The translations under genes were made by a program, and so were the position numbers. The notes under the pieces were generated by a model. That model worked only from the letters and a program-made list of their open reading frames with translations. It searched no databases and was not told the origin of the DNA. Positions 1 through 32,881 of a DNA stretch of 32,881 nucleotides are shown here, piece by piece (position 1 is the first letter of the stretch; each line of letters opens with the position of its first letter). This stretch comes from Octopus bimaculoides (lineage: Eukaryota): assembly GCF_001194135.2 (NCBI RefSeq), contig NC_068983.1, positions 135,887,901 to 135,920,781 on the forward strand, in the 5' to 3' direction.

Positions 1-234
1 TTTCAAGCGTGGCCGTTGCCAGTATCGCCTGACTGGCCTTCGTGCAGGTGACACGTAAAAGCACCTACTACACTCTCTGAGTGGGTGACGTTAGGAAGGG
101 CATCCAGCTGTAGAAACTCTTCCAAATTTAGATTGGAGCCTGGTGTTGCCATCCGGTTTCACCAGTCCTCAGTCAAATCGTCCAACCCATGCTAGCATGG
201 AAAGCGGACTTTAAACGATGATGATGATGATGAT
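1..234 (+). mobile_element. RTE-type LINE 3' UTR/tail ending in (GAT)n
   Basis: Same tail sequence (AGGAAGGGCATCCAGCTGTAGAAA...CCAACCCATGCTAGCATGGAAAG...(GAT)n) follows the RTE ORF2 end at 5120-5790. Confidence 0.8.
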
Positions 235-239
235 ATATA

Positions 240-420
240 TCATTTAGCATCCGTTTTCCATGATGGCATGGGATAGATGGTTTGAATGGGACTGGTAAGC
301 TAGAGAGCTGTACCAGGTTCCAGTCTGATTTGGCTTGGTTTCTACAGTTGGATGCCCTTCCTAATACCAACCATTCCAAGAGTGCCTTTTATGTGTCACT
401 GGCACTGGCCACGACTACAA
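240..420 (-). mobile_element. RTE-type LINE tail, opposite orientation to 1-234
   Basis: Reverse complement of the same tail motif. Confidence 0.75.
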
Positions 421-439
421 TGTGTGTGTGTGTGTCTAG

Positions 440-626
440 AGATCACATAATGGTTGTAAATGAGCATCATCATTTCCAGTCTTCCATGAAAAAGACTGGC
501 CATGGGGAAATATTACCTTGCTTGGAAACAATTGAAGATGGGTAACAGGAAGAGCAACTGATTGTAGAAAATCAATCTCAACAAATTCCATCAGACCCAT
601 GCAAGCATGGAAAAGTGAATGTTAAA

Positions 627-630
<4 letters not shown>
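440..630 (+). mobile_element. SINE 3' portion with RTE-like tail
   Basis: GGAAATATTACCTTGCTTGGAAAC...GACCCATGCAAGCATGGAAAAGTG recurs at about 2285-2490 and 28960-29135. Confidence 0.65.
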
Positions 631-636
<6 letters not shown>

Positions 637-698
<62 letters not shown>

Positions 699-712
699 TA
701 CATACATACACA
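637..712. repeat. (TA)n(CA)n compound microsatellite
   Basis: Directly visible dinucleotide runs. Confidence 0.95.
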
Positions 713-907
713 TGTATGTGTATATGATCATTGTTTGAAATGAAAGTATTGTATGATGTCTTTCATTAATGAGCTATACCAATTCAAAAGCTTCCATGAG
801 TATGGTTTTATCAGACTAACAGATACTAAAATGGAAAAAGTTTTAAAGTACTTTCATGACACAATTTGATTTACAGACAATCTAAAATATACATCTCCCT
901 GTAAAAG

Positions 908-956
908 TTATAAAAAATAAAGAAAATGATGAAAGAACAAGAATTCTGCAGTCATG
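908..956 (+). CDS. Possible upstream exon of unidentified plus-strand gene (..IKNKENDERTRILQS(W))
   Basis: Donor TG|GTACGT at 957 is phase-compatible with the exon at 1184. The only in-frame acceptor after the TAA at 883 is a weak one at 906-907, so the start is uncertain. Confidence 0.35.
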
Positions 957-1183
957 GTACGTAAAGATTTTACCAGCAAGTCTTATATTGTCAATGCTAA
1001 TGCTGTAGAAGTTTTCAAAAATTACCATCATTTGGCTGTCTGACTAACACTGCTCATTCATTACTTAGGATTAAATGGTGTCCCAACGTCTGCAAATTAG
1101 ATTTAAATTTTATGTGTAAAATTGTTGTGAGGTAAATTGTTGGAGCTAACTTGACTTTGAAATGAAATGAGCATTAGATTCAG

Positions 1184-1297
1184 GAATCTAAGACTGCAGG
1201 TTGAGATGTCACAAAGTGTACAAATCCCACAACAAATGCAAAAATTCCAAAGGACCATTGAACAAAAACAAAGAACTCTGGCAGAGTTATTAAATAG
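1184..1297 (+). CDS. Penultimate exon of unidentified gene: NLRLQVEMSQSVQIPQQMQKFQRTIEQKQRTLAELLN(R)
   Basis: CAG acceptor at 1181-1183 (weak tract), AG|GTAGCA donor at 1298; 114 nt, phase 2 to 2; open frame with helical/coiled-coil-like composition; joins in frame to 1424. Confidence 0.6.
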
Positions 1298-1423
1298 GTA
1301 GCAGCAAGAAACAAATTAAAATTTCAGTATATTGATTTCTTTAAATGGAAGATCAATTGTTTTTAAGAGAGAAGGTATAGTTGATTATTTTACTCCTGTA
1401 TATTATCTTTTCCTGTTTTACAG

Positions 1424-1511
1424 ACATCTCGAACAAGTTGAAGAGAAGTTTGGTACCAGCAGAAGATTGGAACAGAGGCTGGCTACTATTTCTTTAACAC
1501 GAAGCCTTTAG
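1424..1511 (+). CDS. Terminal coding exon of unidentified gene: HLEQVEEKFGTSRRLEQRLATISLTRSL*
   Basis: Strong acceptor TATCTTTTCCTGTTTTACAG; phase 2 matches the previous exon; TAG stop at 1509-1511. Confidence 0.62.
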
Positions 1512-1554
1512 AAATTCTGATATAACTTCTTATGGACGTGATGTGGTCATGGCC

Positions 1555-1705
1555 AATATGGTGAAGAAGTTAACGTCATACACATGTGGTCAGGTTCAGT
1601 TCCACTGCATGGCACCTTAGGCAAGTGTCTTCTAATATAGTCCCAAGCCAACCAGTCTTGTGAGTGGATTTAATAGAGGGAAACTGAAAGAAGCCCATTA
1701 TTATA
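1555..1705 (+). mobile_element. CORE-like SINE head/body
   Basis: GGCACCTTaGGCAAGTGTCTTCT...GAAACTGAAAGAAGCCC motif, recurring in at least seven other places; resembles the MIR CORE (ACCTTGGGCAAGT). Confidence 0.7.
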
Positions 1706-1882
1706 TATCATTTAATCTACACTGTATAAAGATAAGAGCTACTAATAGTTTCTTGCTGTGAAGGCATGTGGCTAAGCAGGTTTTTATAACAAGCCTTGTT
1801 TCCAAGCAATCCTCAGGCTCATGAGGTTTATCTCTCACTGGATAGAGTATTTTTTTTTTTTGTTGATCTTACCTTAACGGAT

Positions 1883-2215
1883 CATCATCATCGTTTAACA
1901 TCCGTTTTCCATGCTGGCATGGGTTGGACAGTTTGACTGAGGTCTGGCAAGCCAGCAGCTACACCAGGCTCCAATCTGATCTGGCAATGTTTTTACAGCT
2001 GGATGCCCTTCCTAACATCAACCACTCAGATTGTAGTGGGTGCTTTTTACATGCTACCGACACAGGAGCCAGTTAGGTGGGCCTGGCATTGATCACGTTT
2101 GGATAGTGCTTTTTACGTACCACCTGCATGGGAGCCAGTAAGGGGGTACTGGCATCAGCCATGTTCGGATGGTGTTTTTTACATGCCACCGGCACGGGAC
2201 CTTCTCAGGTGGTCC
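1883..2215 (-). mobile_element. RTE-type LINE 3' UTR/tail
   Basis: (CAT)n then CGTTTAACATCCGTTTTCCATGCTGGCATGGGTTGGAC, the reverse complement of the tail. Confidence 0.8.
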
Positions 2216-2218
2216 TGG

Positions 2219-2277
2219 TATATATATATGTGTGTGTGTGTGTGTGCGCGTGTGTGTGTGCGTGTGTGCGTGCGCGC
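2219..2277. repeat. (TA)n(TG)n microsatellite
   Basis: Directly visible. Confidence 0.9.
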
Positions 2278-2284
2278 CTCTGTA

Positions 2285-2490
2285 TTGAGATAACATGATA
2301 TTTGTGAATTCCATTATCATATAAATGGTGCCATTTGTTTCTAATCTTCTATGGAAACATGTCCAATTATGGGGAAATATTACTTAGTTTGGGAATAAGA
2401 GAGGGCTGATGACAAGAAGGACATCTGGCCATAGATTCCATCTGACCCATGCAAGTTTGGAAAAGTGTACATTAAAATGATAAGGATGAG
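2285..2490 (+). mobile_element. SINE 3' portion with RTE-like tail
   Basis: Similar to 440-630. Confidence 0.6.
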
Positions 2491-3417
2491 GATGCATGGC
2501 TGCAAATTCATACAAGAGTATATTATAATTTAAGTTGCTCGCCAAAATTTCACCGAACAATATCATATTAAATAAAACAAGTGAAGTGAAATGTTTGAAA
2601 CTAAATTATATATCCAGCTTCAAGAAGCTATTAAAACCTGTTCAAGCTACCTTTGAAAAAACTTAAAAACAAATTTATTAAAGCAACTATGGTTTCTACT
2701 ATGTGACTGCTAGGTCTAAGGAGTGGGTAGGGATAAAATTTTACTCAAAATGTAAATTTAAAATCAGTTGAATTATGAATCAAAAACTTAAAATAATTAC
2801 AACAACAAATTATTTGAATGGAGAAAACAATGAGGTTTTAATTACAACAAACTGGGAAGGAGAAAAGGGAGAGAGCAGATAAAAGTTAACGGTGTTTTTA
2901 ATTAAAACATTTCATTGAAACACTCATACTAATGCTATCATTAGGCCCAAGAGTCCAATGAAAAAGTTTCATCCATTTTTTTAAGTTTTGGGGAAGGTGG
3001 GGGGGGGGTCCAGGGATGAAAAGGCACTTTATGATAAGACTAAAGTATTTCAATGGGTTTATCATATCAGAAAAGAAAAAAGAAAATTAAAAACAATATT
3101 TAAAATCATGAGCATCTCTCTAGTCAGAGAATGAAAAAACAAATTCACTATTTTATTTGAATGAAAAAGTAGGTGGGGGCAGGGGAATAAGGAGAAGGGG
3201 AAAGAGAGCAAGCAGTATGATATTGTTATTTGTTTGAATTTATTTTATGTAGTAATTTGTGAACAATAGTCTCATTGATTAACAAGTTTCTAATGGGCCA
3301 ATCACTGTTCATTGCATTTCTGATAATGAGTGACAAGAGAGTGTCTAACTTGATGCAGAACAAATATCTCAAGGGACATTGTTCATAAAGCACTGGTTTT
3401 ACAGATTTCTCGCCTAT

Positions 3418-3418
3418 G

Positions 3419-3466
<48 letters not shown>

Positions 3467-3475
3467 CACATACAT

Positions 3476-3512
<37 letters not shown>

Positions 3513-3712
3513 TATATCTATACAAACTGATGGGAGAGAGACACACAAACACACACATGCCCAACATACATACATACACAAATATTCATATACACATACA
3601 CATATTTGGTCAACCTGAGCTATGGTAGATGACACTTGCCCAAGGTGTTGCATAGTCGGATTGAACCCAAAGCTATGTGGTTTGCAAAGCAAACTTCTTA
3701 ACCACATAGCCA
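3418..3712 (-). mobile_element. CORE-like SINE with internal (TA)n/(CATA)n/(CA)n microsatellite
   Basis: GACACTTGCCCAAGGTG (reverse complement of the CORE motif) at about 3630; microsatellite at 3418-3511. Confidence 0.7.
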
Positions 3713-4222
3713 TGCATATCTACATCATGTTAATGTTTGATGAAAGTAATTCACAACATATCAAAATCTTGCATTGCGTTTAAATGCAAATATCCAGTTT
3801 GTGAAATATATAAATGAATTTTACATAATGAATGTTTAGTAAAGAGAGGTGGAGTAACTTTAGTTAAAATTATTATAGAAGAATGGGAAAAGATATTTAC
3901 ATTAGATCTCCAGTCAAAAGATTTGAAAAGACAAGCAGATAAGAAGATACTTCAATTTCACTATTTGGAGAGGGAGGAGGGTCAGTAGATTTTAACACAA
4001 ATATGCCTGAGTAAGAGTTTATGCAATGGTAAAATTGTCTAAGAGGCAAGTCTAGAGGATTAAAAAAAAACAAAGTAAGACTGTGGTTGAGATTAGTTGA
4101 GAAAATAGTCATGTCATATATATACCATTGTTGTCTCATTAATCTGAATTTGTTTTCACTGATAAACTATTTTCCATAATTCACAAGAGCTGGTCACTTA
4201 ACTGCTAAACTACTTTTGAAAC

Positions 4223-4274
<52 letters not shown>

Positions 4275-4843
4275 CCCATGAATTGGGACCAATTAAATAC
4301 CCACTTTTTTTTTTTTTTGGTTTTTCATTATTTCATTCCTAGCCATAGTTTTTTTGCTCATCTTTTACACTACAAATAATTTTGAACTTCACTGAATTTT
4401 CAAAAATAAATAAAATCCTATGTAAAATTATACTCATAAAAAATGATTATATAAATGTTAACAATGAGTACCAGCAATGTATATACTAAAATATCTGTTA
4501 TTAGCTAGGAGTAATGGCCTAAAGAACTGATAAACTAAGACCATTTCATAAGCCAGAATGGGAAAATATCACTTGAGTAAACCAAAATCTGATGCTTTTG
4601 TTTTCTACTGATAGACTTAAAAGTATTTTTTTATACATTAGAAAAAGGTAAACTTTTAATTAAATTTTTCAATTGACAAATTACCGTTATTGTATAGGAT
4701 AACTGTCAAAAAACAGACAACTATACAAATGTATACTTAATGATTGCATTAGGCAAAACAAAGTTCGAGTTTCTTTGGTGATTTTGTCAGTCACAGTGAA
4801 ATCAGTTTAAATATTAAGTATACACTTATACCTAAATGTTTTC

Positions 4844-4885
<42 letters not shown>

Positions 4886-4950
4886 TTGTTTCCATATATA
4901 CATGCGCACACACACACAAAGCAAGTCTATGTACATATGCACACGCGTTC

Positions 4951-5028
4951 TTAGATTGGCTTGTACAGCAATGTAGTCACATACTTCTTACGAAACCGGT
5001 GGGTAGTGCTAAGAACCATTACACCATC
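4951..5028 (-). CDS. PRKAB1: AMPK beta last coding exon: DGVMVLSTTHRFRKKYVTTLLYKPI*
   Basis: TTCTATTTTCAG acceptor; TAA stop at 4953-4951; KKYVTTLLYKPI C-terminus typical of AMPK beta. Confidence 0.97.
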   Translation of the reverse strand, partial: DGVMVLSTTHRFRKKYVTTLLYKPI

Positions 5029-5119
5029 CTGAAAATAGAAACAGAAAACCAGATGAGAAGTTAATATATTCAATATAAAATAAAATTTATATAAATGTGC
5101 CTAGATAACAATTATTTGA

Positions 5120-5790
5120 ATGTACAAATGGATGAGAAGAGATGTGTGAAGTGCCACTCCCAAACAGTTGAAGGAATCCAGGGTAGAGGTAGACCCAGGA
5201 AGACATGGGATGAGGTGGTCAAGCATGACCTTCAAACATTGGGCCTCACAGAGGCAATGACGAAGGACCGAGACCTCTGGAGATATGGTGCGAATGCGAA
5301 AACCTGGCAAATAAAGTGAGTTCATAGCTGTATCCCACACCAGTTTTGCATAACCAGCCCCAGCCCATTCAAAAGTACCTTAGATCCTAGGGCAACCTGC
5401 TGTGCTTGAGACCTATTGAGTCAAGTACATCAACATCAAAATTAAAATCAAATGGAAATTGTAGTTGTGATACCCATGCCAGTGGCATGTAAAAAGCACC
5501 ATCTGAACGTGGCCGATGCCAGCCCCACCTTCACTGGCTTCCATGCCGGTGGCACATAAAAAGCACCAACCAATTGTGGCCATTGCCAGCCTCCTCTGGC
5601 CCCTGTGCTGGTGACATGTAAAAAGCACCCACTACACTCATGGAGTGGTTGGCGCTAGGAAGGGCATCCAGCTGTAGAAACACTGCCAGTTCAGACTGGA
5701 GCTTGGTGCAGCCTCCTGATTGCCCAGACCCCAGTTGAACTGTCCAACCCATGCTAGCGGTTGTTAAAATGGACGTTAAACGATGATGAT
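5120..5790 (+). mobile_element. 5'-truncated RTE LINE (ORF2 C-terminus + 3' UTR)
   Basis: MDEKRCVKCHSQTVEGIQGRGRPRKTWDEVVKHDL..GLTEAMTKDRDLWR is a typical RTE ORF2 C-terminus; ends in (GAT)n at about 5782-5790. Confidence 0.88.
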
Positions 5791-6441
5791 TATAATTAAA
5801 TTGATCTGATCAGCAAGATTTTCAACTTGAAAGTTTTTACCAGAACTAAAAAACCCCTTTTCTTCCTGATTTCAAGGGCTTCTTAAATTGAAATTGGTTA
5901 CTTAACATGTGCTACACAGGAAAAGTTTACAAGTGCTCAACTTCCAGGAATTAGAATTGCTTTACAACTAACAACTCTGACAAGTTATTTGTTAATTTAA
6001 ATTCCTTATACTTTTCAAATAGGTGCAAATATGGCAGAGTTCTTCTGCTTAAAAATTTTCAGAGTCATATGAAAATAGGAATTATTTCTATGACATTTTG
6101 GTTCTCACCATACTATACGTATTGCAAAAGAAATACACTTACATTGGTCATGTATCAATCTTTTTACACATCCCAAATAGGTACTACAATAAACATGATG
6201 GGTTCACTTCTTACCTTTGGCCACTTCTCTTGCAAACAAAATAAAGTTGTTTTTTTATTCTACTCATAAACCTGAATTCATTCTAAGTAGATAAAATCTT
6301 TAGCAGTGTCACAGCCTCACACAGACATGGAAGTTTCAAAAACAAGTAGCATAATTATGCTGAGGTTCTGAACTGTTACTTAAAAAGTTAATGTTGCAAA
6401 TTAATTAAAACAAAAGGATGAAAATGCTTTTAAAATTTTAC

Positions 6442-6510
6442 CTTAATTGATAAGGCGTACAAATGATTTAGCATAACATGGTTGGGCTCAGGTAAAAGTA
6501 TTGGTTCACA
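6442..6510 (-). CDS. PRKAB1: AMPK beta exon: CEPILLPEPNHVMLNHLYALSIK
   Basis: TTCTTTACAG acceptor, AAG|GTAAAA donor; 69 nt, phase 0 to 0; LPEPNHVMLNHLYALSIK is the hallmark beta-subunit motif. Confidence 0.97.
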
Positions 6511-6729
6511 CTGTAAAGAAAAGAAAGGAAAATACAATAATGTCAAATAAACTAACTGATATTAATTTATTTGTTGCTGACAGCACTCAAGATAACAGGG
6601 TTTTGGAACATCGAATAAATGGTCAGCAGTCCCATAAAGATATTTGCATTATAAAAAGGTATGAAACTATTACTAAACATATTGTATATAATGGATACTA
6701 TATATTGTAAATACATCATTGATTGTAAA

Positions 6730-7725
6730 TAACCCCTGCTAGCAACAAAGGGCTTCTCTCTCTCAGATTGAAAGGCAGATTGTTTGATGCCTGTGTGCGA
6801 ACAGCTATGCTGCATGGCAGTGAAACATGGGTTATGACAGTCGAAGACATGCATAGGCTTGAAAGAAATGACGCCAGTATGATTCACGGGATGTGCAATG
6901 TCAGTGTGAATGTTTGACAAAGTGTGAGCGTCTTGAGAGAAAAGCTAAGCATAAGAGGAATCAGATGTGGTGTGCAAAAGAGATGACTGCACTGGTATGG
7001 TCATGTGATGCATATGGATGAGGACAGCTGTGTAAAGAAGTGCCAATCTCTAACTGTGGAGGGAACCTGTGGTAGAGGTAGACTCAGGAAGACATGGGAT
7101 GAGGTGGTGAAGCATGATCTTCAAATTTTGAACCTCACAGAGGCAATGATTGATGACCAAGAACTTTGGCGATGTGCTGTGCATGAGAAGACCCATCAAG
7201 CCAAGTTCACCCATGCTGGTGGCACATAAAGAATATCTTTTGAATGTTGGGCTTCACAGAGTCAAAGTGGCTGAGTTCCTCTCGAGCATTTGGCCTCACA
7301 GAGGCAAAGTGGCTGAGTTCCTCTCGAGCATTGGGCCTCACAGAGGCGAAGTGGCTGAGTTCCTCTCAAGCATTCAGCCTCACAGAGGCAAAGTGGCCGA
7401 GTTCCTTTTGAGGGTTGGACCTCACAGAGGCAAGGTGGTTGAGTTCCTTTCGAGAATTTGGCTTCACAGAGGCAAAGTGGCTGAGTTCCTTTCGAGTGTT
7501 GGGCCTCACAGAGGTAATGATCAAGATCTTTGGCATTACGTCGTGCTTGAGAAGAAGACCCCTGAAGCTGAACAAAATCGCAGTCATGGTATATACAATG
7601 GCATCCAGCCATAGAAAACCATGCCAAATCAGACTGGAGTTTGGTGCAGCTTTCCAATGTGCCAGCCCAGTCAAACTGTCCAACTCATGCCAGCATGGAC
7701 ATTGGACGCCAAATGAGAATGATGA
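6730..7725 (+). mobile_element. 5'-truncated RTE LINE with internal tandem expansion
   Basis: PLLATKGFSLRLKGRLFDACVRTAMLHGSETW...GRGRLRKTWDEVVKHDL, then the tail ending near 7725. Confidence 0.9.
7247..7514 (+). repeat. 42-bp tandem array, about 6.4 copies
   Basis: Unit TTGGGCCTCACAGAGGCAAAGTGGCTGAGTTCCTCTCGAGCA; seen as the 14-aa repeat GPHRGKVAEFLSSI in ORF 7150..7614. Confidence 0.92.
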
Positions 7726-9288
7726 CGATGCATACCTTCTATTTGTTTGCATGTGATTCTGCATGCTTAAGGTGATTGTTAGTTCCATAGGCAACTTGGC
7801 TTGTCTATTGATAGAAATTTCAGAATATGAAGGATCCCAAGTGAATATAATAATATTTATTAAACTGCATGACAAGCCAGTTCATATCCTACCATCAGTC
7901 CTACAATGTGGCCATAGTTACAAGGCCTTCATTGAATTCAAATCAGGTTGTTTGTAATAAGTTGAACAGAGACTACTAGTTTGATTTTTTCCCAAATACA
8001 CCATATAAAGAAAATTACACATCAGGTGATGGCAACCTGGCATTCAAAATAAAGACTACACACCAAAAACATTTCAAATCTGAAGTTTTTGGTTGCAATG
8101 TACTTCAAAATAGCAGGACATGCAGCGTCTTTCTAATAATGTACCTCATGGCAAAAATTAACCTGATAAAATATAAGCTAAGCATGGTATACAAATTTCA
8201 GAATCTCTTCTTCAGAACCAATTGACCAGGGAAAATGTATATATTGCAACCATTTCTGTAAACCTCTAGAGTAGCAAATGCCAAGTCCTTTTTAGTGGTC
8301 TCACTCATGTTCAATTTTACATTTTTTTTTTCCAAGCTGACACAAAACTGGGATACACAAAAATTATAGAAGTGATATTCTACAGTCAGATGACTTTTCT
8401 GATCATGGCCCTTAATCATTTTCATGTAAAGTACTTTATTCCACAACATCATATGAACTGATGAACTGCCAGACCTTTTTCGTTTGTAAGAGACATATTA
8501 AAACTACCAGCTGGGTAGTGTCAATGTAAAGACACAGAGTGACAAACATACATACATACATATATATAGTAAATTGTACTATGGGTAGATTTTTGTATAT
8601 TGCTGTAGTAGAAACTGTAAAATTATTTATTAAATTTATTGCTTTGTTAAACAAAACAAATCTGTTATGATATAGTCAACTATCATACCTCATTTTGTTT
8701 CTATTATATTTACTTGTCAATGGAAACCAACACTAGTTTCCATCAATTCTAATGATTATACTTTGCATATCAAATGTCTTTCACCAAATTATCCTTTTCT
8801 TCAATCAGCAAAAACAGTTTTCTCCAAGACAACTATAGCATTTAATAGAAGCTTTTAACCTGACAGCATTTAATGTCATACAAATTCAAACATTAATATC
8901 TCAAAGAGTAGCTCTGCCTTGATACAGATAATACTACTCCAGCAATAACCATGTAACTCCATAATATTACTCCATTAATGACCACCTCTACAAACCCTAA
9001 ATATACCTTATTTTTGAATCATCAACTTGATAAAGAAAACTTTTGTTAAACATTTTCCATGCTAGATCCTCAGTTGCTCTTTCTCTTCGCCTTTTCTATG
9101 CTACGGTCAAGGAGCCTACAACTGAAAACTTATCTGAAATCAACAACCTCAAATCCAAATGCTTCATGCTCCTTGCTGTCTTTATTGGTTAATATCCCTA
9201 AATCAATAATTGATAAAAGCAATTCTAATGAGAGTTCATCACTTTCAGTCTTTTGAAACAACTCAAAGAAATAAACAGTGTTACTTAC

Positions 9289-9422
9289 ATGGGCAGGAGT
9301 ATCTTTATTCAGAATTACTTGCAGTAAATGAGGAGGAATGAAAGGTGGACCAGCTATTTTATCTGACCGCCGTGGAGGTATTTCTTGACCATAATCACCT
9401 GATGGGGAACCAGCAACATCAT
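9289..9422 (-). CDS. PRKAB1: AMPK beta exon: DVAGSPSGDYGQEIPPRRSDKIAGPPFIPPHLLQVILNKDTPAH
   Basis: AAATCAG acceptor at 9424-9423, CAT|GTAAGT donor; 134 nt, phase 1 to 0; PPxxPPHLLQVILNKDT motif. Confidence 0.95.
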
Positions 9423-10234
9423 CTGATTTAGACAGCAAAAAATTTAGGTAAATTCTAAAGTAACAAATTTTATCAGTAAAATATGAAAAGCATCATCATT
9501 CCATTTAAGTTCTAAAAACACCATCAGTTTAATGTTTCATCCTTGAATTCAAGGTTTGTCTTTCCCCCATGCTTCATTTCAACTAATTTTAGATGTGCTT
9601 TTCTCTTATATAAACCCTAAATAGATAAGTCTAGAAAAGTACATTAAAATAAATTATATTATCCAACTAAAATTTACAAAATGAGGCCAAACCATAGCAA
9701 GTAAAAGTTGGCTTAGACCTCGAATGTTTAGCAACAGCTTTCACTGTAGGCTGCTGTATAAAATGTTAGCAGTTTTTAATGTCACTGACAATTAAAATAG
9801 ATTTCATTAATAAAGGTGAAAATTAAAAAAAATTACCATTGCCTAGAACACTAAGCCTTAAAAATAAGATGACAGAAAATCAAGATCAGAGAAATGGAGA
9901 GAGGCTACATTGCAGGTCGAAACAAACTATAACAAAGGAAAATATATACAATTGTTATTCCATAATGTAAAAGAAGGAAAGCAACCTGCCCAAGCTCTGG
10001 ATGTATTATTTCTCTTTCTTAACACATGTTGAGTCCAATTATTGAAGCAAGGACTCTAGAGCAAGATGTCCAGCATACATTCTTATTGAGAAGCTAAGTC
10101 CTCTATTGGACAGTTTGTATTCCAGGTAAAAAACAAGATAATCGAACAACCTAATAATTAGGAAATTTCTAATGACTACTAACTGAACTAAACCAGCAGT
10201 CAACTGCTATAACAAAAACATAGAAGGTACTTAC

Positions 10235-10352
10235 TTTTTCTTTTATTACCAGAATTTTCACTGTCAATTGCCAGGGCTTCAAATACTTCAAAATCACTTT
10301 TGTTAACAACTACCACATTATTCAATGTCCCCATTGAGTTTGGAACTGTCGG
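10235..10352 (-). CDS. PRKAB1: AMPK beta exon, end of CBM: PTVPNSMGTLNNVVVVNKSDFEVFEALAIDSENSGNKRK(N)
   Basis: TTTACTTTCAG acceptor, A|GTAAGT donor; 118 nt, phase 0 to 1; GTxNN and DFEVFxAL motifs. Confidence 0.95.
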
Positions 10353-10604
10353 CTGAAAGTAAAAAAAAGAAAAAATTTGATCAGTTAACGATGGCCAAAA
10401 AATCCTTTTTAGGTAATAAAAAGTTACAAAATATGCACAATAGTTTACCCTTTAAAACTTACCCATCTGATCATATAAAGATAAAATTATGTGCTGATTG
10501 AAGACTATGATTTTTAAACTTACAAAACTAAATCATATTGGTAGATTCAACAAAAAAGCTTTCAACTTCAGTAAAATTTCCTTTAAAATCTATGCTGTGA
10601 ATAT

Positions 10605-10740
10605 GGTTCTATCTATCCTGTGAATGGGGTTCAGAAGTTTGCTTCACAACCACATGGCATATCAAGGATGTGTCTTCTATCATAGCCCCAGGTCAATTAA
10701 AGCCTCCTGATTTGGTACACAGAAACTGAAAGAAACTGGC
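10605..10740 (+). mobile_element. Degraded CORE-like SINE
   Basis: GTTTGCTTCACAACCACATGG...GTGTCTTCTATCATAGCCC...GAAACTGAAAGAA. Confidence 0.55.
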
Positions 10741-10978
10741 CAGATAAGTGTTTTTGTATATGAGAGAAAGTGCATATTTCCTTGTTTATATGTATTTATT
10801 CACTGATTGTAAATAATATCTTTGTTAGTAGTGTCATTTGCTTGCAGTCAGAACACATCCAGGCTTTTAGACATGTGTGATTTTTGTAAGCAAAAGGTTT
10901 ATTCATCAAGTATCCTTTGTTTCTAGTTCTCCATATAAACATCATGTATGTCATTCAGTTGTCTAGAAGATAATTATC

Positions 10979-12900
10979 TCATTTAGAAACAAGTGGGAAT
11001 TGGCAACAAGAAGAGCGTCCAGCCACAGAAAAACTCTGCTTCAACATATTTACGCTTAACTTATGCAAGCAGAAAAATGTACACATTAAAATGATCACAA
11101 TCAGAAATTTGGAGAAGTAGTCACAAATGAGCAGATAAGTTTTGCTGTCGATTTCAAATAGATCTGTTCCTAATTTTTTCCATGGTGCACTGATAATGTC
11201 ATGAGGTATCAGTGGTTCTTTGTTGTTGACAGTTGCATATTCTTGGCATATTTGATAGAATCTGCACATTTCTTCGATGTCTTTGTTGATGTTTGTCCAA
11301 CAGACGCCTTCAAGAGCATGAAGTTTGGTCTCTTCTATCCTTTGATAAGAGGCATGGAGCTGTACTAGAATGTCATGTTGTAGAGGAGATATCAACAGTT
11401 GTGTCCCTTTGAAGAGGATTCCACCATCTACAGCCAATTCATCTCGAAAAGACCTGTATGTCTTTATATCATCTGGGACTTGTTTGATGTTGTCTGGCCA
11501 CCCATAGGTGATTGTTTCCATCAGTGTAGCCAAAGTAGAATCTCTGCTGGTGAACTCGCGCAGTTGGTAATGTTTGTTGATGGAAAAATTGACAAGGTCA
11601 AACTCAGATTGGTGGACTTCTCCAGCAGTCAATTCGATCCCATCTACTCTCAAGTCCAGGTCAATGTCTTCATTGTCACCACGGCTTGGGAGGCAAGAGA
11701 GGGTGTTAGCTAATGTCATGGTAAACCCTGGGCAGTACTTGATTTTGAAATATCCCTGAATTTTCTGGAGCGTCCTTTGTAGTCAGGGTGGTGCTCGAAG
11801 AAGGGGTTTTTCTGTGATTACCTCCAGGGGTTTGTGGTCTGTGAATACTTCAAATGGAAGTCCATAATGGTATGTGTGGAAACAGGCGATTCCAAATACC
11901 ACAGCCAGCATTTCACGATCAATATTTGGGTAGTTTGACTGAGTTGCTTTTGATGCAAATGCCACAGGTTTGCCATCTTGTATGACAAGCTGCTCCAAGT
12001 CCTTTCAAAGAGCTGTCTTCCTTGAATCCTGTTGGTTTCTGTGGGTCAAAGAACCTGAGGTTTGATTTCTGTGAAATGGTAAATTTAAGTTTTCCAAAGC
12101 AGTGTATGTGGTCTTCAGACAGCTCAAATGGTATATTTTTCTTGAAGAGGTCCCTTAATGGTTGTGCTTCCATGCTGAAGTTTGGAATGAATGTTGCAAA
12201 GCAATTCATCATTCCCAAGAATTTTTGCAGCTCTTCCTTGTTTTCTGGAATAGGCATGTTTTAAATGTCACAAACTTTTGCAGGGTCGGCATAAATCTCA
12301 GAGATTTAGAAATGTATTATTTCTAAATTCTTCAATGATTTCGTCCATTCTAGCTTGAAAGATATCTTGAGATACCTTTAGACCAAATGGCAATCTAGTC
12401 CGACAATAATTTCTAAATGGAAGGTTGTGAGCAGCTGGCTTTCTTCATCCAGATGAACTGACCAGTATCCTGCTTTTGCATCTAGTTTGCTTACAATGCC
12501 AGAACCAGCAAACTGAGGGTTCAACTTTTCCACCATTGGGATTTTGTGGGAGCATCTTTTCAGTGCTTGATTAAGTTTTTATGAGTCGATGCAGATGCAA
12601 AGTGATTCTTCTCTTTTTTACGGAATATACCATGCTTGAACACCAATCTGTTTGTTGGTTCACAGGCTTGATGACCCCCATTTCTTCTATCTTCTGGAGA
12701 TCAATCTTGAGATTTTTCAGATGAACTGAGCATTTCTGAGGTAGGTTAATGAAGGGTTCCGAGCCTGCTTTTATGTATAGTTGTGCAGGTTCTTTGAAGT
12801 TACCCAGGCTGTTGAAAAGATTTGGGTATGTTTCTTTCAGGCCTTCGATCCATGACATGATCACAATGTATTGTGATTAATTTCATTACCTTACATGTTG
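10979..12900 (-). mobile_element. Decayed Ty3/Gypsy LTR retrotransposon pol (RT-RNase H-integrase), frameshifted and internally deleted
   Basis: RT (EMGVIKPVNQQTDWCSSMV; RLPFGLKVSQDIFQ), tether (EELQKFLGMMN), RNase H (KPVAFASK..NYPNIDREMLAVVFG..FTDHKPL), integrase zinc-finger-like and core start (PWKKLGTDLFEIDSKTYLLICDYFSKF). Domain order RT-RH-IN is Gypsy-type; there are multiple stops and frameshifts. Confidence 0.92.
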
Positions 12901-14169
12901 GTAATCCGAATTTTGATTCAATATATTTATCTTGTTTTACCACTTCCATCATATTGTGCCATACAAGCACTCCAATAACGCGATGCAGAGTGGTTGGTTG
13001 TCTATTCGACTGTCGTCCCCCCTAGCCTCCAAGCTGACCACCTTTTATCCACAACAGCGTATTTAACAATGTGAAATTAAGTACATTTAGTTTCATATCA
13101 TTACAACAGATACCACATAAAATTCTGAATGGAAGAGACTATAAAGGACAAGGGCTTAAATACTGTTTAAACAAGGATTTGTCACAGAAGAATTTTTTCT
13201 GTGTGTCAACACCATATTGTGGACAGAAGCAATAACTGTTTAAAAAACATTTTAAACAATATATTTTCCAAAACGTACACATATTTCAGACAATAATGAC
13301 AAAAACTTCACATAACATTTCAGAATATTACATAACAGGGAGTACTATTATTATCTCCCATCAAAGCCTCACAAAATACTTTTGTTAAAAAAATCACATC
13401 ATTTCAATAAAAAATAAGCCTGTAAACATAACATTAAAAATTTTTTAATTCAATATAAATGGACTATAAAAAAAAAAACACCTTTATAGAGCTACACATG
13501 CTCAGCTGTTTGGTAAACAACCTGCCTGCCATAGGTTTGTAGAATCAGACAGAGTTGACTAAGGGCTACAGAACAACATTCACAAACATTATCATACCTG
13601 ATAGGATGTCTAGAGAACAACAGCTCTGATATTATGACGAGCACTGTTTGGTTTATGGTCAAGATGATTTTTTTGATAACCAGATACACTTACTAGTTAG
13701 TAGGTTTCACAGGGTGATAGAATTAATTACAGCTATAAGGGGTTACTGCACTATAAAACTAATATTTATTGCCATAAAAAGAAGTGGACTATTGAGTTCA
13801 CAAAATGATAGACATGTGAGTTGACTTGCTCAATTTCAAATAAGGCTTCTCATTTATAAAGGAATATTCATTATATGTTGCATGTGATCTTAGTTTTTAT
13901 TCCTCAAGCCTTTTCTGAATTGCCATACTAAAACTAAGCTACAGTCTTGCCAGAATTCAATCCTACAGGATAGTACTGATCAATAACAATAGTTATTGAC
14001 AAGGTATAAGGTGAAATTTTGTTGGGGACAATTTCACAGAAGCAACTCCAATATATTTCTAGTACCTGTAATTTCACTAGGTAGAGAATTTGACCTCAGA
14101 GCATAAGGTATGTAAGGAAATAATGCAAAGCACAGAGCCCAATGCTCAACCATTTCTGCTTACTCCTGA

Positions 14170-14535
14170 ATAATAATAAAAAAAAAAAGTGGCTGTGTGG
14201 TAAGAAGCTTGCTTCCCAGCCACATGGTTCCAAGTTCAGACCCACTGTGTGGCACCTTGGGCAAGAGTCTTCTATAACTTCAAGCCAACCAAAGCCTTGG
14301 GAGTGGATTTGGTAAAATGGAAACTGAAAGAAACCCATCATGTGTGTGTCCACAATCACTTGACAACTGACGATGGCATCTTTACATCTCCGAAACTTAA
14401 TGGTTCGGCAAAAGAGACCTAGTATTTCTTTTTAAGTACTAGGGTTAAAAAGATTTTTCTGGAATCAATTTCTTCGACTAAAGGCAGTGCTCCAGCATGG
14501 CCACAGTCAAATGACTGAAACAAGTAAAAGAATAA
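14170..14535 (+). mobile_element. Near full-length CORE-like SINE
   Basis: GGCTGTGTGGTAAGAAGCTTGCTTCCCAGCCACATGGTTCC...GGCACCTTGGGCAAG...CCACAGTCAAATGACTGAAACAAGTAAAAGAATAAAAG; inverted relative at 32062-32470. Confidence 0.75.
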
Positions 14536-14827
14536 AAGAATACAAAGTCAATTTTGGTTGAATAAAGTTATTTGGTTGATTGAATAACCCCAGTATATTG
14601 CTAGATCTTGAAGAGAAGATAAAATTTAATCAGCTGGAATTTTAACACAGTATGGGGCACTAAACTGGATACCATAAAGCATCTAAACTAGAATGCTACA
14701 ATCTCAGTTATCTCCAACAATATTTCAAATTGGAAGAAATAATCCTGAAATGAAATTAAAACAAAATAAAGAAAACAATCACTGCTTAAACCTGGCCACC
14801 CAACATCATGAATTTCACAACCAAATC

Positions 14828-15000
14828 NNNNNNNNNNNNNNNNNNNNNNNNNNNNNNNNNNNNNNNNNNNNNNNNNNNNNNNNNNNNNNNNNNNNNNNNN
14901 NNNNNNNNNNNNNNNNNNNNNNNNNNNNNNNNNNNNNNNNNNNNNNNNNNNNNNNNNNNNNNNNNNNNNNNNNNNNNNNNNNNNNNNNNNNNNNNNNNNN
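14828..15000. other. Assembly gap (173 N)
   Basis: N run. Confidence 1.
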
Positions 15001-15179
15001 AGCTTTAACTACTGTCTGTCGAGATAGTTCAAGACTAGTGTTTTCAATACCAGACTGGTTGTTTTATAAAGCAGTAGGCTTTTTTCATGAACTTAACAAA
15101 TCAGAGGTGGTCATTTTCTCAAGTTATTTATTCGTACATAATCGTAAAAAGGAAAAGTCTGTTTTTACCTATTTATAGA

Positions 15180-15471
15180 GAACTTTAACTAGGCGCAGTA
15201 CAACACTGATCGAGCCGATAACAGTTACTGCTTCGAAGTTTTGTATTAGAGTTAATACCTGCCCATAGGGTATGGAGACGTTGAAACAGTTATAAAATGT
15301 TTTGTTTCACATTTAATATAAATGAGGCCTTCTCACAGGCCTCACTGAAAATGTAATCTGAAATAAATTTGTTTCTTTCATTAATGTTTTTACCCAGTAG
15401 AGTTAAGTGGGTCGCCATAAACTGGCGTCATAAATAGTGGGTCGTGTCTCTAAAAAGTTTGGGAACCACTG
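15180..15471. mobile_element. Probable hAT/Charlie-like DNA transposon end
   Basis: Ends in AAAGTTTGGGAACCACTG (reverse complement CAGTGGTTCCCAAACTTT), a Charlie-type terminal inverted repeat. The partner TIR was not found and may lie in the gap; the left boundary is approximate. Confidence 0.5.
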
Positions 15472-15578
15472 CCTTTGATCATAAGTTCAGTCAGGGTTGA
15501 CCAAGGGCTAAACAATAACTACCATACTAAATTTCAATATAATTAAAATCAATCTTTACAACTTAAATAGAACATTAC

Positions 15579-15672
15579 CTCATTCTGGTCATGCAGCCAT
15601 TGACCATCCACATAGAATTTGTATTGGTGTTCTCCCTCAGGAAGATTCAAAATTGTGAAGAAATCACCATTA
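15579..15672 (-). CDS. PRKAB1: AMPK beta exon, CBM core: NGDFFTILNLPEGEHQYKFYVDGQWLHDQNE
   Basis: TTTTTATAG acceptor, GAG|GTAATG donor; 94 nt, phase 2 to 0; LPEGEHQYKFxVDGQW motif of AMPK beta. Confidence 0.97.
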
Positions 15673-16869
15673 CTATAAAAACAGATTAAAAAGAGAGAAA
15701 AAAAACAAATAACATGAACAAAAAATATTAGATCAGAAAAAAAAAATCCCTGTTGTTGAACTAACCCCATATAATAAACTTACATAATGAGTTCAGTTAA
15801 CTTTAATCTTTATTTCTTTTTAAAGTTTATCAGCCATTTTCGATGGCTGGAATGAGTGAGATGATTTTTGGTTAAATCTAAGCAGCTGCATCTTAATGAA
15901 CTTAGAAGCTTCAGGTGATTAAAATATACAGCTTCATCAAGGTGTACAACTAAGAGCTATGGTAATGGTGGTATCTTTACTATTAATTCTTACATAGCCA
16001 CAATTCAGATTTAGAGTTAGGTCAAATCTACCATACATTTTCTAAAGATACTAATTCATTAAATGAAGAAGATCCAGTGAATTAAATATATACTGGAGTT
16101 ATGGTTTTATAAGTTACTGTTTAATCACAGTACCTACTTCAAACCAATATCAGAGACGCCAAGATAGCAGTACTAGCTACTATAAATACAAGATTTAGCA
16201 AAGAGCAAATACTGTAGCAGTGACAGGGGTTAAAGAGCATACAGATGAAAATGCAATCCTATCTCAGCTTAGCCTAATCTATAGAATGTAAATGCTCAAA
16301 TGCATGCACATGCACTGCAACAATACTTAGTGCGTCATACCAAATAAAAGAATGATCATTTCACCGACTCAGGGTGGCTGAGAACTAAATTAGATACTTT
16401 AAAGTACCAAGGAAATGTGAATTCAGGTCACACAGCCGAAGGTCAAAGTACTAACAATACACAAAAATTAAGAATAGCTAACCCTTATATACTGGTAGAG
16501 AACCAGTATTGTGATGAATGTATTTTGTGGAAAGCGAAAAGAGCTTGAAATGGCAATCAAAATCAGGTGTGGCCTTAGGTTACCAGAATAAGAAATGTCT
16601 TGAGGGTAGAAATTGTAGAGAAGGGAACACACCATTAGATCAAAGATTGTTTTCTTATATTATCAACCTCCAAGCAATGATAAGCAAGCTATTTTATCTA
16701 GCACTAATAATTCTACTACTCAGCACCTTCAATAAGAACAAATAAAAAATCCAGTGAAGGAGGAATATATTTGAAGATAAGTCACAGTTGTCAGTGTATC
16801 TTTGCCCATACTTAATATAACAATCAACAGTAATATTAGTAGCAATTCTCTATACATGCATTAATTTTA

Positions 16870-17110
16870 GCACAGAGTGTATGCTGCTTGTGTATACACT
16901 GCAATGTTGCATATGGATGATTTGCCAAGGCTACAAAGAAATGAGGCAAGCATGCTCTGCTAGCTTTATAAAGTTAGTATGCATAAAGACAAAATACAAA
17001 TGGACTGAGGAAATCAGATGTACTCCAAATAGGTGAAACCTGCAGAAAGAAACTGAGGACAACATGGGAAGAAGTGAAGAAAACAAACTTCACAAAACAT
17101 GCATCCATTG
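16870..17110 (+). mobile_element. Old, degraded RTE fragment
   Basis: Weak similarity to the 6730-7230 segment (GTGTATGCTGCTTGTGTA...GCAATGTTGCAT; AAACTGAGGACAACATGGGAAGAAGTG). Confidence 0.45.
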
Positions 17111-18974
17111 GAGATGTTTAATATTATACTTAAATCTTCATATAAACTGCTTTGATTAAATCTTTTACCAACAGCTGTCAATTCCGTTACTCTCTTCTAT
17201 CACCCTTTCACTTTGTACTCTCCCAATGCACTTGCTCCAGATTGCATCTGTTCAATCTCTACCTTTCTCTTTAATTAGGTTCTTTTCTATTATTGTTTCT
17301 TCTATCACACTCATTTCCTATTCAGTAATATGGAGGGCAAAAAAAAAATGAATAGAGATAATGCAAGAGAGGACGCTTTAGTTTTACCAGAATGAGACCT
17401 CTCTGATGCCAGTGAACAAACAGAAACAATGTAGGGTAGAGAGTACTCTAATCTTGCTTGGGACATGACAAACTTTAGTACTGGTGCTACTATAAAATAT
17501 ATAATGTACACCCTATAACATATTTGAAAATAAGAAATCTGGTCATAGAATCTAAGCTAAACATGAAATGCACTCAAACCACAATAACCTGTCCAAGCCA
17601 AGCTAGTATGGATAAACAGATGCAAAATGAGGGGGATTAGAGTAAAAGAGAATGTTTTGTTTCAAAAAGGAAGAAATTAATAGTGTTATTACCATATATA
17701 TTATAATCACTGTTTTAATACCCATTTTTCCGTGTTTGCACATTTCATATAGAATTTGTTAAGGCAAATTTTCTATGGCTTGACATCCTTCTTGTCGCCG
17801 ACCCTCACAATTCCAAGCAAAGTAATATTTCCCTATGGCTGATGAAAATGGATGACACTGCTTGTACGATGAGGCTTGCTTACAATTATTACACAATGTG
17901 AGAACACAAATACACACACACACATATATGCTGATCTTCTCTTGTATTATGTAGCCCCAGGAAGACCAAATCTGGTAAATGGATTTTGTGAATGAAGACT
18001 GAAATAAACCCATCAGATACATATATGCATATGTGCACATGTGTGTTTGTGTGATTGAGATTGTATTTCCTTCTTTTTCGGTGTTCACTAAACAGTGGCC
18101 TCCTTAACAATGTAGGACAGTGTAATTTACTTGCAGTCAACTGCAAAAGTGTGTCAAGGTTCTTAACATCTTCACATCAAGTTCAGGTTGCTTATTGTTC
18201 AAAAGACTAGGAAATTATCACTTCACTTGGAGACAGGTGAGAGTAGCATTAGGAAGGGTATCTAGCTGTAGAAAACTACTCCACATATGGAAAAGTAGAC
18301 ATTAAAATAACAATCCTGCATACACAAAATATTTGTTAATTTATAAAAAGTAGCCATGTTACAGACATAGAAAACAAATGGAAAAATTCTGCAAAAGAAC
18401 TATTATTATGAATAGAATCTGTAATAAAATGAATATCAACTTTATAAATCACAAATTCGTTTGTTTTTTTTTTAAACAAAATTAGGTTTTCTTTTTTTAT
18501 GACACTCTCCCTTTTGTTTTTCAATATAATCTATAAGAGGAGGATACAAAACTTTTTTTATATGTATCAATGTCCATAACTAGAAATAAGTCTTATTTGA
18601 TTTATAGTTTTTCTGGAGATTATATATATATATATATATAGTCATATGATGTATGTTTACATAAGAAGAGTAATTTTTTTTTAATATTTTACAGTACATG
18701 AGATTATTGTCATGCCTTCATTTCACTGTGACATATGAATCATCAAAAAAATCTAAAGAATTGCAGAATTTTATATAGATTTAATAAACCACTTAGTTTA
18801 ATTTGACAAAAGTATTCATTTCATATTTTTTATTCCAAACTTGCCTTCTTAATAAAACATCAATATTTTACAAGATGTTGCTTTACCTTGAGAAGTTATA
18901 AGAAAAATTTCTTAGAAAACACAACTGACTGGATAAGGTTATTTTTCTCCCTTGTTCATTTATTTCACCTACAT

Positions 18975-19985
18975 TTTCCATATCTTTGTATCTTTTTACA
19001 TGCCACAGGCACAAGGGCTGGTCAGGCAGTACTGGCATTGGCCATGCTTAAATGGTGCATTTTATGTGCCACCGGTATGGGAGCCAGTCAGGCAGCACTG
19101 GCAACAACAAGCTTGAATTGTGCTTTTTACGTGCCAATCAGGTGGTACTGTCATTGACCACGATGATGACTTCACTTGCCTCAACAGGTCTTCGCAAGCG
19201 CAGTTTATTGCCCAATCATTGAAGGGTACTCTCAAATGGGCTGGTTATGCTGCACTGGCATAGGCCACAGTTACAGCCTCACTTGGCTTGCTGGGTCTTC
19301 TGAAGCACAGCATATCTCCCAAGGTCTCTGGCACTTGTCATTGCCTCTGTGAGGCCCAACATTCAAAGGTCATGCTTCAACACATCATCCCAGGTTTTCC
19401 TGGGTCTACCTCTTCCACAGGTTCCCTCTACTGCTAGGGTGTGACACTTTTTCACAGCTGTCCTCATCCATATGCAACACATGACCATACCAGTGCAGTT
19501 GTCTCTCTTGCACATCACATGTGATGCTTCTTATGTCCAACTTTTCTCTCAGGGCACTTACACTCTATCCTGTATGCACACTTACAATACACATCCACCA
19601 GAGCATACTAGCTTCATTCCTTGCAAGCTTACGCATGTCCTCACCAGTCACAGCCCATGCTTCACTACAATGTAGTAAGGCTGTTCATACACATGCGTCA
19701 TACAGTCTACCTTTTACTCTGAGTGAGAGGCCCTTTGTCATCAGCAGAGGTAGAAGCCCTCTGAACTTTGCCCAGGCTATTCTTATTCTAGAAGCTATGC
19801 TCTCAGAGCAACCACCCCTGCTAATGACTTGGTTGCCTAGGTAACAGAAACTATCAACTACTTCTAGTTTTTTCCCCCTGGAACATAACGGAAGATGTTT
19901 TCTGCACATTTTCATTGTTTATTGCCTCTGAGCATTTACCACACACAAAAACTATCTTCCCAGTTAGCCTTCCTTTGATATTGCT
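18975..19985 (-). mobile_element. 5'-truncated RTE LINE (ORF2 C-terminus + part of 3' UTR)
   Basis: KLEVVDSFCYLGNQVISRGGCSESIASRIRIAWAKFRGLLPLLMTKGLSLRVKGRLYDACV; homologous to 6730-7230 in inverted orientation. Confidence 0.9.
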
Positions 19986-21965
19986 GCACCTCTTATGTGT
20001 CTATTGCTTACACCAGGTACATCTTATGGAGTTTCTACCTATGCCTTTTCTACAGATCGAGCAGGGCCATCTACTTGAAGGGATTTATGGTTTGTCTGCC
20101 TTCCTGATCTTTGGTGGACCCCTACCCGGAATTCTTCAATGTACTTGTTGCCAAAGATGTATTATCTAATTTTGAAAACATCACTATAAATGTCAACAGA
20201 CAAAAAAGTGCACCAACTTTTTCAGTGACTTGGAAATATTCTTGCTGAGGAGGTAGGAGTTAAATAATCAATAAAAATATGCCTCAGAAACTGGTAAGTA
20301 TAGTTTGCATTTAAAGTAAAATATATTTCAGTAAAAAGAAATCAAATCTATACAATCTACCCAATTTGATCCCCTTTAAACAGAAAACAAAACTGACTTT
20401 TAAGAATAAAATGTGTAACAAAAATAGCAAAAAATAAATTTCATTCATATTATGCATTGTCAACTTCTTTCTCTGTTCAAATTGTAGAAACAAGACAACA
20501 AAGATTTTCAAGAAGTGATGTATTTAATATATGTAAATTATGTATGTAGCTCTTGTAATCTGAAGAATTATATTCAAGAAAAGACCAAGATTATTTCTGA
20601 ATAAGTTACAGAAAGCATTAATAAATAAAAAAAATAAATAAATGATAAAGAAGACACATAAGAGAAGGCTCATGAAAATTATTCTGGAAGGGGATTATTT
20701 TTATATATATGAAAGAAAAAACATTACAAGTAAATTAACATTAACTTTAATGGAATAAAAACGTCATCAAAGAACTGAAACTGTAACTTAAACAAGTTAG
20801 AACTTCAAAAGAAATGGAATACATCAGACAGAATTGTGTATCTTGAATTGTTCAGTTAATGTTACTCAATTAATCTCTAATGTAGATAAAGCCCTCGAGT
20901 TACAAATCCTTTTCCCATCTTGTTCCTCCCTCTCCCCTACAAATCTGGAGCATGTGAGCCACATCGAAAGAAAACAAAATTTGTTTATCTGACATATGTA
21001 CTATAAAAGAAAAGTAAATTGCTCGACTTTCTGAAATCAGGGATATATCTATCAATAGACAATTTTATTGACTTTGAGGAAAAGGGGAAAATATATGAAG
21101 GGAAAAAGCCACAACCAGGAAGCAAAACTTGGTCACACACAACTTAAAAGTATGCTTACCTTCTGCTGTATACAACTTACTAGCAGTTTAAAGTTTTGAA
21201 AGTTGTAGTTTAGGATGCAATTATACAAAACTCATTTTGTCATTTAGCAGTTTTTCCTTTTTTTTTTTTTTTTCATCTTTTTGGTAGGAGAAGTTAAAGA
21301 AAACCTATACTACCATGAAACTTAAAACTTAAGGAATTTGAATTTCAAGGTCATTATTTGTAGGTCAAGCTAATAATGATTAGAATTAGTAAAGGTGAAA
21401 TTTAGTTGGTTAGAAGCTTTAAGCAGTGACTTTTGAGCAGTCACCATTCATAGAAATTAAAATAAAAGTTTTAAACATTAAGCTAAAAGCATTTTCTTAA
21501 AAGCAATTTATCCATGCAACTCAGATTTAGTTGGAAAGCAAGCCAATCTGCACATTGTGTGCATTTATATTTAATACTTGCTGATTATAATTGAATTTAT
21601 ATAAGTATATCTATGTTCATTTGTTTTTACAGCCGTTTTTTCTATGCTAGCATAGATTAGATAAATAGATATTGTTGAAGCATTGTTTTTTTTTCTTTTT
21701 TACAGCCAGATGCTCTTCCTGCTACTACCTCTTCAAAAACACAGAGCTAATGAGTGACTTGTTGACAAAGAAATGGCAACCATAGCACAATGTTTGTGAA
21801 ATTCATTTCATAGTCACTGAGTTGCAGTTAGTATTCTCCATTGTGAGATTATATATTAATTCCAGGTAATATGATGATGTAAAATAATAGGTACACATCA
21901 TAGTGGTCAAATCAGTTTCATGCTTAAACTCAAACACTTTAAAAGCAACTTAAAATATCAGGATG

Positions 21966-22310
21966 CATCATCATCATTATTTAACATCTGCTTTCCATGC
22001 TGGCATGGGTTGGACGGATTGACTGAAACTGGTCAGCTGGAGGGCTACACCAGGTTCTAATCTGATTTGGCATGGTTTCTACGGCTGGATGCCCTTCCTA
22101 ACGCTAACCACTCCAAGAGTATAATGGGTGCTTTTTATGTGCCAAAACTACGATTTCACTTTGCTTGATGGGTTTTCTCAAGCACGACATCTCACCAAAG
22201 GTTTCGATCATTTATTGTCTCCATGAGGCCCAATGTCCGAAAAGTGCTTTTTATGTGCCACTGGCATGGGTGCCAATTACATGGCACCAGAATTGCCTCT
22301 GTGAGGCCCA
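21966..22310 (-). mobile_element. RTE-type LINE 3' UTR/tail
   Basis: (CAT)n + TTTAACATCTGCTTTCCATGCTGGCATGGGTTGGAC. Confidence 0.78.
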
Positions 22311-22929
22311 GGCATTATATCAATCAAGGTGGTACATATATAATAGAATAAAAAGATAGAAGGCAAACAGGTATCAGTTCAGATTAAGACATATTTATAC
22401 AACAAAAAGGGAGAAACAAATGCCTCAAAAGTTTAAATGTCAAAAGATCAGTAAAAGTTCCATTCAGTAATGTTCACAGTGATTGTGACATACTGGTATA
22501 CTTCTAGAATAGTTATATTCATCTCCTGAGTCCCAATGCACTTTCTCTCTGCAAATGGAATAGAGCACCACTAAAATACTGGTTGCAGAAAGCTTGCAGA
22601 GAACTAAACCAAATTACATAACTATTCTTGAAACAGCTGTAAGGACAATTTGCACACCTCACTACCTCTCGTTCATTTTTAAGGTTTTATCTGTTTTGAT
22701 CTGCCTTTACCTATTGTGCAATATCAATACTACAGCCTTATCTTATAATTATTCTGGAAGTATACCAGCAAAGGTCACAACCATTGTGAACATTCCTGGG
22801 TAGAACTTTTACTGACCTCTTGTGATTTAAACTCCTTAAAGCATACTTTTCTCCCTGTGTTATACAAATATACAAATGTCATAACATGAACTGATACCTG
22901 TTGTTTACCTGTCTATCATTTTATTCTAT

Positions 22930-22949
22930 TACACATACATACACACACA

Positions 22950-22989
<40 letters not shown>

Positions 22990-23135
22990 AGGCACAGATA
23001 TGATTATCAGTCCACTTCAAAACCAGAGTTTCAGGTTCCATCACACTGCATAGCATAACAGAATTCTTTGCTAATAACCAAAGCCTTGCAAGTGAAATAT
23101 GACAAATGGAAACTGTATAAAAGCTTTTCATGTGT
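22930..23135 (-). mobile_element. Degraded CORE-like SINE with (CA)n
   Basis: CA microsatellite, GGTTCCATCACACTGCATAGCA...AAAGCCTTGCAAGTG...GGAAACTG. Orientation is uncertain. Confidence 0.4.
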
Positions 23136-23539
23136 GTATGCTTGTTATGTTGCACCAACATGGGTGCTTCTAACATGGCACCAGCATTGGAGATTTTATG
23201 CGGCACCAGCACTCATAAGCCTGCAAGACCAGGACCTCTAGACTAACAGAGGGACATGATTGTATGTATAGATGGCCATGTTCTAAGCATGCACAGCAAA
23301 TCACCAGATACCTCAGTCCTTATATATAAATAAAATCATTTTTTTTTCTGTGCTTGTATAGGTCAAATGGACTGAATGATTAATCAAACAATCGATTAGT
23401 GAACTGGTAAAATAGCTAATTGACATTAAAAAAAAATGAAATAGAACCATTTTGTGTGTTATTGACATAATGACCTTCCCAAGATATGACAAAACACACA
23501 AGTCCACATCAAGAATCTTGCAAACCAAATACAAAAACT

Positions 23540-23720
23540 GTACCACACACACAGTGGGCTTCTTTCAGTTTCTGTCTACCAAATCCACTCTCCAGGCTTT
23601 GGTTAACCCAAGGCTATAAGAAAAGACATTTACCCATGACGCCATGCAGTAAGTCTGAACCCTAAACCACATGATTAGGAAAAGAACTTCTCGACCACAC
23701 AGATATGTCTGCACCTGTAT
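23540..23720 (-). mobile_element. CORE-like SINE
   Basis: GGGCTTCTTTCAGTTTC...CCAAATCCACTC...AGGCTTTGGT, the reverse complement of the SINE body. Confidence 0.65.
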
Positions 23721-24202
23721 ATATTGTGGATACTGAAAAATTCAATGTCATGCTGTAGTTTTGTCCCTGACAGGGAAACTAGGAATTTCGTAATGCCTAT
23801 AATAAAACACTACTCTACAAATGTATTGAGTACTCTGTCTTCATGGATGCAGTACCTAGTACAGTGTGTGTATAATAGTTTTGAGAATGTACAAAAGTCT
23901 AATTCATTTTGATAGCAATTACTAAGCTAACACTATAGTAGGATCAGTTTCATATAGATGCAAACAAGAGTGATGAAAGTTACCACAATGTTAAAGCAAT
24001 GGAAAAACAGATTTATTAATTTCTTTTATTCCATTTCGGGATTAAGATTTAATAAAGCCAAACTATTGAATAAATCTGTTTTTTCAATTTCTTCACTATT
24101 GTAGCCAAGTTCATTTGTTTCTTTTTTTACCTTTGTTACTACAAAATCTTACCAGTTTTAGCAGTTAGGGAGAGAGATTTTTTAAAAAATTGTTAAATTT
24201 AC

Positions 24203-24250
24203 CCATCAGAATCGTGTCTCTGTCTGCTTCTGTCTGTTAGTCGTACAGTG
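24203..24250 (-). CDS. Candidate 48-nt cassette exon of AMPK beta: (S)TVRLTDRSRQRHDSD(G)
   Basis: Long T-rich tract ending TTTGTTTCTTCAG, donor GG|GTAAAT; phase 2 to 2 matching the flanking exons; no stop; about 50% GC in an AT-rich intron. No transcript evidence available. Confidence 0.6.
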
Positions 24251-25931
24251 CTGAAGAAACAAAATAGATGTAACAATAATACCTAATACAACAAACAAAA
24301 ATAGAGAACCAACTTATAAAAAAAAAAATGATAAAAAAAACTGAGGCACCTTCAGAGTTAATAAGCTGAATTGTTCTGATTGGAATTTTCTAACAACTAT
24401 TTACGATAAGAAGAATAAATTTTATTTCTAATAAGAAGTCACAAGTTGGTGAGATATACAGCAGAAACTAACATTAAGGCAACTTGCCTGAGGAAGACAT
24501 GCTCAAACACATACCTTATTCACAACCCAATTTTGTATTGACATATACCTTCACTAGCCCCTCTGCTCTATTTCAATGAATATCCTAAATCCTAATATAT
24601 TCATTACCCTACTCATTTCTGTAAAAACCAGTGAATTCAATCACCATTAAGCTAGCAGTTCTTTACTCCATCTCCAAACTAGCATTCTCCTGTCTTTCAA
24701 TACTTTTTTTTCTTTTAACATTGATTGCATACTAACCTCAATTAAATCCACTTTATGTTGTCCCCTCTCCTGCTACAATAGTATACAAATTTGAGAATCC
24801 TCTGTATGAAATCTTAAAAAAACTGCACTGAATCCAAGCAAATATATTTCTCCATCCCCTACATTTAAAAATGAGTCCATAACTTATTGGATTTTGGGAA
24901 TACTTCTTATACTTGTGACAATGTTTCTAATAAATTGCACTGTTTCAAAGAATCTTTGGGAGGAGAAAAAAATATCAAGAATTTGTGAGGTTTTAGTAAA
25001 ATAAAATTCTTTCTCATTAAGTTGGTGTTTGAAACAAAACGGAAAGGTTCTTAAGATGGAAGGTTTTAATTTCAATATAAACACTTTAAAAGTAAAAGTT
25101 TTGTATTATAAAGTAGAGATAGGCTGATATCGAAAGAGTTAAAGACATATATCTAAAGCAAATCAGTATGTCTAAGTTTGTTTCTCTTCTTCAAGGCAAG
25201 ATTTCAACTCAGCATTGCAAACTTGTTCATTCTACACTGTTCAGACTACTTACAGCTTTAACTATTTAAAATACCTATTTAAAGTGAGATAGAATTGGTT
25301 ATGAAACAGTTCAGCATACAAAACTCTACTACTACAGCCTTTTGTGATTATCTTCTTCCAGCTTTGTTGCACAGTGGTAGCTGAGCATAACACTGAAGGA
25401 ATATCTTACAGTCCACATGCAGTATATTCCAACTTTTAAATAAGTAGACTGAAATGATTCCTCACTGTCTGCTCCAAGACCACATGTGGAATTGTAAGCA
25501 ATATTGTGAACTAACAAAACAAACTTTTACATTTTTGCAGCTGATTGCAGCAGTAAATTTGTTTCTATGTAATACTTGCTACAGCTAACTGAATTTGACT
25601 TTTGAGAGTTAAAAGCCTTTGTTACAGGCACAACACAGTAGCAAATGATGAACCATCAACAACTTGGTTGGTTACTCTGTACTTTCATTTGGCCAACTAG
25701 TGTCAGAAGACCCATAACTTGTTAGAACTGCCTATTCTCTTTCAACTAATAAAGAAATATGTGAAAGGGGATCCAAAATAAATTCTTAAAGTGAACCTCA
25801 TTTCCCAATCTCTGATTTACATGAAATCTATAGTAACAAAAGAGACTCAGTAAAAGAAATATTCCATCAGTTTTGTCTTTTTGGTAAGTGCGTGTATGTT
25901 GAAATAAGTTTTTCAAAAACTAGGTACTTAC

Positions 25932-26119
25932 CTTTTAGCTAAGGGTATTGTATTTTTCCAATTGTTGAAGCTCCCTGACAAGCAGACTTCTTTTGCTGCT
26001 CCCTCCCATCTGAAAACTGTTGGCAAACATTTTTCCACCAGTGTTGGACTATGTGTAACTGTATTTGACCGTGGACGCTGATATGTATCAAGTGGCAGAT
26101 CTCGACTAGGTCTTGATGT
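25932..26119 (-). CDS. PRKAB1: AMPK beta subunit, first coding exon found (N-terminal linker + start of CBM): TSRPSRDLPLDTYQRPRSNTVTHSPTLVEKCLPTVFRWEGAAKEVCLSGSFNNWKNTIPLAK(S)
   Basis: Poly-T tract + TAG acceptor at 26121-26120; AG|GTAAGT donor at 25931; 188 nt, phase 0 to 2. PTVFRW..KEV.LSGSFNNW is the AMPK beta CBM signature. The symbol denotes the PRKAB1/2 co-orthologue. Confidence 0.96.
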
Positions 26120-26144
26120 CTACAAAAAAAAAAAAAAAAAAAAA

Positions 26145-26154
26145 NNNNNNNNNN
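26145..26154. other. Assembly gap (10 N) abutting the poly-T acceptor tract of the 26119 exon
   Basis: N run next to A(26124-26144). Confidence 1.
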
Positions 26155-28399
26155 GAACAACATATACAAATAAACAGCTTTTTTTTCATTTAACAATGTA
26201 TATAACAATGTACATACAAACCTACAACAGTACTTATATTTTGTCTCATAGTTATGAAACAGTTTGTTGCGAGATAGAAAGCTAATTTTTGTATAGCAGG
26301 AATAGAAGCACTTGAACTGACTCAATGTATAACAAGATATACCACTGAGTTTGTGATTCAGATACAATTCCCAATTTATAAATATCATATAATCCTTCCA
26401 GTTCCAATTATCAGCCCTAACAGCTCTATCAGACCAACTTATGCATAACATACGTAAGCCCGATCAAACCATCCAACCCATGCCAACATAGACGTTAAAT
26501 GATGATGACAATGAATGACACTATTACATCTAACACTCTTAGATATTGTACTAAAGATGCTCAATCCATCATTCAACAACTATACTCCTTTTATAATGCC
26601 TCTTCTTGTGCACGATTTCAAGTGGGATAACTGTGTGAAGTTAATGCTTCATTTGAATTGCTTTCAACTTTCAGAATTCAAGCTGAAAATTAACCAAATA
26701 ATTGTCCCTATTCTTGAAATTTTAAATGGCCTAAAGGAAAAACTAAAACTCTCAGAATAACAGGTAAGTACAGAAGGGTGAATACAAACTAACTACCATT
26801 ATTCTTGCCAAAGAATTCACGTATCAATAATTAACAGAACAAGTTTGAAACTTGAATTATTTAACCATTTTTTCATGGAGAGGAAGAAAGATCATTTTCA
26901 AGGCTCCTGAGATAGGTGGAGTGATGGGATAGAAGAGACCACAACAAATAGAGATCTAGTCTGCATGCTTGCAACAAAGTATATTCCATCAAAGGTCCAA
27001 GTGGTGGTGTGAAACCAATGTCTACCACCCAAGAATAGGCACAGTTCATCCACCCAATCAGATTCTGTTTACTCACAAAGCTTTAGTTATTCTAGCCCTT
27101 TCATTAAAAAATGCTCACCCAAGGTACTGTACAGTGGAAACAAATTTGGTACCATGTGACCACAAAGCAAATTTAACTATACAACCATAAATATCACCAA
27201 AAAAAAGTAGTAAACCTCATACACTAGTGATTCACTAAGAAGTAGAGAAAATGTTTATAGCAATTTTATAGCAACTCTGCCAAATGGATCAGCAGTCTAA
27301 GCTAATAAAAAGACTTAGTTATAGGGCTCCAACTGCTATAGTATTAAGTGCACTTATTGCATGATACCTATTTACAATAATAGTTTGGTATCTTTATGGA
27401 CACAAGACAAAACAATTGACAAGATGTCAACTACTTAACTAATAGTCTAATAACCCATCAAATTGATCCACTGTACACAATGCACAGGTAATAATGAGAA
27501 CCATAGTATTTAACTAAAATATTTGTTAATTCCCCCACACTACATTTCAAAGCTAAATAGACAGATTTCTGAAATCAATAAACCTTGTAGTTCAGATTAT
27601 ACAGCCCAATAAAAAAAAATAAACAATCTGCAGTATAAATGAAGTTACTACTTAGTATATCATCATTATCATTACTATTTCAAAGTCTGTAACTCAATGC
27701 TTGTATATATTGTATGACTCAATAATATGATCCACTTAATTCATCTGTTTCAGGTTAACATGAAAAGTTTTCATAAAATCTGCAGATTTATGGTCAGCAA
27801 ATTTACAATATGAACTATGAAATGGAAAGATTGTTACCAGCTGCTCCACTAAAATTGGGGACAAGAAAGAAGAGTTTTGCCTACAGAAACAATATAACCT
27901 TCGCCCTATCAAGAATATCAGTATTGTCAGCACTAAAGATGGTACATTATCTACTTAGTTATTTTCTACTAAAATTATACATAGGAATGGAAAGGAGAAG
28001 GTTAACTAAACTATTAAATCCATAATGAACAAGATCAGATATCTGCTGTTCTTTGATATCTATGTGACTATGAGAATTTAAGTTACATACTTCAATAATA
28101 CACAATAAAAAATTAAAATAATAATGAGGATAATGATTTCTTTATTAACCACAAGGGTTTACATGAAGAAAAACATTATGGACAGCACAAGACAAAACAA
28201 AAAAGTGTTTGTGTGTATGTGTGGAGTTGTGAGGGTTTTGTGTGTAAACAAGAATAAAATTTGAAAAAAAAACATGTAATCCTCAATAGGGAGAAGACAT
28301 TCGAGGATTGCTCATGGAAAAACCCCATAAAAACCATGGGTTTTGGAGCAGATGATAATAACAATGTTGGTGATTTCTTTAATGATAATAAAAGGTGCA

Positions 28400-29135
28400 A
28401 TCATGGCTTTCTGGATGCAAAGTTCATTTCATAACAATGTGATTCCAGGTTCAGTCTCATTGTATAGCACTTTAGATAAATGTCTTCTACTGTAACCTTG
28501 GGCTGCCCAATGCCTTGTGAGTGGAACTGTTATATGGAAACTGAAAAAAAGCCTGTCATATATATATCATCATTTAACATCCATTTTTCCATGCTGGATT
28601 GGTTTGGACAGTTTGTCCAGTGCTAGCAAGCAGTTGAGCTGCATCAGATTCTAGTCTGATTTGGCTTGGTTCCTATAACTAAATGCCCTTCCTAACACCA
28701 ACCACTTTACAGAGTGTGCTGGGTGTCCTTATTATATGGCACCAGTACAAGTGCTCTTTCTACATGATGCAAGTGCTCTTACTACGTGATGCAAGTGCTC
28801 ATTTATGTGACACTGGTGCAAGTGCTTTTTGCATGGAACCGACGCAAGTGCTTTTTTGGCGCGGAACCAGTGCAAGTGATTTTTCATGTGGCACCAATAG
28901 ACATCACACATGTGTTCATTTCACATATCCTCATTAACACTACTTGAGTAGAGTGCTTCTGTTTACACTCTCAGGAAAGCAATAAGTACTGTGGTTTTGG
29001 CTTTCAATGTGTGAGAACCAGTGAAATGGAAATAACTTACTTGGAAAACAAGGGTTAGCAACAGGAAGAGCATCAAAGCGTAGAAAATCTGCCTCAACAA
29101 GTTTCATCTAATCCATGCCAGCATGGAAAAATAGG
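28400..29135 (+). mobile_element. Composite: CORE-like SINE head (28400-28560), inverted RTE tail (28568-28900), SINE tail (28960-29135)
   Basis: Each block matches a motif family seen elsewhere in the window; consistent with a nested insertion. Confidence 0.6.
28745..28895. repeat. Degenerate 22-28-bp tandem repeat (six CAAGTGCT cores)
   Basis: Cores at 28748, 28770, 28792, 28819, 28845, 28873. Confidence 0.75.
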
Positions 29136-29184
29136 AGAAAACTTGTAGCATGCTTCTCTCTCTATCTCTGTCATATATACATGA

Positions 29185-29777
29185 GTGCGGACATAGCGGA
29201 TAACAGCTAGTCTTCGGCTGCATCTTTGGACGTTTCATCTGCAGGGAAGGTGATGGCCTTAGTTTTGGGGATGCAAAAGGCATCATGTTTATTGACTATC
29301 TTTAAAAGGGCCATACCATCAATGAAGAGTACTATGCCAGCTTGCTAAAGCAGTTATGAAAGGCTATCAAGATCAAACACCCAGGAAAACTGATGAAAGC
29401 GGTCTTGTTTCATCAGAACAATGCTCCAACAGACAAGTCCTTCATTTCAATGGTTGCCGTGCATGACCGTGGTTTTGAACTGGTCGATGACCTTCCTTAT
29501 TCTCCTGATTTGACCCCACTTGACTATTATCTGTCTCCCAAGAATAAAAAAACACTTGGTTGGGAACCAGTATTGTTGTGATGATGATATATCTGCTGCT
29601 GATGACTTTTTTGACCAACAGGAACGAAGTTTCTTCACCACCAAGATCCAAGCACTGCAACACCAATGGAAGAAGTGTGTGGTCCACAAGGGGACTATGT
29701 TGAAAAATAAACCTCATTTGGTCACATTCCCTGAGAGTATTTTGGTCAGCCTATGAACTTTGCTGCTGACCCTTGTA
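29185..29777 (+). mobile_element. Mariner (Tc1/mariner) transposon 3' remnant, defective transposase
   Basis: SAGKVMA.V.WDAKGIMFIDYL..GHTIN..YYASLL; VLFHQNNAP; PYSPDLTPLDYYL; ends with a TIR-like CAGCCTATGAACTTTGCTGCTGACCCTTG followed by TA. There are stops and frameshifts. Confidence 0.88.
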
Positions 29778-30588
29778 AGATGCTTTAAAATTTTTTTAAC
29801 TTGTCCTAGACAGTGGCAAAGAAAGAATTTTATTCTTAGTTTGCCCACCTAATGAAGATAGGACATAAAATTTCAATAATATTTAGGGAGTGGGTGATAT
29901 TTGCCAGTTTGAAAATCACTACATTAGAGGGTTGTGGTATTGTATTAAATAACCAAACCACTTCATTTCCTATCTTATGACAATTGACAGGAGTGCTTTA
30001 TGATTCACAGTAACTCAATATGGCTTATATCAACATGTAAGTAATAGGACAACAAAAGAAAGTAATTCAGATTTTTAAAACACAAGAAAACAAAATAATC
30101 ACCAGGTGCAAAATTCAAAATAACTAGGTTGAAGCTTTCTGCTCATGCTATTTATAAATAAGAAAAATGAAAAAGAGTAGCCACAAAACTATCAGAGATA
30201 CAAATGTAGTGAACATAACTTTTTTAGAGCTTTGAACACTAAGGGACAGGAAAAAACTTTAAAACTTTGATAGCAACAATAAAAAAAAAACCTATCACAA
30301 CAATAAAAAAATAAAAGTTTTCATGTAGTCTATATAGCTAATGATAAATTTGAACTTTAACAGGTAAATGGGAGTAGTTGTGGTAAAACATTTTTTTCCA
30401 GAGGATGTAGTTCTAGGGAAGAAAGATTAAATAGTACTTAGTATAGGATCTAGGATTAGTGAGTTACTGATGAAATGGTGAAAAAATGAGATAAAAGCAA
30501 CATGTGCATTTTCGAAGTAATGGTGATACATTGTTGGGAAATTGAAACAGAGACTGAGACTGTTGTGATGATCTAACCCTTTTAGTAC

Positions 30589-30812
30589 CATCATCATCGT
30601 TTAACGTCCGCTTTCCATGCTAGCATGGGTTGGACGATTTGACTGAGGACTGGTGCAACCGGATGGCTACACCAGGCTCCAATCTAACTTGGCAGAGTTT
30701 CTACAGCTGGATGCCCTTCCTAACGCCAACCACTCAGAGAGTGTAGTGGGTGCTTTTACGTGTCACCCGCACGAAAACGGCCACGCTCGAAATGGTGTCT
30801 TTTATGTGCCAC
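30589..30812 (-). mobile_element. RTE-type LINE tail running into a gap
   Basis: (CAT)n CGTTTAACGTCCGCTTTCCATGCTAGCATGGGTTGGACG; very similar to the reverse complement of 60-234. Confidence 0.85.
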
Positions 30813-31235
30813 NNNNNNNNNNNNNNNNNNNNNNNNNNNNNNNNNNNNNNNNNNNNNNNNNNNNNNNNNNNNNNNNNNNNNNNNNNNNNNNNNNNNNNNN
30901 NNNNNNNNNNNNNNNNNNNNNNNNNNNNNNNNNNNNNNNNNNNNNNNNNNNNNNNNNNNNNNNNNNNNNNNNNNNNNNNNNNNNNNNNNNNNNNNNNNNN
31001 NNNNNNNNNNNNNNNNNNNNNNNNNNNNNNNNNNNNNNNNNNNNNNNNNNNNNNNNNNNNNNNNNNNNNNNNNNNNNNNNNNNNNNNNNNNNNNNNNNNN
31101 NNNNNNNNNNNNNNNNNNNNNNNNNNNNNNNNNNNNNNNNNNNNNNNNNNNNNNNNNNNNNNNNNNNNNNNNNNNNNNNNNNNNNNNNNNNNNNNNNNNN
31201 NNNNNNNNNNNNNNNNNNNNNNNNNNNNNNNNNNG
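30813..31235. other. Assembly gap (423 N)
   Basis: N run; all six long ORFs spanning it are artefacts. Confidence 1.
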
Positions 31236-31495
31236 GTAGGGGGGATGGCGGCGAACCCTGCTGTACACTTCCACCACAACTTTCTCTCACTCTTTCTTCC
31301 TGTTTCTGTTGTGCCTGTAATTCAAAGGGTCAGCCTTTTGTCACACTGTGTCACGCTGAATCTCCCCGAGAACTACGTTAAGGGTACACGTGTCTGTGGA
31401 GTGCTCAGCCACTTGCACATTAATTTCACAAGCAGGCTGTTCCGTTGATTGGATTAACTGAAACCCTCAACGTCGTAACCAACAGAGTGCCAATC
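31236..31495 (+). mobile_element. Interspersed repeat, probably the body of a tRNA-derived SINE whose head lies in the gap
   Basis: GC-richer block (GGCGAACCCTGCTGTAC...CACTTGCAC..TAATTTCAC..GCAGGCTGTTCCGTTGAT) that I recall as a common octopus repeat; unverified. Confidence 0.45.
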
Positions 31496-32061
31496 AATAA
31501 GCTAGTATTTGGAATAGAAGTTAACAATTTTGATGATTTTAATTCAGATAATTTTAAAACAGGAATGTTGCATCGTATTAAAAGAGAGGAGAGAGTCAGA
31601 CAATTTGAGAGGATTGCTGAGTGAAGGTTTGCTCATCAAATAATCTTATGTGGATGTACTTTGTGGTGTATGATGGGCTCACAAACTCCAATGTATGAGA
31701 AGCACTTTAATGTATGGTGTAACTATTTTCAAGTTGAAAAACTGCTGAAACATGTTTAAGGAGTATGATGAGTGTGCAATCTGAATTATCTGTGGGGGCT
31801 AAAGAGAAATGAATTTAATCCATTGGATATACAATGCTAACTTGCATGAAAAGCAAACAGGTAAAGAGGCTGAGCATAACAAGATTAGCTAATGAATGCA
31901 GGAGAGAACGTTGTACTGGTATGGGTAAGTGAGGCAAGCACTAGCCACTTAAAAAAAAAAAAGAAAAGCACCAAGCACTAAGTAATAGAAAACTATGGAG
32001 GAAGGCTAAAGAAAATAATTCAAAAGCAATATATAGAAAACCTGTACAGTTCATGCTATTC

Positions 32062-32269
32062 ACCTCTTACTCTTTTACTTGTTTCAGTCATTTGACTGCA
32101 GCCATGCTGGAGCACCGCCTTTAGTTGAGCAAATCAACCCCGGGACTTATTCTTTGTAAGCTTGGTACTTATTCTATCATCTCTTTTGCCAAACTGCTAA
32201 GTTACGGGGATATAAACACACCAGCATCGGTTGTGAAGCATTGATGGGGGAACAAACACAGACACACAA

Positions 32270-32304
<35 letters not shown>

Positions 32305-32470
32305 CATATATACGACGGGCTTCTTTCAGTTTCCGTCTACAAAATCCACTCACAAGGCTTTGGTCGGTCCAAGGCTATAGTACAAGACACTTGCCCAGGA
32401 TGCCACGTAGTAGGACTGAACCTAGAACCATGTCACAGTAACCCTATATGGCTACTTACTACACAGCCAC
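32062..32470 (-). mobile_element. Full-length CORE-like SINE with internal (TA)n
   Basis: Reverse complement of the element at 14170-14535. Confidence 0.8.
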
Positions 32471-32572
32471 TACTGTGCATATCATAGAAAAATATGTTAA
32501 AATGGTGAAACATTTTGTAACTCAAAAAAGGAAAGCTACATTTTGCAATAGAATCTTGTAAAATGAATGTAA

Positions 32573-32881
32573 TCTATATATATAAAAATGAGAATGTGTG
32601 TGTCTGTGTGTGTGTGTTTCCCTAAAACTCGAGAACTACACAACCAATTTCTTTCAAATTTTACACATGTCTTACTTAGGGTTCCAGTTGTGTTTTAGTC
32701 AAAAAAAAATTTTTAATTCTTGCAGAGTTCGAGCCTACGGCAACATAATATCTCCACTATTTAAGTATTACGTGTCAAAAGTGAAACAAAAACACTCATG
32801 TCAAATACTTTCACTTTAAAAATGAAACTATTCCACTAACTGAAACAATCACATTTCGATACTGTAATGACAGATACTTTC
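32573..32881 (+). mobile_element. Probable Helitron/Helentron-like 5' end
   Basis: A|TCTATATATATAAAAATGAGAATGTGTG...AAAACTCGAGAACTACACAACCAATTT resembles non-autonomous Helitron 5' termini (TC after A). The 3' end is outside the window. Confidence 0.5.

Follow-up and report, generated by a model that had tools for sequence, protein, structure and literature searches.

The window analysed here, a stretch of 32,881 nt from Octopus bimaculoides, carries the coding exons of an AMPK beta-subunit gene (PRKAB) on its - strand. A tblastn search with a human PRKAB1 sequence, used solely as a probe, located six PRKAB coding exons on this strand, and a refined seven-exon model (26119..25932 to 5028..4951) is identical, residue for residue from position 41, to residues 41–282 of XP_014774817.1, the O. 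bimaculoides AMPK beta-2 isoform X1. The upstream constitutive exon (25932..26119, -) encodes TSRPS...FNNWKNTIPLAK and ends in AG, the first two bases of the Ser108-equivalent codon, at an AG/gtaagt donor. It is followed by a 48-nt cassette exon (24203..24250, -) bounded by phase-2 introns on both sides, and by a downstream constitutive exon (15579..15672, -) whose first base, T, ends a Ser codon when the cassette is skipped or a Gly codon when it is included, and which continues with NGDFFTILNLPEGEHQYKFYVDGQWLHDQNE. The remaining - strand exons are 10235..10352 (PTVPNSMGTLNN...NSGNKRK), covering the end of the CBM and the next helix; 9289..9422, with alternative acceptors at 9422 and 9398; 6442..6510 (CEPILLPEPNHVMLNHLYALSIK), within the alpha/gamma-binding C-terminal domain; and the last coding exon, 4951..5028 (DGVMVLSTTHRFRKKYVTTLLYKPI plus the stop codon). 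Dropping the cassette, using the 9398 acceptor, or doing both reproduced isoforms X2, X3 and X4 exactly, with the cassette present in X1 and X2 (XP_014774818.1) and skipped in X3 and X4. The same gene in O. sinensis and O. vulgaris shows three residue differences from the window model, one of the three in the cassette.

Beta subunits characteristically begin with Met-Gly, the glycine being the myristoylation site. The protein P0001 starts with MGNTTSGK, and the exon encoding this sequence lies outside the window, where no - strand frame gave a match to it. Pfam domains AMPK1_CBM (PF16561) and AMPKBI (PF04739) were found on P0001 and on all homologue matches, and the AMPKBI domain, ending in ...YVTTLLYKPI, is encoded by window exons 6510..6442 and 5028..4951. 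A phmmer search of PDB sequences matched the octopus protein to human beta-2 chain 6b2e_B with an E value of 1e-79, and the CBM is alignable to chains 1z0m, 2f15 and 6b2e. In coleoid cephalopods it is a single AMPK beta-subunit gene that carries the cassette.

A second splicing event occurs in the same gene, where two acceptors 24 nt apart (9398..9422, -; ...aaatcag/ATGATG...CCATCAG/GTGATT) offer a choice in the post-CBM linker. Use of the 9398 acceptor, as in X2 and X4, changes KRK-NDVAGSPSG-DYGQE to KRK-S-DYGQE and removes 8 residues. Open reading frames of 246 and 112 aa (10979..12257, -) lie in sense orientation in the intron between exons 15579 and 10352; by eye they look like retrotransposon pol fragments, with a Ty3/gypsy-like RT/RNase H connection and an integrase zinc-finger region. 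The intron between exons 9289 and 6510 contains a 42-nt tandem repeat (7247..7514; 6.4 copies, 85% match), which generates spurious long open reading frames on both strands (7150..7875). Three runs of N mark assembly gaps (14828..15000, 26145..26154 and 30813..31234), all clear of the cassette and its intron; the second, of 10 N, sits 26 nt upstream of exon 26119, within its T-rich acceptor region.

On the - strand the cassette (24250..24203) reads CACTGTACGACTAACAGACAGAAGCAGACAGAGACACGATTCTGATGG, a purine-rich sequence with CAGA motifs that encodes (S)TVRLTDRSRQRHDSD(G). Directly 5′ of it the strand reads ...ctattttgtttcttcag (a second excerpt of the same flank is ...catctattttgtttcttcag), with more T runs 60–85 nt upstream. 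The 3′ splice region (24251..24300, -) consists of a polypyrimidine tract and acceptor, ...ttgtattaggtattattgttacatctattttgtttcttcag, that are nearly invariant between Octopus and Argonauta, and the 5′ splice site (24194..24202, -), GG/gtaaattta, is a moderate donor with 4 of 7 scored consensus positions that is likewise kept in Argonauta. The upstream exon ends in ...CCC TTA GCT AAA AG/gtaagt at 25932 and the downstream exon begins at 15672 with tttttatag/T AAT GGT GAT TTC TTC; with AG on one side and T on the other, both introns are therefore in phase 2. Skipping joins AG to T, giving Ser and then NGDFF. Inclusion gives Ser from AG+C, then TVRLTDRSRQRHDSD, Gly from GG+T and NGDFF, so that the product reads PLAKS-TVRLTDRSRQRHDSDG-NGDFF without a stop codon. 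The first-pass annotation had described a 48-nt island with an acceptor tract, a GT donor, matching phases of 2 and no stops, joined to its neighbours at 25932/24250 and 24203/15672. Read on the - strand, this island is exact to the base and both junction coordinates are correct; the cassette has a canonical AG acceptor with a polypyrimidine tract and a GT donor, keeps the frame and contains no stop, and its description as a frame-preserving cassette exon of AMPK beta is borne out by RefSeq isoforms and cDNA contigs.

The host intron is 10,259 nt long and contains 600 open, frame-preserving AG...GT islands of 9–300 nt, so that being open and in frame is not in itself significant. By a crude score, 3 of these islands, the cassette included, have a polypyrimidine tract and donor at least equal to those of the cassette, and random introns drawn from an order-1 Markov model yielded 0.58 ± 0.82 such islands. 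The case for an exon from sequence alone is suggestive, not decisive, and the decision rests on evidence from outside the sequence, namely annotation, cDNA contigs and conservation between species. We also considered membership of the neural microexon class that depends on Srrm234/eMIC. That programme is marked by a UGC motif shortly before the acceptor; the 40 nt that precede the cassette acceptor (ttgtattaggtattattgttacatctattttgtttcttcag) contain no TGC, and at 48 nt the cassette exceeds the usual microexon length of up to 27 nt and fits only the loosest definition (up to 51 nt). On its length and the missing UGC, this class was ruled out.

Annotation and transcripts both contain the exon. 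The 16-aa insert also appears in annotated proteins of O. sinensis (XP_029633384.1), O. vulgaris (CAI9720200.1) and Argonauta hians (GAB1599734.1), and models that skip it exist in O. sinensis (X3 and X4) and O. vulgaris (a 266-aa model). Among Logan RNA-seq assemblies, intron-less contigs of 1.2–1.9 kb encode a full-length beta subunit with the 48-nt insert at identical junctions (...AAAAG/C...GG/CAATGG); they come from a cuttlefish, a close relative of that cuttlefish and a second decapodiform. Apart from the insert, the cuttlefish protein, P0002, matches PRKAB of Acanthosepion pharaonis at 100% identity, and P0129 (75 contigs listed) and P0130 (16 contigs) carry the insert TVRQTDRNRQKQESEG. 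P0004 (28–31 contigs listed) carries NVRQTDRNKQRLEEEG, and its identities of 87% to the cuttlefish protein and 80% to Octopus identify its source as the second decapodiform. In the cuttlefish relative, a skipping contig (L014) and an including contig (L015) agree at 99.9–100% identity to either side of a cleanly bounded 48-nt block, and inclusion prevails there, with 75 entries listed against 2. The octopus evidence for inclusion and skipping consists of RefSeq models, which are computational, and the read-based contigs come from decapodiforms. A protein search with an 83-aa CBM segment for fragmentary octopus transcripts returned 4 candidates, none useful, the query being short and presumably below a word-index limit.

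From these data it is close to certain that the cassette is real and alternatively spliced. The alternative splicing proposed in the first-pass annotation is seen in X1/X2 versus X3/X4 and in cuttlefish-lineage cDNA contigs with and without the exon, and a search of cephalopod transcriptomes, as it had suggested, and of annotation recovered the 48-nt insert in decapodiform contigs and the 16-aa insert in three octopodiform annotations. Novelty, which it had left unconfirmed, does not hold for the sequence feature, which was already in RefSeq as XP_014774817.1 and in the annotation of O. sinensis, O. vulgaris and Argonauta hians. The RefSeq cephalopod beta-2 isoforms contain the identical exon but are database models, for which we found no published description or functional study; a literature search on PRKAB microexons, cephalopod microexons and AMPK-beta splicing with Ser108 likewise returned no paper on the cassette. 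Its existence is already known to annotation, and its biology is lineage-specific.

We compared the intron across species. The entire intron aligns with that of O. sinensis at ~90% identity, which makes this comparison uninformative about the cassette. Against Argonauta hians, only the two flanking exons and one collinear island align across the 10.3-kb intron; the island (24300..24194; 107 nt, 88.8% identity, E 5e-35) is conserved to the same level as the flanking exons, and two further short matches are out of order and repeat-like. Between Octopus and Argonauta the sequence is nearly invariant over the cassette, ~45 nt before its acceptor and ~20 nt beyond its donor, and is unalignable further out. 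Exon length (48 nt) and reading frame are kept in all five species, and the expected conservation of the segment and its splice sites in relatives was found in O. sinensis, Argonauta, the cuttlefish and the second decapodiform.

Synonymous change within the exon is strongly depressed. Between O. bimaculoides and the cuttlefish, the cassette has changed at ~2 of 11 synonymous sites and the adjoining CBM exons at ~40 of 47 (Fisher p = 4e-5); the corresponding values against the second decapodiform are ~5 of 11 and ~45 of 47 (p = 3e-4), in comparisons that use cDNA loci L001 and L002 and a cassette sample of 17 codons. Low synonymous divergence is a common signature of regulated alternative exons. 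The peptide itself evolves about twice as fast as its surroundings (dN 0.17–0.35 in the cassette versus 0.08–0.14 in the surrounding CBM), and such a combination is what alternative exons usually show. An RNA fold as the cause of the synonymous constraint was not supported, as the 131-nt region folds no better than shuffled sequences (z = 0.52). The cassette is 62–71% purine and built around CAGA units, with CAG ACA GAC AGA encoding Q-T-D-R and CAGACAGACAGA as the cuttlefish counterpart of this core; it may have originated from a tetranucleotide repeat, and the purine-rich core may act as a splicing enhancer that aids the merely moderate donor. Given the strong synonymous constraint and the CAGA- and purine-rich composition, some of what is conserved could be there for splicing and not for the protein. 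The only cassette difference within Octopus is the codon at 24226..24228 (-), AGC (Ser) in O. bimaculoides and GGC (Gly) in O. sinensis and O. vulgaris; an A/G change is also of the type produced by A-to-I recoding in coleoids.

The exon inserts its residues at a well-known regulatory position. Ser108 and the residues after it form one wall of the ADaM pocket, which is the site of synthetic AMPK activators and whose natural regulation is still debated. In mammals the ADaM site is a cleft between the CBM and the kinase N-lobe, and autophosphorylated Ser108 stabilises it through two conserved N-lobe lysines (PMC4995730). In the alignment with 6b2e_B the 16-residue insert appears as a gap exactly between S108 and H109 of human beta-2. 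As first proposed, this puts it in the turn of the CBM hairpin, immediately behind the Ser108 equivalent. The Ser108-equivalent column (S103 of P0001) is invariant in a 61-sequence metazoan alignment. In an AlphaFold2 model built on this alignment, the CBM strands have pLDDT values of ~87–93, whereas values under 50 mark residues 106–119, most of the insert (104–119), where a short helix at 107–112 is the most that is predicted. In the model, the strand that closes with IPL precedes the insert and the strand DFFTILNL follows it. From this low-confidence loop between confident strands, it appears that the insert is a loop extension of the hairpin turn that would leave the CBM fold intact, as judged from a monomer model that carries no information on the alpha-subunit interface.

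The five cassette peptides could be aligned: TVRLTDRSRQRHDSDG in O. bimaculoides, TVRLTDRGRQRHDSDG in O. sinensis and O. vulgaris, TVRLTDRSRQKQESDG in Argonauta hians, TVRQTDRNRQKQESEG in the cuttlefish and NVRQTDRNKQRLEEEG in the second decapodiform. Their consensus is [TN]-V-R-[LQ]-T-D-R-x-[RK]-Q-[RK]-x-[DE]-[SE]-[DE]-G, in which V2, R3, T5, D6, R7, Q10 and G16 are invariant, positions 9 and 11 are basic, and positions 13 and 15 are acidic. Position 14 is Ser in 4 of the 5 sequences and Glu in the other. The conserved pattern basic-x-basic-x-x-[S/E]-acidic-G fits a phosphosite or a fixed negative charge, and the Ser/Glu alternation in its acidic setting lends either possibility modest support.

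Based on these observations, we propose that the insert would form a flexible, highly charged surface loop on an unchanged CBM fold. Inclusion would replace the NGD that follows Ser108 with TVR, and the 16-residue loop would part Ser108 from the strand that lines the ADaM pocket in mammals. The altered local sequence and geometry could tune the ease with which Ser108 is phosphorylated and the tightness with which the CBM docks on the kinase N-lobe, and either change might shift the basal or ligand-dependent allosteric state. The acidic tail, [DE]-[SE]-[DE], may place fixed or phospho-switchable negative charge near the N-lobe lysines to which phospho-Ser108 usually binds; the phospho-Ser itself may interact with the first half of the insert, which is basic. 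Splicing chooses between long and short beta forms, which, given the TVR replacement and the loop separation, are expected to differ in Ser108 phosphorylation, in CBM docking or in both. Taken as a combined statement, that a real, conserved alternative cassette tunes the Ser108/ADaM state is a reading we hold to be somewhat probable. The tuning mechanism in its own right is put forward tentatively, as an idea somewhat less likely than not.

The transcript counts bear on a different account, in which coleoids include the exon practically always, transcripts that lack it reflect a low level of splicing noise, and the insert is a lineage-specific loop that involves no isoform switch. Listed contigs of the cuttlefish lineage number 75, 16 and 1 for inclusion versus 2, 1 and 1, plus one genome annotation, for skipping; the second decapodiform shows the inclusion form only (28–31 contigs), and a moderate donor is expected to be skipped occasionally. 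Inclusion probably predominates, at any rate in decapodiforms as represented by RNA-seq assemblies, but contig counts are not expression measures and depend on the tissues that were sequenced. Skipping isoforms X3 and X4 are modelled in both O. bimaculoides and O. sinensis, a 266-aa skipping model exists in O. vulgaris, and it is regulated alternative exons that more typically show the low synonymous divergence and conserved neighbouring intron sequence seen here. We consider a constitutive loop rather unlikely, but it is the main rival reading.

A further account holds that the cassette chiefly adds an RxRxxS site of the Akt/S6K/RSK type, coupling ADaM or glycogen sensing to growth-factor signalling. 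The first-pass annotation had drawn attention to this consensus, and the motif is indeed present in Octopus: the peptide that spans the candidate phospho-Ser is STVRLTDRSRQRHDSDGNGDFF, and the strict form, RQRHDS, occurs in the three Octopus species (bimaculoides, sinensis and vulgaris) and in no other species compared. Basic residues at -5 and -3 are kept in 5 of 5 species, and one species has Glu in place of Ser, a replacement often seen at real phosphosites. Outside Octopus the proposed consensus does not stand, since the -3 Arg is Lys in Argonauta and the cuttlefish (RQKQES), and the second decapodiform (KQRLEE) has Lys for the -5 Arg and lacks the Ser. At +1 every species compared has Asp or Glu, whereas the optimum for Akt is a bulky hydrophobic residue, and a 16-mer rich in Arg and Lys readily yields such motifs by chance. 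On the sequences compared, the conserved pattern would thus give no support to a specific Akt/S6K/RSK link, and we regard this account as very unlikely. That the exon is a chance pseudo-exon or annotation artefact of no biological use, as its 600 competitor islands and the computational nature of the RefSeq X-isoforms might suggest, is extremely unlikely and effectively refuted by exon-containing spliced cDNA contigs, which stem from dozens of separate RNA-seq runs and represent at least two further species, the L014/L015 pair included, by its status as the only collinear conserved island of the intron in Argonauta, and by the retention of its 48-nt length and reading frame in five species.

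The proposed tuning of the Ser108/ADaM state can be set against known CBM loops. The mammalian beta-1/beta-2 CBM hairpin (PDB 4CFE, 4RER and 6B2E) is the same domain, with the same Ser and the same flanks (FNNW..IPLxKS / xxDFxxIL.LPEGEHQYKF), but mammalian subunits have no residues between S108 and H109, where the cephalopod long form has 16, charged. A second comparison is the Thr101 loop insertion of the mammalian beta-2 CBM relative to beta-1, which we take to be the feature represented by 4Y0G, 4YEE and 4YEF among the PDB matches. It is a precedent in which a small change of CBM loop length alters carbohydrate affinity. Thr101 is a single residue in another loop, on the sugar-binding side, and is fixed between paralogues, whereas the cephalopod insert is chosen by splicing.

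A parallel case occurs in bivalves. Venerid PRKAB carries a 12-aa cassette, DDIQDRDHKTTV in Ruditapes and Mercenaria and NDSKDRDHKGGD in another bivalve transcript; the cassette is also present in RNA-seq contigs P0148 and P0150. In Ruditapes the homologous phase-2 intron contains it as an exon of its own, 36 nt long (L021 8218..8253), that inserts charged residues at the same peptide bond after the Ser. At the nucleotide level this exon (CGATGATATACAGGACCGTGATCATAAAACAACTGT) does not evidently resemble its cephalopod counterpart, and a D-R core is all that the peptides have in common; with this and the difference in length, homology of the two cassettes cannot be established. The same peptide bond receives 5- and 6-aa inserts in arthropod-like JGI/Logan sequences (P0068/P0117 and P0036) and an unrelated predicted 14-aa insert in one axolotl Gnomon model (XP_069497433.1), a putative vertebrate case to set beside the first-pass annotation's remark that it knew of no such exon in vertebrate PRKAB genes. 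From inserts at this one bond in cephalopods, bivalves, arthropod-like sequences and the axolotl model, it seems that small exons have repeatedly entered the gene through the conserved phase-2 intron.

A broader conjecture is that in molluscs (coleoids and possibly, by way of a homologous or convergent exon, venerid bivalves) splicing at the Ser108 intron acts as a natural isoform switch at the ADaM interface, with the phospho-switchable or acidic loop of the long form replacing or gating phospho-Ser108. We consider this quite unlikely; if true, the AMPK allosteric set-point would be picked by tissue, for example in neurons, as a natural counterpart of synthetic ADaM-site pharmacology. To judge by the sequences, the cassette yields a splice isoform of the ADaM hairpin that is conserved in the coleoid lineages compared and known to annotation, with a mechanism that we infer. 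A 16-residue spliced loop at the Ser108/His109 bond, kept in both octopodiforms and decapodiforms, amounts to a natural experiment on how far the interface can be remodelled and could reveal the way in which contact between CBM and kinase is adjusted in vivo. The exon is no first-order surprise, and its present value to AMPK structural biology is that of a solid, testable experimental lead, cheaply pursued by expressing both isoforms, rather than a discovery.

Bivalves differ from the octopus window in a further respect, as they carry tandem duplicate copies of the next two exons; tblastn found no duplicate of the post-cassette exons in the octopus window. In Ruditapes philippinarum (L021 13184..13447 and 21526..21849), both the post-cassette exon (HGDFYTIINLPEGDHQYKFSVDG... 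and NGDFFTIVDLPEGEHQYKFYVDG...) and the exon after it are duplicated, and RefSeq isoforms use one copy or the other, a pattern suggestive of mutually exclusive splicing. In Tegillarca granosa, model P0005 contains both duplicate copies in series, which is probably an annotation error.
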